From Actinomycetota bacterium (GTDB lineage: Bacteria > Actinomycetota > Thermoleophilia > Gaiellales > Gaiellaceae), in NCBI GenBank assembly GCA_005885245.1, contig VAWR01000059.1, positions 12,077 through 76,076 on the forward strand: 64,000 nt of DNA, in the 5' to 3' direction. Under the pieces are notes generated by a model. The model was given only the letters and a program-made list of their open reading frames with translations, was not told where the DNA came from and did not search any database. The first letter of the stretch is position 1; every line of letters begins with the position of its first letter. The position numbers and the translations under genes are program-made. Positions 1 through 64,000 of this stretch are shown piece by piece.

Positions 1-61
1 CGACGCGCCGCATAGCTGGCGGCCACTGCCGCCACGCCGCCAAGACGTTGAGCCTGCTCAG

Positions 62-1138
62 CTACCCGCCCTCCGGCGTCCGTTCCCCGAGCAGTCCCTG
101 GGGACGGAACACCAGGATCGTGATCAGGATCGCGAACACGATCGACTCCGTCCACTTCGGCCCGGGGCTGTGCCAGGCGAGACCCTCGTTGAAGTTCTGG
201 ATCAGACCGATCAGGAGGGCGCCGAGAACCGCTCCGGGGAGGTTGCCGATCCCGCCGAGCACTGCAGCGGTGAATGCAAACAGCCCGAGCTGGAAGCCGG
301 TGTAGAAGCTGATCGTCGTCGCGTAGAAGGCGAATAGCACCCCGCCCGCCCCGGCGAGCGCGCCGGCGACGAGGAAGGTGAAGGAAATTGTCCTGTCGAC
401 GTCGATGCCCATCATCGCGGCGGCGTCTTTGTCTTGTGCCGTCGCTCGCATCGCCTTGCCGCGCCGCGTGAACTGCACAAGCCAGACCAGTCCGAGCAGC
501 ACCGGGACCGTGACGAGGAGCACGAACAGCCGGTCCCACGTGTAGACGACGTCGCCGATCCTGAAGATCTGACCGCCGTTGCCCGCCGAGAACTCGTTCG
601 GAGGGAGATTTACCGGTCGCGTTCCCTTCCAGACGATCGCGATGTTCTCGAGGATGAACGACATCCCGATCGCGGTGATCAACGGAGCTAGCCGAGGCGC
701 ATTGCGTAACGGCTTGTAGGCGATCCGCTCGATGGCCATGTTGAGCAGGCCGCAGCCGGCCATCGCGCCGATGAGCGAGACGAGCATCGCGGCGACCAGG
801 ATCCCGAGGGCCGGCGTCTCCTGAGCGCTGAGCCCGAAGCCCTGCAAGGCGATCGTGGCCGAGATCATGCCGCCGAGCATGAACACGTCGCCGTGCGCGA
901 AGTTGATCAACTCTAGGATGCCGTAGACAAGCGTGTAACCGAGCGCGACCAGCGCGTAGAGCGCTCCCTGCGAGATCCCGATGAGCAGGATCCGGCCGAA
1001 GTCACTGGGAGTCTTGACCAGATTGACTACCAGCCAGACAACCACGAGCAGGACGAGGAGGATCCCAAAGATCCGGCTCGCGATCGCGCCGAGATCCCGC
1101 CGGGCCTTGACGGGCTGAGCGTACGCCTCGGTGACCAG
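62..1138 (-). CDS. livH: Branched-chain amino acid ABC transporter permease (LivH family)
   Basis: The translation has LivH hallmarks (GISQGALYALVALGYTLVYG, INFAHGD). The frame stays open upstream of the first canonical start (GTG 1045, no SD) to a CTG at 1138..1136. That CTG lies 5 nt after a perfect AAGGAGGG SD (1151..1144, minus strand), and an in-frame TAG lies at 1174..1172. The start could be 1138 or 1045. Confidence 0.85.
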   Translation of the reverse strand: MVTEAYAQPVKARRDLGAIASRIFGILLVLLVVVWLVVNLVKTPSDFGRILLIGISQGALYALVALGYTLVYGILELINFAHGDVFMLGGMISATIALQGFGLSAQETPALGILVAAMLVSLIGAMAGCGLLNMAIERIAYKPLRNAPRLAPLITAIGMSFILENIAIVWKGTRPVNLPPNEFSAGNGGQIFRIGDVVYTWDRLFVLLVTVPVLLGLVWLVQFTRRGKAMRATAQDKDAAAMMGIDVDRTISFTFLVAGALAGAGGVLFAFYATTISFYTGFQLGLFAFTAAVLGGIGNLPGAVLGALLIGLIQNFNEGLAWHSPGPKWTESIVFAILITILVFRPQGLLGERTPEGG

Positions 1139-1215
1139 ATCCGCCCTCCTTGACGCGACTGGGGAAGGACCCTAGAGCCCTTCCCCAGTCGATTCCAGCT
1201 GGACTAGTCCAGCTT

Positions 1216-2553
1216 CTAGCTCTTGACCTTCCGAAGCACCGCGAACACCGGGACGCCGCTGTTGCCGCGCAGCTGGTCGAAGCTGATCCACTTCAGCGGT
1301 GCGATGTCGCCGTTCTTGTCGAAGTGGAACGTCCCCATGATGCCGTTCTTGACTTTCGTCTTGAACAGCTGTGCCGTCACCGAGGCGCGCGTCCCGTTCG
1401 ACCTCTTGATGGCCGCGAGCATGATCTGGGCACCCTGCGCCTGATACACGGCGTACGGGGGCGGAAGGGTCTTGCTGCCCAGATACTTCTTGAACGCCTT
1501 GATGAACTTCTTGCCGGTCGGCGGAAGCTTCTCGAGCGGCTGACCGGCATAGCTGACGTACATGCTCTGCGCCGCAGATCCGGCGGCGAGCGTCGCCGAG
1601 TATGGCGTCCAGCCGTCGGGGCCGACGAATACGGGGCCGGAACCCAGCACCGCACGCAGGTCCTTCAGCAGCTTCGCTCCGTTGTTGCAGACGATCCCGC
1701 CCAGATACACGGCGTCGGCGTTCGTCCCCTTGATGCGATTCGCGATCGCTTCGTAGCTAGTCGCCTTCGCGTCCCAGGGCTCGAAGCCGAGCACTTTGAT
1801 CCCCAGGCTCTGGGCCCGGATGCGGAACGCCTCGGCGACGCCTTTCCCGAACGTCTGGTTGTCGTGCAGGACATAGACGTCCTTGATCGGCGCGAACTTC
1901 TTGCCCTGAGAAAGCTTGAAGGCCTTGCTCAGGAGCAGGTCTGCCGCCGCCGGTCCTTGGTAGTCGTCGCTCGCGGCGACGCGGACGTAGTTGCGCTTCC
2001 CGGTCGGGTAGTAGATGCCGGGTTCGCCCGGGTTGTTCCAGGGCGCGTTGTGCGTCAGGCCGACGTTCGTGTTCGCAACGCTGAGCATCCCGAGCGGGCC
2101 GCCGGGAGCCCGGTTCGCAAGCGGGACGATCAGCTTCGCGCAACCCGAGTTGAACGTCCCGAGAACGCCCATCACCGAGGTGTTCGACGCGTAGGCCCGA
2201 CCGTTCGACGTGCACTTACCGGCATCCCAACCGCCGGTCTCGGCCGTCGAGTCGTCGCAACCCTGGTAGCCGACCGTGTACTTGCCGACCTTGAAGTGGT
2301 ACTGCTTGTCGAGCACGTACTGGATCGCCTTCTGCATGTCGATGTTCTGCGCACGGCCTGCCCCCTGCAGCGGCAGGTCAGAGGCGATCAGGAACTGCGG
2401 CTTGCCCTTCCCCTTGTAGAACACGGGTCCGCAGGCCGACGAGGGCAGGGGTGTCGCTGCTGCACTCGTCGCGTTCGCGCTGCTCGAATACCCGACGATG
2501 GCGGCCACAGCCGCAACCACGCCGACGAGCACCAGCAACAAGAGTTTTCTCAC
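1216..2553 (-). CDS. ABC transporter substrate-binding protein, Leu/Ile/Val-binding (type I PBP) family
   Basis: 445-aa ORF with an N-terminal signal sequence (MRKLLLLVLVGVVAAVAAIVG). It resembles LivJ/LivK-type binding proteins. The GTG start at 2553 is preceded by GGAGGGAAG. It lies directly upstream of livH. Confidence 0.85.
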   Translation of the reverse strand: MRKLLLLVLVGVVAAVAAIVGYSSSANATSAAATPLPSSACGPVFYKGKGKPQFLIASDLPLQGAGRAQNIDMQKAIQYVLDKQYHFKVGKYTVGYQGCDDSTAETGGWDAGKCTSNGRAYASNTSVMGVLGTFNSGCAKLIVPLANRAPGGPLGMLSVANTNVGLTHNAPWNNPGEPGIYYPTGKRNYVRVAASDDYQGPAAADLLLSKAFKLSQGKKFAPIKDVYVLHDNQTFGKGVAEAFRIRAQSLGIKVLGFEPWDAKATSYEAIANRIKGTNADAVYLGGIVCNNGAKLLKDLRAVLGSGPVFVGPDGWTPYSATLAAGSAAQSMYVSYAGQPLEKLPPTGKKFIKAFKKYLGSKTLPPPYAVYQAQGAQIMLAAIKRSNGTRASVTAQLFKTKVKNGIMGTFHFDKNGDIAPLKWISFDQLRGNSGVPVFAVLRKVKS

Positions 2554-2687
2554 GCTCTTCCCTCCAGTCTTCCAGCCAGGTCGCTTTCGCGGAAGGAGTT
2601 AGGTTGCGCGGAAGTATTTCGCGCTCCCGGGCGGGCCGCAAGGGATCGGCGCGAATCCGAGGCGCTCGACGCGGGAAACTCAGGCCG

Positions 2688-4082
2688 TCAGAGCTCTGCG
2701 AGAGGAAACGAGCGGTGCCGGCGCGGGGGCACCAGGAAGTTCTGGCGGTGCGAGGTGCTCAGCACCGCGTTGAAGCCCTGGTTGCGGTCGCGACGGCCGA
2801 AAGCCAGGCGGGTGCCGTCGGGCAAGACGCCGTCCATCGCGAGCCGGTTTCGGCGAAAGTCGTCGCTCGTCGGGTTGAAGACGACGAAGTGGATCCCCGC
2901 AGCCGGGAGATCCTTCGTCCCGTCGCGTCCCGGGCTTGCGCTCCAGGCAAAGGGGTTGTCGAGCGTGTTGAAGTCGGCGCGTTGCGGCACCGCGGTCCCG
3001 CGCTTGTAGAGCGTGCCGTCGTCGGCGAGGATGTCGCGTTCGAGCCGAGACGACGATTGGATCGAGCTGCTGTGACCGATCCGGCCGTCCCGGCGGAAAT
3101 CGCGGCGAACCGATGCGGCCGATGCAGCGTCCCCGGGCTCCTGCGAGACCGTGACGATCCCGGGCTTCGGCCTGAGGCCCGGCTTGAATGCGGTGTCGAC
3201 GCGTTCCTGGAAGTCGAAGGTCTGATACCACGAAGCGAGGTCCTCGAACACGTGCGAGAGGTGCATGTGCGTCCCGTTGAGGAAGTAACGCCGCGGACCG
3301 AGGTCGACGAAGCCGAGCGTCTCGAAGTTCGCGATCCTGCGCGGACCGAGTGCGGCTTGCTGAGTGGAGGTGAACCCGAGAAAGAGCTGCGCGTCGTCCG
3401 GAATCAAGTCCGCCGCCTCGACGCCGGCCGCCTGCGCCATTCGCTTCGCCAGGCTCCGCCCGGAGCGAAAGTCGCTGCCGACGAAACCACGGCGAATGCT
3501 CGTCGCCTGGAGGATCTTCGACCCGCGGAACAGCGTTCGCTCTCCGTCCTCGATGTGCGCTCGGACGTCGCTGCGTAGGAGGACGGCGACGTCGTTGGCT
3601 TCGAGGATCGTGTCCGAGGGATCGCTGGGGAAGCGGATCGCGTCCGACAGCGCACGGACTCTGGCGCGTGTCGTCCGGGACGCGCGCAGGTCGACGGGAA
3701 GATGGAGCTGAGCCTGTTTCGGCACATGACGCCGAAAGTACGGGAGGCCCCAGGCCACCGTGACGCCGAGCCCGGCAGGCGTCGGCGGATAGCGATCTTC
3801 GAGATCCACGAGCGCGTCCTCGAGTTCCCGCTGCGCGCTAGGCAGATCGGCTGCGACCACTTTCGCCGTGACGACGGCGTGATGGAGCGGCGGGACCACG
3901 ACCGCGACGCCGTTGTCCTGCATGACTGCGACGCCGTCGAGCAGATGCTGCTCGGGCTGAAGCCGGCCGTGACCGCGGTCGGCCGGCGACCCCGTCAGGC
4001 GGTCGACGAGCTCGTACAGACCGGCCGCGCCGAGGCCGCTCGTCGCCGCTCCAACGAGTACCTGCCGGCGAGTGAGACGCAT
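2688..4082 (-). CDS. Tat-signal secreted protein, divergent Dyp-type peroxidase-like
   Basis: The N-terminus MRLTRRQVLVGAATSGLGAAG is a twin-arginine signal. The C-terminal half recalls the DyP fold (RRGFVGSDF, GHSSSIQ, LYKRG, GIHFVVFNPTSDDFRRNRLAMDG ... NFLVPP). The family assignment is from memory of motifs only. Confidence 0.5.
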   Translation of the reverse strand: MRLTRRQVLVGAATSGLGAAGLYELVDRLTGSPADRGHGRLQPEQHLLDGVAVMQDNGVAVVVPPLHHAVVTAKVVAADLPSAQRELEDALVDLEDRYPPTPAGLGVTVAWGLPYFRRHVPKQAQLHLPVDLRASRTTRARVRALSDAIRFPSDPSDTILEANDVAVLLRSDVRAHIEDGERTLFRGSKILQATSIRRGFVGSDFRSGRSLAKRMAQAAGVEAADLIPDDAQLFLGFTSTQQAALGPRRIANFETLGFVDLGPRRYFLNGTHMHLSHVFEDLASWYQTFDFQERVDTAFKPGLRPKPGIVTVSQEPGDAASAASVRRDFRRDGRIGHSSSIQSSSRLERDILADDGTLYKRGTAVPQRADFNTLDNPFAWSASPGRDGTKDLPAAGIHFVVFNPTSDDFRRNRLAMDGVLPDGTRLAFGRRDRNQGFNAVLSTSHRQNFLVPPRRHRSFPLAEL

Positions 4083-4712
4083 CTACGACTTCGGAGAGAC
4101 GATGACGAGGCCGCCGAGCATCCGCTTAAGGTTCTGGATCACCTGCGCATACGTGTACGGCGGCGCGACGTGCTCGCTGATGGAGTAGAGCGAGCGTCGG
4201 TGACGCCACGCGTAGAGCACGTGCCACTGGTCGGCGCCCTGGTTCGCGGTGTAGACGCGCGCCGTGATGTCACCCGCGCGCACGAGTCCCTTGGGATCCG
4301 AGAAGCACGGAACCGGCTTGTCGGTGGTGAGGTCGCTGCAGGTCGGAATCTTCGTGTTGCCGGGATAGCCGCGGAAGTTCACGTGCACCTCGCCGGTCCC
4401 CGGCTCGAGCCAGACGAAGCTGACGAGATAGCTGCGATCGCGACTTACGGACTCGCCGTTGCCGTAGCTTCCGCCGATGCGGGCGTCCAACGGGTCCGGC
4501 ATCCAGGTCGGGCAATAGACCGGCGCGCGAATGTGGGTTGCGAGCCTCTGCCAACCCGTTCGCCAGGCCGCCGGGCACGACCGTGCGGCAGCCGCGTCTG
4601 CAACTCCGCCTCCTGCGTTCGTCGATCCACACCCCGTGACGAGGAGCAGCAGCAGTAGGAGAAGCGGAGGGACGGCGCGCGCGATGGCCCCTTTATAGCG
4701 CGTAAGTCGCAA
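4083..4712 (-). CDS. Lipoprotein, unknown function
   Basis: This is the C-terminal part of track ORF 4083..6254. A TTG at 4712 gives MRLTRYKGAIARAVPPLLLLLLLLVTGC, a signal peptide with an LVTGC lipobox. The gene cannot start further upstream because tRNA-Leu occupies 4728..4811. Its stop abuts the start of the Dyp-like gene. Confidence 0.6.
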   Translation of the reverse strand: MRLTRYKGAIARAVPPLLLLLLLLVTGCGSTNAGGGVADAAAARSCPAAWRTGWQRLATHIRAPVYCPTWMPDPLDARIGGSYGNGESVSRDRSYLVSFVWLEPGTGEVHVNFRGYPGNTKIPTCSDLTTDKPVPCFSDPKGLVRAGDITARVYTANQGADQWHVLYAWRHRRSLYSISEHVAPPYTYAQVIQNLKRMLGGLVIVSPKS

Positions 4713-4727
4713 CCCCCTTCGAGGCAG

Positions 4728-4811
4728 TGCCGAAGGTGGGACTCGAACCCACACGAGGTTTCCCCCACCGGATTTTGAGTCCGGCGCGTCTACCAGTTCC
4801 GCCACTTCGGC
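4728..4811 (-). tRNA. tRNA-Leu (anticodon CAA)
   Basis: The minus strand reads GCCGAAGTGGCGGAACTGGTAGACGCGCCGGACTCAAAATCCGGTGGGGGAAACCTCGTGTGGGTTCGAGTCCCACCTTCGGCA. It has a 7-bp acceptor stem (GCCGAAG/CTTCGGC), an anticodon loop CT-CAA-AA, a long variable arm (class II), a GGTTCGAGTCC T-arm and discriminator A. CCA is not encoded. Confidence 0.92.
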
Positions 4812-4859
4812 CCGGAGGACAATCGTAGCCCTGGTCCGGTCGTTCTTTACGATCGGCCG

Positions 4860-5885
4860 ATGCGGGTAGGAATCCTCACCGGCGGCGGCGACTGTCCGGG
4901 TCTGAACGCCGTCATCAGGGCCGCGGGCCGCCGCGTGATGACTCGCGGTGGCGAGGTCGTCGGCGTGCGCGAGGGTTGGAAGGGCCTCGTCGAAGGACTC
5001 TTCGAGCCGCTGGGCCCGCGGGAGATCTCCGGCCTCCTGCCGCGCGGGGGCACGATCCTGGGCACGACCCGGACGAACCCGTTCAAGCTGGAGGGCGGGG
5101 TCGAGAAGGTGCTCGCGACCTTCGAGCGCGAAGGTTTCGACGCGCTGGTCGCCATCGGCGGCGAGGACACGCTCGGTGTAGCGGCCCGCCTTCATGCCGA
5201 ACACGATTTTCCGGTGGTAGGCGTTCCGAAGACGATCGACAACGACCTGTCCGCAACGGACTACACCTTCGGCTTCGACACCGCGGTCTCGGTCGCGACC
5301 GAGGCGATCGACCGGCTCCACACGACGGCGGAGTCGCACAACCGCGTCATGGTCGTCGAGGTGATGGGCCGCCATACGGGCTGGATCGCAGTCGTCAGCG
5401 GCATCGCCGGCGGCGCCGACATGATCCTGATCCCAGAGCAACCGGTCTCGATCGAGGACGCGTGTAAGGAGCTTCGCCGCCGCCACGAGCGCGGCAAGGA
5501 CTTCTCCATCGTGGTCGTCTCGGAGGGCTACGAGCTCGAAGGCCTCGCCGAGGCTGACGACGTCGACCAGTTCGGCCACGCGCGCCTCTCCGAGCGTGGC
5601 GTCGGCGCGGCGCTGGCCAGGGAGATCGAAGCCCGAACCGGCTACGAGACGCGTGTCACGGTGCTCGGACACGTTCAGCGCGGAGGGTCGCCGACGCCGC
5701 GCGACCGCGTACTCGCCACGCGTTACGGGCTGAAAGCGGCGGACCTCGTCGAAGAACGGAAGTTCGGCCGCATGGCCGCGCTGCACGGCGACGAGATCGT
5801 CGACGTGCCGCTCGCGGAAGCCACCGCGCGGCTCAAGACCGTGCCGCCGGATTGGTGGTCGGTGGCCCAGGCGTTCTTCGGCTGA
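4860..5885 (+). CDS. pfkA: 6-phosphofructokinase (ATP- or PPi-dependent, actinobacterial type)
   Basis: MRVGILTGGGDCPGLNAVIR, IGGEDTLGVA, PKTIDNDL and MGRHTGWIA are PFK-A family motifs. Phosphoryl donor specificity cannot be decided from the sequence. Confidence 0.9.
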   Translation: MRVGILTGGGDCPGLNAVIRAAGRRVMTRGGEVVGVREGWKGLVEGLFEPLGPREISGLLPRGGTILGTTRTNPFKLEGGVEKVLATFEREGFDALVAIGGEDTLGVAARLHAEHDFPVVGVPKTIDNDLSATDYTFGFDTAVSVATEAIDRLHTTAESHNRVMVVEVMGRHTGWIAVVSGIAGGADMILIPEQPVSIEDACKELRRRHERGKDFSIVVVSEGYELEGLAEADDVDQFGHARLSERGVGAALAREIEARTGYETRVTVLGHVQRGGSPTPRDRVLATRYGLKAADLVEERKFGRMAALHGDEIVDVPLAEATARLKTVPPDWWSVAQAFFG

Positions 5886-6754
5886 TGTCTGCGCCCGCGA
5901 TACGTCTGTTCGGCGGCCAGACGATGACGCAGACACTTCGGCGCGTTCTCGTCCGTCCACCCCGCGCCGCCGGGTTCCGAGCCTGGCGCGAGTTCGGCTG
6001 GCGCGCGCGGCCCGACGCGGCGAAGCTCGCCGAGGAACACGAGGCGTTCTGCGAGGCCTTGCGCGTGGGAGGCGCCGAGGTGGTTCTGGCGGAAACGAAG
6101 CTCGAGGACGATCCCGACTCGATCTATGTCTTCGACCCGGCGATCGTCGCCGACCGCGGGGCGATCGTGCTGCGATCCGGTAAGGAAGGCCGGCTCGTCG
6201 AGAGCGCCGCGATCGCCACCGACCTCGAGCGTGCGGGAGTTCCGATCGCCGCAAGGCTCGTGGAACCTCAGCTCGTCGACGGTGGGGACACGATCTGGCT
6301 CGACGAGGACACGCTGATCGTGGGCCGGGGCTACCGCACGAACGACGACGGCATCCACGCGCTGCAGGCGGCGCTCCCCGAGGTCGCCGTTCTCGCCTTC
6401 GATCTCCCCCACCTGCACGGCTCGCAGGTCGTCCTGCACCTGCTCTCGCTGCTCAGCCCTCTCGACGAGGATCTCGCCGTCGGGTACCTCCCGCTCATGC
6501 CGGTCCGGCTGGTGCAGCTCTTGCGCGAGCTCGACATTCAGCTCGTCGAGGTTCCAGACAACGAGTTCGAGACGATGGGGCCCAACGTGCTGGCGCTCGG
6601 ACCTCGTGTCGCCCTTGCCCTCGAAGGGAACGACGAGACGAGACGCCGCCTCGAACGCGCCGGCGTTGCGGTCGGTGTCTATCGCGGCGATGAGATCTCG
6701 CGCAAGGGCGACGGCGGGCCGACTTGCCTCACACGTCCGCTCCTACGCGGGTAA
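5885..6754 (+). CDS. Amidinotransferase-fold enzyme (dimethylarginine dimethylaminohydrolase / arginine deiminase-like)
   Basis: The ATG at 5885 overlaps the pfkA TGA (TGATG). The C-terminal GGPTCLTRPL carries the family catalytic Cys context. The fold assignment rests on overall similarity as I recall it. Confidence 0.7.
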   Translation: MSAPAIRLFGGQTMTQTLRRVLVRPPRAAGFRAWREFGWRARPDAAKLAEEHEAFCEALRVGGAEVVLAETKLEDDPDSIYVFDPAIVADRGAIVLRSGKEGRLVESAAIATDLERAGVPIAARLVEPQLVDGGDTIWLDEDTLIVGRGYRTNDDGIHALQAALPEVAVLAFDLPHLHGSQVVLHLLSLLSPLDEDLAVGYLPLMPVRLVQLLRELDIQLVEVPDNEFETMGPNVLALGPRVALALEGNDETRRRLERAGVAVGVYRGDEISRKGDGGPTCLTRPLLRG

Positions 6755-8173
6755 CCGGTAGACGGCGACCCACGGCCCGGCGCGATCGTCGCCGGGCTGG
6801 AGGTAGTAGATCCGCTTGGCGCGAGCGCCCAGCTGGTCGTAGAACCGCGCCTCGCGCGGGTAATCCGAGCGCGCGTCGAGGACGCGGTCTGTAACTGCCC
6901 CCGTGACCACGACGTCTTCGACGCCCAGCCGGCGCAGACGGACGATGCTGCGATTCTCGTCGAACGCGCGCTTCGGCCCCGGCAGGCGGAGCGCCAGCAC
7001 TCGCAGCCCTTCGAAGCTCGGCGTCGAAGGGTCGGCGGCGATCTGGGTGCCGGGCGAGATGTGGCGCTCGACCCAGCGCTGCGCGATCACCCGCGTGTCG
7101 GTGCGCGTGAGCTCCTTCGTGTCACGCACGGACCACGTCAGAGGCACGATCAACAGCAGGAGCGTGACCGGTGCGAGCGAGCGCATGCGCCCCGCGAGCG
7201 CTCCGAGCGGCGGCACGAGCGGCAGCACATAGCGGTCGAAGTGCGCCTGCAGCGTCATCAGGTCAATGAAGTAGGCGAGTACGAAGAGGGCGAGGATCAA
7301 GTCCACTTTCGTGCGGCGCACGAGTGCCACGACGAGGCCGATCACGCACACGATCAACGCCGGCCCGAGCCCCTGCCAGAGGCGATCGACGAAGGCGATC
7401 AGCGCGATGTGGTCGTGTTCGAAGCCGAGCCACCCCTCGCGCGCGAGCCGTTGCACCCTGAAGGCCTCGTGCCAGGCCTGGTGTCTGTGGACGAGGATGA
7501 ACGGGCTCGAGGCGAAAAACGCCATGACCGCGAGCGCGATCGAAGCCGCCAGGCGGGGCCACTGCTTCCAGCCGGCAACCACGAGCGGGACGAGCAGGAA
7601 GATGCCCGGATACTTGAAGCCCATTGCCAGGCCCACGGCGAGCCCGGCTAGCTCGAGACGTCCCTTCACCATCAGCGCCAGAGCCAGCGCGACGCCCAAC
7701 GTCAGGGGAACGTCGGTCACGGCGGCCCGTGAATAGGCGACGTGAATCGTGCAGACGGCCGTGGCCGTCGCAGCGACGACCCCTGCGGACGTTCCGAAAG
7801 CGCGGCGCCCGAGCCACCACGTCGCCGCAATCGCCGCGAGGCCGAGCACCACGCCGACGATGCGCGCAGTCAGATACGACGGCTCGTCCTGCCACCACTG
7901 AAAGGGCGCGTTGACGTACATGAGCAAGGAGGGGTAGTCGAACCAGTGTGGATCGCCGCCACCCCCGTGAACGAGCTTCCAGGCGCGCGGCACGATCGAT
8001 TGCTCGTCTGGATTCAGCAGATTCCCGAACGGGAGTCCGTACTGGACACCGACGAAGCGCAACGCCGCCGCGCCGGCAAGAATCCCCAGAAGCGCGGTCC
8101 CGCGGCCGCCCCACTGGCTCTCCGCCCAGCGGTCGACCGCGCGCGTGAAGCTAGACCTGCGGCGGGCCGTCAC
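6743..8173 (-). CDS. GT-C fold glycosyltransferase (family 39 / ArnT-PMT-like), polytopic membrane protein
   Basis: Multiple TM helices. The N-terminal loop (LRFVGVQYGLPFGNLLNPDEQSIVPRAWKL ... FDYPSLLMY) resembles the PMT/ArnT first loop. A GTG at 8173 is the only in-frame start giving the first helix. The upstream part of track ORF 6743..8461 is out-of-frame overlap with the next gene. Confidence 0.7.
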   Translation of the reverse strand: MTARRRSSFTRAVDRWAESQWGGRGTALLGILAGAAALRFVGVQYGLPFGNLLNPDEQSIVPRAWKLVHGGGGDPHWFDYPSLLMYVNAPFQWWQDEPSYLTARIVGVVLGLAAIAATWWLGRRAFGTSAGVVAATATAVCTIHVAYSRAAVTDVPLTLGVALALALMVKGRLELAGLAVGLAMGFKYPGIFLLVPLVVAGWKQWPRLAASIALAVMAFFASSPFILVHRHQAWHEAFRVQRLAREGWLGFEHDHIALIAFVDRLWQGLGPALIVCVIGLVVALVRRTKVDLILALFVLAYFIDLMTLQAHFDRYVLPLVPPLGALAGRMRSLAPVTLLLLIVPLTWSVRDTKELTRTDTRVIAQRWVERHISPGTQIAADPSTPSFEGLRVLALRLPGPKRAFDENRSIVRLRRLGVEDVVVTGAVTDRVLDARSDYPREARFYDQLGARAKRIYYLQPGDDRAGPWVAVYRLPA

Positions 8174-8741
8174 CGACGAGCTCGGCGACGTCTCTCGCGC
8201 CGACGATGACTGCATCGACTCCCGCTCGCTCGAGCTCGTCGACCTGCTCTCGACTCGAGAGCGGTACGTCCGCAACTGCGAGCTTGCCCGCCGGAATGTC
8301 CGGCAGGAGCTCGAGCGCGCGACCCAACCCTTCGTGATCTTCCCCATCCGGCGCTGCCAGCAGGAAGATCTCCGGGTCGAGGCGCTCGAGCGCGAGCTCG
8401 AGCTGTTCTTCGCTTCGCACCTCGACCACGCAATCGAGCCCGAGCTCCAGCGCCTCCGCATGCTGACGTGCGAGCCAGTCCCCGTCCTCGCCTGCGTCCT
8501 CGACCACGACCAGCCATGCGTCGGCTCCGGCGAACGCCGCCTCGCTCGGCGATCCCGACCCGCGCCAGAGAATCGGCAGCTCCGTCACGGAGCGCAGGTC
8601 GCCGACCGGCCCGCGGACCGCGAGAGCCTCAGCGCCCTGTGCGGCCGCCTGCCGTGCACCGTCCGGATCGACCACGTCGACGATCACGGAGATCCCGTCG
8701 CCCTCCGCGATGGCCTGACTGAACCGGCGCTCGCTCCTCAC
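8151..8741 (-). CDS. Divergent indole-3-glycerol-phosphate synthase (TrpC)-like TIM-barrel protein
   Basis: GTG start at 8741, 11 nt after the upstream stop. LGLDCVVEVRSEEQLELALE and AGVDAVIVG resemble IGPS strands, but the protein is short (196 aa) and lacks the canonical EIKRASPSKG motif. The function is uncertain. Confidence 0.45.
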   Translation of the reverse strand: MRSERRFSQAIAEGDGISVIVDVVDPDGARQAAAQGAEALAVRGPVGDLRSVTELPILWRGSGSPSEAAFAGADAWLVVVEDAGEDGDWLARQHAEALELGLDCVVEVRSEEQLELALERLDPEIFLLAAPDGEDHEGLGRALELLPDIPAGKLAVADVPLSSREQVDELERAGVDAVIVGARDVAELVGDGPPQV

Positions 8742-8752
8742 GCCGCAAGTAT

Positions 8753-17124: not shown

Positions 17125-18250
17125 CGACGAGCCACGGCGAATAGTCGTCCCCGTAGCCGCGCCCGGGTCGATCGACGAGGACGACGTCATCGGCGCCGAT
17201 CTTCTCATGCCAATGCGCCAGGCAGGCGCGCTGCGAGACGTCACGAAGCCGGGCGCTCCGCGCCTTCTTGATCTCCGGCGGAACGGAGTCGAGGGTGGCC
17301 GTCTCGGTGCCCGGCCTCGGCGAATAAGGGAAGACGTGGACCTTGGTGATCCCGGCGGCCTCGACCACGTCCAGCGTGCGCAGGAAGGCCGGCTCGGTCT
17401 CCGTCGGAAAACCGACGATGACGTCCGTCGTCAGGTTGAAGTCCCCGAACGCCTCGAGCCGGCGCAGATAGGTCGCCGCGGTGTAGCGACGTGCCATGTC
17501 GCGGAGCACGCCGTCGTCTCCGGACTGCAACGGAACATGCAGATGGCGGCTGACTGTCGGCGTCTCCCGCAGGGCTGCCTCCAGCTCCCGGCCGACGTGG
17601 TTCACCTCGATCGAGGAAAGGCGCAGGCGTTCGAGGCCGGAGACCGCGCCCACCTCGCGCACGAGCCTCGGCAATGCATAGCCCGAGGTGCGGTCCCTGT
17701 AGCACCCCAGGTTGATGCCGGTGAGCACGATTTCGCGATGACCCTGTGCAACCCGACGTCGCACTTCGTCCAGCACGGCGGCAGCCTCCCGGCTGCGGGA
17801 ACGGCCTCGCACGAGCGGGATGACGCAGAAGTTGCACGAGAAGCTGCAACCATCCTGGACCTTGACGAACGCTCGGACCCGGTCGAGGCGCGCGTCGCCC
17901 TGCACGCAACCGATCGCGCCGACGTCCCCGGCCACGAATCCAGGCGTCTCCTCGCTCCGTCGCGCCACCACCGTGACGTTGGCAGGCAGACCCGCGAAAG
18001 CATCGCCCGCGAGGTTCGCCGCGCAGCCGGTCACGTAGACGCGGCGATGCGTGCGGGACGCACGAGCTGCAGCTTGCCGGGACTTGCGCACCGCCTCGTT
18101 CGTGACACAACACGTGTTCACGATCGCGACCTCCCCAGCGTCGTCGTGAGGCTGTTCGGTGTGGCCTTCGCGAAGCAGGCGCTCGCGTACCTCGTGAGCG
18201 TCGGTGTGGGAGACCTTGCAGCCGAGAAAGCGGACGGAGAACGTCGCCAC
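17054..18250 (-). CDS. mtaB: tRNA (N6-threonylcarbamoyl-A37) methylthiotransferase MtaB
   Basis: It has the UPF0004 N-domain (FLGCKVSHTD, NTCCVT), the radical-SAM motif CSFSCNFC and a C-terminal TRAM-like region. GTG start at 18250. It follows prmA as in the Bacillus dnaJ-prmA-(rsmE)-mtaB locus. Confidence 0.85.
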   Translation of the reverse strand: MATFSVRFLGCKVSHTDAHEVRERLLREGHTEQPHDDAGEVAIVNTCCVTNEAVRKSRQAAARASRTHRRVYVTGCAANLAGDAFAGLPANVTVVARRSEETPGFVAGDVGAIGCVQGDARLDRVRAFVKVQDGCSFSCNFCVIPLVRGRSRSREAAAVLDEVRRRVAQGHREIVLTGINLGCYRDRTSGYALPRLVREVGAVSGLERLRLSSIEVNHVGRELEAALRETPTVSRHLHVPLQSGDDGVLRDMARRYTAATYLRRLEAFGDFNLTTDVIVGFPTETEPAFLRTLDVVEAAGITKVHVFPYSPRPGTETATLDSVPPEIKKARSARLRDVSQRACLAHWHEKIGADDVVLVDRPGRGYGDDYSPWLVDAPVGQFVPVRGAAVSEEGILAA

Positions 18251-18285
18251 CGGCCGGATGCTACTCGGCCGCGATGCGAGATTCG

Positions 18286-19047
18286 TCACATCGCTTCGTG
18301 GAGATCCGCGGCCCAACCGTCGCGCGTCACGCGCCGGACATGCCTGAAAGGTGGGAGCGACGGCTCGTCGGTCGGGAGGTAGCCCGAGGCGACGACGCGG
18401 CGCGATCGCAGGCGCGGCGCAAGCGCCGCCGCCGCCGGCCGAGTGATGTTTGCGAGCGCGACCTCGCCGGCGGGGGGTGCATCGGCCAGAGCGTCTGCGA
18501 GACGTACGTCAATGGCAACCCCATTTGCCGCAGCGTTGAGGCGAGTCGCCTCGACTGCGTTGGCATCGGCGTCGAGCGCCACAACAGGCGCGAAACCCAG
18601 TTTGGCTGCGACGATCGCGAGCACGCCTGACCCACACCCGATGTCCACGGCGCTCGCGGGCTCGAGGTCCAGCAAGAGCTCGATGCAAAGCTGCGTAGTG
18701 GGATGCGCGCCGGTACCAAAGGCACGCCCGGGGTCGATCACGATCGCGGTCGCGTCCGCAGGGGGGTCGTGCCAGGGGGGACCAACCCAGAGCGGCCCGA
18801 CCCGGACCGGATGGTGGAACGACTTCCACCGATCGCGCCAGTCGGCGGCGACATCCTCTCCACGCACCCCTCCGAACGAGTGCCAGAGACGTTCCTCACC
18901 GCTGGAGTCCGTGTAGGCCACGAGCTCGATCCCGTCCGCTCGATCGACCTCTTCGAAGCCGTCGGGAAAGAGCTCGAGCATCTGTGCCCGCGCTTCTTCG
19001 ACGCGCTCTACAGGAACTGCGACCGAGACGCGCCGCAGGACGTTCAG
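18286..19047 (-). CDS. prmA: Ribosomal protein L11 methyltransferase PrmA
   Basis: It has [15 protein letters not shown] and [11 protein letters not shown] (SAM motif I). The conserved N-terminal strand ([16 protein letters not shown]) has no ATG/GTG/TTG in front of it. The CTG at 19047 overlaps the dnaJ TGA (CTGA). Confidence 0.8.
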
Positions 19048-20162
19048 CGGAAAGCGCTCTTCAGCTTGTCGAAGAACCCCTCGCTCGGCTGGTAGGTCTC
19101 CTCGGTCGACAGCTGCTCGAACTGCGCGAGCAAACGGCGCTGTTCTTCTGTCAGGTGCCGCGGGACAGACACGTTGACCAGCACTCGCTGGTTGCCGCGA
19201 CCGAACCCTTGCAGCACGGGCAGGCCACGTCCGCGCAAAACGCGCACCTCGCCCGGTTGCGTTCCCGGCTCGAACGTGATGTCCACGTCCCCTTCGAGGG
19301 TCGGCACCGGCAGGGTCGTGCCGAGCGCGGCCTCTGTCACCGTGAGGTCGACCGTCGTGTAGACGTCGTTCCCCTCGCGCACGAAGCGGTCGTCGTGACG
19401 AACATGCACCTCGACGTAGGCGTCGCCCGCGCGTCCTCCCGTTGCGCCGGCATGTCCCTCGCCGCTCAGCCGGATCCGCTGGCCGTCGTGGATGCCGGGG
19501 GGAATCTCGACCTCGAGCGTCCGCTCCTGGATCACGCGGCCGGCTCCTCGACACTGCTCGCACGGCTGCTCGATCAGGTGGCCCGATCCGGAGCACGTCG
19601 GACACGCGCCGGTCCGGACGAACTCGCCGAAGACGCTGCGCGACACCTGACGCACGCGACCGCTGCCGCCGCACGTCGGACATGACCTGATCTGCGTATC
19701 GGGCTCCGCCCCGTTCCCGCCGCAGCGGCCACAGGGCACCGCAACGCCGAATGGGACCTCCCGCTTGGTCCCCGTCGCGACCTCCCCGAGATCGATCTCG
19801 ACGTGGGCTGCGATGTCGGCGCCTCGCCCGCGGCCGCCGCGGCCGCCGACCCCGAACAGGTCGTCGCCGAAGAAGGCCGAGAAGAGATCGGAGAGGCTGC
19901 CGAGATCGAAAGCGGAGGGCTGGAAGCCGCCGCTGCGCAGTCCTGCGTGGCCGAACCGGTCGTACAGCTCTCGCCGCTCGGAATTGGAGAGCACCTCGTA
20001 CGCTTCGACGACCTCGCGGAATCGATGCTCGGCGTCAGGCGCCTCGGAGACGTCGGGATGCAGCTCGCGGGCAAGCCGACGGAAGGCGCGCTTGATCTCG
20101 TCGGCGCTCGCGTCCCGCGTCACTCCGAGGAGCTCGTAGTAGTCGCGCTCTGCGGTCGCCAT
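19044..20162 (-). CDS. dnaJ: Molecular chaperone DnaJ
   Basis: It has a J domain with HPD (DYYELLGV ... ELHPDV), a G/F region and four CxxCxGxG repeats ([32 protein letters not shown]). Confidence 0.95.
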
Positions 20163-20286
20163 CTACAGCACCGCTTGTGGTGCCGTCCTCAGGCGGGCCG
20201 TGCTCTCTCCGTGCGGCCGTCTGGCTTGACGGGTCGACCCGATTGCAGTCCTCGAGAACATCTGACGCACAAGCGTAGCGCCGCGC

Positions 20287-21330
20287 TCAGTCGTCCTCGT
20301 AGACCTCCTCGACGAAGCGCGACAGCACCCGAGCGGCACCGCGCACGGAGCGAATGGCCTTGTCGTAGTCCATGCGCGCAGGTCCGAGCAACCCGACGGC
20401 CCCGAGTGCGCGGTTCGTCAACCCATAGCTCGCGCCGACGAGGGCCGCATCCTGGAAAGCAGGATGCTCGAGCTCACCGCCGACCCGGACGAAGGCCAGA
20501 CGGGGGTCGAGCGCTTGTCCGAGGATCTCCAGCAGCGCTGCACGCCGCTCGAGCGTGACGAGAACGTGCCGGTACATGCCGAGGTCGTCCTCACGCGCGG
20601 AATCGAGCACGCCTGCCGCCCCGCCGACGTACAGCCGCTGCTCGGCCTGGAGCAGATCGGTGAAAGCCGGCCTGAGGGCCGCGAGAAACTCCCGCTCGGC
20701 GCTCGAGTGGCCGGGATCCTCCAACCGGCGCCGCAGGCGGCTGGTCCCGAGCTGCAGCCCCGCGACCCGCTCGTTCAGATACTCGCCCGCCCACTTCGCA
20801 AGTCCCGGATCGACGGGTCGATCGAAGGTGACGACCCGCTTGGCCACGCCTCCCGTCGACGTGATCACCACCGCCATGACGGTGCGCGGATTGAGGAGGA
20901 GCACCTCGACATGACGCACGGTCGTCGTCTCGAGCGCCGGCGCCGAGACGAGGGCGAGCTGACTGGTGAGCCGCGAGAGCATCTCCGTCGTCGCCTCGAG
21001 GACGGAATCGATCTCGCGCCGAAGCTCGGACAGGTCGAGCGGGAACAAGCCCGGCCGCGAGTCCTGGCGGGCCAGCAGCTCCGCCGCGTAGAGCTTGTAG
21101 CCCTGCTCGGTCGGAATCCGGCCGGCCGAAGTGTGCGGATGCGTCAGCAACCCCTGGCTCTCGAGCTCCGCCAGCTCGTTGCGCACGGTCGAAGGAGAGA
21201 CGCGCAGCCCACCGCGCTCGACGAGGTGCCTGGAGCCGACCGGCTGGCCGCTCGCCACGTACTCCTCCACCACGAGCGCGAGCAGCTCGCGTTGGCGCTC
21301 CGTGAGAGCTGTCGCAGGATCCGACGCCAT
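20287..21330 (-). CDS. hrcA: Heat-inducible transcription repressor HrcA
   Basis: It has an N-terminal winged helix (LTERQRELLALVVEEYVASGQPVGS ... SPSTVRNELAELE) and is 347 aa. It lies between hemW and dnaJ as in many Gram-positives. Confidence 0.9.
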   Translation of the reverse strand: MASDPATALTERQRELLALVVEEYVASGQPVGSRHLVERGGLRVSPSTVRNELAELESQGLLTHPHTSAGRIPTEQGYKLYAAELLARQDSRPGLFPLDLSELRREIDSVLEATTEMLSRLTSQLALVSAPALETTTVRHVEVLLLNPRTVMAVVITSTGGVAKRVVTFDRPVDPGLAKWAGEYLNERVAGLQLGTSRLRRRLEDPGHSSAEREFLAALRPAFTDLLQAEQRLYVGGAAGVLDSAREDDLGMYRHVLVTLERRAALLEILGQALDPRLAFVRVGGELEHPAFQDAALVGASYGLTNRALGAVGLLGPARMDYDKAIRSVRGAARVLSRFVEEVYEDD

Positions 21331-21354
21331 TTGCAGGAATTTTAGCGCCGTGAC

Positions 21355-22451
21355 TTAGACGAGCAGGTCGGCCGTGACTCCACCGCCCAGAAAGCGACCG
21401 CGCGCGGTCAGCGCGAGCGTGCGCATGTCGGTGCGTACGAGCCCGAGGTGCGCGAGCCTCTTCATCGCGTCCTGGTCGACGACCTGTGCCAGCTCACCGA
21501 GCACCAACGGCTCGTCCAGTCGCAGGCCCAGCATCACACGCTCGCGCCGGCGGACCTCGTCCGAGAGCGGCTCAACCTCACGCTGTGGTCGCGATCTCGC
21601 CTCGAGCGCCTCCATGTACGCGGCCAGCCGAGGTGTGTTCCGCCAGCGACGGCCGTCCACGGTCGACACCGCGCCCACCCCGAGGCCCAGATAGTCGCGG
21701 CCGAGCCAGTAGGCCAGGTTGTGACGTGAGCGCAGATCGAGGTCGCCCTCCCGGCAGAAGTTGGCGGTCTCGTACCAGCGGTACCCGGCTGCGGTCAGAC
21801 GGTCGACAACGAGCTCGAAGTACGACTCCATCGTCTCGGCCTGGCGTTGAAGCTCGCCGCCGTGGGCATGGCTGAAGCGCGTCCCCGGCTTGGCCTCGAG
21901 CTCGTAGCACGACAGGTGCTCGGGGCCGAGCTCGATAGCTGCGCCGAGGTCCGTCTCGAGGTCGGCGGGGCTCTGGCCGGGAATCCCGTAGATGAGGTCG
22001 AGTGAGATGTTGTCAAATCCGGCATCGCGAAGATCGTAGAAGGCACGCCGGACGGTGTCCGGTTTGGCAACGCGGTCGAGAACGTCGAGGAGGTGCGGCT
22101 GGAAGCTCTGTACGCCGAGCGAGACACGGTTCACTCCGAACCGGCGCAGCAAGGCCGCGAGCGCCTGCGTCACGGTCTCGGGGTTCGCCTCAACCGTCAC
22201 CTCGGCGGCGTCCGGCAGGGCCCCGAGCAGCCGCGCGAGCGCACGGGGCTCGGTGAAGGTCGGCGTGCCGCCGCCGAGAAAGACGGTCTCGAGCTGCGGA
22301 GCCAAGAGCTCGCGCTCCAGCTCGAGCTCGTGGAGCAGCGCGTCGACGTACGGTCCGTGCTGAGCGCCGCGTCCGACGACCGTGACGAAGTCGCAGTAGC
22401 CGCAGCGTTGGGCGCAGAACGGCAAGTGCACGTAAAGGTGACGCACGCGCG

Positions 22452-22455
<4 letters not shown>
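21355..22455 (-). CDS. hemW: Radical SAM heme chaperone HemW (HemN-like, oxygen-independent coproporphyrinogen oxidase family)
   Basis: It has [17 protein letters not shown] (CxxxCxxC) and a GGGTP motif. The TTG at 22455 overlaps the lepA TGA; GTG 22446 is an alternative. Confidence 0.85.
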
Positions 22456-24238
<1,783 letters not shown>

Positions 24239-24242
<4 letters not shown>

Positions 24243-25816
24243 GTTTCGCCGCGCTGAAGACGGCTTCGCAACGCTAGCAACGCGCCGAGCTCGCGAACCT
24301 TCAGCGCCCTGGACGCGAGCAGGTAGACGCCGGTCGCCGCGACCAGGGCCACGCCCACGGAGAGGACCTGCGCGGCGACGGACCGGCCGAAGGCGCGGTC
24401 GAGCCCGTACCAGGCGCCGTAGGCGGTGCCCGCGACGAAGGCGGACGCGACGACGATGCGCCCGATCGAGTTGGCGATCTCACCGAACTCGATCCGGCCG
24501 AGACGGCGGCGCATGAGCACGAGCAGCACCGCGCTGCCCGCGATGTTCACCACCGACGTGGCGAGGGGGATGCCCCACGTGCCGAACCGGTAGAACGCAG
24601 CGTCGAACGCTGCGTTCAGGCCGAGGTTCCCGAGTGCGACCGTCGTCGGGATCCAGTTCGACTGAAGACTGAAGAACGCTCGGTTGAGCAGCAGCATCGC
24701 GCCGTTGAAGAAGAGACCTGCGGAGAAGGCTGCGAGCGCGCCGGCCACTATCGGCGTCTGCGACGGCTGGAACGCACCGCGTTCGTAGATCAGCCGCGTG
24801 ATCGGCTCCGCCAGCACGGCGCTCACGGCCCCGGCCGGGATGAGCAGGAACGCGATCTGGCGTAGGCCCAGCGCGACGGTATTGCGGAAGCCGGCGCGGT
24901 CGTCGCGCGCCGCCAGACGGGCGAGCGCGGGAAACAGCACGGTCGTGATCGCAACCGAAAAGATCCCCTGCGGCAGCATGTAGAGCCTGAACGCTCTGTC
25001 GATCGCCGTCGGCGCGAGCTTTGGATCGATCAGCCGCGACGCGAAGATCGAGTCGACGACCGCGTTGAAGTTGATCAGGCCCAGCCCGAGAGTGACCGGC
25101 ACCATCAGCCGTAGCACACGCCAGACGGCCGGGTCGCGCCAGTCGATCACGATCCGCAAGCTCCCGTCCAGGCCCCGCAACCAGGGCAGCGGCAGCAGGA
25201 CCTGCAACAGGGTCCCGACGAGGATCGAAACGGCGTACACGTAGAGCTTTGCGTCGATCGTGTGCGTGTGCGGAACCCCGATGACGAGACCGAGGATGAT
25301 CGCGAGGTTCCAGAAGACCGGGCTGAGTGCCGGAACCGTGAAGCGCTCGTAGCTATTGAGAACTCCCACGACGATTCCCGAGACCCCGAGCAGGACGACG
25401 ATCGGAAAGAGAACTCGGGAAAGGCCGATCGCGAGCTGCCGATCGCCGCCCGGATTGCCGAAGAGGCTGATGATCCACGGGGCGAGCAGGACGAAGAGCG
25501 CTGTCAGGCCGGTCAGCACGAGCAGCACGAGCCAGAAGAGACTCGAGGCGACGCGCCAGGCGCGCTTCCGGTCACCCCGCTCGAGCAGCTCGGTGAAGAC
25601 CGGGATGAATGCAGCGGACAGGGCGAAGTCCGCGACGAGAGCCCTGAACAGGTTCGGGACCTGGAACGCGATCGTGAACGCGTTGATCTTCCCGCCGACT
25701 CCGAAGTAGTAGGAGGCGACCATCTCGCGGATGAGCCCCATCACGCGCGAGACACCGGTGGCGAGCGAGAAGATCGCCGTCGACCTTGCGAGCCGGCGGC
25801 CGGAACGCTCGTCCAC
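24239..25816 (-). CDS. murJ: Lipid II flippase MurJ (MviN family)
   Basis: Polytopic membrane protein with [17 protein letters not shown] and [13 protein letters not shown] motifs. The stop overlaps the lepA ATG. GTG 25816 is preferred over 25879 because it leaves room for the divergent rpsT promoter. Confidence 0.85.
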
Positions 25817-25913
25817 GCGGCGAGTATAGGGAGGGCGCTGAACGGCGCTCCCTGGGCTGCCAAGCGGCTTTGCTACCATCGTCGCGCCCGCGCACCGCGG
25901 GCCTTTTCACGCG

Positions 25914-26177
25914 ATGCCGAACATCAAGCAGCAGAAGAAGCGCGTTCGCACGGCGGCCAAGGAGCGGCTGGAGAACCTGCACTACCGCTCGACGGCGAAG
26001 ACGCTCGCCAAGCGTCTCGACTCGGCCGTCCAGTCCGGCGACCAGACCCGCGTGGACGCCGAGCATCGTGAGCTCGTGCACTGGCTCGACCGCGCGGCGG
26101 CAAAGGGCGCGCTCCACCGGAACACGGCCGCTCGCCGCAAGGCGCAGGCGGCCAAGCTCGTCGCCGGCAAGCGCTAG
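25914..26177 (+). CDS. rpsT: 30S ribosomal protein S20
   Basis: MPNIKQQKKRVRTAAKERLENLHYRS ... an 87-aa basic protein with the typical S20 N-terminus. Confidence 0.95.
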   Translation: MPNIKQQKKRVRTAAKERLENLHYRSTAKTLAKRLDSAVQSGDQTRVDAEHRELVHWLDRAAAKGALHRNTAARRKAQAAKLVAGKR

Positions 26178-26180
26178 GTA

Positions 26181-27164
26181 CTAGGCGATCAGCGCAGCTT
26201 CACGCGGGCGGGTGATATCGATCAGGGCGCGCTCGAGCTCGAGATCGACAGCGAGGCGAGAGCCGCCCTTGACGGCGTGGTCGAGCGCCGCGAGCCGCAC
26301 GACGGCGCCCCGCAACTCGTCGGGACCGTAGTTCCGGGCCTGCGTGTAGAGCTTCTCGACGTAGAAGGGGTGGCGTTTCAGCCGTGCAGCTGCTTCGCGC
26401 GAGCTCAGGCCTTCCGCGGCGAAGGCCTGGCAGTCGCGGACCCGCCCGACGTGCGCCACGAGCAGGCCGATGAGGGCGGGCACCGTGCGTGAAACGGGGT
26501 CGCCCGAACGCTCGAGAAGCGTCTGGCAGGAGGTCAGCACGCCGGCGAGGTCGCGCCGGCCCCACGCGTCGGTGAGCTCGTAACCGGGAACTTCCGCGCA
26601 ACCCGCCGCGAGCTGCTCGATCTCACCAACGCCGACCGGATCGGAGCCGGCCCACGTCGTGATCTTGTCCACCTCGCTCGCAAGCTCTTCTGGGTTCTCG
26701 CCGACGATCTCGACGAGCACCCGCGCCGCTTCGGGATCGACCTGCACCCCACGCTCCTTGAACTGCGTCGACACCCAGTCGCCGAGCCGGCGCTTCGGAA
26801 CGTCGTACGTGAGGATCTCGCCGGCCTTGGCACAGGCTTTGCCAAGCGCGGAGTCCTTCTTCAGCTCCGCGGCGACCAGCGCGAGGACCGTGTCGGGCGC
26901 GGGATCGGTGAGGTACTCGGCGAGCGTCTTGGCGTCCGGCGCCTTCCAGCGTTCGACGTCCTCGACGATGACGAGACGTCGCCCGCCACCGAGTAGTCCC
27001 ATCGAGTTGCACGCGGCGACCGCATCGCCCGCGCTCGCTTCGCTTGCCGAGAGCATTTCGACCGCGTCCTCGCCGATCCGGCTGCGCAGTCGACGCAGCG
27101 CTCGCTGGATCTTCGGGCGGTCGGCGCCGGTGATCAGATAGACGGGCTTGAGCTCCGCTGCCAT
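26181..27164 (-). CDS. holA: DNA polymerase III subunit delta
   Basis: The 327-aa protein matches the HolA pattern (VYLITGADRP ..., LVIVEDVERW). It sits in the conserved comEC-holA / rpsT neighbourhood. Confidence 0.8.
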   Translation of the reverse strand: MAAELKPVYLITGADRPKIQRALRRLRSRIGEDAVEMLSASEASAGDAVAACNSMGLLGGGRRLVIVEDVERWKAPDAKTLAEYLTDPAPDTVLALVAAELKKDSALGKACAKAGEILTYDVPKRRLGDWVSTQFKERGVQVDPEAARVLVEIVGENPEELASEVDKITTWAGSDPVGVGEIEQLAAGCAEVPGYELTDAWGRRDLAGVLTSCQTLLERSGDPVSRTVPALIGLLVAHVGRVRDCQAFAAEGLSSREAAARLKRHPFYVEKLYTQARNYGPDELRGAVVRLAALDHAVKGGSRLAVDLELERALIDITRPREAALIA

Positions 27165-27251
27165 CGGGCTAGACCTGGACGCCGACTCGGCGGCGCCGGA
27201 TGGAGACCATGCGGGCTTCGCCCGCGCGGCCGTTTTGTGTCCACTCCCGGG

Positions 27252-28709
27252 CTATTCGACGGTCGAATCCCACTTCGAAGGGACAGCATAGGCGGCAAGG
27301 ATGAAGGCTCCGGCGAGCAAGAGCACCAGGCTGCGGGTCGAGGTGATCTGCGCGATCGGCAGGCCGCCGATCAGGCGGGCCACCAGGACCAGATAGGCGG
27401 CACACCAGCCGTTCAACCAGGCAAGCGCGGCTGCTGCTCCGGGCGAGAGTGGCGCTAGGACCGCCGCGCCGAGGGCGAGACCGAGCAACGGCGTCACGAC
27501 GGGCGCGGCAAGCGCGTTCGCGGGAACGGTCAACAGCTGGAGGGTGTGGAACTGCAGCCATGCGATCGGCGCGGTCGCCAGGCCACACGCCGCAGACACC
27601 GCGACCACGAGCCGCAGCGGCCTCCCGAGCGGGTAGCCCTGGAGGGCACGGTCGAAGCGGGGCACCAGTAGGAAGATCGCGCCGACCGCCGCGAACGAGA
27701 GTTGAAATCCAGCATCGAGCAACGTGTACGGGTTCGAGGCGAGCAGGACGATTGCGCCGACCAGGAGCAGGTGCCAACGATCCGCCGCACGGGCCGTGAG
27801 CCACGCCAGGGACCCGAGCGCTCCCGCGACGCCGGCGCGGACGACCGAGGGCTGCGCGCCGACCGCGAGTACATAGGCGAAGATGGCTGCCAGGGCGCCC
27901 ACCTCCGCGAGCAGGCGCGGCACACCGACGAGCCACGCGAAGACGAGCGCGCTGCCCGCGACGAGTGCGACGTTCTGACCCGAGACGGCGAGCAGGTGGT
28001 ATAGCCCCGCGGCGCGAAATCGCTGTCGCAACTCGGCCGAAAGGCCGGTGTCCTCGCCGAGCACCACGCCCTCGACGACCGCCGCCCGCGAGCCGCGGAG
28101 ACCGCGTGCCACGGAGTTCCGCAGCCGGCGCCGCACCGCGTCTGCGACACCGCCGAGCCCGCGTCGCCGACCCACGTCCCGCCAGCTGTGGATCCGCAGC
28201 ACGACGTGCACCCCGTGACGACGCAACCACGTTCGTTCGTCGAAGCCGTGCTTTCGTCCGCGTGGCTCGGTCACTTGAGCGACCGCATCCAGGATCGCGC
28301 CTTGGGGAGGCGCCCGGCCGAGTGGCAGCCTCAACAGCACCGGCTCGCGGAGAACGAGGTCGCCGTAGCGAACGGCAACCGCAGGCGCGCGCACGTCGTA
28401 CCGCCCTCGCTGGGCGGGACCCGTCACGACCACGCGTGCGCGGTCGGCGGTCTCGAGCCGGGAACGCAGCGGGCTGCGGTCGATTGCGTTCAACCGCGCA
28501 CTCCCCCACCACCAGCCGCACAGGATGAGCGACAGCCCGAGAAACCCGAGACGGCGTGGCTCGTCGAGGAAGACCGCGACCGAGCCGACGACGGCCGACA
28601 GCATCAGGATCAACCCCGTTTGAGCACGCACAACGTTCGCAGCGGCCAGGCCGACGCACAACGAGCCGGCCAGCACCTGGGGAAAACGCCGAAGCGCGAG
28701 CGCCGTCAC
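27252..28709 (-). CDS. comEC: ComEC/Rec2 family competence membrane protein (no beta-lactamase domain)
   Basis: Polytopic 485-aa protein with the competence domain pattern (GLYHLLAVSGQNVALV). The GTG at 28709 overlaps the comEA TGA. Confidence 0.8.
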   Translation of the reverse strand: MTALALRRFPQVLAGSLCVGLAAANVVRAQTGLILMLSAVVGSVAVFLDEPRRLGFLGLSLILCGWWWGSARLNAIDRSPLRSRLETADRARVVVTGPAQRGRYDVRAPAVAVRYGDLVLREPVLLRLPLGRAPPQGAILDAVAQVTEPRGRKHGFDERTWLRRHGVHVVLRIHSWRDVGRRRGLGGVADAVRRRLRNSVARGLRGSRAAVVEGVVLGEDTGLSAELRQRFRAAGLYHLLAVSGQNVALVAGSALVFAWLVGVPRLLAEVGALAAIFAYVLAVGAQPSVVRAGVAGALGSLAWLTARAADRWHLLLVGAIVLLASNPYTLLDAGFQLSFAAVGAIFLLVPRFDRALQGYPLGRPLRLVVAVSAACGLATAPIAWLQFHTLQLLTVPANALAAPVVTPLLGLALGAAVLAPLSPGAAAALAWLNGWCAAYLVLVARLIGGLPIAQITSTRSLVLLLAGAFILAAYAVPSKWDSTVE

Positions 28710-29284
28710 GGCGCCACGAGCCCCCGCAACTGCTCGAGCCGTGCCGGACCGATACCTGGAATCGCGTCGAGCTCGTCGACCGAGCCGAACGCGCCGTGCT
28801 CCTGCCGGTAGTCGAGGATCTTCTGGGCCGTCACCGGCCCGACCCCGGGCAAGGCATCGAGCTGCTCGGGCGTGGCGCTATTCAGGTGCACCGGCCCACT
28901 CGGCGCCATTGCGCCGCCCGACCCCACAGCGACACCGCCGCCTCCGCGACGAGGCACGACGATCTGCTCTCCGTCCGAGACGCGCGCGGCCAGATTGACG
29001 AGCTCCAGTTGCGCGCGGCGCGTCACGCCACCCGCACGCGAGACCGCACTCGCGACCCGCGAACCCTCGGGCAGCCGGTAGAGACCGGGGCGGCGAACCG
29101 CTCCCACGACATTCACGAAGATGGTCGCGGGAGCCGTGGTCCGCGCCGGCGCGGCGACGCGAACCGGCGGCGGCACGCCCGGCGTGCCGGAACGCAGTAG
29201 AAACCTCCCGCCCAGGGCGAGCAGAAGCACCAGCAGAATCGCACCGACGAGAATCCGCCGGCGATCGAGAACGGCCTCGGGCAT
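28706..29284 (-). CDS. comEA: ComEA family DNA-binding protein
   Basis: It has an N-terminal anchor, a SLBB-like middle and C-terminal tandem helix-hairpin-helix motifs (LNSATPEQLDALPGVGPVTAQKILDYR ... LDAIPGIGPARLEQL). Confidence 0.85.
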   Translation of the reverse strand: MPEAVLDRRRILVGAILLVLLLALGGRFLLRSGTPGVPPPVRVAAPARTTAPATIFVNVVGAVRRPGLYRLPEGSRVASAVSRAGGVTRRAQLELVNLAARVSDGEQIVVPRRGGGGVAVGSGGAMAPSGPVHLNSATPEQLDALPGVGPVTAQKILDYRQEHGAFGSVDELDAIPGIGPARLEQLRGLVAP

Positions 29285-29353
29285 GTCGCCAATTGTGACA
29301 ACACGCCGGTCACAGATCCGTAACCGCCTCGTGCCGAGAGTGCGCCGAGCTAC

Positions 29354-31744
29354 TTAGCCGATGACGAGGTTGACGAGCTTCCGCGGCACGACGATCGTCT
29401 GCCTGATCTCGCCGCCGTTCAGATGCGCCTGCACCTTCGGCGAGGCTTTCGCCCGCGCGACGAGCTCGTCCTCAGGCAGGTCGGCCGGAACCTCGAGGCG
29501 GTCGCGCACCTTTCCGTTCACCTGGACGACGAGCTGGAACGTGTCCTCCTCGAGCATGGTCGGATCGGCCTCCGGCCAGGGCTGCAGCCACAGCCGCTCG
29601 TGTCCGAGCCGCTCCCACAACTCCTCCGCGATGTGCGGGGCGTACGGCTGGATCAGTGACACGGCCGTCTCCGCCGCGAAGGGCGCGGCGGGATCGTCCG
29701 GCGCCTTCACCAGCTCGTTCACCAGCTCCATCACGGCGGCAATCGGGGTGTTGAACTGCTGGCGCCGGCCGAGGTCGTCGCTGACGCGCGCAATCGTCTG
29801 GTGTGTCTTCCGCGCCAAGGCACCGGCTCCCGGGGCGCTGCCTCGCGGCAGCTCCGCTACTTCGACGACGACCCGCCAGAGACGGCGCAGGAAGCGTTGG
29901 ATCCCCTCGACGCCGGACGGGGTCCACTCCATGTCCTGGTCGGCTGGTCCGATGAACAGGATCGAAAGACGCGTCGGATCCGCGCCGTAGGTCTCGACCA
30001 GCTCGTCAGGCGTGGCCGCGCCGCCCACGCGTTTCGAGATCTTTGCGCCGCCCTGCGTGACCCAGCCGTTGCCGAAGAAGCGCTGGAAGGGCTCTCGGTG
30101 GCCGAGCAGGTCGAGATCGTTCAGTGCCTTGACGAAGTAGCGCGCATAGATCATGTGCACGGTCGCGTGGTCCACGCCACCGGTGTAGTGATCCACCGGC
30201 ATCCAGTAATCGGCGATCTCCCGGTCGTAGGGCGCTCGGTCGTTGAGCGGGTCGCAGTAACGGAGGAAGTACCACGACGAGTCGACGAAGGTGTCCATCG
30301 TCTCGACCTCGCGACTGCCCTCCTTGCCGCAGCGCGGGCAGGCGACGCGAACCCAGTCTTCGGCCTGCGCCAGGGGCGGGATCCCCTTGGGCTTGTAATC
30401 CTCGATCTCCGGCAGCAGCACCGGAAGGTCTTCCTCGGGAACAGAAACGATGCCGCACTCGTCGCAGTAGACGATCGGAATCGGACACCCCCAGTAGCGC
30501 TGGCGCGAAAACCCCCAGTCGCGCAGGCGATAGCTCACCGCCGTGCGGCCGCGGCCTCGAGAGCCGAGCCACTCGACGATCGCCCTCACAGCTTCTTCGT
30601 GCGACATTCCGGAGAACTGCGCCGACTCGACGAGCTTTCCGTCCTCGTCGATGACCAGCTTGATCGGCAGATCGAAGCGCTTCGCGAACTCGCCGTCCCG
30701 TTCGTCGTGGGCAGGGACCGCCATGATCGCGCCCGTCCCGTAGTCCATCAGGACGTAATCGGCGATCCAGATGGGCATCTTTGCGTCATCGACCGGGTTC
30801 GTCGCGAAGAAGCCGGTGAAGACGCCTGTCTTGTCGGTTCCGGCCGCGCGCTGCTCCACGGGCCTGGCCCCGACCTTGCGTACGTAGGCTCGGATCTCGT
30901 CGCCGTTCGGAGACCGCTCGGCGAGCCGGTCGACGAGCGGGTGCTCGGGGGCGAGGACGAAGAACGTGGCGCCGAACAGCGTGTCGGCTCGCGTCGTGAA
31001 GACCGGAATGTCGAGATCGAGCTCGTCGACACGGAAGAGGATCTCCGCGCCTTCGGAGCGGCCGATCCAGTTGCGCTGCATCGCCAGGACCCGCTCGGGC
31101 CAGTCCAGCTCCTTCATCTCGTCGAGGAGGTGATCGGCGTAGGCGGTCGTCCGGAAGAACCACTGGTCGAGCTTGCGTGCCTCCACCTCGAAGCCGCAGC
31201 GCTCGCAACGACCGTCTTTCACCTGCTCGTTCGCCAGCACCGTCTGGTCGTTCGGGCACCAATTGACCAGCGCAGCCTTGCGGTACGCGTGTCCGGCCTC
31301 GAACAGCTTCAGGAAGAGCCACTGCGTCCAGCGGTAGTACTCCGGGTCGTGGGTCGAGAACTCGCGCGACCAGTCGATCGCCCAGCCGAGGCGCTTCATC
31401 GTTCGCCGGATCGCCTCGATGTTGCGCTCGACGATGTCGCGGGGATGCTCACCCGCCTTGATCGCGGCGTTCTCGGCCGGCAGGCCGAAGGAGTCGTAAC
31501 CCATCGGACGCAGCACTTCGGAGCCGCTGCGACGGTAGAAATGCGCCAGGACGTCGCCCAGCGTGTACACCAGGACATGGCCGATGTGGAGCCTGCCGGA
31601 GGGATACGGCAGCATCTCCAGGACGTAGTTCTTGCGCTCGTTCCGCGGCGCTCCCGGCTCGGGATTCGGCACCTCGAAGGCGCGGCTCTCCTCCCAGATC
31701 CGCTGCCACTTCGCCTCGATTGTCTGCGGGTCGTATCTGTCCAT
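29354..31744 (-). CDS. leuS: Leucine--tRNA ligase
   Basis: It has MDRYDPQTIEAKWQRIW, a HIGH-type motif (PSGRLHIGH) and a KMSKS-type motif (KISKR). The ATG at 31744 is preceded by GAGGA. The TTG at 31756 in the track is less likely. Confidence 0.95.
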   Translation of the reverse strand: MDRYDPQTIEAKWQRIWEESRAFEVPNPEPGAPRNERKNYVLEMLPYPSGRLHIGHVLVYTLGDVLAHFYRRSGSEVLRPMGYDSFGLPAENAAIKAGEHPRDIVERNIEAIRRTMKRLGWAIDWSREFSTHDPEYYRWTQWLFLKLFEAGHAYRKAALVNWCPNDQTVLANEQVKDGRCERCGFEVEARKLDQWFFRTTAYADHLLDEMKELDWPERVLAMQRNWIGRSEGAEILFRVDELDLDIPVFTTRADTLFGATFFVLAPEHPLVDRLAERSPNGDEIRAYVRKVGARPVEQRAAGTDKTGVFTGFFATNPVDDAKMPIWIADYVLMDYGTGAIMAVPAHDERDGEFAKRFDLPIKLVIDEDGKLVESAQFSGMSHEEAVRAIVEWLGSRGRGRTAVSYRLRDWGFSRQRYWGCPIPIVYCDECGIVSVPEEDLPVLLPEIEDYKPKGIPPLAQAEDWVRVACPRCGKEGSREVETMDTFVDSSWYFLRYCDPLNDRAPYDREIADYWMPVDHYTGGVDHATVHMIYARYFVKALNDLDLLGHREPFQRFFGNGWVTQGGAKISKRVGGAATPDELVETYGADPTRLSILFIGPADQDMEWTPSGVEGIQRFLRRLWRVVVEVAELPRGSAPGAGALARKTHQTIARVSDDLGRRQQFNTPIAAVMELVNELVKAPDDPAAPFAAETAVSLIQPYAPHIAEELWERLGHERLWLQPWPEADPTMLEEDTFQLVVQVNGKVRDRLEVPADLPEDELVARAKASPKVQAHLNGGEIRQTIVVPRKLVNLVIG

Positions 31745-31761
31745 GACCGTCCTCAAGAACG

Positions 31762-31784
31762 AAAAAGCCTCTCGTCTGAGAGGC
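31762..31784 (-). terminator. Intrinsic-terminator-like hairpin plus U-run inside the leuS 5' leader (candidate attenuator)
   Basis: The minus strand reads GCCUCUC-AGAC-GAGAGGC (31784..31767) followed by UUUUU (31766..31762). It lies 17 nt upstream of the leuS ATG, and no upstream minus-strand gene exists for it to terminate. Confidence 0.6.
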
Positions 31785-31826
31785 CGTGGGGAGCCGGCAC
31801 GGCTTTCGCCGCGGTCGCTCCCTTCC

Positions 31827-31847
31827 CTACAGAAGCAGCTCTTTCAT
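31827..31847 (-). promoter_or_regulatory. Candidate leader mini-ORF MKELLL-stop in the leuS leader
   Basis: ATG AAA GAG CTG CTT CTG TAG on the minus strand, with three consecutive Leu codons. It lies 43 nt upstream of the terminator-like hairpin. The only SD-like element is a weak GGGA 5 nt upstream. Confidence 0.4.
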
Positions 31848-31904
31848 CGCGTCCCAAGGGTAACAAAGCGATAGCTTGGCGTCATCCCGTCGAAGGAGGA
31901 TTGC

Positions 31905-32300
31905 ATGGCCGGATACACGGTGCAGAACCTGAAAGAGGTCGAAAACCAGGGCGTGAAGTTCGGGATGGACGAGAGCGATCTGGAGTTTCGGTCTGCGAAG
32001 GTGCCGCTCGACTGCGAGCACTGTGGCGTCTCTTACCTGAAGATCGGCTCAGGTTGGCGCGTGCCGTGGGGCCACACTCACAAGACCCAGGAAGAGATCT
32101 ACATCCTCGTCAACGGCAGTGCCCGGATGAAGATCGACGACGAGCTCGTCGAGATGCAGCCCTTCACGGCGGTTCGCGTGGCGAAGGAGGCGATGCGAGG
32201 GTACGAAGCCGGCCCCGAGGGAGCCGAGCTGATCGTCATCGGCGCGCCGAGAACCGGGTCTGGAGATGCGGACCTCGAGCACAACTGGTGGAGCGACTGA
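31905..32300 (+). CDS. Cupin domain-containing protein
   Basis: The 131-aa protein has a cupin-type pattern (PWGHTHKTQEEIYILVNG ... VRV). A strong SD (GAAGGAGGA) lies 5 nt before the ATG. Confidence 0.7.
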   Translation: MAGYTVQNLKEVENQGVKFGMDESDLEFRSAKVPLDCEHCGVSYLKIGSGWRVPWGHTHKTQEEIYILVNGSARMKIDDELVEMQPFTAVRVAKEAMRGYEAGPEGAELIVIGAPRTGSGDADLEHNWWSD

Positions 32301-33567
32301 CGCGCCGAGGCTGATCGACCTCTTTCCCGCCACGGCCGTCGTCGACGGCGGCGAGCTCCACCTGGGCGGGATGCGCGCGACGACACTGGCCGAGGCCTTC
32401 GGGACACCCCTCGTCGTCTATTGTCGCGAGACGATCCTCGCGCGCGCGCACGCGTACGCGCGTGTGGATCCTGACGCGCTCGTCGTGTACGGGACGAAGG
32501 CGTTTCCGAACATCGCACTGATGCGACTCCTCGCCGCGGAAGGGCTTGGTGCCGATGTCTCCACGCGCGGCGAGCTGGAGTTCGCGTTGCGGGCCGGCGT
32601 CCCGGGCGACCGGCTCGTTTTCCACGGCAACAACAAGTCGGACGAGGAGCTGCGCGCGGCTGCCGCGGCGGGCGCGTTCGTCGTGCTCGATGCACTGGAC
32701 GAAGCGGCACGCGCCCGCGCCGCCGGCGTGCAGACGGTCCTCGTCCGCGTCACGCCCGGAATCGAGGCGGAGACCCATCGGGCGATCCGGACAGCGCACG
32801 CGGAATCGAAGTTCGGCCTCGTGGCCGGTGACGCGGTGGCCGCCGTGCGTGAGGCGCTCGCAGCGGGCCTGGACGTCGCGGGGCTGCACGTGCACATCGG
32901 CTCGCAGCTCACACGCGCGGCCGAGAGTCTGCTCGCGGTCGAACGGCTCGTCGACGTCGCAATGCGCTGCCGGGAAGAGCTCGGCTGGTCGCCGCGGGTC
33001 TTCGACCTCGGCGGAGGCCTCGCCGTGCGCCATTCGCTCGCGGACACCGTGCCCGATGCCGAGGAGTTCGCACGCGAGCTGCTCCTCCGTCTGCGAAGGC
33101 ACTGGCACGAGCCCGCTCAGGCGATCTTCGAACCGGGACGCTCGCTCGTCGGGCAGGCCGGGTTCACGCTCTACCGCATCGGTGTCGTGAAACGCACGGC
33201 GGGCGTCGCGTATGCAGCGATCGACGGGGGCATGTCGGACAACCCGCGGCCGCAGCTGTACGGCTCACGCTACGAGGCGCTGCTTGCGAATCGAGCCGAC
33301 GAGCCCAGCAGCGGCGCGTACCGGATCGCCGGCAAGCATTGCGAGTCGGGAGACGTGCTCATCGACAGCGTCGAGCTTCCCGAGCCGCGACGAGGCGACC
33401 TCCTCGCAGTCCCCGCCACCGGCGCCTACACGCTCGCAATGGCCTCCAACTACAACGGTGTGCCGCGTCCGGCCGCAGTCCTCGTCGCCGACGGAGAAGC
33501 GGAGCTCATCCGCCGTCGCGAGTCGCTGGACGACCTGCTGTCAGCCGAGCCGTCGAATCAGGGTTAA
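32266..33567 (+). CDS. lysA: Diaminopimelate decarboxylase
   Basis: It has an alanine-racemase-fold N-domain (YGTKAFPN with the PLP Lys, HGNNKS), ESKFG, and the C-terminal GKHCESGD and PATGAYT motifs. The ATG at 32266 overlaps the cupin gene by 35 nt; the start is uncertain. Confidence 0.9.
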   Translation: MRTSSTTGGATDAPRLIDLFPATAVVDGGELHLGGMRATTLAEAFGTPLVVYCRETILARAHAYARVDPDALVVYGTKAFPNIALMRLLAAEGLGADVSTRGELEFALRAGVPGDRLVFHGNNKSDEELRAAAAAGAFVVLDALDEAARARAAGVQTVLVRVTPGIEAETHRAIRTAHAESKFGLVAGDAVAAVREALAAGLDVAGLHVHIGSQLTRAAESLLAVERLVDVAMRCREELGWSPRVFDLGGGLAVRHSLADTVPDAEEFARELLLRLRRHWHEPAQAIFEPGRSLVGQAGFTLYRIGVVKRTAGVAYAAIDGGMSDNPRPQLYGSRYEALLANRADEPSSGAYRIAGKHCESGDVLIDSVELPEPRRGDLLAVPATGAYTLAMASNYNGVPRPAAVLVADGEAELIRRRESLDDLLSAEPSNQG

Positions 33568-33607
33568 CCCCCTGGTCGGCGGCTGTCTCTACGCCGATGC
33601 TGAAGCT

Positions 33608-33928
33608 ATGTTCGAATCAGGCATCGGCGCGGGCGTTCGAAGCGATCGCTTCGGGACCTGGTCGCTCATCACCTTCCTGCTCGTCTTCTTGCCGATCTCG
33701 GCGGCGTTCTTCCCGATCGGGCTGGGCCCGCTCGCCTGGGTTCCCGTCATCGCGTGCGTGCTGACGACGCTGTCGGCCATCGGCTGTGGACTCGTCGGAA
33801 TCTTCTCGCGTAGACGGGAACAGCGCCGCGGCGCGTGGCACGGACTGCTCAAGGCTGCGGTGCCGACTCTGGTCGGCGGGTTCTTCGGCTTGGTTTTCCT
33901 CGCGCTCGTCTACGGCAACTGGGAATAG
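33608..33928 (+). CDS. Small membrane protein (3 predicted TM helices), unknown function
   Basis: An ATG at 33608 within track ORF 33212..33928 gives a 106-aa hydrophobic product. I recognise no family. Confidence 0.45.
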   Translation: MFESGIGAGVRSDRFGTWSLITFLLVFLPISAAFFPIGLGPLAWVPVIACVLTTLSAIGCGLVGIFSRRREQRRGAWHGLLKAAVPTLVGGFFGLVFLALVYGNWE

Positions 33929-36264
33929 CCAGCAGCCGCGAAGCCCGGCCGGACGAGCCGCGGCGGCGCGGTGAGGCGGGCGTCCTTCACGGGCGGGTTC
34001 CACGGCTCCGCGAGCGCGGCCGCACCGAAGGAGGCATGTCGGCGCTCGGCCGGCGCGTCGCCGTACAGGGTCGTCCGCTGACGAGGACTGCGCCCGTGCG
34101 AGCGGATCAACTCTTCCATCGCTTCCGGCGGAAGCTCCTGACCGTGCTCGGCGCCGGCCGAGCGGGAGATCGACTCGTTCATCAGAGTCCCACCCAGGTC
34201 GTTGACGCCGGCGCGCAGCGCCGCCCCGACGCCTTCGACTCCGAGCTTGACCCAGGACGCCTGGATGTTCGTGATCCATGGGTGCAGCGCCAACCGGGCC
34301 ACGGCGTGCACGAGGAGCGTCTCGCCGAAGGTCGGACCGGACCGCGCCTGCCCGCGCAGCCACATCGGCGCCTCCATGTGCACGAACGGCAGCGGGACGA
34401 ACTCGGTGAAGCCGCCACTGCGCGCTTGCTGCTCGCGCGCGTGCAGCAGATGGCGGGCCAGATTGCGCGGTCCCTCGACGTGGCCGAACATGATCGTCAT
34501 GTTGGACTGCAGGCCGACACGGTGCGCGACGTCGTGTACCTCGAGCCACTGCGCGGTCGTGACCTTGTCCGGGCAGATCACACGACGCACCTCGTCGTCG
34601 AGGATCTCGGCCGCCGTCCCGGGCAGCGAGCCGAGGCCGGCATCGTGCAACTCGGTGAGGTACGTCTGCAACGGCACGCCGAGGGTGGCGGCGCCCTGCC
34701 AGACCTCGAGTGCGGAGAAGGCGTGCACGTGCAAGTCCGGAACCGCATCCTTGATCGCGCGCACGACCGAGAGGTAGTAGTCGCCGGTGAACGCCGGATG
34801 GATGCCGCCCTGGAGGCAGACCTCGGTCCCGCCGCGCCCCCACGCCTCCTCACAGCGCCGGACGATTTCCCGATGCGGCACGAGGTACGGCGCGCCGCGC
34901 AGGTTCGCAGCCAACTTGCCTTTCGAGAACGCGCAGAAGCCGCAGCGGAAGTAGCAGACGTTGGTGTACTGGATGTTGCGCGTGACGACATAGGTCACCT
35001 CGTCGCCGCAGACGTCGCGCCGGAGCCGGTCGGCGGCGGCAAGCACACGGTCGCGCTCGTTGCCCCGCGCACGGAACAGTCGCACGAGCTCGTCCTCGCC
35101 CAGCTCTGCGCGCGTGGCGATCGGCAGCGCGTCCCGGGGGACGAAAGGAATCGGCACGTCCGCACCCGGCGACCAGTCGTCCTCACGAGCCAGGCCGAGC
35201 GAGTCCGACGCACGCAGCACGGCCGGCAGCACCTTCGGATCCAGCCACTGCCCGGAGATCCACTCCGGGTAGACCGGGAGGCGCGGAGCGAGCTCCAGGC
35301 CACGGCTCTCGGTCGCGGCGCGCAGCCGGTCGAGTGCAGGCCAGGGCGCTTCGGGATTCACGTGGTCGATCGTCACGGGCGAGACGCCGCCCCAGTCGTC
35401 GATCCCCGCGTCGAGCAGGCGCGGGAAGTCCTCGTACGAGAGATTGGGCGGCGCCTGCAGGTGCGCGTCGGCACCCAGCAGAATGCGGGCGACCGCGATC
35501 GTCCACAGCAGCTCCTCGAGCGGAGGCTCCGGCCACGCGGCCATCCGCGTCCCGTCCTTGGCCCGGAAATTCTGGACGATCACCTCCTGGACGTGACCGT
35601 GCCGCTCGCCGAGCTCGCGGATCGCCAGCAGCGCCTCGATGCGTTCCCGGCGCGTCTCGCCGATCCCGATCAGGATTCCGGTCGTGAACGGGACCCGCTC
35701 GCGCCCGGCGCGTTCGAGGGTCTCGAGGCGGCGCGCCGGGAGCTTGTCCGGCGAGCCGAAGTGCGGACCGCCGCGCGCGGACAGCCGCTCGGACGTCGTC
35801 TCCAGCATCAGGCCCATCGACGCGCTGACGCGGCGAAGCTCACGCAAGTCCTCGTGCTCGAGCACGCCCGGATTGAGATGCGGGAGCAGTCCGGTCTCGT
35901 CGAGGACAGCCTCGGCCGCGCGGGCCACGTACTCGAGGGTCGATGCGCACCCGAGCGCCGCGAGCTCCTCGCGGGCCACGCGGTACCGCCGTTCCGGTTT
36001 GTCGCCGAGCGTGAACAGCGCTTCGCGACAACCGACCGCGGCACCGGCGACCGCGACGTCGAGCACCTCTTCGATCGTCAGGTACGCGCGCTCCCCACGT
36101 CGCGGCGGCTGGGCGAAGGTGCAGTAGTGACAGACGTCGCGACAGAGCTTCGTCAGCGGGATGAAGACCTTCGGCGAGTAGGTCACGAGGCGGCCGTGTC
36201 CCTGCTCGCGAAGCGCCCGAGCTTCGGCGCACAGATCCACCAGCGGCCGCTCGAGCAGCTCCAT
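33910..36264 (-). CDS. fbiC: Bifunctional FO synthase FbiC (CofG+CofH; F420 chromophore biosynthesis)
   Basis: The 784-aa protein has two radical-SAM motifs (CRDVCHYCTF and CYFRCGFCAF), the architecture of fused CofG/CofH. Confidence 0.9.
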   Translation of the reverse strand: MELLERPLVDLCAEARALREQGHGRLVTYSPKVFIPLTKLCRDVCHYCTFAQPPRRGERAYLTIEEVLDVAVAGAAVGCREALFTLGDKPERRYRVAREELAALGCASTLEYVARAAEAVLDETGLLPHLNPGVLEHEDLRELRRVSASMGLMLETTSERLSARGGPHFGSPDKLPARRLETLERAGRERVPFTTGILIGIGETRRERIEALLAIRELGERHGHVQEVIVQNFRAKDGTRMAAWPEPPLEELLWTIAVARILLGADAHLQAPPNLSYEDFPRLLDAGIDDWGGVSPVTIDHVNPEAPWPALDRLRAATESRGLELAPRLPVYPEWISGQWLDPKVLPAVLRASDSLGLAREDDWSPGADVPIPFVPRDALPIATRAELGEDELVRLFRARGNERDRVLAAADRLRRDVCGDEVTYVVTRNIQYTNVCYFRCGFCAFSKGKLAANLRGAPYLVPHREIVRRCEEAWGRGGTEVCLQGGIHPAFTGDYYLSVVRAIKDAVPDLHVHAFSALEVWQGAATLGVPLQTYLTELHDAGLGSLPGTAAEILDDEVRRVICPDKVTTAQWLEVHDVAHRVGLQSNMTIMFGHVEGPRNLARHLLHAREQQARSGGFTEFVPLPFVHMEAPMWLRGQARSGPTFGETLLVHAVARLALHPWITNIQASWVKLGVEGVGAALRAGVNDLGGTLMNESISRSAGAEHGQELPPEAMEELIRSHGRSPRQRTTLYGDAPAERRHASFGAAALAEPWNPPVKDARLTAPPRLVRPGFAAAGYSQLP

Positions 36265-36451
36265 CTTCAGGAGCTTACGTTGCGAGCTTGCAGCTACGTA
36301 ACGACCCGACGTAGCTCATGATGCCGATTCGGTTTGCCGGAGGTTTCAGGCTGGCGCCGATCTGCAGGAGCGGAGCGGAAGACAGACGGGCGCACGGGCA
36401 AAGCCCGCACGCCCTCTCTGGTCGGCGCCGCGAGGCGCCTCGGCGCGGGAT

Positions 36452-37510
36452 TCAGACGAGATCGCTCGTCATGATCCCGAGCGCCGCGGCGAGCAGAACA
36501 CAACCTGCTCCGGCCATCGCCATCGACCAGCGCCGCAGCGGCGACGCCGGGGACGCGAGGGTCGCCGCGCCCGCCAGGCCGAGAGTTGCGCCGGCAAACG
36601 TCTCGACGGCCTGGAAAGCGACTCCCGTTGCCAGCGACGTTCCAAGGCCGATGCCGCTGCCGTGCAACGCGAGCGTCGCCGCACCTGCGCCCGCGCCGAA
36701 GTTTCCGGGGGTGAGGGGCAGCAGGCCGGCGAGCGCCATCGTGGTCACGAGCACGACGGCCACCCACAGCGGCCTCGGCACTCCCAAAGCGGCAGCGATC
36801 GCAGCGGCGGCCGCCAGGCGCGCGACGAACGCCAAACCGATCCACCCCGACAGACGCAGCGCCTTCAGGGGCGAGCCTCCGAAGGCACGGAACACTTGCA
36901 ACAGGCTGCCCAGGCGACCGGCCGCGCGGCCACCGAGGCGGAAACAGAGCACGACGCCGCAGATGGCCGCCCCAGCCATGATCGGTGCGGGCCAGAGCGG
37001 GATCCTGCTCCAGAACGCCGCGACCACGATCAGTGCCGCCAGAACGAGAGTGCGCGCGGCAGCGACGAAGGTGCCCACTCCACCGGTGCGCCAGAGCCGA
37101 TCCTTGCCGTCGAGCGTCTGCGCCAGGAGTCCGATCCGCACCGCGCCGCCGAGATGCGCCGGGGCAAGCGCGTTCACGAGCGAGCCGACGGCGTACCGAG
37201 CCGAGACTTCGGTGAAGCCGGCCCTCCCACCGCAAGTCGCGAGACCGGCGCGCCAGGCGCCTGCAGAGCAGAGGAGACCCAGCGCAAAGGAGGCCGCGGC
37301 GAATGCGAGCCAGCCCGGCTGAGCCCGGCCGAGGCTGTCCAGGGCGTTGCCGACCGTGCCTCTGCCGATCCTCGTCGCACCGAGAGCGAGACCGGCCGCG
37401 ACCAGCAGTGCAAGCCCGACCGCGTACGCTCTCGGAGAGCACCAGCGCCTGGGCAGCCGCAGCTCGTCGAAGAGGCCGGCGCGTCTTTCCTCGGCAGACA
37501 CAGTTCTCAC
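36452..37510 (-). CDS. Flippase-like membrane protein (LPG_synthase_TM / UPF0104 family)
   Basis: Polytopic membrane protein with the family-typical SARYAVGSLVNALAPAHLGGAVR segment. GTG 37510 (or 37501) was chosen; upstream of that the track ORF overlaps the divergent gene. Confidence 0.65.
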   Translation of the reverse strand: MRTVSAEERRAGLFDELRLPRRWCSPRAYAVGLALLVAAGLALGATRIGRGTVGNALDSLGRAQPGWLAFAAASFALGLLCSAGAWRAGLATCGGRAGFTEVSARYAVGSLVNALAPAHLGGAVRIGLLAQTLDGKDRLWRTGGVGTFVAAARTLVLAALIVVAAFWSRIPLWPAPIMAGAAICGVVLCFRLGGRAAGRLGSLLQVFRAFGGSPLKALRLSGWIGLAFVARLAAAAAIAAALGVPRPLWVAVVLVTTMALAGLLPLTPGNFGAGAGAATLALHGSGIGLGTSLATGVAFQAVETFAGATLGLAGAATLASPASPLRRWSMAMAGAGCVLLAAALGIMTSDLV

Positions 37511-37574
37511 CGTATCGGCGCCAGATGAGAGGAGCGTTAAGAATCCAAGCCGTCGAAAGCGTTCGCTGCCATCA

Positions 37575-38780
37575 TTGCGGCCGGTGCTAGGTGGACCACC
37601 GAGGCGACGTTCGTTTGTCCGGCTCGGTCCCGTACTCCTGCTGCCGGCCGTCGCGGCGGTCGCCGGGCTCGCGATCTGGAAGCACGACCGGGCGCCGGAC
37701 CCACGCGACCCGCGTCCCGTGCCGCAGGCGATTGAGCGGCCCGTGAATCTCGTGCACCGCCGCCGACCTGCCTCCTCCCGCCGGCTCAACCTCTACGCGT
37801 ACGACCAGGCCGGGATGATCCAGCCGGTCGCCAGGCGCGATCCTGCCCGCGTCTACGTGCCCAACAGCGCCGGAGACTCGGTCGACGTCATCGATCCGCA
37901 CACCTTCAAGATCGTGGATCACTTCGCAGTCGGGGCCCTGCCGCAGCACATCACCCCGTCGCATGACCTGAAGACCCTGTACGTGAACGACGACGTGGGT
38001 AACGCCCTGACACCGATCGATCCCCGTACCGGCCGTCCGGGCCGTCCGGTTCCGGTTGACGATCCGTACAACCTCTACTTCACCCCGAACGGCCGTTACG
38101 CCATCGTCGTGGCCGAGCGTTTGCACCGGCTCGACTTCCGCTCGGCGCATACGCTGAAGCTGGTTCATTCGCTGACCGTCCCCTGCGCAGGCGTCAATCA
38201 CCTCGACTTCTCGCCGACGGGACGTTATGCGATCGCGAGCTGTGAGTTCTCCGGGCGCTTGCTCAAGGTCGACGTGCGCCACTTTCGCGTGCTCGCCGTG
38301 AGATCGCTGCCTCGCAGCTTCGCAGTCCCGCAAGACGTTCGTTCGTCTCCCGACGCAAAGATCTTCTACGTCGCCGACCTTGCGGCAGGCGGCGTCTGGG
38401 AGGTCGATCCGGCACGCTTCAAGATCGTCGGCTTCATCCACACGGGCGCCGGCGCGCACGGGCTCGTCGTCGGCCGCAACGGCAAGGTGCTCTACGTCGC
38501 CAACCGCAATGCAGGCAGCATCTCCGTGATCTCGTTCCGCAAGCGGAAGGTGATTCGCACCTGGCACATACCCGGCGGCGGCAGCCCGGACATGGGCGAT
38601 GTCTCTGCCGACGGTCGGGTGCTCTGGCTGTCTGGCCGTTACAACGCCGAGGTCTATGCGTTGAACACGCGGACCGGGCATCTGCTGGCCCGCATTCCCG
38701 TCGGAGCGAGCCCGCATGGTTTGTGCGTCTGGCCGCAGCCGGGCCGCTACTCGATCGGCCATACGGGCAATATGCGCTGA
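37575..38780 (+). CDS. YncE/YVTN-type beta-propeller repeat protein with N-terminal signal anchor
   Basis: It has repeated propeller blades (YVPNSAGDSVDVIDPHTFKIV, LYVNDDVGNALTPID, FYVADLAAGGVWEVD, LYVANRNAGSISVISF). The hydrophobic anchor LGPVLLLPAVAAVAGLAIW follows RRR. TTG 37575 or GTG 37584 could be the start. Confidence 0.7.
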   Translation: MRPVLGGPPRRRSFVRLGPVLLLPAVAAVAGLAIWKHDRAPDPRDPRPVPQAIERPVNLVHRRRPASSRRLNLYAYDQAGMIQPVARRDPARVYVPNSAGDSVDVIDPHTFKIVDHFAVGALPQHITPSHDLKTLYVNDDVGNALTPIDPRTGRPGRPVPVDDPYNLYFTPNGRYAIVVAERLHRLDFRSAHTLKLVHSLTVPCAGVNHLDFSPTGRYAIASCEFSGRLLKVDVRHFRVLAVRSLPRSFAVPQDVRSSPDAKIFYVADLAAGGVWEVDPARFKIVGFIHTGAGAHGLVVGRNGKVLYVANRNAGSISVISFRKRKVIRTWHIPGGGSPDMGDVSADGRVLWLSGRYNAEVYALNTRTGHLLARIPVGASPHGLCVWPQPGRYSIGHTGNMR

Positions 38781-40390
38781 TGGCTGCGACGGTCTGGCTC
38801 AGGAACCGCGCGGACCTGCTCCTCTCCGCCACGGGGGCCGCCCTGCTGGCCTCCCTCCTCGTCTGGCTCGGTCCGCCGGGCACCGACCTGGCTGCGCACG
38901 TCTACCAGCGGACTCTGTTTCTCGAGCACGGGTTCGTTCTCTGGAACAACTTCTGGTACTCCGGCCGCTACAGCTTCGTCACGTACAGCGTCCTCTACTA
39001 CCCGCTCGCCGCTGTCCTCGGCATCAAGCTGCTCGCGGTGCTCATCGTCGCGGTCTCGGTCGCCTCATTCGCGGTGCTCGTCCGCCACGAGTGGGGAGAG
39101 CAGAGCAAATGGGCGATCCGCGCCTTTGCCGTCGTCTGGGCCGGGCTGGTCCTCTCCGCGGCCTACCCGTTCATGCTCGGCATTGCGCTGGCGCTGCTCG
39201 CACTCTGCTCGTTGCAACGCGGCCGGTATGCACTCTTCATCGCTTGCACGCTCCTGACGATCGCCGCGAGCCCACTCGCCTTCCTGCTGCTCGTTGTCGT
39301 GCTCGCAGGCGTGGCCCTCGCCCGACGCGGTGACGGCGGCCGATTCCTCGCGCCTGCGGTCGCGATCTTTGCGATCGGCGCCCTCGAGTTCCTGCTCAGA
39401 CGGATGTTCCCCGGCCGGGGCAGCTTCCCGTTCTCGGGCCAGGAGTTCGTGGCCGCGTCGGCGTTCTGCCTGATCGGACTCGGGCTGACCTGGGGCATCG
39501 CCCGCGCCCGAGTTCTGAGGTGGACGTTCGCCGTTTACCTCGTTGCGTGCATCGCTGCTTTCGCCGTCGCGTCACCGGTGGGGGAGAACATCGCACGGCT
39601 GCGATTCGCCGCAGCGCCGATCGCGATTCTCACGCTGTCGCTGCGAAACTGGCGCCCGCGCCCGATTTGCGCCATCGCGCTCGCCCTCGCGGCGTCGTGG
39701 AACCTGACGCCGCTCGCAGCAAGCTTCGCCCGCGGCGTCGAGGACCCGGCGGGACACGCCTCCTACTGGGCGCCCACGATCGCGTACCTGCAGCGCCATT
39801 TGCCGGCGTCGTACCGGGTCGAGGCCGTCGACACCGCGGGGCACTGGCCTGCCAACTTCCTCGCCCGGGCGAACATCCCACTTGCACGCGGCTGGTTCCG
39901 CCAGGAGGACTTCCCGCAGAACCAGGTGCTGTATGGAGAACTCGGCCCGAACGCTTACATCGGCTGGCTGCGGAAGGTGAGCGTGCGGTACGTCGTCCTC
40001 ACGTCGGCGCCTCCGGACTACAGCTCCCGCGCCGAGGCACAGCTGCTCAGGAGCGGCCGCTCCGGCCTGAAGGTGGTCCACCGAACACCGACGGCGACCG
40101 TCTTCGAGGTCCCTTCACCCCAGCCGCTCGTCTCGGCGCCGGCGCGCGTGCTCGCCCTCGGCTACTCCTCCATCCGCCTCAGCGTTCCGACGCCCGGCAA
40201 CTACCGGCTCACCGTCACGTACGCACCCTATTGGCACACGCCTTCGGGCTGTCTCCGACGCACGCCGGACGGGATGTCCGAGCTGAGGGTCTTTCGCCCG
40301 GGAATCGTCTCGCTTCGGTTCGGCGTGACTGCCGGGCGCGTACTGAAGACGCTGGTCGGCGAAGGATCGGAGACGTGCCCGGCTCGTTAG
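38780..40390 (+). CDS. Large polytopic membrane protein with C-terminal extracytoplasmic domain (possible GT-C-like glycosyltransferase)
   Basis: The ATG at 38780 overlaps the propeller gene TGA (TGATG). About 10 TM helices are followed by a ~190-aa soluble domain. I recognise no catalytic motif. Confidence 0.55.
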   Translation: MAATVWLRNRADLLLSATGAALLASLLVWLGPPGTDLAAHVYQRTLFLEHGFVLWNNFWYSGRYSFVTYSVLYYPLAAVLGIKLLAVLIVAVSVASFAVLVRHEWGEQSKWAIRAFAVVWAGLVLSAAYPFMLGIALALLALCSLQRGRYALFIACTLLTIAASPLAFLLLVVVLAGVALARRGDGGRFLAPAVAIFAIGALEFLLRRMFPGRGSFPFSGQEFVAASAFCLIGLGLTWGIARARVLRWTFAVYLVACIAAFAVASPVGENIARLRFAAAPIAILTLSLRNWRPRPICAIALALAASWNLTPLAASFARGVEDPAGHASYWAPTIAYLQRHLPASYRVEAVDTAGHWPANFLARANIPLARGWFRQEDFPQNQVLYGELGPNAYIGWLRKVSVRYVVLTSAPPDYSSRAEAQLLRSGRSGLKVVHRTPTATVFEVPSPQPLVSAPARVLALGYSSIRLSVPTPGNYRLTVTYAPYWHTPSGCLRRTPDGMSELRVFRPGIVSLRFGVTAGRVLKTLVGEGSETCPAR

Positions 40391-41604
40391 AGCGGCTTGA
40401 GCGAGATCAGCTTGCCGAAGGGCCGCCAGGCGTTGCCCGACCAGCGCTGCAGGCGCACCTGCGTCAGCGGGAAGCGACTCGACGGAGTCGTGTGGATGAC
40501 GATCCCCGGCAGCACGAAGGGATTGCCCCTCTCGGTCAGGTGGGTCGCCGCGTTCATCACGCCCTGCCGTGAGAGGTTCTTGCCGGCTTTTCTGAGCGTG
40601 TCCACCATCGTGTAGGCGCTCGCCATCCCGGTCGTGAAATAGCCGTCCTTCAAGTCGCGCGAGTTGATCCCGTCGCCGTACTTCTTGAGGATCGACTGGA
40701 AGAGCTTGACGCCCTTGTCCGTTGCCCACTGTGGCGAAGCCGGATCCTTGCCGAACACGATCGAGATCGAACCGTTCGCGGCCTTCTGCGGCACGATCGC
40801 CATCAGCGCCGAAGCCGAGGAGACGTCGTTGACGAAGATCTGCGGCTTCCAACCAAGACGCGAGACCGCGTTGAAGGCTTGCAGGGAGAACTTGCCGAAG
40901 GCGAAGATCATCAAGACGTTCGCCTTCGAGGCCTTCAGCTGCGTCACCTGCGGCTGGACGTCCGCCGAGGTCGGGTCGTACCCGACCTTGGCCACGATCG
41001 ACTTCACCTTGGCGCCGAGACCGCGCCGCAAGCCTGCGAGCAGGTCCCGCCCGTAGTCGTCGTCCTGGTACAGAACCGCGATCTTCGCCCGCTTCAGGTT
41101 CTTGACGACGTACCGGCCGTAGATCGCGCCCTCCTCGGCGTACGGCGGGATGTAGCCGATCGTCCAGGGGTACTTCCTGAAGTCGCGGCCGAAGGTCGTG
41201 GCACCCGAGGAGACGAAGAGCTGCGGAACCTTCGCGTCGTTCAAGAGCTTGCGCACGGCAAGGTTGTTGTTCGTGCCGAGCGAGCTGAACACCGCGAAGA
41301 CCTGCTCCTGCTGAATCAAACGGATCGTGTTGTTGACGGCGCGGCCGGGGTCATAGCCGTCGTCGAGGTACGTGAACGTGATCTTGCGCCCGAAGACACC
41401 GCCCTTGTCGTTCACGTACTTGAAGTACGCGTCCGCGCCGCGGGCGACATTGCCTGCAATCGCGGCCTCGCCGCTCAGCGGCACGCTCGAGCCGAGATGG
41501 ATCTCGGTCGCCGACACTCCGGGCGTGGCGACAGGGCGAGCGCCAGCAGAGGTCGCCGCCACGGTCGCGCCGAGCGCGCACAGCAAGAGGATCCTCGTAC
41601 CCAC
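40387..41604 (-). CDS. Branched-chain amino acid ABC transporter substrate-binding protein
   Basis: GTG at 41604 gives the signal sequence MGTRILLLCALGATVAATSAGA. It has a LivK-type PBP pattern (IHLGSSVPLSGEAAIAGN ... YLDDGYDPGRAV) and is the last gene of the liv operon. Confidence 0.85.
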   Translation of the reverse strand: MGTRILLLCALGATVAATSAGARPVATPGVSATEIHLGSSVPLSGEAAIAGNVARGADAYFKYVNDKGGVFGRKITFTYLDDGYDPGRAVNNTIRLIQQEQVFAVFSSLGTNNNLAVRKLLNDAKVPQLFVSSGATTFGRDFRKYPWTIGYIPPYAEEGAIYGRYVVKNLKRAKIAVLYQDDDYGRDLLAGLRRGLGAKVKSIVAKVGYDPTSADVQPQVTQLKASKANVLMIFAFGKFSLQAFNAVSRLGWKPQIFVNDVSSASALMAIVPQKAANGSISIVFGKDPASPQWATDKGVKLFQSILKKYGDGINSRDLKDGYFTTGMASAYTMVDTLRKAGKNLSRQGVMNAATHLTERGNPFVLPGIVIHTTPSSRFPLTQVRLQRWSGNAWRPFGKLISLKPL

Positions 41605-41609
41605 GCCTG

Positions 41610-42632
41610 CTAGGACCGAGTGTATAGCCGGGTTGTCAGCGGGTGGAGCACTCTCCGAAGGAGACCACCAACCCCCGTCGGCACCAGCAACATCACGACG
41701 ATCAGGACGGCGCCGAAGACGACGCTGGAGATCCCCGGTTGCTTCGGATCGAGGCTCAGCGCAGGCAGGTGATTGAGCCACTTCGCGACCGTGTCGGCAT
41801 GGTTCTGGAGGAAATAGATGAGTGCAGCACCGGCGATCAGGCCGGGAAGCGAGTCGAGTCCGCCAACGGCGAGCCCGACGACGAGGTAGACGGACAGAAT
41901 GATCGGGAAGACGTCCGGGTTCACGTAGGCGTTGGCGATTGCGTACAACGAGCCCGCGATCCCCGCGTAGAACGCGGAGATCCCGAAGGCGAGCGTCTTG
42001 TAGCGCGCGAGGCTGATTCCCGACGACGCGGCCGCAACCTCGCTGTCACGGATCGCCTTCAGCGCACGGCCCGTCTTCCCACGCACGAGGAGCCAGGCGC
42101 AGAGGAGCAGGACGAGGGCGATGCCCCACGTGAGGTAGTAGATCCAGTCGTTCGTCGTCGTGTCGAGCCCGTACGGCGGCTTCGCGAGGTTGAGGATCTT
42201 GCCGGTCGTTCCACCGAGGAAGTGGTCGAACTTCTTCGGGAGCTGCGGGAAGGAGACCGCGATGCCGAACGTGATCAGCGCCAGGTAGAGGCCGGACAGA
42301 CGAAGCGCCGGGACGCCCACGAGCAGGCCCGCGATCCCTGCGACCACTCCTGCGATCGGAATCGTCCAGAGGTCGCGAACCGGATGACCGTAGAACCCGT
42401 TCACGGTGAGGATCGCGGTCGTGTAGCCGCCGATCGCCATGAACGCGCCGTGCCCGAGCGAGATCTGGCCGCTGTAGCCGGTCAGGATCGAGAGACCGAG
42501 GAGCGCGATGAAGTACATCCCCACGATCGCAAGCTCCCTGGCCCGATAGTCGCCGACGAACCGGGGCAGCTCGGCCACGATCGCCGTCAACGCGACAAAA
42601 CCCAGGAGCTCGACCGAGAGCCTGAGCCTCAT
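41610..42632 (-). CDS. livM: Branched-chain amino acid ABC transporter permease LivM
   Basis: The ATG at 42632 overlaps the livH TGA. It has the LTGYSGQISLGHGAFMAIGGY and RALKAIRDSEVAA motifs. The upstream part of track ORF 41610..43361 is out of frame with livH. Confidence 0.85.
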   Translation of the reverse strand: MRLRLSVELLGFVALTAIVAELPRFVGDYRARELAIVGMYFIALLGLSILTGYSGQISLGHGAFMAIGGYTTAILTVNGFYGHPVRDLWTIPIAGVVAGIAGLLVGVPALRLSGLYLALITFGIAVSFPQLPKKFDHFLGGTTGKILNLAKPPYGLDTTTNDWIYYLTWGIALVLLLCAWLLVRGKTGRALKAIRDSEVAAASSGISLARYKTLAFGISAFYAGIAGSLYAIANAYVNPDVFPIILSVYLVVGLAVGGLDSLPGLIAGAALIYFLQNHADTVAKWLNHLPALSLDPKQPGISSVVFGAVLIVVMLLVPTGVGGLLRRVLHPLTTRLYTRS

Positions 42633-43534
42633 ACACGCCTCACCGCGACTCGTCCGAACAGGCCGCCTGGCCGGATGAGCAGCAAGATCAGGATGAGGAG
42701 CAGCGCCACAGGGAGCTTCAATGTCGAGCCGATGAAGCCGACGTAGCGCCCGAGCAGCGTGATCGTGACGCCGAGCAGGATGCCGCCGACCACTGCACCC
42801 GCCGGACTGTCGAGGCCGCCAAGCACCGCAGCGGCGAAGGCATAGAGCAGGATCGTCTGCATCATGTTCGGGTCGAGGAAGACGACCGGCGCGATCATCA
42901 TGCCGGCCACCGCACCGAGCACCGCCGCGATTCCCCAGCCGAGCGCCAGCATCCAGCCGACCCGCACGCCGGCGAGCCGCGACGAGTCCGGATTCACTGC
43001 GGCCGCGCGAAGCGCGAGGCCGAGCTTGGTGAAACGGAAGAAGAGAGCCAGGAGCGCCACGAGCGCGATCGAGACGACGACGATCCCGATGTCTTGCACG
43101 CTGATCGGCACACCGCCGACGTCGATCGTCCTCGTCGAGAATGGGCCGCGGAACTGACGGTTCGCGCCGCCCCAGATGATGCTCATCAGTCCGTTCAACA
43201 GCAGGGCCAAACCGAGCGTGATGATCACGATCGTCAGCACGGGTGCGTTCTCGACGGGGCGGATGAGGACGCGCTCGATCGTGACACCTCCGGCGAAGGC
43301 GATCGCGAGGACGATCGGGAAGGCCACCCAGAACGACAAGCCTCGATTCATCAGCGACCACGCGATGAACGTCGTGAACGTCGCCATCTCGCCCTGCGCG
43401 AAGTTGATCACGCGTGTCGAGCGGTAGATGATCACGATCGCCAGCGCAAGGCCTGCGTAGATCGCGCCTTCACGTACGCCCGCCGCGATCTGCTGCGCGA
43501 ACTCCGTCCAGGTGAATGCCGCGAGGGGCATCAA
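42629..43534 (-). CDS. livH: Branched-chain amino acid ABC transporter permease LivH
   Basis: 301 aa with the GAIYAGLALAIVIIY and INFAQGEMATF motifs. The start overlaps the livF stop. Confidence 0.9.
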   Translation of the reverse strand: MMPLAAFTWTEFAQQIAAGVREGAIYAGLALAIVIIYRSTRVINFAQGEMATFTTFIAWSLMNRGLSFWVAFPIVLAIAFAGGVTIERVLIRPVENAPVLTIVIITLGLALLLNGLMSIIWGGANRQFRGPFSTRTIDVGGVPISVQDIGIVVVSIALVALLALFFRFTKLGLALRAAAVNPDSSRLAGVRVGWMLALGWGIAAVLGAVAGMMIAPVVFLDPNMMQTILLYAFAAAVLGGLDSPAGAVVGGILLGVTITLLGRYVGFIGSTLKLPVALLLILILLLIRPGGLFGRVAVRRV

Positions 43535-44232
43535 TAACCGAGGTAGGACCTGCGGACCGACTCGTTGGCACGGAGTTCGTCGCTCGTCCCCGCGACGACC
43601 ACCCGTCCGACCTCGAGGACATAGGCACGTCCCGCGTGAGCCAGTGCGAGGTTGGCGTTCTGCTCCACGACCAGGACGGAGATCCCATCCTTTTCTTTCA
43701 TGCGCGCGAGCGCTTCGAAGATCTCCTTCACGACCAGAGGCGCGAGGCCGAGCGAGGGTTCGTCGAGCAAGAGGAGCTTCGGTCGCGCCATCATCGCCCG
43801 TCCGAGCGCGAGCATCTGCTGCTCGCCGCCCGACAGCGTGCCGGCCTGCTGGTCCCGCCGTTCTTCGAGTCGCGGAAAGAACGCGTAGACGCGCTTCGCG
43901 TCATCCCTGATCTTGCCGCGCCGCGTGTATGCGCCGAGGCGCAGGTTCTCCCAGACGGACAGTTCGCTGAAGGTGCCGCGACCCTCGGGAACGTGGGCGA
44001 TACCCGCCCGGGCGGTCGCCTCAGGGCGGCGAGGCAGCTTGTGACCCTCGAAGACGACGTCGCCGCTCCGCCGGACGGTGCCGGAGACGGCGCGCAGCGT
44101 CGTCGTCTTGCCCGCACCGTTCGCACCCAGCACGGCGACGAGCTCCCCCTCGCCGACGGTGAGCGACACCTCGTGCAACACCTTGACCGGGCCGTAGCGG
44201 GCGCCGACGCTCTCGAGCTCGAGGAGGCTCAT
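43531..44232 (-). CDS. livF: Branched-chain amino acid ABC transporter ATP-binding protein LivF
   Basis: It has the Walker A motif GANGAGKTT, the signature LSGGEQQML and Walker B LLLLDEPS. ATG 44232 gives MSLLELESV; TTG 44250 is an alternative. Confidence 0.9.
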   Translation of the reverse strand: MSLLELESVGARYGPVKVLHEVSLTVGEGELVAVLGANGAGKTTTLRAVSGTVRRSGDVVFEGHKLPRRPEATARAGIAHVPEGRGTFSELSVWENLRLGAYTRRGKIRDDAKRVYAFFPRLEERRDQQAGTLSGGEQQMLALGRAMMARPKLLLLDEPSLGLAPLVVKEIFEALARMKEKDGISVLVVEQNANLALAHAGRAYVLEVGRVVVAGTSDELRANESVRRSYLGY

Positions 44233-44391
44233 TGGGCAGCCTCTGCCCAATGAGCGAGGGAAGGGGCGTCGGGGGAAACCGTGAGGTTTCTCCTCTCCTG
44301 GTCCTCCGCCGACGCGGCGATCTCAGCGGCGCGTGGGCGGAGGCGACACCTAAAGAAGGGAGCTCGTGAGGGAAACATGGTTTCCCTCACG
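44230..44391 (-). repeat. Three stem-loops in the 184-nt livG-livF spacer
   Basis: Stem-loop 1: CATTGGGCAG-nnn-CTGCCCAATG (44230..44252), a 10-bp perfect stem with a 3-nt loop that includes the livF ATG. Stem-loop 2: GGGGAAACC-GTGA-GGTTTCTCC (44272..44293). Stem-loop 3: CGTGAGGGAAAC-ATG-GTTTCCCTCACG (44365..44391), a 12-bp perfect stem. Stem-loops 2 and 3 share a GGGAAAC/GTGAGG core. Confidence 0.7.
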
Positions 44392-44416
44392 GGAGCGAGC
44401 CGAAGGCGAGGGACGC

Positions 44417-45130
44417 TCACGCCGGGGCTCCGAGATAGGCCTCGATGACGGCCTTGTCCGCCTGCACCTCGGCCGGCGTCCCCTCGGCGATCGTCCTGCC
44501 GAAATCGAGCACGTGCACGCGGTCGGCGACGCTCATGACGAGTCCCATGTGGTGCTCGACGAGCAGGATCGTCAGCTCGAAGTCGCCGCGCAGGCGCCGG
44601 ATGAACGTCCCGAGCCGCTCGACCTCGTCATGGCTGAGCCCACCGGCGGGTTCGTCGAGCAGGAGCAGTCGAGGGCCGGACGCCAGCGCCCGGGCGAGCT
44701 CGACGCGTTTCTGCGTCCCGTACGGAAGCTCGGAAGCCCCGCGGTGCCGCACCGAATGGAGGTTCACGTAGAAGAGCACGTCGTCGACGCTCTCCTCCCC
44801 CTGGCGGGCGTGCGCGCCGACGCGGACGTTGTCGATGACGGACAGCCCGCGGAAGAGCTCCACGTTCTGAAACGTGCGCGCGATTCCGCGACGCACGATC
44901 GCGCTCGGCGGCGTCCCGAGGAGGCTGTCGCCGTCGAATCGAACGTCTCCCTCGTCCGGCGTGTACAGCCGGGTGATGACGTTGAACGCCGTGGTCTTCC
45001 CGGCACCGTTTGGGCCGATGAGCCCCACGATCTCCCCCGCCTCGACGTTCAACGAGACGGCTTCGAGCGCGACGATGCCGCCGAAACGCTTCGAGACGTG
45101 ATCGACCTCGAGGAGAGGCAAGCGTCGCAT
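44417..45130 (-). CDS. livG: Branched-chain amino acid ABC transporter ATP-binding protein LivG
   Basis: It has the Walker A motif GPNGAGKTT, the signature LPYGTQKRVELARAL and Walker B LLLLDEPA. It is the first gene of the operon. Confidence 0.9.
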   Translation of the reverse strand: MRRLPLLEVDHVSKRFGGIVALEAVSLNVEAGEIVGLIGPNGAGKTTAFNVITRLYTPDEGDVRFDGDSLLGTPPSAIVRRGIARTFQNVELFRGLSVIDNVRVGAHARQGEESVDDVLFYVNLHSVRHRGASELPYGTQKRVELARALASGPRLLLLDEPAGGLSHDEVERLGTFIRRLRGDFELTILLVEHHMGLVMSVADRVHVLDFGRTIAEGTPAEVQADKAVIEAYLGAPA

Positions 45131-45143
45131 ACCCTAAAGAGCG

Positions 45144-45602
45144 GTGGCGCTGCATCCAACCGCGCAACGATTCCAGGAGCGCCTGGCAGCGCTCGGCCTC
45201 GCGGCCGACGTACACGAGCTGGCGGCGTCCACGCGCACCGCCGCCGAGGCCGCGGCCGCCGTGGGCGTCGAGGTCGGGCAGATCGTCAAGTCCCTCGTCT
45301 TCGTCGATCCGGAGGGACCCGTCCTCTGCCTCTGCGCCGGCGACAGGCGAGTCGACACGACGAAGCTCGGCGGGGACGTGCGCCAGGCCACCGGCGACGA
45401 GGTCCGCGAGGCGACGGGGTTCGCCATCGGCGGTGTTCCGCCGATCGGACACGACCGCCCCGTCCGGACGGTCGTCGACTCGTCCCTGCGGCGATTCCCA
45501 ACCGTGTGGTGCGCCGCCGGCACACCGAACGCTGTCTTCTCGGTCTCGACGGAGGCGCTGATCGGGGCGATTCCCGAGGCCGCGGTCGAGGAGATTTCGT
45601 AG
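45144..45602 (+). CDS. YbaK/EbsC/ProX-type aminoacyl-tRNA deacylase domain protein
   Basis: The 152-aa protein has the family pattern (TAAEAAAAVGVEVGQIVKSLVF ... GFAIGGVPPIGH). The GTG start lies only 13 nt from the divergent livG ATG. Confidence 0.75.
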   Translation: MALHPTAQRFQERLAALGLAADVHELAASTRTAAEAAAAVGVEVGQIVKSLVFVDPEGPVLCLCAGDRRVDTTKLGGDVRQATGDEVREATGFAIGGVPPIGHDRPVRTVVDSSLRRFPTVWCAAGTPNAVFSVSTEALIGAIPEAAVEEIS

Positions 45603-45648
45603 CCCGCATCGACTGCAGGTTTCGCCCGGATCGCGGATCTACTCGGGT

Positions 45649-45716
45649 GAGGGGGCGCGCCTCCGCGGTTGTCGACCTGCTAGGAAGTCGCAGTCGCGGC
45701 AGCGCCTCCTCTTTTT
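45649..45716 (+). terminator. Probable intrinsic terminator of the ybaK-like gene
   Basis: GAGGGGGCGC (45649..45658) pairs with GCGCCTCCTC (45702..45711): 10 bp with one G-U. The interior contains a further CCGCG/CGCGG pairing. TTTTT follows at 45712..45716. Confidence 0.45.
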
Positions 45717-45721
45717 CGCAA

Positions 45722-45788
45722 GTGACACTGTGTTACTTACCGGTTCCGCCCGCTTGCGGAGCGCGCTCGCAAGCCACGTAACACAGTG

Positions 45789-45792
<4 letters not shown>
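45722..45792. repeat. Two 15-bp palindromes (GTGACACTGTGTTAC / GTAACACAGTGTTAC) flanking a GC-rich inner hairpin
   Basis: Copy 1 lies at 45722..45736 (one mismatch from a perfect 7-1-7 palindrome). Copy 2 lies at 45778..45792 (a perfect 7-1-7 palindrome that overlaps the TAA of the downstream convergent gene). Both are followed by TT. Between them, GCTTGCG (45752..45758) and CGCAAGC (45768..45774) flank GAGCGCGCT. The two copies can also pair with each other over 15 bp. Confidence 0.7.
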
Positions 45793-47669
<1,877 letters not shown>

Positions 47670-47682
47670 GGAGTCACCGTAG

Positions 47683-48279
47683 CTACTTGCGCACGCGCCG
47701 AAGGACCTCGACGCCGACCGTGATCGCGGCGGCGATTCCGAGCGCGAGCAGCAGCGCGTAGATCGGCTGATCGCGGAACGTCCGACCGCCGAGATAGCCG
47801 AGCAGCGCGCCGTAGCACGACCAGAGGATCGCCGCGACGAAGATATAGGGCATGAAGCGGGTCCTCCAGCGGAGATGCACGAGCCCGGCGGTGAACGTCG
47901 TCGCCGTGCGCCCGCCGGGGACGAAGCGCGCGACCACCAGTACGTAGCTGCCGCGCTGCTGCAGAAATCGCTCCGCCCAGTCGAGCCTGCCCTGCGCCAC
48001 CTCGCCGCTGAAGAACCGCTTGACGACCGGACGGCCGAGCCAGTGCCCCGCCGAATACGACGCGTTGTCCCCCAGGAACGCGCCGAGTGCGGCGAAGGCG
48101 ATCACCCAGCCGAGCGACAGCTGTCCGCGCGCCGCCTGGATCCCGCACACGATCACCGCGGTCTCGCTCGGCAGCGCCGGAATCACCGCGTCGCCCAGAC
48201 AGATGCCGAACAGGATCGGATAGGTCCAGACGGATCCCGTCAGCAGGTCGACCAGGTTCTGCAGCAGCGCGAGCAGCAT
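47683..48279 (-). CDS. dedA: DedA family membrane protein
   Basis: The 198-aa protein has the DedA/SNARE-associated pattern ([13 protein letters not shown] ... [17 protein letters not shown] ... [11 protein letters not shown]). Confidence 0.85.
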
Positions 48280-48304
48280 CTAGGTCTCGTATCGTCGCCC
48301 GCGC

Positions 48305-49441
48305 ATGGCCACAGCGTTCGTTCCGCTCGAGGGAGTTCGGGTCGTCGACGTGACGAGCTCCCTGGCGGGCCCCTACTGTACGGAGATCCTGGGCGCGCTC
48401 GGCGCCGACGTCGTGAAGGTCGAGCACCCTGAGCGCGGCGACGAGGCACGCGCCTGGGGCACGCCGTTCTTCCAGGGCTCGAGCGTGATGTTCTACGCGG
48501 CCAACCTGAACAAGCGCTCGCTTGCTTTGGACCTGAAACGCGGCGGCGACGTATTGCTGCGGCTCGTCGACTCGGCGGACGTCTTCCTGCAGAGCCTGCG
48601 GCCCGGAACTGCTGCGCGGCTGGGGTTCGGCCCCGGCGAGCTGCGGGAGCGGAATCCCGGTCTCGTCTACTGCGACATCGGCGCATTCGGCCGCGCGGGA
48701 CCGCTGCGCGAACGGCCGGGTTACGACCCGCTCCTGCAGGCCTTCGCCGGGATCATGAGCGTCACGGGCGAGCCCGACCGGCCCGGCGTGCGGGTCGGTG
48801 CCTCGATCGTCGACCAGGGGACCGGAATGTGGGCGGCGCTCGGGATTCTCGCGGCGCTCCACGCGGGCGGCGGCCATACGGTGGACGTGTCGCTCTTCGA
48901 GACCGGGGTCGGGTTGCTGCCTTATCAACTGACCGCCTATCTCGGCGGCGGGGGCGTCCCGGGACGGCACGGCACGGCGTTTCCACTGATCGCGCCGTAC
49001 CAGGTCTTTCGCACACTGGACGGCGAGGTGATGATCGCGGCCGGAAACGACGGGCTCTTCGAGCGTCTGTGCATCGCGCTCGACCTCGGCGCGCTCGCCT
49101 CGGATCCACGGTTCGCAACCAATCCCGATCGGGTCTCGCGACGCGAGGAGCTGGCGGAGCTGATCGGCAAACGGATCGAAGGCGAACGGCAGGCGGACGT
49201 CCTCGGCCGACTCGAGCAGGCCGGCGTCCCCGCCGCGCCTGTCAACGACGTCGGACAGGTCGCGGACCACGAGCAGACCGCCGAGCTTGGGCTGATCCAG
49301 CCGATGCCGGAACCGAGCTCCCCGCCACCCCGTCTCGGCGAGCACACGGTCGAGATCCTGGAGGAGCTCGGCTACTCGGCAGGCGAGATCGCGGATTTCG
49401 CGGCGGAACACGTCATCCGCCGCGTAGAGTCGGCTGGATGA
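48305..49441 (+). CDS. CoA transferase, family III (CaiB/BaiF)
   Basis: It has LEGVRVVDVTSSLAGPYCT, RGDEAR and the GYDPLLQAFAGIMSVTGEPD ... VGASIVDQGTG pattern of class III CoA-transferases. Confidence 0.85.
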   Translation: MATAFVPLEGVRVVDVTSSLAGPYCTEILGALGADVVKVEHPERGDEARAWGTPFFQGSSVMFYAANLNKRSLALDLKRGGDVLLRLVDSADVFLQSLRPGTAARLGFGPGELRERNPGLVYCDIGAFGRAGPLRERPGYDPLLQAFAGIMSVTGEPDRPGVRVGASIVDQGTGMWAALGILAALHAGGGHTVDVSLFETGVGLLPYQLTAYLGGGGVPGRHGTAFPLIAPYQVFRTLDGEVMIAAGNDGLFERLCIALDLGALASDPRFATNPDRVSRREELAELIGKRIEGERQADVLGRLEQAGVPAAPVNDVGQVADHEQTAELGLIQPMPEPSSPPPRLGEHTVEILEELGYSAGEIADFAAEHVIRRVESAG

Positions 49442-50829
49442 ACGACATCCGCCCGCTGCTGCGCCGCACGGCCGAGCTGGCGTCGGATTACCTCGAGTCC
49501 CTCGAGCAGCGGCCGGTTTTCCCGCACGTGACGGCAGACGAGCTGCGGCAGTCCCTGGGCGGCCCGATGCCCGAGTCTCCGCAGGAGCCACAAGAGGTGG
49601 TCGAGCTCCTTGCCCGGGACGCCGACCCCGGGCTCGTGGCCATGGGGAGCGGCCGCTACTTCGGCTTCGTCATCGGCGGCGGGCTCCCCGCGGCGCTCGC
49701 AGCGGACTGGCTCGCGTCCGCGTGGGATCAGAACGCCGGCCTCTACGTCGGGGGTCCCTCGGCCTCCGTCGTCGAACAGGTCGTGCGCGACTGGGTCTGC
49801 GACCTCCTCGGCCTGCCGGCGGACGCGTCGATCGGCTTCGTCACCGGAACGCAGATGGGTAGCGTCACCGCGCTCGCAGCCGCGCGGTTCCGCGTGCTCG
49901 AGCGCGCGGGTTGGGATGTCGGACGGGACGGCCTCTTCGGCGCGCCGCGCGTACGGGTTCTGGTCGGGGCAAAGCGTCACGTCACGATCGACAGGGCGCT
50001 GCGCCTGCTCGGGCTCGGCACACCCGAAGCCGTCGCCGCCGATTCGCAGGGCCGGATGGAGGCGGCAGCACTGCGCCACGCGCTCGCCGCCGGTGAGGGG
50101 CCGACGATCGTCTGCGCACAGGCCGGGGAGGTCAACACCGGCGCCTTCGATCCCTTCGAGGAGATCGCGGCCGCCGCAGCCGAGCACGGCGCCTGGCTCC
50201 ACGTCGACGGGGCGTTCGGCTTGTGGGCCGCAGCGAGCCCCGAGCTCCGCGGGCTCGTCCGGGGCGCGGAGCGGGCCGACTCGTGGATCACCGACGCGCA
50301 CAAGTGGCTGAACGTCCCGTATGACTCCGCCCTCGTCCTGTGCTCCGACCCCGAGGCACACCGTGCAGCGATGACGACAAGCGCCTCGTACCTGATTCAG
50401 GACGACACCGGCACGGTCTACGACCAGGTGGATTGGGTGCCGGAGTTCTCACGCCGCGCTCGCGGTTTCGCCGTCTACGCGGCGCTACGCGCACTCGGCC
50501 GGAGCGGCCTGGTCGAGCTGATCGAGCGGACGTGCTCGTGCGCGCGCCGCTTCGCAGCGGGGATCGTCGAGCTCCCGGGCGCCGAAGTGCTGAACGAGGT
50601 CGTCCTGAACCAGGTCCTCTTCCGATTCGACTCCGACGAACGAACGGACGACGCCTTGCGGCGGGTGCAGGAGGCAGGGGATGTGTGGATGAGCGGCACG
50701 ACGTGGAACGAACGGCGCGCGATCAGAGTCTCGGTCTCGAACTGGCAGACCGACGACCACGAGATCGACCTGGCGCTCGGTTCGTTCCGGCAAGCGGTTC
50801 AGGCACCGGCCCACGTACCGGCTCGGTAG
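49438..50829 (+). CDS. Pyridoxal phosphate-dependent decarboxylase (group II, fold type I)
   Basis: The ATG at 49438 overlaps the upstream TGA (ATGA). It has the HVDGAFG and DAHKWLNVPYD (PLP Lys) motifs. The upstream part of track ORF 48829..50829 is out of frame with the CoA-transferase. Confidence 0.8.
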   Translation: MNDIRPLLRRTAELASDYLESLEQRPVFPHVTADELRQSLGGPMPESPQEPQEVVELLARDADPGLVAMGSGRYFGFVIGGGLPAALAADWLASAWDQNAGLYVGGPSASVVEQVVRDWVCDLLGLPADASIGFVTGTQMGSVTALAAARFRVLERAGWDVGRDGLFGAPRVRVLVGAKRHVTIDRALRLLGLGTPEAVAADSQGRMEAAALRHALAAGEGPTIVCAQAGEVNTGAFDPFEEIAAAAAEHGAWLHVDGAFGLWAAASPELRGLVRGAERADSWITDAHKWLNVPYDSALVLCSDPEAHRAAMTTSASYLIQDDTGTVYDQVDWVPEFSRRARGFAVYAALRALGRSGLVELIERTCSCARRFAAGIVELPGAEVLNEVVLNQVLFRFDSDERTDDALRRVQEAGDVWMSGTTWNERRAIRVSVSNWQTDDHEIDLALGSFRQAVQAPAHVPAR

Positions 50830-51656
50830 ACCTGACCCTCCAGGCGGCGACCGAGAACACCCTCCAGCCACTCCGAGGTCGTGATGAGCGCGTCCAGGTC
50901 GATGCCGGTCTCGATGCCTTCACCGGCAAGTAGATAGACGAGATCCTCCGTTGCGATGTTCCCCGTCGCGCGCGGCGCGTACGGGCAACCGCCGAGTCCG
51001 CCGCAGGAGGCGTCGAACAGCGTCGCGCCGCCCTCGAGCGCTGCAAAGGCGTTGGCATATCCGGTGTTGCGCGTGTTGTGCAGGTGCACGCCCCGAGCGC
51101 CGGTACGTTCGAGCAACCCGCGCACCTGGCTCGGGGTTGCCACCCCGATCGTGTCGGCCAGGACCACCTCCGTCGAGGCGAACTGCGCTGCGATCTCGGC
51201 GACCACTCCTGGATCGACCCTCCCCTCGAAGGGGCAGCCGAATGCGACGCTGATCGTCAGCGTCACCGGCAGCTGGGACCGTCCGATGACTTCGGCGGCC
51301 GCAGCCAGCGCCTCGTCGAGCGATTGGTTCGCGTTGCGGCGGCTGAAGCTGTCGGTCGCCGCAAGCGTGAAGTTCAGCCGGTCGAGTCCGGAAGCAGCGA
51401 GCCGCTCGTAACCCTTGACGTTCAGCGCAAGGCCGGAGTACTCGGTCCCGGCTCGTCTGTCGATCGCCACGACAACCTCTTCGGCACCCGCCATCTGGGG
51501 GACCGCGGCTGCGCGGACGAAACTGGCCGCCTCGACACGCGGCACTCCGGCTGCCGCCAGACGGTTGACGAACTCGGCCCGCGCCGCAGGCTCGAGCGTT
51601 TCCGGTTCGTTCTGCAGACCGTCTCGCGGCCCAACGTCGCAGATGGTCACGCGCAT
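50799..51656 (-). CDS. Hydroxymethylglutaryl-CoA lyase
   Basis: It has the VTICDVGPRDGLQNE N-terminus, the HLHNTRNTGYANAFAAL motif and GGLGGCPYAP. It overlaps the convergent decarboxylase by 31 nt. Confidence 0.85.
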   Translation of the reverse strand: MRVTICDVGPRDGLQNEPETLEPAARAEFVNRLAAAGVPRVEAASFVRAAAVPQMAGAEEVVVAIDRRAGTEYSGLALNVKGYERLAASGLDRLNFTLAATDSFSRRNANQSLDEALAAAAEVIGRSQLPVTLTISVAFGCPFEGRVDPGVVAEIAAQFASTEVVLADTIGVATPSQVRGLLERTGARGVHLHNTRNTGYANAFAALEGGATLFDASCGGLGGCPYAPRATGNIATEDLVYLLAGEGIETGIDLDALITTSEWLEGVLGRRLEGQVYRAGTWAGA

Positions 51657-51660
51657 GGAC

Positions 51661-52158
51661 TCAGGCCGGACGCTCTAGCTGCCGAAGCATTTGTCCCACC
51701 TCGTCTGCGAGCAGCTCCGCTACTCGGACGTCCTCGTCCTCGAAGCGGCGTCCCTTCTCGCCGTAGACCTCGACGAGGCCCCAGGCGCCGTCGTCGGTCT
51801 CGATCGCGACCATCAAGAGGGAGTCGTAGCCGAGCTCTTTCAGCAACCGGACCTCGCTCGGATCCGCCTCTGGATCGCCCTGAAACACCGTGTACGGTCG
51901 GCGCTCTTCGATCACGGCGCGTGTCAGCGGGTAGTCGGAGATCAGATAGCCGTGGCCGAGACGGTCCGCTTTTCCGGACTTCTGGTGCTGCATTAGATCG
52001 ACGAGCAGATCGCCGATCACCCGCGAGATCGTGCACGCCGGCGCATCGAAGATCTCGACGAAGGTCCGCGCCGTCCTCCCGATCAGCCCCGCTACCGACG
52101 TCTCAGCGCGAAGGAGATCGGTCGCGGCGGCAAGCGCTGCGGGCTGGTCGACGCTCAC
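51661..52158 (-). CDS. GAF domain-containing protein
   Basis: The 165-aa single domain looks GAF-like (VEIFDAPACTISRV ... LMVAIETDDGAWGLVEVY). It sits immediately upstream of the HMG-CoA lyase. Confidence 0.65.
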   Translation of the reverse strand: MSVDQPAALAAATDLLRAETSVAGLIGRTARTFVEIFDAPACTISRVIGDLLVDLMQHQKSGKADRLGHGYLISDYPLTRAVIEERRPYTVFQGDPEADPSEVRLLKELGYDSLLMVAIETDDGAWGLVEVYGEKGRRFEDEDVRVAELLADEVGQMLRQLERPA

Positions 52159-52178
52159 ACGCCGATCTTACGGAGGCG

Positions 52179-52583
52179 TCAGTCGTCGAAGCCGCTGGCG
52201 TCGACCTTGTCGGGCTCGATCAGGACCTTGACGCGCTTCTCCTGCGGATTGCGCCACGGGTACTCGTCCTTGCCGATGTACTTCTTGGACAGCTTGTCGA
52301 TCTGCGCGTCGGCCCCCTCGTCCGTGAGCTCGACCGGGCCACTCACCGACACCCATTTGTACGGATCGTTCGGATCGACGACGAGCAGAGAGGCGCGTGG
52401 GTCGCGGGCCAGATACGTGGGCTTCGCGCGGCCGTGCGCCGTGTTGAACGAGACCTTGCCGTCCTCCACGTCCACCCAGACGATGGTCGAATGCGGCGAG
52501 CCGTCCGGCCGCAGTGTCGTCACGGTTCCGACAAACGGGTTCTCGGCCAGAAACCGCCTCTCCTTCTCCTTCAGCTTTGACAT
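52179..52583 (-). CDS. PPOX-class (pyridoxamine 5'-phosphate oxidase-like) probable F420-dependent enzyme
   Basis: The ATG at 52583 is preceded by GGAGGTGAGGAG. FLAENPFVGTVTTLRPDGSPHSTIVWV is typical of the split-barrel PPOX/F420 class. Confidence 0.7.
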   Translation of the reverse strand: MSKLKEKERRFLAENPFVGTVTTLRPDGSPHSTIVWVDVEDGKVSFNTAHGRAKPTYLARDPRASLLVVDPNDPYKWVSVSGPVELTDEGADAQIDKLSKKYIGKDEYPWRNPQEKRVKVLIEPDKVDASGFDD

Positions 52584-52641
52584 CTCCTCACCTCCGGTTG
52601 TCCCCACGCAGTAACGTCCTCAGGCGTTAGCGTGTTCCCGG

Positions 52642-53298
52642 ATGAGCGTCCTCCTACCCGTCGGCACGAAGAAGGGCCTCTTCCTCCTCCGCGGCGGAGA
52701 CGACCACGGAGCCTGGGACGTCGAAGGACCGCTGCTTCCGCGCTGGTCGGTCTCCCACGCCATGGTCGATCCGCGGACGCCGAGGTCTGGCTAGGAGGCG
52801 ACCCGGGCGTGTTGTTCCGCTCCGACGACCGCGGTGCCACCTGGGAGGCCGGCGCGACCCGATCGCCTCTGGCAGCAGAATCACTGCGGCGTCTATCGCT
52901 CGGACGACCGCGGTGACAACTGGGAGCGTCTGGACGGCAACGGCCTGCCGTCCGGTTTCGGCTTCGGGCTCGCGCTCGATCCGGAGGATCCGGACGTCGC
53001 GTACGTGATTCCGGAGGAGTCGCAGGAGTACCACTACACGGCCGACTACACGGCCGAAGACAGGCTCGGCGTGTACCGAACCGGCGACGGCGGAGCGTCG
53101 TGGGAACTCGCGGCGAACGGACTCCCGGACCGAGCCTGGGCGGCCGTGCTGCGGGAGGGCTTCGCGTCCGACGGCGGCAGCCCGTACTTCGGGACGCAGG
53201 GTGGATCGGTGTGGACTTCCCCGCGCGGCGGCGGTCGCTGGACCGAAGCAGCCCGCGACCTGCCGCCGATCCTCTCGGTCGAAGCAGCGCACGTCTGA
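52642..53298 (+). pseudogene. Decayed BNR/sialidase-like (WD40/YVTN/BNR repeat) gene
   Basis: The N-terminus MSVLLPVGTKKGLFLLRGGDDHGAWDVEGPLLP ends at a TAG (52792..52794). A WLGGDPGVLFRSDDRGATWE segment follows in another frame. RLWQQNHCGVYRSDDRGDNWERLDGNGLPSGFGF ... LPPILSVEAAHV then resumes in the first frame. Intact homologs that I recall are about 350-380 aa, whereas this locus spans only 219 codons. Confidence 0.6.
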
Positions 53299-53299
53299 G

Positions 53300-53575
53300 G
53301 TGGCAATCGTCCTGCTGCCCGCGACGCTCGCCGCAGAGGCGGGCGGGCAGAAGCGATTCGAGCTGCAAGCGGCGACGGTGGGCGAAGCGCTGCGCCAATT
53401 GCCGGTGGCAAGCCTGCTCTTCGACGAGGCGGGCGAGCTGCGCCGGCTGATCAACGTGTTCGTCGACGGAGCGGACGCGAGAGGCGGCCGACTCCTCGAC
53501 GAGCCGCTCAGCGCCGACTCCGAGGTCCGGGTCGTCGGGGCCGTCGCCGGCGGCGAACCGGGCAAGTGGCTCTGA
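53300..53575 (+). CDS. MoaD/ThiS family ubiquitin-like small protein (di-glycine followed by a 6-residue tail)
   Basis: GTG at 53300, 1 nt after the BNR remnant stop. It is 91 aa with a beta-grasp pattern (VLLPATLA ... NVFVDG ... EVRVVGAVAGG-EPGKWL). Confidence 0.65.
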   Translation: MAIVLLPATLAAEAGGQKRFELQAATVGEALRQLPVASLLFDEAGELRRLINVFVDGADARGGRLLDEPLSADSEVRVVGAVAGGEPGKWL

Positions 53576-53587
53576 GCCACAAAGTCC
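53563..53587. repeat. Direct repeat copy 1, containing the 15-bp palindrome GTGGCTCTGAGCCAC
   Basis: CAAGTGGCTCTGAGCCAC (18 nt) is identical to 53958..53975, and 5 of the next 7 nt also match. It encodes the last codons and stop of the MoaD-like gene. Confidence 0.85.
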
Positions 53588-53590
53588 GAC

Positions 53591-53899
53591 TCAGCGCCCC
53601 GCCTCCCTGATCCGATCGGCCACGTCGTACGCGTTGACGACTCGCCCTCGGTGCAGGTCGAGGTAGGCCTCCCCCAGGATCCGACGAATCTCTTCGCGCC
53701 GTCTGCGTTCGGCGTCCTCTTCCTCGCGATGAGCCACGATCAGCCGGCGGAGATGGACGTAGCTCGGCTTGGGTAGGCCAAGTTCAGCCGCGGTGGCCCC
53801 GACCCGGCGCGAGATCTCAGCCATCGGCTCTGCCCTGTCGTCGAGCGCACGCACCGCCAGGAGGATCTGCGGGTCGTACCGGGGCGCGATCTGAACCAC
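53591..53899 (-). CDS. Hypothetical small protein with possible helix-turn-helix
   Basis: The 102-aa ORF has an HTH-like segment (MAEISRRVGATAAELGLPKPSYVHLRRLI) followed by an Arg/Glu-rich helix. I recognise no family. It is bracketed by the direct repeats. Confidence 0.5.
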   Translation of the reverse strand: MVQIAPRYDPQILLAVRALDDRAEPMAEISRRVGATAAELGLPKPSYVHLRRLIVAHREEEDAERRRREEIRRILGEAYLDLHRGRVVNAYDVADRIREAGR

Positions 53900-53957
53900 G
53901 ACACAAGATTCCTACGACCCGAGCGCCGTCTGTGTCCCGATTCGGTACCGAAATGCA

Positions 53958-53982
53958 CAAGTGGCTCTGAGCCACGAACTCC
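53958..53982. repeat. Direct repeat copy 2, containing the 15-bp palindrome GTGGCTCTGAGCCAC
   Basis: See copy 1. It lies 59 nt upstream of the small minus-strand gene and ends 1 nt before the GTG of the plus-strand HExxH gene. Confidence 0.85.
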
Positions 53983-54612
53983 GTGCCGCTCAATCCCATC
54001 CGGGTCCTTGCCGATCCTTTGTCGGTGCGGGCCATTGCGGTTTTCCTCGTCGTCGTCGGCGCGCTCTCGGCGCTCGGCTTCGCGCGCCACGAGCAGCGTG
54101 CTCGTGAGCAGGGCCAGCTCGCCGCGATCGCGAGCGATCTCGCGGGACGCAGGATCGGCGTCCACTGTCCCGGCTTCCTCTCGAGCCTCGTCGACACGCA
54201 CGGCGAGGCGGGGCGCGTCCGCTTCGACGCAGCGGGCCGGCCCGCGGATCACACCGATCTGTCCCCGCAGACTTGCAAGGCCCTCCGGCATCTCGGCCAC
54301 GTCGACTTCACGTGCATCGACCGGGGCGATTGCGGCTTCACGCAGTTCGACGCCGCCTGGGCCGCACATACGCTCGCGCACGAGGCGTTCCACCTACGCG
54401 GCTTCCAGGACGAGGGCGTGACCGAGTGCTATGCGCTCCAGAACACCGCGTTCGTCGCAGAACGCCTCGGGGTCCCGGCCCTACAGGCAGCGAAGCTGCA
54501 GGCGTGGATCTACGTCAGGGGCTACCCGAACGAGCCGGAGGAGTACCACTCCGCGCGGTGCTATAGCGGCGGCCCGCTGGACCTCCGCCCGAACGTCACG
54601 AAGTTTCCCTAG
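53983..54612 (+). CDS. Membrane-anchored hypothetical protein with HExxH motif (possible zinc metallopeptidase)
   Basis: It has an N-terminal TM helix (AIAVFLVVVGALSALGF), an HEAFH motif and several Cys residues. I recognise no family. Confidence 0.5.
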   Translation: MPLNPIRVLADPLSVRAIAVFLVVVGALSALGFARHEQRAREQGQLAAIASDLAGRRIGVHCPGFLSSLVDTHGEAGRVRFDAAGRPADHTDLSPQTCKALRHLGHVDFTCIDRGDCGFTQFDAAWAAHTLAHEAFHLRGFQDEGVTECYALQNTAFVAERLGVPALQAAKLQAWIYVRGYPNEPEEYHSARCYSGGPLDLRPNVTKFP

Positions 54613-54614
54613 TC

Positions 54615-55643
54615 CTACTTCACCACCGTAGGGATGTTCTTGATCTTGCCGCTGATGATCTCGGCGCGGATCTTGTTGACCGCGGCCACCTCGGACTTCG
54701 GCACCTTCGGGCTGATCTTGCCCACACCGACACCGTTCTGCTTCAGGCCGAAGACCATGTTGCCGCCCTTGAAGGTCCCGTCGACGACGCTCTTGATCGC
54801 CAGGAAGACCGCGGCGTCGACTCGCTTCACCGCGCTCGTCAGGATGTGCGGCCCGAGGAACGACTGATCGGCGTCGACGCCGATCCCCCACACGTGCTTC
54901 TCCTTCGCGGCGTCGAGCGCGCCGAGCCCGCAGGCACCCGCGACCTGGAAGACGACGCCGGCACCCTGCTCGATCTGGTTGAGCGCGATCTGCTTGCACT
55001 TCGCCTGGTCGGTGAAGTCCTGCGAGTAGCCGTTCACCACCTTGATCCCGGGATCCGCGGCCTTGGCACCTGCCTGGTAGCCGGCGATGAAGCGATCGAC
55101 GGGCGGCTGCTTCTCGCCCCCGACTGAGCCGACCAGGTCGGGACCGGGACGGCGCTTCTCCTCGAGTCCGGCGAGGTAGCCGACGAGGTAGCCGGTCTCC
55201 TGCTCGCGGAACAGCAGCCCGAGCAGGTTGGCCGGCTTGTGTGCCTCCTCCGTCTGGTCGACGTCGACGATGGCGAACTTCGACTTCGGGAAGTTCGTCG
55301 CCGCAGTGTCGACGGCCGTCGCCTCCGTGTAACCCACGGCGATCGTGAGGTCGTAGCCCTTCCGCGCCAGCGTGGTCATGTTCGGGAGATAGTCCAGCTG
55401 CGCGTTCGAGTGATAGACCGCCGGCTGGACGCCGAGCTCCCGTTGTGCGCGCAGGAGGCCCACGTAGGACAGGTGGTTGAAGCCGCGATCGTTCAGACCG
55501 CTGACGTCGGGAACGAGCCCGACCTTGAACTTCTTGCCACCCTTCGTCGTGGTGCCGGCCGAGGGCTTCGTCCCCCCACCGCCTCCACCGCAGCCGGCGG
55601 CCAGGAGGACGACGACGCCGAGGAGTACGAGCGATCTCTTCAT
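54615..55643 (-). CDS. BMP family (PnrA/Med-like) ABC transporter substrate-binding lipoprotein
   Basis: It has a signal peptide with a lipobox (LLAAGC) and a BMP pattern (KVGLVPDVSGLNDRGFN ... FAIVDV ... GIGVDADQ). Confidence 0.85.
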   Translation of the reverse strand: MKRSLVLLGVVVLLAAGCGGGGGGTKPSAGTTTKGGKKFKVGLVPDVSGLNDRGFNHLSYVGLLRAQRELGVQPAVYHSNAQLDYLPNMTTLARKGYDLTIAVGYTEATAVDTAATNFPKSKFAIVDVDQTEEAHKPANLLGLLFREQETGYLVGYLAGLEEKRRPGPDLVGSVGGEKQPPVDRFIAGYQAGAKAADPGIKVVNGYSQDFTDQAKCKQIALNQIEQGAGVVFQVAGACGLGALDAAKEKHVWGIGVDADQSFLGPHILTSAVKRVDAAVFLAIKSVVDGTFKGGNMVFGLKQNGVGVGKISPKVPKSEVAAVNKIRAEIISGKIKNIPTVVK

Positions 55644-55687
55644 CGAGGAGCCTTTCCGCTAAGGTTTGCGACTATGGGGCGAAAACC

Positions 55688-56395
55688 ATGAGCGAGGTTA
55701 CCAGCGCGCACCCCACTCATGTCACGCTGGCCGTCGTCCTTCAGGTCAGAAGGGGCGAGTTGCAGGTGCTCCTCTGGCAGCGCGCGCGGGAACCTTTCCG
55801 GGGGGCCTGGGCACTTCCGGGCGGGTATCTGAGCGCCGGCGAGACGCTCGAGCAGTCGATCCGTGCTCATCTCGCGGCCAAGGTCGACGTGCGCGAGCTC
55901 TCGCATCTCGAGCAGCTCGAGACGCTCAGCGATCCCGACCGGTCTCCGAAGGAGTGGCAGCTCGCAACCACGTATCTCGGTCTCGTCCCGAGCGACCTCG
56001 ACCCCGAGCTGCCGGGCGACACCGACTGGCAGCCCGTCGACGATCTTCCCAGGCTCGGCTTCGATCACGGGTCGATCGTGCTCGCCGGCCGCGAGCGCCT
56101 ACGCGCGAAGCTGTCCTACACCAACCTCGGCTTCGCACTCGCACCGGCCGAGTTCACGATCTCGGAGCTTCGCGATCTCTACGCCGCCGCGCTCGGGCAC
56201 GACGTCTCGGCGACGAATCTCCAGCGGGTGTTACTGCGGCGAGACGTGCTCGAGCAGACCGGACGACGACGCGCGTCCGGGCCGAGCGGAGGTCGTCCCG
56301 GATCGCTCTTCCGGTTCCGCACGAGCGAGCTGGAGATCACGGATCAGTTCGCCGTGTTGCGCCCGCCGGGACCTGCGCGCGTGCCCGTCGCGTAA
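55688..56395 (+). CDS. nrtR: NrtR-type transcriptional regulator (Nudix-related N-domain plus C-terminal winged helix)
   Basis: It has a Nudix fold with a degenerate Nudix box (GAWALPGGYLSAGETLEQSIRAHLAAKV, catalytic Glu residues missing). The C-terminal region (FTISELRDLYAAALG ... NLQRVLLRR) is typical of NrtR. Confidence 0.7.
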   Translation: MSEVTSAHPTHVTLAVVLQVRRGELQVLLWQRAREPFRGAWALPGGYLSAGETLEQSIRAHLAAKVDVRELSHLEQLETLSDPDRSPKEWQLATTYLGLVPSDLDPELPGDTDWQPVDDLPRLGFDHGSIVLAGRERLRAKLSYTNLGFALAPAEFTISELRDLYAAALGHDVSATNLQRVLLRRDVLEQTGRRRASGPSGGRPGSLFRFRTSELEITDQFAVLRPPGPARVPVA

Positions 56396-56443
56396 TTCTC
56401 GGGGCATGGACTCCAACCCGTACCCAGCTCGTAGAGTCAGAGC

Positions 56444-56980
56444 GTGGCGGCCCGCCGAGGCGACGAGCGCGCCTGGATCCGCGGCGCGCAGCAGGGATCC
56501 GTCTCCGATCTCGAGGCGCTGTTTCGGCACCACTGGCCAAAGGCGTACCGCGCCGCGTACCTCGTCGTCCACGACTCGGGAGCTGCAGAGGACATCGCAC
56601 AGGAGGCCTTCCTCGCGGCGGTGCGCGGGCTCGACCGCTTCGATCGCCGCCGCCCGTTCGGCCCCTGGCTGCACAGGATCGTCGTCAACCGCGCGATCGA
56701 CTGGTCGCGTGCGCGGGCGCTCCGGCGGGAGTCGGGCAACGCCGCCCTCGAGCTCGTCGCCGCACCTGCCGCTCCGGACAACCCTCACGCTCAGACGCTC
56801 GCTGCCGCTCTGGCAGGTCTGTCGCCCGAGCATCGGGCCGTGATCGTCCTTCGCCACCTGCTCGAGTACACGCCGGGAGAGATCGCCGAGGTACTCGGAC
56901 TGCCCCGCGGCACGGTGAATTCGAGGCTCCGCCGCGGCCTCGACGAACTGGCCGCTCGCTTCGGCGAGGAGCTCGAGTGA
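56444..56980 (+). CDS. ECF-type RNA polymerase sigma-70 factor
   Basis: It has region 2 (AEDIAQEAFLAAVRGLDRFD ... FGPWLHRIVVNRAID) and region 4 (LSPEHRAVIVLRHLLEYTPGEIAEVLGLPRGTVNSRLRRG). Confidence 0.85.
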   Translation: MAARRGDERAWIRGAQQGSVSDLEALFRHHWPKAYRAAYLVVHDSGAAEDIAQEAFLAAVRGLDRFDRRRPFGPWLHRIVVNRAIDWSRARALRRESGNAALELVAAPAAPDNPHAQTLAAALAGLSPEHRAVIVLRHLLEYTPGEIAEVLGLPRGTVNSRLRRGLDELAARFGEELE

Positions 56981-58110
56981 TGCGCTGGAACGAGCCTGCG
57001 CCAGGAGAGCATGAGGCCGGCGACCGCAGCTGGGAGGTCGTCAGCGCCGCGTTCGAGGAACGGCTGCCGGCACAGCGAAGGCGCGATTGGCGTCCGTTCG
57101 TCCTCGCCGCTGCGATCGCGGCGGTGATTGCGGCAGCACTCAGCCCGCCCGGCCACGCAGTTTTCGGCTCGCTTCGCGACGCGGTGCGCGGCGAGCGGAA
57201 CGCGAGACCGGCGTTGTTCTCATTGCCCAGCCCACACTCACGACTCCTCGTCAACTCCGCCGAGGGTGCGTGGGTCATCCAGAGCGACGGTTCCAAACGA
57301 TTGCTGGACGGCTACCGCGAAGCCTCGTGGTCTCCGCACGGCCTGTACCTCGCCGCTATCCACGGGGATGAGCTGCGCGCGCTGGAACCGAACGGCGACG
57401 TGCACTGGTCGATCGGGAGACCGGGTCTAGCCGGTCCGACGTGGTCGAACGAGGGTACGGGCGACGAGCGCGTCGCCTATTTGGCCGGGTCGACGCTACG
57501 CGTGATCGGCGGTGACGGGCGCGGTGATCGGCTTCTCGCTCGTAACGTCGCACACGTCGTGCCGGCCTGGCGTCGAGGCGCACACGTCTTGGCCTATGTC
57601 GATGGGGCAGGCAGGGTGGTCGTGCGTGACGCGGACACGGGAGCCGTTCAGTGGCGTAGCGTCGCGCAGCAGCCACCGCAGGCTCTGGAGTGGTCAGGGG
57701 ACGGCCATTACCTGCTCGCCCGCGGTCCGAGCTCGATCACCGTGTTCGGCGACCGCGGAAAGCAACGGCTCACACCGCTCGGCCCCGGTGCGGCTCCGGT
57801 CGCCGACGCAGCCTTCATGCCGTCGAGCAGCGCGCTTGCCTTCGTTCAGCGCGCGCCGGGCCGCAGCATCCTCTGGTTTTACTCGCAACTCCGACCTGAG
57901 GGCACTGCAGCCCGTCGCGTCTTCGCGGGCGCAGGCACCTTCGACCGTGTCGCCTGGTCACCCGAGGGCCGCTGGCTCGTCCTTAGCTGGCCGAGTGCTG
58001 ACCAGTGGCTGTTCATTCGCTCGGCATCGGTGCGCAAAGTGATTCCCGTATCCGGAATCGAGGATGCATTTGGTCCCGCGGCAATCCCGGCGGGCTGGTG
58101 CTGTCCGTGA
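56980..58110 (+). CDS. Putative anti-sigma factor: single-pass membrane protein with extracytoplasmic TolB/PD40-like beta-propeller
   Basis: The ATG at 56980 overlaps the sigma gene TGA. It has a short cytoplasmic N-terminus, a TM helix (FVLAAAIAAVIAAAL) and PD40-like repeats (ASWSPHGLYLAAI, VAWSPEGRWLVLSW). The upstream part of track ORF 55666..58110 is a shadow frame. Confidence 0.6.
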   Translation: MRWNEPAPGEHEAGDRSWEVVSAAFEERLPAQRRRDWRPFVLAAAIAAVIAAALSPPGHAVFGSLRDAVRGERNARPALFSLPSPHSRLLVNSAEGAWVIQSDGSKRLLDGYREASWSPHGLYLAAIHGDELRALEPNGDVHWSIGRPGLAGPTWSNEGTGDERVAYLAGSTLRVIGGDGRGDRLLARNVAHVVPAWRRGAHVLAYVDGAGRVVVRDADTGAVQWRSVAQQPPQALEWSGDGHYLLARGPSSITVFGDRGKQRLTPLGPGAAPVADAAFMPSSSALAFVQRAPGRSILWFYSQLRPEGTAARRVFAGAGTFDRVAWSPEGRWLVLSWPSADQWLFIRSASVRKVIPVSGIEDAFGPAAIPAGWCCP

Positions 58111-58142
58111 CCGCGTGCTACGGTCAGTCCGTTCCCGGCGAC

Positions 58143-58208
58143 AAGGAGGTCGAACAGATGACGATTGCGCTCACCTCCTTCCGAAGAGCCACGCGGCTCG
58201 TCGGCTAG
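58143..58208 (+). promoter_or_regulatory. SD-sequestering hairpin plus 16-codon mini-ORF
   Basis: AAGGAGGT (58143..58150) is perfectly complementary to ACCTCCTT (58173..58180). An ATG at 58158, 7 nt after the SD, opens MTIALTSFRRATRLVG-stop (to 58208). Confidence 0.35.
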
Positions 58209-58251
58209 CTCCGGCCACCTCGGGAACCATCACCTAGCGCGAGTCTCGTGA

Positions 58252-58290
58252 GCCCGCCTGCGAGCGGGCAGTTTCGGCTTCTCCCTCTTT
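58252..58290 (+). terminator. Terminator-like hairpin between the anti-sigma gene / mini-ORF and rsgA
   Basis: GCCCGC-CTGCGA-GCGGGC (58252..58269) is followed by the T-rich tract AGTTTCGGCTTCTCCCTCTTTC. Confidence 0.4.
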
Positions 58291-58314
58291 CACTTGGTCG
58301 AAAGGAGACTCGCT

Positions 58315-59367
58315 TTGCCTGCATTAGAAGCGCTCGGCTGGGATGACGACTGGTCGTCCACATTCGAGCAAACCGAGCACGACAACCTGATCCCTGCACG
58401 CGTCGCCGCGCAACATCGCGGCGAGTACTCCGTCTGGTCCGAGGACGGCGAGGTGCGTGCACGGGCGGCCGGAAAGCTGTTCTACGAGCACGAGGTCGGC
58501 GGCCCGATCCCGGCGGTCGGCGATTGGGTCGCAGTGGAGCGGCCGGACGGCGAACGCGCCGTTATCACGTCGATCCTGCAACGGCGCAGCGCCTTCGTGC
58601 GCAAGAACGCGGGCAACGACTCGACCGATCAGGTCCTCGCAGCGAACGTCGACACAGCCTTCCTGCTTGCCGGGCTGGACGACGACTTCAGCCTCCGCAG
58701 GCTCGAGCGCTACATCACAACCGCGTGGGAAAGCGGCGCGCAGCCGATCGTCGTCCTCACGAAGGCCGACCTTTGCGCAGATGTCGGCGACGCAGTGCTC
58801 GCAGTCGAAAGCGTGGCGATCGCAGTGCCGATCCACCCCGTCTCGAACCTGAGCGGTACGGGACTGGACACGCTCGAGCCCTACCTCCAGCCCGGCCGAA
58901 CCGCAGTGCTGCTCGGGTCGTCAGGAGTCGGCAAGTCGACCCTGCTCAACCGACTGGCGGGGAAGGAGGTGATGCAGACGAGGGCGGTCGCCGCGGACGG
59001 CACCGGCCGACACACGACAACGCATCGCGAGCTCGTGCAACTGCCGGCCGGCGGCCTGATCATCGACACGCCCGGGCTGCGGGAGCTCCAGTTCTGGGAG
59101 GGCGACCTGAGCGCCGCCTTCGAGGACATCGAGGCTCTTGCCGCTGAGTGCCGGTTCCGTAACTGCGTCCACGCCCGCGAACCGGGCTGCGCCGTCCTGG
59201 GTGCGGTCGACGACGGAACACTCGAGCTGGACCGGCTCCGCTCGTGGCGGAAGCTTCAGCGAGAGCTCGAAGCGATCGCGGCGCGCACGGACACGCGGCT
59301 ACGGCTCGCGAGGAAGAAGCGCTGGAAGCAGTACGCCTCGGTCGCGCGGCAAAGGAGCCGGCCGTGA
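58315..59367 (+). CDS. rsgA: Ribosome small subunit-dependent GTPase A
   Basis: It has the circularly permuted GTPase motifs (TKADL, GSSGVGKSTLLN, DTPG) and a C-terminal zinc finger (CRFRNCVHAREPGCAV). TTG 58315 is preceded by GAAAGGAGA; TTG 58294 is an alternative. Confidence 0.9.
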   Translation: MPALEALGWDDDWSSTFEQTEHDNLIPARVAAQHRGEYSVWSEDGEVRARAAGKLFYEHEVGGPIPAVGDWVAVERPDGERAVITSILQRRSAFVRKNAGNDSTDQVLAANVDTAFLLAGLDDDFSLRRLERYITTAWESGAQPIVVLTKADLCADVGDAVLAVESVAIAVPIHPVSNLSGTGLDTLEPYLQPGRTAVLLGSSGVGKSTLLNRLAGKEVMQTRAVAADGTGRHTTTHRELVQLPAGGLIIDTPGLRELQFWEGDLSAAFEDIEALAAECRFRNCVHAREPGCAVLGAVDDGTLELDRLRSWRKLQRELEAIAARTDTRLRLARKKRWKQYASVARQRSRP

Positions 59368-59375
59368 AAGAGCGC

Positions 59376-59627
59376 TTACGCTGCGTCGCAGCCGAGCAGC
59401 TCGAGCGCGACGAGCGAGCTCTCGATGAAACTCTGTGCTTCCTGCGCGGTGTCGAAGACATACGGCCCGGCGCTTCTCGGCTGTACCGAGAGCTCGTCCA
59501 CCGGATAGACGTCAGCGGCGACGACCCATTCCGTCCCGTAGTCCGCGCAGCTCAGGCGCACGACGGGCTGGCCTTCCTTCTGCACCGAGGAAACGAGCTC
59601 GCGGACCGCGGCGAGAGGAAAGTTCAT
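59376..59627 (-). CDS. Hypothetical small protein (83 aa)
   Basis: The ATG at 59627 overlaps the upstream TGA (ATGA), which suggests co-translation with the GspE_N-like gene. I recognise no family. Confidence 0.45.
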   Translation of the reverse strand: MNFPLAAVRELVSSVQKEGQPVVRLSCADYGTEWVVAADVYPVDELSVQPRSAGPYVFDTAQEAQSFIESSLVALELLGCDAA

Positions 59628-60400
59628 ACGCCGTTACGCCCGAGCACGTCGACGGAGACGATCTGGCGCCCGTCGATCGTGGCGTCCCCGACGGCGACGG
59701 TGCCGCCCGCCTCTGCCTCGTCGATGACGCGCATGCCCATCGCTTTCGCATACTCGAAGTCGCTTGCCTCCGCGACGAGGAGCGTGGCCCCGCTCGCGAG
59801 CGTGACCTCGACGCGGTAAATCGTCTTGGGTTCGGGCTCCGTCGTCGCGGCCGGTGCCGCCGCCTCTCCGCGCACCTCGGCCAGGGCCATCTGCGTGATC
59901 ACGCCTGACGGTTCGTGCAGGCGCTGGATCGCATCCTTGATGTCCGAGCGGGCAGCGGTGACGAGCCGGATAGGCCCGTGCATGGCCTCGCGTAGACGGG
60001 TCAGGTGCGACGCGTTGTCGGCATCGGGAACCGCGACGATCGTGCAGTCGTTCTCGCGCGCCAACGGCAGTGCGCAGTACATCTCCGCGGCAGGACGGGG
60101 AAGCTCATGCGCGACTGCGGGGTCGATCGGGTACTCGGTGAGGTCGACGAACTCCTGTCCGTGCTGCGCTGCGAGGAGTCTGGTCAGTTCGCGCTCGGGC
60201 AATCCGTACTCGAGCAAGACCTCCCCGAGGCGCCGCCCGCTGTCGGCTGCATCCGAGAGGGCGCGATTGACGTCCTCGAGCGACATGAGACCTGCCCGAT
60301 AGACGAGCGTGCCCAGCGGATAGCTCCGCATCTCAGCGGTGCTGAAAGGGGGTGTTGCCGGCGCAGCCGGCGCCGCCTGTCTGGTCTCGAACATCGTCAT
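59624..60400 (-). CDS. GspE_N / MshEN-like domain protein with uncharacterised C-terminal domain
   Basis: Residues PLGTLVYRAGLMSLEDVNRALSDA - ADSGR - RLGEVLLEYGLPERELTRLLAAQ resemble the tandem 24-residue MshEN motifs with a 5-residue spacer. The rest of a T2SSE_N fold follows (FVDLTEYPIDPAVAHELP ... ALPLARENDCTIVAVPD). There is no ATPase domain. ATG 60400 (GGAGA 9 nt upstream) or GTG 60421 could be the start. Confidence 0.6.
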   Translation of the reverse strand: MTMFETRQAAPAAPATPPFSTAEMRSYPLGTLVYRAGLMSLEDVNRALSDAADSGRRLGEVLLEYGLPERELTRLLAAQHGQEFVDLTEYPIDPAVAHELPRPAAEMYCALPLARENDCTIVAVPDADNASHLTRLREAMHGPIRLVTAARSDIKDAIQRLHEPSGVITQMALAEVRGEAAAPAATTEPEPKTIYRVEVTLASGATLLVAEASDFEYAKAMGMRVIDEAEAGGTVAVGDATIDGRQIVSVDVLGRNGV

Positions 60401-60492
60401 CGCCGCAGTTCTCCATGACACACAGTCGTCAGATTGCGGCAGGTGGTCTACCCCCCGAACGAGGTAGCGCGTTCGAGCCCCTCGAACGAGGG

Positions 60493-60846
60493 CTAGGTCG
60501 CCGCCAGCGCGGCGGTCAAAGCGGCCCCGGACAGCTCGTCCTTGCGGAGGAAGGCGCGTGCGGAGCTGGATCCGACGAGCGACCGGTAGTCGTCGCGGCT
60601 CGACGTGAGGATCACGACCGGCGCGGATTCGAGCTCGCGTAGGCGCTCGGCGACCTCGAAACCGTCGAAGTCGGGAAGCTGAACGTCGAGCAGGACGATC
60701 TCAGGCTCGAGCTCCTTCGCCAGTCTCAGCGCGGTCACGCCGTTCTCCGCCTCGCCGACGACATCGAAGCCCTCGGCCTCGAGCAGGCTGCGCGCACTCG
60801 CGCGGAACGTCGCGTAATCGTCGACTATGAGGATGGACCTGGCCAC
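60493..60846 (-). CDS. Stand-alone response regulator receiver (CheY-like) protein
   Basis: It has ILIVDD, the phospho-acceptor context VLLDVQLPDFDG and the ILTS and K residues. It is 117 aa with no output domain. Confidence 0.85.
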   Translation of the reverse strand: MARSILIVDDYATFRASARSLLEAEGFDVVGEAENGVTALRLAKELEPEIVLLDVQLPDFDGFEVAERLRELESAPVVILTSSRDDYRSLVGSSSARAFLRKDELSGAALTAALAAT

Positions 60847-60885
60847 GGGACCGTGCCTCTACAGAGCTTAAGCGGTCCCTTTTGG

Positions 60886-61944
60886 TCAGCGCGCCCGCGT
60901 CACCTTGCTCAAGCCGATCGGACGATCTGCGTCGAGCCCTTTCGCGTGAGCGAGCGACGCGGCGAAGAGCTGCCCGGGAACGACCGAGAGGAGCGGTGCG
61001 AGCACCGGACTGGGCGCCGGGGGGACGGAGAGGACGTGCGCGGCGTCCGCCACATCCGCGGCGGCACTGCCGCTCGCTACGAGCGTGGCCTGAGCCGCGT
61101 GCGCGCGCTCCGCAGCCTCCAGCACGGCGCGAAGCCCAGCGTCGCGCGAGGCAATCACCCAGACAGGAAAGAGCGCGTCAAGCGCCGCAACCGGGCCGTG
61201 GACGAGGTCTGTGGCCGTCAACGGCTCAGCCGCGACGCGGCAGGTCTCCTTCAGCTTGAGCGCGATCTCGCGCGCCGTGGCGATTTCCATGCCGCGCCCG
61301 ATGACGTACATCCGGCCCACATATGCGAAAGCGAGCGCAACCTCCGACACGGCCCGCTCGAGTGGGTCGAGCGTGGCTGACAGGACGTCGGCCACGCTCC
61401 GCAGCCCATCGGCGGTCTCCCGCTCCCGCTCCGCGCACACACCTGCGAGCAGGGCCAGGGCCGCGAGCATGTTCATGTACGTCTTGGTCGCGGCGACCGA
61501 ACGCTCGGTGCCTGCCGCGAGCGGCAGCGAGATCTCGGCGAGCCGGGCCAGCTCGGACTCGGGCTCGTTGGTCAGAGCGATCGTTCGCGCTCCCTGCGCG
61601 CGGGCGCGTTCGACGTACGCCACGACATCCGGGGTCTCTCCGGACTGCGAGAGGGCGATGACCACCGAGTCGGAGAAGTCGAGCTGTGCCTCGTAATAGA
61701 CGACCAGCGAGATCGAGTCGCGCACGGCCGTCCAGCCGGGCAGCAGGCCGAAGGCGTAGACCGCGAAGGCCGCCGCTGCGTCCGAAGACCCGTGTCCAAT
61801 CAGACGGACGATGCTAGGCCGGCGCTCGATCAGCCCACGGGCGGCGGAGCGATACTCGTCCGCGTGCTCGAGGAGGGCGCGCAACGCCCGCGGCTGCTCG
61901 TGAATCTCAGCGAGAAAGTGCTTGCCGGGTTCCGTGGTGTTCAG
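60886..61944 (-). CDS. SIS domain protein (GlmS isomerase-domain-like / sugar-phosphate isomerase-deaminase)
   Basis: It has EIHEQP, GHGSSDAAA and SQSGETPDVV across two SIS repeats. The conserved N-terminus requires a start near 61944, where a CTG overlaps the upstream TGA (CTGA). The next canonical start (TTG) would delete the EIHEQP motif. Confidence 0.75.
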   Translation of the reverse strand: MNTTEPGKHFLAEIHEQPRALRALLEHADEYRSAARGLIERRPSIVRLIGHGSSDAAAAFAVYAFGLLPGWTAVRDSISLVVYYEAQLDFSDSVVIALSQSGETPDVVAYVERARAQGARTIALTNEPESELARLAEISLPLAAGTERSVAATKTYMNMLAALALLAGVCAERERETADGLRSVADVLSATLDPLERAVSEVALAFAYVGRMYVIGRGMEIATAREIALKLKETCRVAAEPLTATDLVHGPVAALDALFPVWVIASRDAGLRAVLEAAERAHAAQATLVASGSAAADVADAAHVLSVPPAPSPVLAPLLSVVPGQLFAASLAHAKGLDADRPIGLSKVTRAR

Positions 61945-62987
61945 CGGCGCCCCACCCGACCGGCTACCGACTGCTCGTTCCCCGCGTCGTTCCCGTCCAG
62001 CAGGTCCTGCGGATCGGCCTCGGCGACGTGACACGCAACGAGCCTGCGAGTCCCGAGCTCGCGCAGCACCGGAGTCTCGGTTTCGCACCTCGCGATCGCG
62101 TACGGACAGCGAGGCTGGAACCGGCAGCCTTCTTTCGGATCGACGACCTTCGGCGCCTCGCCTACATCGGTCTTGTCGGAGACCCCGAGCTCGGCTCGGG
62201 GGTCGGGCACGGCGGAGAGCAGGAGCTGCGTGTACGGATGCTTCGGCCGCTGGAGCACGTCCTCGGTGGGCCCCTCCTCCACGAGGTGGCCCGCGTACAT
62301 CACTAGCACTCGGTCGGCGATGTAGCGAGCGCTGGCGACGTCGTGCGTGATGTAGAGAAACGACACGCCTTCTCGCTCGCGTAGCTCGCTCATCAGGTTG
62401 AGGATCCCGATGCGGATCGAGACGTCCAGCATCGAGACCGGTTCGTCCGCGATGATCAATTTCGGTCTGAAGGCAAGCGCCTGCGCAAAGCCGACGCGCT
62501 GGCGCTGCCCTCCGCTCAGCTCGTAAGGGAACTTCCGCGCCGCTGCGGCGGCCGGGACGAGACCAACCGCGTCGAGCACCCGCTCGACCTCGCCGCGGCG
62601 ACCCTTGCGGCCGAGCCCACCGCGGTGCAGCCTGAGTGCCCGGGCGATCCCGTGCACGACGCGGTAGGCCGGATTGATGGAGCTGTACGGATCCTGGAAG
62701 ACCATCGGCACGTCACTGCTGTACGCGAGACGCCGCTTGCGCGAGCGCAGGCGACTGAGGGGCCGGCCCTCGAAATAGATCTCGCCTTTCGTCGGCTTGT
62801 AGACGCGCGCGAGCAGGCGGGCGATCGTGCTCTTGCCGCTCCCGCTCTCGCCGACGAGCGCCACGATCTCACCTTTGCCGATGGTGAGATCGACGTCGTC
62901 CACGGCGTGGAGGCTCTGCCGCGACAGCAGCTTCCCGACGCGAAAGTGCCGCGTCAGACCGACCGTGCGAAGTAGCGGCTCGGTCAC
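61941..62987 (-). CDS. Oligopeptide/dipeptide ABC transporter ATP-binding protein (OppF/DppF type)
   Basis: It has the Walker A motif GESGSGKST, the signature LSGGQRQR, Walker B IADEPVSMLD and a C-terminal Cys-containing Opp domain (CRFQPRCPYAIARC). Confidence 0.9.
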   Translation of the reverse strand: MTEPLLRTVGLTRHFRVGKLLSRQSLHAVDDVDLTIGKGEIVALVGESGSGKSTIARLLARVYKPTKGEIYFEGRPLSRLRSRKRRLAYSSDVPMVFQDPYSSINPAYRVVHGIARALRLHRGGLGRKGRRGEVERVLDAVGLVPAAAAARKFPYELSGGQRQRVGFAQALAFRPKLIIADEPVSMLDVSIRIGILNLMSELREREGVSFLYITHDVASARYIADRVLVMYAGHLVEEGPTEDVLQRPKHPYTQLLLSAVPDPRAELGVSDKTDVGEAPKVVDPKEGCRFQPRCPYAIARCETETPVLRELGTRRLVACHVAEADPQDLLDGNDAGNEQSVAGRVGRR

Positions 62988-64000
62988 ACTGCCCCCTCGG
63001 AGGCAGTCGCCAGGGTGGCGTCGGGCGCGGCACCCTTCTCGTACAGGATGCAGCGCACCAGGTCACCGTCGACGTCGAAGAGCGGTGGCTGTGCGGAGCG
63101 GCAACGCGCCATCACGTGGGGACAGCGTGGCGAGAAGCGGCAGCCCGCCGGTGGGCGCGCGAGATCCGGCGGCGAGCCCGGGATGCCGAGCAGGTGCACC
63201 CTCGGGCCGCGGATCGAAGGGAATGCCTCGAGCAGCGCGCGCGTGTACGGATGGCGTGGCTGATCGAAGAGTTGCCGAGTCTTGCCGAACTCCGCCACAT
63301 GCGCGGCGTACATCACCAGCAGCCGGTCGGAGAAGTGACTCACGAGCGACATGTCGTGCGTGACGAAGACGACCGCAAATCCGAGGCGCTTCTGCAACTC
63401 TTTGATCTGCACCATCAGCGAACGCTGCCCAACCACGTCGAGCGCGGAGGTCGGCTCGTCCATGACGATCAGATCGGGCGTGAAGAGGAGCGCCATCGCG
63501 ATCATCGCCCGCTGACGCATCCCTCCGGACAGCTGGTGTGGATAGCTGTGCAGGTGAATCGGGTCGATCGAGACCAGCCGCAGCACTTCCTTGGAGCGTT
63601 CCTCGATCTCCTTCGCAGTCATGTTCGAATGGGTTTTGCAGACGTCGCGCATCTGCGCCGCGATCGTCAACACCGGATTGAGCGCGTTCATGGCGCTCTG
63701 CATGACGACGGAGAACTCGCGCCAGCGAATGTGCCGGAGCTGGCGTTCGGTGAGCGCGACCATGTCGCGGCCCTGGAAGACGATCTGCCCCTCCATGATC
63801 TCTCCCGCGAACGGCGGACCGAGCAACCGCGTGATCGCATAGAGCAAGGTCGATTTTCCACAACCCGATTCGCCGACGATCCCGAGGAACTCTCCGCGGT
63901 TGACGTCGAAGTCCACGCGCTCGACCGCGACCACCGGTCCTTCGTCCGACGCATACGCCACCGTCAGCCCGCGGACCTCGAGGATCCGCTCCGGGTCGAC
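62984..64000 (-). CDS. Oligopeptide/dipeptide ABC transporter ATP-binding protein (OppD/DppD type), 5' end beyond the window
   Basis: It has the Walker A motif GESGCGKST, the signature LSGGMRQR, Walker B VMDEPTSALD and CRFSPRCPHVMARC. The frame stays open to position 64000 (ILEVRGLTVAY ...), so the true start is outside the window. Confidence 0.9.
   Translation of the reverse strand, partial: VDPERILEVRGLTVAYASDEGPVVAVERVDFDVNRGEFLGIVGESGCGKSTLLYAITRLLGPPFAGEIMEGQIVFQGRDMVALTERQLRHIRWREFSVVMQSAMNALNPVLTIAAQMRDVCKTHSNMTAKEIEERSKEVLRLVSIDPIHLHSYPHQLSGGMRQRAMIAMALLFTPDLIVMDEPTSALDVVGQRSLMVQIKELQKRLGFAVVFVTHDMSLVSHFSDRLLVMYAAHVAEFGKTRQLFDQPRHPYTRALLEAFPSIRGPRVHLLGIPGSPPDLARPPAGCRFSPRCPHVMARCRSAQPPLFDVDGDLVRCILYEKGAAPDATLATASEGAV

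Follow-up and report, generated by a model that had tools for sequence, protein, structure and literature searches.

Upstream of leuS, the leucine--tRNA ligase gene, in a contig of the actinobacterial family Gaiellaceae, lies a short stretch in which a tiny open reading frame (ORF) rich in leucine codons is followed by a terminator hairpin. The question it raises is whether this arrangement ties a leucyl-tRNA synthetase gene to the charging of its own tRNA. Leader-peptide control of an aminoacyl-tRNA synthetase (aaRS) has its textbook case in E. coli pheST. A sequence-only reading of the window, by which we mean the whole 64 kb stretch of DNA that was analysed, had proposed that the Leu leader peptide and the terminator attenuate leuS, and the comparative data favour this core reading: among the leaders examined, conservation extends jointly to the mini-ORF with its Leu codons, to the two hairpins and to the U-run, and the set occurs only 5' of leuS. 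We regard it as fairly probable that the element is a cis-acting 5' leader which makes leuS transcription dependent on the supply of charged tRNA-Leu through ribosome-mediated attenuation.

Layout of the leuS leader

The leader is read on the minus strand of the window, and its putative elements, in the order in which they would be transcribed, are as follows.

31857..31865, minus strand: extended -10 promoter box TGtTACCCT (consensus TGnTAnnnT), outside the pattern used to search for relatives
31847..31827, minus strand: mini-ORF MKELLL* (ATG AAA GAG CTG CTT CTG TAG), starting 9 nt past the -10 box
31830..31838, minus strand: consecutive Leu codons CTG CTT CTG (codons -3, -2 and -1 relative to the stop)
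31822..31817, minus strand: 5' strand of helix P1, GGGAGC (R1), beginning 4 nt past the stop; partner at 31794..31789
31813..31798, minus strand: P2 hairpin CGCGGC-GAAA-GCCGTG, inside P1
31794..31789, minus strand: 3' strand of helix P1, GCTCCC (Y2), partner of R1
31784..31767, minus strand: intrinsic terminator, 7-bp core GCCTCTC-AGAC-GAGAGGC, 3 nt past P1
31785..31766, minus strand: terminator stem with an outer G.U pair added, GGCCTCTC-AGAC-GAGAGGCT, 8 bp
31766..31762, minus strand: T-run TTTTT, 17 nt before the leuS ATG
31754..31750, minus strand: Shine-Dalgarno-like GAGGA of leuS, as read from the sequence
29354..31744, minus strand: leuS (leucine--tRNA ligase, TIGR00396), with its ATG at 31744

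The elements and coordinates given in the sequence-only reading all match when the minus strand is read in this way. The identity of the downstream ORF as leuS follows from a TIGR00396 score of 965 bits against a cut-off of 548. Upstream, a divergent gene runs on the plus strand from 31905, with a weak Cupin_2 match under the Pfam cut-off; since this neighbour is divergent, no minus-strand gene needs a terminator at the leuS leader, as had been pointed out before. A 64-aa ORF on the minus strand (31827..32021) was considered and discarded as a gene, since it is nothing but the frame of the mini-ORF running on, antisense, into the cupin gene. The Shine-Dalgarno sequence of leuS is not universal, and in several related loci the leuS start lies 0-7 nt past the U-run, which leaves no room for one.

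The hairpins that had been drawn by eye are exactly those that ViennaRNA predicts for the window leader, in the minimum free energy (MFE) structure as well as in the centroid, with folding energies of -23.2 kcal/mol for P1 and P2 together and -13.2 kcal/mol for the terminator hairpin. Taken as a whole, the 170-nt intergenic stretch is unremarkable in its folding (z-score -1.36). Canonical sites of a hairpin with a T-run are uncommon in the genome: a strict scan of the 64 kb window for them returned 3, the leuS leader among them, and a looser terminator scan over 5 kb returned 4 sites, including the leuS terminator, against 2.2 expected. What carries the case for the leuS leader beyond chance is the comparison of related sequences.

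A side observation in the same window concerns an rpsT-like gene, directly 5' of which stand a similar promoter and then a hairpin with a U-run, and which is without an obvious sensor ORF.

Relatives and sampling

Relatives were collected as two samples. For the first, species-representative genomes were scanned with the N-terminus of LeuS, the leader not being a criterion. The closest relatives by LeuS are Gaiellales/Thermoleophilia-like Actinomycetota, the best LeuS identity being 73%. The leader layout stands directly 5' of leuS in 11 of the approximately 45 closest loci, picked by LeuS similarity alone, and the others are without it, so that the distribution of the leader within the clade, judged from these sequences, is patchy. 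With the window counted in, LeuS protein similarity yields 12 leaders, and in all 12 the terminator core CCTCTC/GAGAGG is followed by at least five T.

The second sample was drawn from metagenomes with a DNA pattern that combined the 3' strand of P2 with the terminator core and the U-run, and which returned at least 120 contigs. In 119 of the 120 matches listed leuS lies directly downstream, the exception being locus L162. After removal of duplicates, the alignment used throughout (A1) contains 129 distinct leaders, 117 of them from the metagenome matches listed. In these 117 the parts covered by the search pattern are invariant by construction, and independent evidence comes from what lies outside it: the promoter box and the mini-ORF, both strands of P1, and the 5' strand of P2. 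A covariance model of the leaders has just one match in the 64 kb window. On this comparative footing the leader is a real element, and it is both strongly conserved and specific to leuS.

Promoter and mini-ORF

A TANNNT hexamer is found at the aligned position in 128 of the 129 leaders; conservation is at least 90% for the G of the preceding TG and, in the hexamer, for the T, the A and the last T. The gap between the -10 box and the start of the mini-ORF measures 5-11 nt, with a mode of 7-9. Such a distance is that of an extended -10 promoter of Actinobacteria from which transcription sets in at the start codon or a few nt ahead of it, and the mini-ORF is therefore most likely leaderless. The weak Shine-Dalgarno sequence (GGGA) that had been counted as a weak point of the proposal is, on these terms, not a true weakness, the start lying 5-11 nt past a conserved -10 box. 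An ORF of 5-8 codons is present in 128 of the 129 leaders, 97 of which have 6 codons; it starts with ATG (91), GTG (35) or TTG (2) and stops with TAG (107), TGA (17) or TAA (4). Among the exceptions, locus L031 has kept the hairpins and lost the Leu ORF, and locus L198 has one Leu codon only.

A predicted leaderless transcript would leave no upstream RNA for a T-box or an antiterminator, a point that bears on whether the element might be a T-box (RF00230) or some other catalogued RNA family. The aaRS genes of Firmicutes are usually under T-box control, and the likeness lies in the control of an aaRS gene via a terminator according to tRNA charging. The predicted transcript leader of leuS, however, is only about 100 nt long, far too short for a T-box, would begin at the mini-ORF, has neither specifier loop nor T-box sequence, and would sense charging via the ribosome. 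A search of Rfam 15 with 31650..32000 for T-box, Leu leader and riboswitch families gave no match at the gathering threshold and none of relevance at E<=10, the sole match in the region being a chance miRNA (E=9) on the other strand; the T-box and Leu leader models singled out for comparison in the sequence-only reading thus leave the region unassigned. Actinobacteria were described as being without classical T-boxes, save for unusual ones at ileS (Seliverstov et al., 2005; PMC1262725). A catalogued family can be given practically no credence.

Within the mini-ORF, codon -3 encodes leucine in 126 of the 129 leaders (CTT 70, CTG 40, CTC 16) and codon -2 in 128 of them (CTT 98, CTC 29, TTA 1), the latter codon being CTT or CTC in 127 of 129, and the amino acid at codon -1 and at codons 2-3 varies. 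The alignment of leuS upstream regions, suggested earlier as a check on the Leu-rich mini-ORF, thereby keeps both the ORF and its Leu codons in nearly all of the 129 leaders. Variation at both Leu positions is almost wholly synonymous (CTT, CTG, CTC, TTA, TTG), and a near-purely synonymous pattern of this kind argues for selection on decoding at the Leu codons, beyond selection on the RNA sequence alone. The codon CTT accounts for 55% of the leader Leu codons, against 2 of 65 (3%) in leuS and about 6% in the ORFs of the window, and is therefore rare in the genome yet preferred in the leaders. A parallel is provided by E. coli leuL, which uses the rare Leu codons CUA.

The same codons would also offer a site for a hungry-codon frameshift at CUU-CUN, or the stop one for UAG read-through, after which the ribosome would itself unwind P1/P2 and the terminator. 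Past the terminator the +1, +2 and 0 frames are open in 114, 106 and 113 of about 129 leaders, respectively, and in the window the +1 frame enters the leuS frame. However, all frames are about equally open, as expected of GC-rich sequence, about 12% of the leaders have early stops, and the frame of leuS with respect to the mini-ORF is uniformly distributed (43/42/42). We judge frameshifting or read-through to be extremely improbable.

Conservation and spacing of the helices

Covariation in the stems had been named in the sequence-only reading as a further check, and it is found in P1, with P2 changing by G.U wobble only. At A1 columns 79:112 the P1 pair is GC in 49 leaders, AU in 39 and GU in 33, and at columns 81:110 it is GC in 83, AU in 11, CG in 6 and GU in 14; none of 500 shuffles attains the observed values. 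In P2, 99.9% of cells are paired and all 25 one-sided changes are G.U wobbles, a pattern that argues for constraint on P2 at the RNA level. A reading of the inverted repeats as DNA operators was rejected on this ground, as one-sided wobble changes keep RNA pairing and do not keep DNA symmetry. Overall, 96.3% of cells are paired, against 41-62% in slid controls, and RNAalifold independently predicts P2 and the terminator in addition to part of P1. A mutual-information scan over all column pairs was uninformative, being swamped by phylogeny and alignment noise.

The spacing of the parts is nearly fixed. P1 begins 4 nt past the stop codon and the terminator 44-48 nt past it, and the gap between P1 and the terminator is 3-5 nt across the leaders and 3 nt in the window. 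The loop of P2 is variable in both length and sequence, and over the 129 leaders the internal loop and both hairpin loops vary.

Such conservation of the helices could also reflect a trans-acting factor, be it LeuRS itself, another RNA-binding protein or a small ligand, that recognises P1/P2 and the terminator stem, with the mini-ORF in a secondary role. Synthetase autoregulation is known from E. coli thrS. P2 and the terminator stem are near-invariant, beyond the needs of base pairing, though the LeuS proteins are only 60-73% identical, and L031 has the hairpins without the Leu ORF. The parts that usually serve as recognition sites, the internal loop and both hairpin loops, are nevertheless the variable ones, no Rfam riboswitch matches, and conservation of the ORF is no weaker than that of the hairpins. 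A trans-acting factor thus appears unlikely.

Search for an antiterminator

No convincing antiterminator had been drawn by eye in the sequence-only reading, and it is absent from thermodynamic modelling and covariation tests too. When the first 0-52 nt were masked as by a ribosome, in the window and 4 relatives, the probability of the terminator stayed at 0.87 or above. These 5 leaders are of the Gaiellales type, to which the window belongs; ribosome-mask folding of 9 leaders of the Actinomycetes type likewise retained the terminator, and the lone alternative fold under the mask, in Streptosporangium, still ends at the U-run. Forbidding the terminator 5' strand in the window costs about 11 kcal/mol, the 3' strand then pairing with the mini-ORF.

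Individual pairings were considered as well. That of the P2 3' strand GCCGUG with CACGGC (linker and terminator 5' base) amounts to 6 bp in the window and was rejected, its fifth pair being mismatched in 113 of the 129 leaders, at the level of shuffles. A hairpin between the Leu tract and R1 was also rejected, with column pairing equal to that of shuffles, no covariation, and an energy that exceeds the shuffled value by little. R1 pairs with the terminator 5' strand to a marginal degree (12/200), and Y2 with the terminator 3' strand to a negligible one.

A different relation does stand out from shuffles: the last 12 nt ahead of the stop show specific complementarity to the 3' strand of the terminator, at -8.5 kcal/mol against -5.1 kcal/mol for shuffled tracts (0/200). 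This complementarity is the footprint of a four-region attenuator, with region 1 resembling region 3 and region 2 resembling region 4. 'Region 3' is, however, present twice, one copy pairing in P1 and the other in the terminator, and in consequence the P1 and terminator helices are not mutually exclusive. The analogy with pheM-pheST and leuL that had been drawn for the locus thus holds for the cognate-codon ORF and for the terminator but breaks down at the mutually exclusive antiterminator. Its absence lowers the claim of a trp-type attenuator, not the claim of leader-peptide sensing.

The outcome of the modelling is also what a constitutive leader would lead one to expect, that is, a fixed partial attenuator or a stabilising 5' structure in which leucine is not sensed and the mini-ORF is otherwise used, for example in ribosome loading on the leaderless transcript or in protection of the 5' end. 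The terminator is predicted in every ribosome state and the alternative pairings are unsupported, and the rpsT-like gene of the window offers a case of a similar promoter, hairpin and U-run without an obvious sensor ORF. Leucine at codons -3 and -2 with near-synonymous change, the preference for a rare codon and the occurrence at leuS only are, however, left unexplained by a constitutive leader, which we hold to be doubtful, though worth keeping in mind.

Complementarity of the Leu tract could further be directed at the start of leuS, as in translational attenuation of the type shown for mycobacterial Ms5788A; here the Leu tract, when free, would be paired to the ribosome-binding region of leuS, which a stalled ribosome would set free. 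The sequence CUUCUY is complementary to a purine-rich Shine-Dalgarno sequence, a precedent exists (bioRxiv 10.1101/834739), and in 29 of the 124 full leaders folded the MFE structure has the Leu codons paired to sequence that follows the terminator. The mean duplex of Leu tract and ribosome-binding region is, however, -6.8 kcal/mol, against -7.2 kcal/mol with a shuffled tract and -7.2 kcal/mol with permuted partners, several loci are without any Shine-Dalgarno region, and a canonical terminator is present. Translational attenuation is accordingly rated as very unlikely.

Proposed mechanism

Transcription attenuation of leuS by the ribosome on the leader peptide remains the preferred reading, and the course of events may be pictured as follows. 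Transcription would start at the mini-ORF start, or at most about 3 nt from it, from the extended -10 promoter, and a 70S ribosome would translate the six-codon leaderless ORF while RNA polymerase makes P1/P2 and the terminator. The Leu codons at -3 and -2, mostly CUU/CUY, would presumably be read by tRNA-Leu(GAG). The leading edge of a ribosome lies about 12-13 nt beyond the first A-site base, and, counted from the first base of codon -2, P1 starts at +13. A ribosome awaiting Leu-tRNA at codon -2 would end right where P1 begins and leave P1 folded, and one whose A site contains the stop codon would cover the 6-nt P1 5' strand and keep P1 melted. Whether P1 is intact or melted would then be what is signalled to the terminator, 3 nt further on. 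If other aaRS attenuators are a guide, stalling would bring about read-through into leuS and fast translation would bring about termination; as no antiterminator was found, this direction of regulation is assumed rather than derived.

As to how an intact P1 might act, one speculative and rather improbable proposal is that P1/P2, standing 3 nt from the terminator stem, itself blocks termination without an antiterminator helix. It may sterically keep the terminator stem from being completed within the RNA exit channel, or alternatively act in cis on RNA polymerase, in the manner of the put RNA of phage HK022, which acts on the polymerase in cis. Termination would take place only once a ribosome at UAG melts the P1 5' strand, and a ribosome stalled at the Leu codons would halt one P1-strand length short of this, giving read-through. 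If true, such blocking would cover the fixed distances that separate P1 from the stop on one side and from the terminator on the other, the preference for UAG, the invariant helix sequences and the failure of RNA-pairing models.

Relation to known systems

The sequence-only reading had held that no leader-peptide attenuator was described for leuS, and here the literature corrects it. Classical attenuators were predicted 5' of leuS in Streptomyces avermitilis and S. coelicolor (Seliverstov et al., 2005; PMC1262725), and RNA-seq of S. lividans TK24 led to the annotation, 5' of leuS, of the leaderless peptide leuL2, MRAVRLLLSEPR, with a hairpin and U stretch behind it (Droste et al., 2021; PMC8079986). 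Likened via these published descriptions, Streptomyces leuL2 and the Gaiellales-type leader have in common the gene, the phylum, a short ORF with consecutive Leu codons (leaderless in leuL2 and probably so in the Gaiellales type), and a hairpin with a U stretch. They differ in ORF length (8-17 codons in Streptomyces, 6 in the Gaiellales type), in the nested P1/P2 of the latter with its purine-rich 5' strand 4 nt past the stop, and in the terminator stem, CCUCUC/GAGAGG, which in the Gaiellales type is distinct and invariant. Furthermore, antiterminator hairpins were reported for Streptomyces, whereas folding and covariation tests found none in the Gaiellales type.

With the enterobacterial attenuators trpL, leuL and pheM-pheST, the Gaiellales-type leader shares a short ORF rich in cognate codons 5' of an intrinsic terminator, and the complementarity of its Leu tract to the terminator 3' strand is a further likeness. 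It is unlike them in being without a Shine-Dalgarno sequence and predicted to be leaderless, in that P1 and the terminator share no nucleotides, and in having no antiterminator in the modelled states. Mycobacterial Ms5788A is a polycysteine leaderless sORF that senses charged tRNA for a downstream gene (bioRxiv 10.1101/834739) and is similar in that one codon is repeated in a short actinobacterial ORF that, in the Gaiellales type too, is probably leaderless; it acts on translation by pairing of the codon tract with the Shine-Dalgarno sequence and without an intrinsic terminator, whereas the Gaiellales-type leader has one.

The Gaiellales-type architecture is therefore new and absent from Rfam, leuS leader-peptide control itself being already known; in the literature searched, no description of a leuS leader for this lineage was found. 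Control of leuS by a leader in Actinobacteria has so far consisted of the prediction of 2005 and the RNA-seq annotation of 2021, to which about 130 examples are added, among the matches listed, from the barely studied soil lineage Gaiellales/Thermoleophilia. The motif is compact and, lying outside Rfam, could be of use in annotation pipelines. Its sensor is pared down to an ORF of six codons, two of them fixed as Leu, which is probably leaderless, and a leader so small (about 85 nt), exactly spaced and devoid of an antiterminator offers a clean test case for how ribosome position may be coupled to termination without competing helices, and for the actinobacterial leaders with 'missing components' of 2005.

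Similar leaders, of the Actinomycetes type, occur among the loci anchored by LeuS protein. A leaderless LL(L) ORF followed by a hairpin and terminator stands 5' of leuS in Streptosporangium, Thermoactinospora, Kribbella, Microlunatus and Nigerium, the Leu leader peptides being MRAATLLLTRPHRPSRR in Streptosporangium, MRPGTLLLSGPRRP in Thermoactinospora, MRVSLLLS in Kribbella and MYRKELLS in Microlunatus. In these Actinomycetes-type leaders the first hairpin adjoins the terminator, and the latter is seldom lost in equilibrium folding. The Gaiellales-type covariance model matches Kribbella, Microlunatus and one more over its full length but weakly, with E values of 0.03-0.6 on a rough calibration, and common descent of the Gaiellales-type and Actinomycetes-type leuS leaders is plausible from these sequence resemblances.

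Genomic context of the leuS leader

The gene adjoining leuS on its upstream side is a small cupin-like gene that reads divergently from it, and mechanical ORF calling also returned a short reading frame in the same interval:
31905..32300, + strand, small cupin-like gene, divergent from leuS
31827..32021, - strand, 64-aa ORF with a GTG start, ending at the mini-ORF stop

The divergent cupin-like gene is retained in at least two relatives (L002 and L004), and other relatives carry different genes upstream of leuS. The leader therefore moves together with leuS, not with the neighbouring gene. The 64-aa ORF was rejected as a gene: it is a calling artefact, the mini-ORF frame extended into the first part of the cupin gene on the antisense strand.

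The mini-ORF and its counterparts

The mini-ORF terminates with UAG in 107 of the 128 leaders read at the stop column of A1, the alignment of Gaiellales-type leuS leaders (31829..31827 in the window); by a crude count, UAG makes up approximately one third (16/48) of the stops among long ORFs of the window. This preference could relate to RF1-specific or slow termination. The sole tRNA gene in the window is the following:
4727..4811, - strand, tRNA-Leu(CAA) gene

This tRNA decodes UUG rather than the CUY codons of the leader.

In the genome-derived relative L031 (L031:1381-1489) the promoter box, the nested P1/P2 hairpin and the terminator are all retained, but a short deletion relative to L114 has removed the mini-ORF's Leu codons and stop codon. 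L031 may represent a naturally "sensor-less" leader, or else an error in the MAG assembly.

In genomes of the class Actinomycetes, leaderless LL(L) ORFs resembling leuL2, the Leu-rich leader peptide annotated 5' of Streptomyces lividans leuS, lie ca. 30–125 nt upstream of leuS in Streptosporangium, Thermoactinospora, Microlunatus, Kribbella, Nonomuraea and Nigerium (L046, L055, L056, L057, L059, L061, L062, L071 and L080). In these leaders a long GC hairpin begins at the stop codon and is abutted by the terminator, and the Nonomuraea ORF contains a single Leu codon.

Translation start of leuS

In nine related loci (L123, L165, L167, L169, L183, L195, L197, L198 and L200) the leuS start codon lies only 0–7 nt past the U-run, leaving no space for a Shine-Dalgarno sequence. 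Translation of leuS there would have to proceed either without a Shine-Dalgarno sequence or via the purine-rich 3' strand of the terminator.

A second terminator-like structure in the window

A further structure was read from the window sequence:
25868..25916, + strand, promoter, hairpin and U-run 5' of an S20-like gene

It has no obvious sensor ORF, and no Shine-Dalgarno sequence precedes the ATG of the S20-like gene. The promoter, TTGCTACCAT, is of the leuS-leader type. Some 6 nt beyond it comes the hairpin GCCCGCG-CAC-CGCGGGC, then the U-run, with the ATG of the S20-like protein (MPNIKQQKKRVRTAAK...) located 7 nt further on. The window thus has a second terminator-like 5' structure ahead of a translation gene.

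Follow-up and report, generated by a model that had tools for sequence, protein, structure and literature searches.

The window examined here is a 64-kb stretch of G000, a 3.2-Mb Gaiellaceae MAG from a soil actinobacterium, in which a small gene lies between two copies of a palindromic repeat. On the left, a gene of the ThiS/MoaD family (53300..53575, + strand; Pfam PF02597) runs into palindrome copy 1 (53560..53586, no strand), which is made of the core GTGGCTCTGAGCCAC at 53566-53580 with 6-nt flanks and overlaps the final codons and the TGA of that gene. The ThiS-like gene ends in ...GGC GGC TGA in G041 and G063 and in GGC GGC GAA CCG GGC AAG TGG CTC TGA in G000; this comparison indicates that a 1-nt deletion removed the original stop after the GlyGly codons, and that the frame now ends at the TGA central in copy 1. 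The same copy lies 10 nt downstream of the stop of the 102-aa gene (53591..53899 in the ORF list, - strand), which encodes a small all-helical, HTH-like protein proposed here as the cognate binder of the palindrome and which is the sole plausible gene between the two copies. The 61 nt upstream of it (53900..53960, - strand), a putative promoter or 5' leader, are common to the 102-aa gene and the divergent HExxH gene and are weakly conserved among orthologous loci; a promoter scan gave no match to the sigma-70 consensus in this region, and the promoter and terminator scan of the whole module gave zero matches. Palindrome copy 2 (53955..53981, no strand; core 53961-53975 with 6-nt flanks), a putative autoregulatory site, has its near edge 61 nt upstream of the GTG of the 102-aa gene. 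Its core stops 7 nt before the GTG of the HExxH gene (53983..54612, + strand; start at 53983), and its 25-nt version 1 nt before. The 209-aa HExxH protein contains HEAFH and matches no Pfam or NCBIfam family. Its gene is outside the unit and is used as a synteny anchor, as it adjoins the site in G018, G060, G041, G063, G066 and G005.

The repeat pair had been described in a first-pass annotation of this DNA as an 18-nt sequence, CAAGTGGCTCTGAGCCAC, found at 53563-53580 and 53958-53975, with 5/7 of the following nucleotides also matching and with a 7-1-7 palindrome in each copy. The coordinates bear this out in full, together with the single minus-strand ORF between the copies, the last codons and TGA that copy 1 supplies to the MoaD-like gene, and the 1-nt distance of copy 2 from the HExxH start. 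Allowing up to two mismatches, these two sites are the only core matches in the window; counted once per strand they give 4 matches, versus 0.27 expected, and 0/100 shuffles reach 4.

A dispersed family of palindromes

Both copies belong to a family, here termed pal1, that is defined by the core GTGGCTC-W-GAGCCAC within a 27-bp symmetric consensus, GA-S-Y-T-W-GTGGCTC-W-GAGCCAC-W-A-R-S-TC. The whole genome holds 51 exact copies at 30 loci, and the reversed-sequence control holds zero. The copies are mostly intergenic. Seventeen close pairs are present, with spacings that peak at 69 and 78-79 bp and are phased at ~10-10.5 bp (Rayleigh R 0.74-0.82); by gap type, 7 pairs are convergent, 8 tandem and 0 divergent, and just one of the dispersed single copies is in a divergent gap. 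A regulator would be expected to target the promoters of other genes, and this expectation does not hold for pal1, as the sites are mainly downstream of genes, which is atypical of regulator targets.

The family is also unusually exact. At 0, 1 and 2 mismatches, G000 contains 51, 52 and 57 copies of pal1, whereas its RAYT-linked REPs number 24, 37 and 67 in one case and 14, 30 and 90 in the other. Judged from these counts, the pal1 profile is one of purifying selection. In the pairs common to G000 and G060, the palindromes and their spacing are perfect while the interiors have diverged to roughly 50%, and single copies are present or absent between species as 27-bp units. The intergenic slots occupied by pal1 are the same as those occupied by RAYT-linked REP pairs. 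A larger shared element of the MITE type was rejected: once the core was masked, the loci had no common homology except for C32 and C138, whose outer flanks are also similar. A further sequence, GAAACGTG, recurs near some copies, inconsistently (5/30 loci). The notion that close pairs derive from the module by internal deletion was likewise discarded, as the 95-nt interior of the gene-less C3 pair of G000 contains no detectable trace of the module, with scores within those of shuffles. In a distant carrier, the sites along a contig of 2.26 Mb are dispersed, though too few for a judgement on chromosomal clustering. In the literature, no paper was found that contains any of the palindromes or that links REPs to the Thermoleophilia.

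The 102-aa protein and its associated palindromes

The 102-aa gene is single-copy in G000, a genome with two family members in total. Homology searches gave 232 matches; among 120 listed, 95 have a length of exactly 102 aa. The family comprises 509 clusters at 50% identity; its best 150 representatives are all stand-alone proteins of 67-170 aa, with no catalytic-domain or transposase fusion among them. The protein matches no Pfam, NCBIfam or PADLOC family, a profile search against the PDB returned nothing meaningful, and the PHROGs gave a marginal match only (E 0.057). The family is undescribed and non-catalytic. The AF2 model, a confident one (pLDDT 88.8), contains four helices: the first three form an HTH-like unit at the N-terminus, the third extending over 37 residues, and are followed by the fourth. 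In the model, the putative recognition helix begins at P45-S46-Y47. Foldseek against the PDB gave no match with E < 1 (best E = 1.1), and the top matches, which are not significant, are end-binding HTH domains of transposases. The putative HTH assignment comes from the model, which has no significant structural neighbour.

The association of the gene with the palindrome extends well beyond the window. In all 12 gene-bearing genomes of the genus, the 102-aa gene lies between two palindromes, and this bracketing, with one copy ~75 nt upstream and one ~10 nt downstream, persists in named MAGs to 52% identity. In particular, the upstream copy is found 68-88 nt before the start at 13/13 tabulated clade-1 loci, that of the window included, and the downstream copy within ~15 nt past the stop at 12/13. 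Across three clades, 34/38 tabulated loci have a site 63-142 nt before the start codon. The paralogous clades are bracketed in the same way by other palindromes, GTAACAC and GTAACAG, and each of the exactly two family members of G000 is flanked by its own palindrome. The residues that follow PSY vary along with the site: PSY-VH[LV]RR pairs with GTGGCTC (13/13 loci), PSY-QR[VI]R with GTAACAC (13/13 loci), and PSY-E(R/Q) or PSY-QQ with GTAACAG (8/10 loci). As far as sequence comparison can tell, the palindrome tracks changes in the putative recognition helix, in a sample of three clades, equivalent to some two independent changes of specificity, with L085 as the one exception. For three distant family members, no palindrome could be recognised.

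The presence of the gene is also reflected in the number and quality of the sites. Among 53 genomes, 12 with the gene and 41 without, perfect pal1 copies number 12-51 in gene-bearing genomes (2 in one incomplete genome) and 0-15 in gene-less relatives. At least 10 copies are found in 11/12 gene-bearing versus 1/41 gene-less genomes (Fisher p = 2e-9), a comparison in which "gene-less" may stand for an assembly gap because several genomes are incomplete MAGs. The exceptional G048 has 15 copies and no gene found in an assembly that is 74% complete. The difference in copy number persists within the LeuS-close group, where gene-bearing and gene-less genomes are interleaved (Mann-Whitney p = 9e-4), although LeuS is an imperfect single-marker yardstick, since G018 and G019 are placed far from G000 despite module neighbours that are 83-89% identical. 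Copies have decayed where the gene is missing, their decayed share being about ten times higher in gene-less relatives: exact versus one-mismatch copies stand at 277:14 in gene-bearing and 70:37 in gene-less genomes (odds ratio 10.5, p = 2e-13). One genome, G014, has 20 copies of a second palindrome (pal2) and no detected paralog; a cognate gene was not found at its two close pairs.

The two repeats are thus members of a dispersed ~27-bp palindrome family. From the anatomy and distribution observed, the covariation and co-occurrence of protein and site, the decay of copies, and the contrast of empty with occupied sites, we infer that the 102-aa gene probably encodes the cognate, sequence-specific DNA-binding protein of this family. 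The first-pass annotation had considered the palindrome as an operator of the small HTH protein. This is the best-supported reading because of the protein/palindrome covariation, the co-occurrence and the decay, with the amendment that the sites form a genome-wide family and not a private operator. The protein would bind the double-stranded palindrome as a symmetric dimer and would prefer the duplex GTGGCTCWGAGCCAC over GTAACACWGTGTTAC or scrambled DNA. Binding at the upstream site, ~75 nt before its own start, would lead to autoregulation, with a second site just past the stop, and the protein would also occupy ~30 further loci, mostly gene 3' ends and convergent gaps. Paired sites lie ~69, 79 or 90 bp apart, that is, in steps of one helical turn, which suggests cooperative bridging of two bound dimers, although spacing alone is no proof of it because ordinary REPINs likewise tend to have preferred doublet spacings and poor conservation of their spacers. 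Dispersed sites are gained and lost as ~27-bp units in a REP-like manner, rivalling true RAYT-associated REPs for intergenic slots, but stay letter-perfect only where the genome keeps the 102-aa gene. Candidate cellular roles are that of an insulator or roadblock where genes end, or the maintenance of a REPIN-like sequence population.

Relocation of the module and alternative readings

The palindrome-gene-palindrome unit is found in three genomic contexts. The first-pass annotation had suggested looking for adjacent MoaD-like and HExxH genes without the cassette, and such syntenic empty sites do exist, with one palindrome in G041 and none in G063. A single palindrome is also present at the empty site of G005 and G066, in the latter with a mismatch, and the lone copy has on its left the flank of copy 1 and on its right that of copy 2. 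Conversely, G000 has a gene-less palindrome pair at a site that four relatives have occupied. Gene and flanking sites form a conserved module whose chromosomal position has changed at least twice, and the relocation would most simply occur via recombination at the palindromes, because the syntenic sites of relatives hold one palindrome with the outer flanks of both copies. An insertion with target duplication, as the first-pass annotation had proposed, is rejected since 30 loci have this palindrome, since its central base is T at some orthologous loci and A at others, since a single palindrome pre-exists at the empty sites of relatives, and since the unit contains no transposase. The flipping base also means that the copies are not consistently direct repeats.

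The site-specific cassette that the first-pass annotation had offered as an alternative fares better, with the three contexts and the predicted empty site in its favour. In this reading, the palindromes are att-like recombination sites, the 102-aa protein is an accessory or directionality factor, some recombinase moves a circle of gene plus site, and the copies elsewhere in the genome serve as landing sites or remain as scars. The three syntenic states (none, one palindrome with the outer flanks, and palindrome-gene-palindrome) agree with it, as do the gene-less pair of G000 and, weakly, the transposase end-binding domains among the non-significant structural matches. Modules bracketed by recombination sites are well known, such as the pdif modules of Acinetobacter plasmids, with their XerC/D sites, and integron cassettes with attC; these are likewise one-gene units between short palindromic sites that occur in several contexts and leave one copy at empty sites. 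However, in each of its three contexts the unit neither encodes a recombinase nor has one beside it, and none of the top 150 family representatives is fused to a catalytic domain. Tyrosine recombinase sites (Xer/dif, att) contain a 6-8-bp crossover spacer, and the 7-1-7 site has none, in contrast to the 11-6-11 arrangement of dif or to attC; moreover, pal1 is found on the chromosome, at 30 loci that mostly have no gene between the sites. Rare recombination between identical sequences of 15-27 bp can account for two relocations within a genus, while the helical phasing and the strict conservation of ~50 copies are left unexplained by a cassette, which we regard as unlikely.

Alternatively, the palindromes could be ordinary selfish REP/REPIN repeats mobilised in trans by a Y1 (RAYT-type) transposase, the small gene being a bystander in a REP-prone slot. 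The first-pass annotation had counted a frequent genome-wide REP-like element unrelated to the gene as a refutation of its own proposal; genome-wide the palindrome is, but it is clearly linked to the gene. The gain and loss of 27-bp units among species, the slots shared with RAYT-linked REP pairs and the REPIN-like doublets are what such repeats would produce, and G000 does contain six Y1_Tnp matches together with a textbook REP-RAYT locus, C42. None of these matches is near a pal1 copy, however, and pal1 lacks the mutational cloud of the RAYT REPs in the same genome. Chance placement is inadequate because all 12 orthologous loci are bracketed, across three contexts, and the palindromes of the paralogs differ. 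Decay, in turn, follows the absence of the small gene and not that of a RAYT. The bystander reading is highly improbable.

A role in RNA, with pal1 forming a stem-loop at the 3' end (an mRNA stabiliser, or a terminator that lacks a U-tract) and with the protein link a regulatory coincidence or the protein binding RNA, would account for the position of most copies 4-25 nt after stop codons and for the 7/17 close pairs in convergent gaps with 0 in divergent ones; moreover, pal1 sequences fold into stable hairpins. Yet the flanks are conserved without covariation, as the S position is complementary in 27/51 copies versus ~22 expected, and this candidate sign of hairpin selection was dismissed as not significant. 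The centre base is always A/T and is split evenly between the strands with respect to the upstream gene (14:14), some copies sit inside genes and are kept in frame, and one lies in the divergent promoter region of the module. Rfam (E up to 1) returned nothing relevant for the module and three other palindrome loci, and decay upon gene loss is left unexplained; an RNA element is very unlikely. An intrinsic (rho-independent) terminator was rejected, as nothing terminator-like was found at the module, the flank consensus lacks a T-run, and one pair lies within the nuo operon, between nuoF and nuoG. Because of the conserved flanks without covariation, the A/T centre, the even strands and the in-frame intragenic copies, the pal1 site looks like symmetric double-stranded DNA.

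Relation to known systems and significance

The reading that we prefer, of a palindrome family with a cognate DNA-binding protein, has parallels in two kinds of system. Some proteins bind the chromosome specifically at tens of palindromes, as in MatP/matS, SlmA/SBS and Noc/NBS. Like these and like autoregulated HTH proteins with palindromic operators, the 102-aa protein has a predicted small, dimer-type DNA-binding fold and a two-fold symmetric site of 15-27 bp, located in its own upstream region and at tens of strictly conserved positions, with helically phased pairs and with a site that changes along with the putative recognition helix. It is related to none of these proteins in sequence, nor significantly in structure, and it differs from them in that its sites are mainly downstream of genes and are gained and lost as 27-bp inserts, its gene is bracketed on both sides, and its binding is predicted.

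The second parallel is with REP/REPIN elements and their RAYT gene, described in Pseudomonas fluorescens and E. coli, where REPIN doublets have preferred spacings and poorly conserved spacers (Bertels & Rainey 2011, PMC3116915). The pal1 sites resemble these in being short, dispersed extragenic palindromes, present in tens of copies mostly at gene ends, with doublets at preferred spacings around poorly conserved spacers; in both cases a single-copy gene has a repeat on each side, inheritance appears mainly vertical within the lineage, and genomes that lack the gene have few repeats, in a decayed state. The genuine REP-RAYT locus of the same genome, C42, has the same layout, and its REP pairs are in the same slots. 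In contrast to RAYT, the gene flanked by pal1 encodes a 102-aa all-helical protein without a Y1/HUH domain (the RAYT Y1 being Pfam PF01797). In REPINs, the doublet is the replicative unit; the interiors of pal1 pairs share no homology, and single 27-bp insertions exist. The inverted orientation of REPINs is undefined for pal1, because each unit is a perfect palindrome. The pal1 sites are further distinguished by a low copy number (<=51) with almost no mutational cloud and by flanks without a GTAG or CGTC-type tag.

These likenesses allow a broader proposal, which is possible but more doubtful than the preferred reading and which we put forward tentatively: the module may be a two-component system of the REPIN-RAYT kind, inherited vertically, in which the single-copy master gene encodes no transposase but a small non-catalytic DNA-binding protein. 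This protein would keep the dispersed gene-end palindromes letter-perfect, and the gene would ride between two of its own sites and relocate by recombination at them. The upkeep of the sites could then depend on host-level selection (e.g., for roadblocks or insulators between closely packed genes) or on a part played by the protein in copying them, and the specificity classes GTGGCTC, GTAACAC and GTAACAG would have co-diversified with the protein across the Gaiellaceae.

REP-type repeats are among the commonest non-coding features of bacterial genomes and their function is debated; to our knowledge, the sole dedicated REP partner is the RAYT transposase. Here, one genome contains a true REP-RAYT system together with a look-alike that has a small putative DNA-binding partner. 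In terms of annotation, pal1 copies account for stop codons and for in-frame peptides (VALSH, GSEP) in neighbouring genes. If the predicted binding is true, a "hypothetical" protein that is widespread in soil Gaiellaceae would gain a probable function together with a site family, and the three natural pairs of protein and site specificity would make a recognition code directly testable. Dispersed palindromes would then be upheld by a binder and not by a transposase, which would bear on whether REP-like repeats are selfish or serve their host.

The small gene and its bracketing palindromes

Within the window, CAAGTGGCTCTGAGCCAC is present at 53563-53580 and at 53958-53975, and both copies (copies 1 and 2) contain the 7-1-7 palindrome GTGGCTC-T-GAGCCAC. 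They are the only sites of the window that match the general form GTGGCTC-W-GAGCCAC (pal1) with up to two mismatches, namely four matches, each site being read once per strand, versus 0.27 expected by chance. A 102-aa ORF on the minus strand (53591-53899) is the sole credible gene between them. The end of a ThiS/MoaD-family gene (53300-53575) runs into copy 1, and the gene for a 209-aa HExxH protein starts directly after copy 2. The layout of repeat, palindrome and single ORF described by the first-pass annotation is confirmed in the sequence. The EPGKWL tail that follows the GlyGly of the ThiS/MoaD-like protein is secondary. In particular, the gene ends in ...AGG-TGA in two genomes of the same genus, G041 and G063, and loss of the T of this TGA in G000, the source MAG, extends the frame to the TGA at the palindrome centre; in G042 the protein ends in AGGS and its TAG stop overlaps the palindrome. 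G060, G018, G005 and G066 have no BNR gene and have lost the ThiS gene wholly or for the most part, which suggests that this gene pair is decaying in the lineage.

Orthologs of the 102-aa protein (63-91% identity) are present in 12 of the 53 genomes of the genus, and at all 12 loci a palindrome lies on both sides of the gene, about 75 nt before the start and about 10 nt after the stop, invariant despite the diverged coding sequence. As the centre base alternates between T and A between species, the bracketing copies are not consistently direct repeats. The same bracketing is seen in named MAGs, one of them a carrier at 52% identity with 11 perfect copies genome-wide. A paralogous clade, with one G000 member encoded on contig C8, has CAA-GTAACAC-W-GTGTTAC-TTG (pal2) at the corresponding positions on both sides of the gene, and a third clade is bracketed by GTAACAG-N-CTGTTAC; a six-frame HMM search of G000 recovers two family members and no more, and each has a palindrome of its own.

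The palindrome class was tabulated at 38 loci against the residues that follow the invariant Pro-Ser-Tyr (PSY) opening a long helix. VH[LV]RR is associated with the GTGGCTC arm (13 of 13 loci), QR[VI]R with GTAACAC (13 of 13), and E(R/Q) or QQ with GTAACAG (8 of 10, the exceptions being L085, with a GTAACAC arm, and L093). Three distant members, L093 and two with other motifs (L078 and L092), have no recognisable palindrome. The palindrome class follows the residues after PSY, with only about two independent changes of specificity in the table. The AlphaFold2 model of the protein, built from a 30-sequence alignment, is confident (pLDDT 88.8), with helices at 10-19, 26-39, 47-83 and 90-101; the first three form an HTH-like unit whose last helix opens at PSY and extends over 37 residues, possibly as a dimerisation element. 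No family was matched in Pfam, NCBIfam or PADLOC, the PHROGs match is marginal (E 0.057), no sequence relative was found in the PDB, and Foldseek returned nothing at E below 1, its weak top matches, end-binding HTH domains of transposases, serving as a lead only.

The second palindrome family follows a similar arrangement. G000 carries around 10 copies of pal2 at 5 loci, arranged in pairs within convergent gaps. One of these pairs is in the window, in a convergent-gene gap: its sites, 45722-45736 (GTGACACTGTGTTAC) and 45778-45792 (GTAACACAGTGTTAC), are 56 bp apart, enclose a GC-rich hairpin and are of the family that goes with the paralogous small protein (G000:C8:25760-26098). Genome G014 contains 20 perfect GTAACACWGTGTTAC copies, mostly singles, with close pairs at C1:274465/274518 and C2:286711/286766; no member of the small-protein family was detected there, which reflects either a gap in the assembly or a genuine departure from the co-occurrence.

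A dispersed repeat whose integrity depends on the gene

G000 is a 3.2-Mb MAG of 67.5% GC, assigned to Gaiellaceae from the names that near-identical proteins carry, with 51 exact copies of pal1 and none of the reversed-sequence control. They fall into 30 loci (17 close pairs, 10 singles and 3 wide pairs), one additional copy having arisen from local duplication. Since no homology was found among these loci once the core was masked, the unit is short; with its flanks it forms a symmetric 27-bp consensus, GA-S-Y-T-W-core-W-A-R-S-TC, in which covariation at the degenerate flank positions is not significant. Gene calls from a crude GC3-based method (3,133 genes, 88% coding) put the majority of copies 4-25 nt past stop codons; of the 17 close pairs, convergent-gene gaps account for 7, tandem gaps for 8 and divergent gaps for none. 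Five copies provide a TAG stop codon. A few copies lie in frame within genes and are translated as VA(L/Q)SH or GSEP: those in long genes at C16:8040, C39:5153, C109:15818 and C109:16280 read VALSH(K/L) or VAQSH(K/L), the C16 and C39 copies being at the same positions in G060, and four more read SGSEPQ, including two within an acidic C-terminal tail (C157). Such in-frame placement recalls that of the Rickettsia palindromic elements. A pair 69 bp apart lies between nuoF and nuoG of the NADH dehydrogenase operon (C138:12273-12356) and is kept in G060; a pair on C32 is related to it, with similar outer flanks.

The abundance of pal1 follows the presence of the small gene. The 12 gene-bearing genomes contain 12-51 exact copies each, 10 or more in 11 of them, the remaining one being 60% complete with two copies, both flanking the gene. 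In the 41 gene-less genomes, where absence is read from incomplete MAGs, there are 0-15 copies, none in 23 and 10 or more in one (Fisher p = 2e-9 for the status of at least 10 copies); this one is G048, 74% complete, with 15 copies. Decay follows the same division: exact to one-mismatch copies are 277:14 with the gene and 70:37 without it, a roughly tenfold higher decayed share (odds ratio 10.5, p = 2e-13). LeuS identity was used as a yardstick of distance and, in the group nearest G000, gene-bearing and gene-less genomes are interleaved and the copy difference holds (Mann-Whitney p = 9e-4). The yardstick is imperfect, given the placement of G018 and G019, whose LeuS is in the far group (67-69% vs G000) while their module-neighbour genes are 83-89% identical; the genus may have two lineages of LeuS, the gene may have been replaced horizontally, or contigs may have been mis-binned. 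The first-pass annotation had considered a frequent genome-wide REP-like element unrelated to the gene: the 51 copies bear out the genome-wide part, and the bracketing and co-occurrence contradict the unrelated one.

At 0, 1 and 2 mismatches pal1 gives 51, 52 and 57 matches in G000, with almost no degenerate members, and the two RAYT-linked REP families of this genome give the usual cloud (24, 37, 67 and 14, 30, 90). In G060, which is the closest relative (flanks 85-90% identical), around 13 of 19 pal1 loci are orthologous; at shared loci neither the palindromes nor the spacing of the pairs have changed, and the interiors of about 54 bp have diverged to around 50%. This pattern of abundance, decay and conservation means that gene-dependent purifying selection, or another homogenising force, acts on pal1.

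Turnover of copies and mobility of the module

Copies of pal1 also turn over in the manner of REPs. One convergent-gene slot is found empty, with a single, with a pair, or with unrelated hairpin inserts in 14 relatives, the single state being a clean 27-bp insertion, GACTTA-core-TAAGTC. At the convergent-gene slot orthologous to G000:C71:6456-6553, a different insert of about 84 bp is present in G066:C17, G005:C60 and G042:C120; it holds a hairpin with a 9-bp stem, GGCTCAGGC-GWA-GCCTGAGCC, and may represent another dispersed hairpin family. At three slots a pal1 pair in G060 corresponds to a different palindrome pair in G000, either CGTACCGGTGCC-W-GGCACCGGTACG or CGGTGTC-N-GACACCG. The former is a REP family with 24 exact copies, whose perfect 25-29-bp palindromes flank a Y1_Tnp (PF01797) gene at G000:C42:3706-4387, so that G000 itself has a textbook REP-RAYT locus; the latter is a sister family of 14 exact copies, some of which adjoin Y1 hits on C77 and C92.

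The module, namely the gene with its two palindromes, occupies at least three genomic contexts. In site A it lies between a PPOX-like gene, with or without the BNR and ThiS genes, and the HExxH and Bmp genes (G000, G018, G060, G042); in site B between a 69-aa gene and a ClpS-like gene (G012, G022, G003, G019); and in site C between two other convergent genes (G011, and probably G062, whose unit has matching flanks). In G000, site B holds two palindromes, 110 bp from each other and with matching flank types, and no gene, and site C measures 137 bp and has no palindrome. The empty site that the first-pass annotation proposed to look for exists: in G063 the ThiS and HExxH genes are adjacent at site A and no palindrome is present. 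Exactly one palindrome and no gene are found at this site in G041, G005 and G066, the copy of G066 being mutated and that of G041 being the sole perfect pal1 copy of its genome. The right flank of the single palindrome matches that of copy 2 in the occupied site of G042, and the G041 left flank is homologous to the G000 sequence left of copy 1; occupied and single-palindrome sites thus differ by the gene plus one palindrome, as would be expected from recombination at or between palindromes, by integration or deletion. These states support the cassette-like history that had been suggested and rule out insertion with target duplication, as gene-less sites already hold one palindrome. When 1.84 billion representatives were searched with a profile, 509 clusters of the family were retrieved, and each of the best 150 stands alone as a protein of 67-170 aa; lacking a catalytic domain, the 102-aa protein alone cannot be a transposase or recombinase.

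A predicted binding site at gene ends

No Rfam family was matched by pal1, and no U-tract terminator was called at the module. The layout and population behaviour of pal1 and the 102-aa gene parallel those of REP-RAYT systems, and REPINs are known to form doublets at preferred spacings whose spacers are poorly conserved (PMC3116915). However, one defining feature, the Y1 transposase, was looked for and no Y1 gene is near any pal1 copy of G000, so that the system is likened to REP-RAYT in architecture and is not a member of it. None of these palindromes, and no REP or REP-RAYT report for Thermoleophilia, was found in the searched literature.

The best-supported reading of the sequence data is that the palindrome is a double-stranded binding site of the 102-aa protein. 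Indeed, the site is two-fold symmetric with a centre that is always A/T, the copies favour neither strand with respect to the upstream gene (14:14), the flanks do not covary, the distances within pairs follow a period of about 10-10.5 bp (Rayleigh R 0.74-0.82), the site class and the putative recognition helix change together, and conservation of the palindrome depends on the gene. Candidate roles for such a predicted binder at gene ends include a roadblock or insulator, nucleoid structuring, and maintenance of the repeat population.
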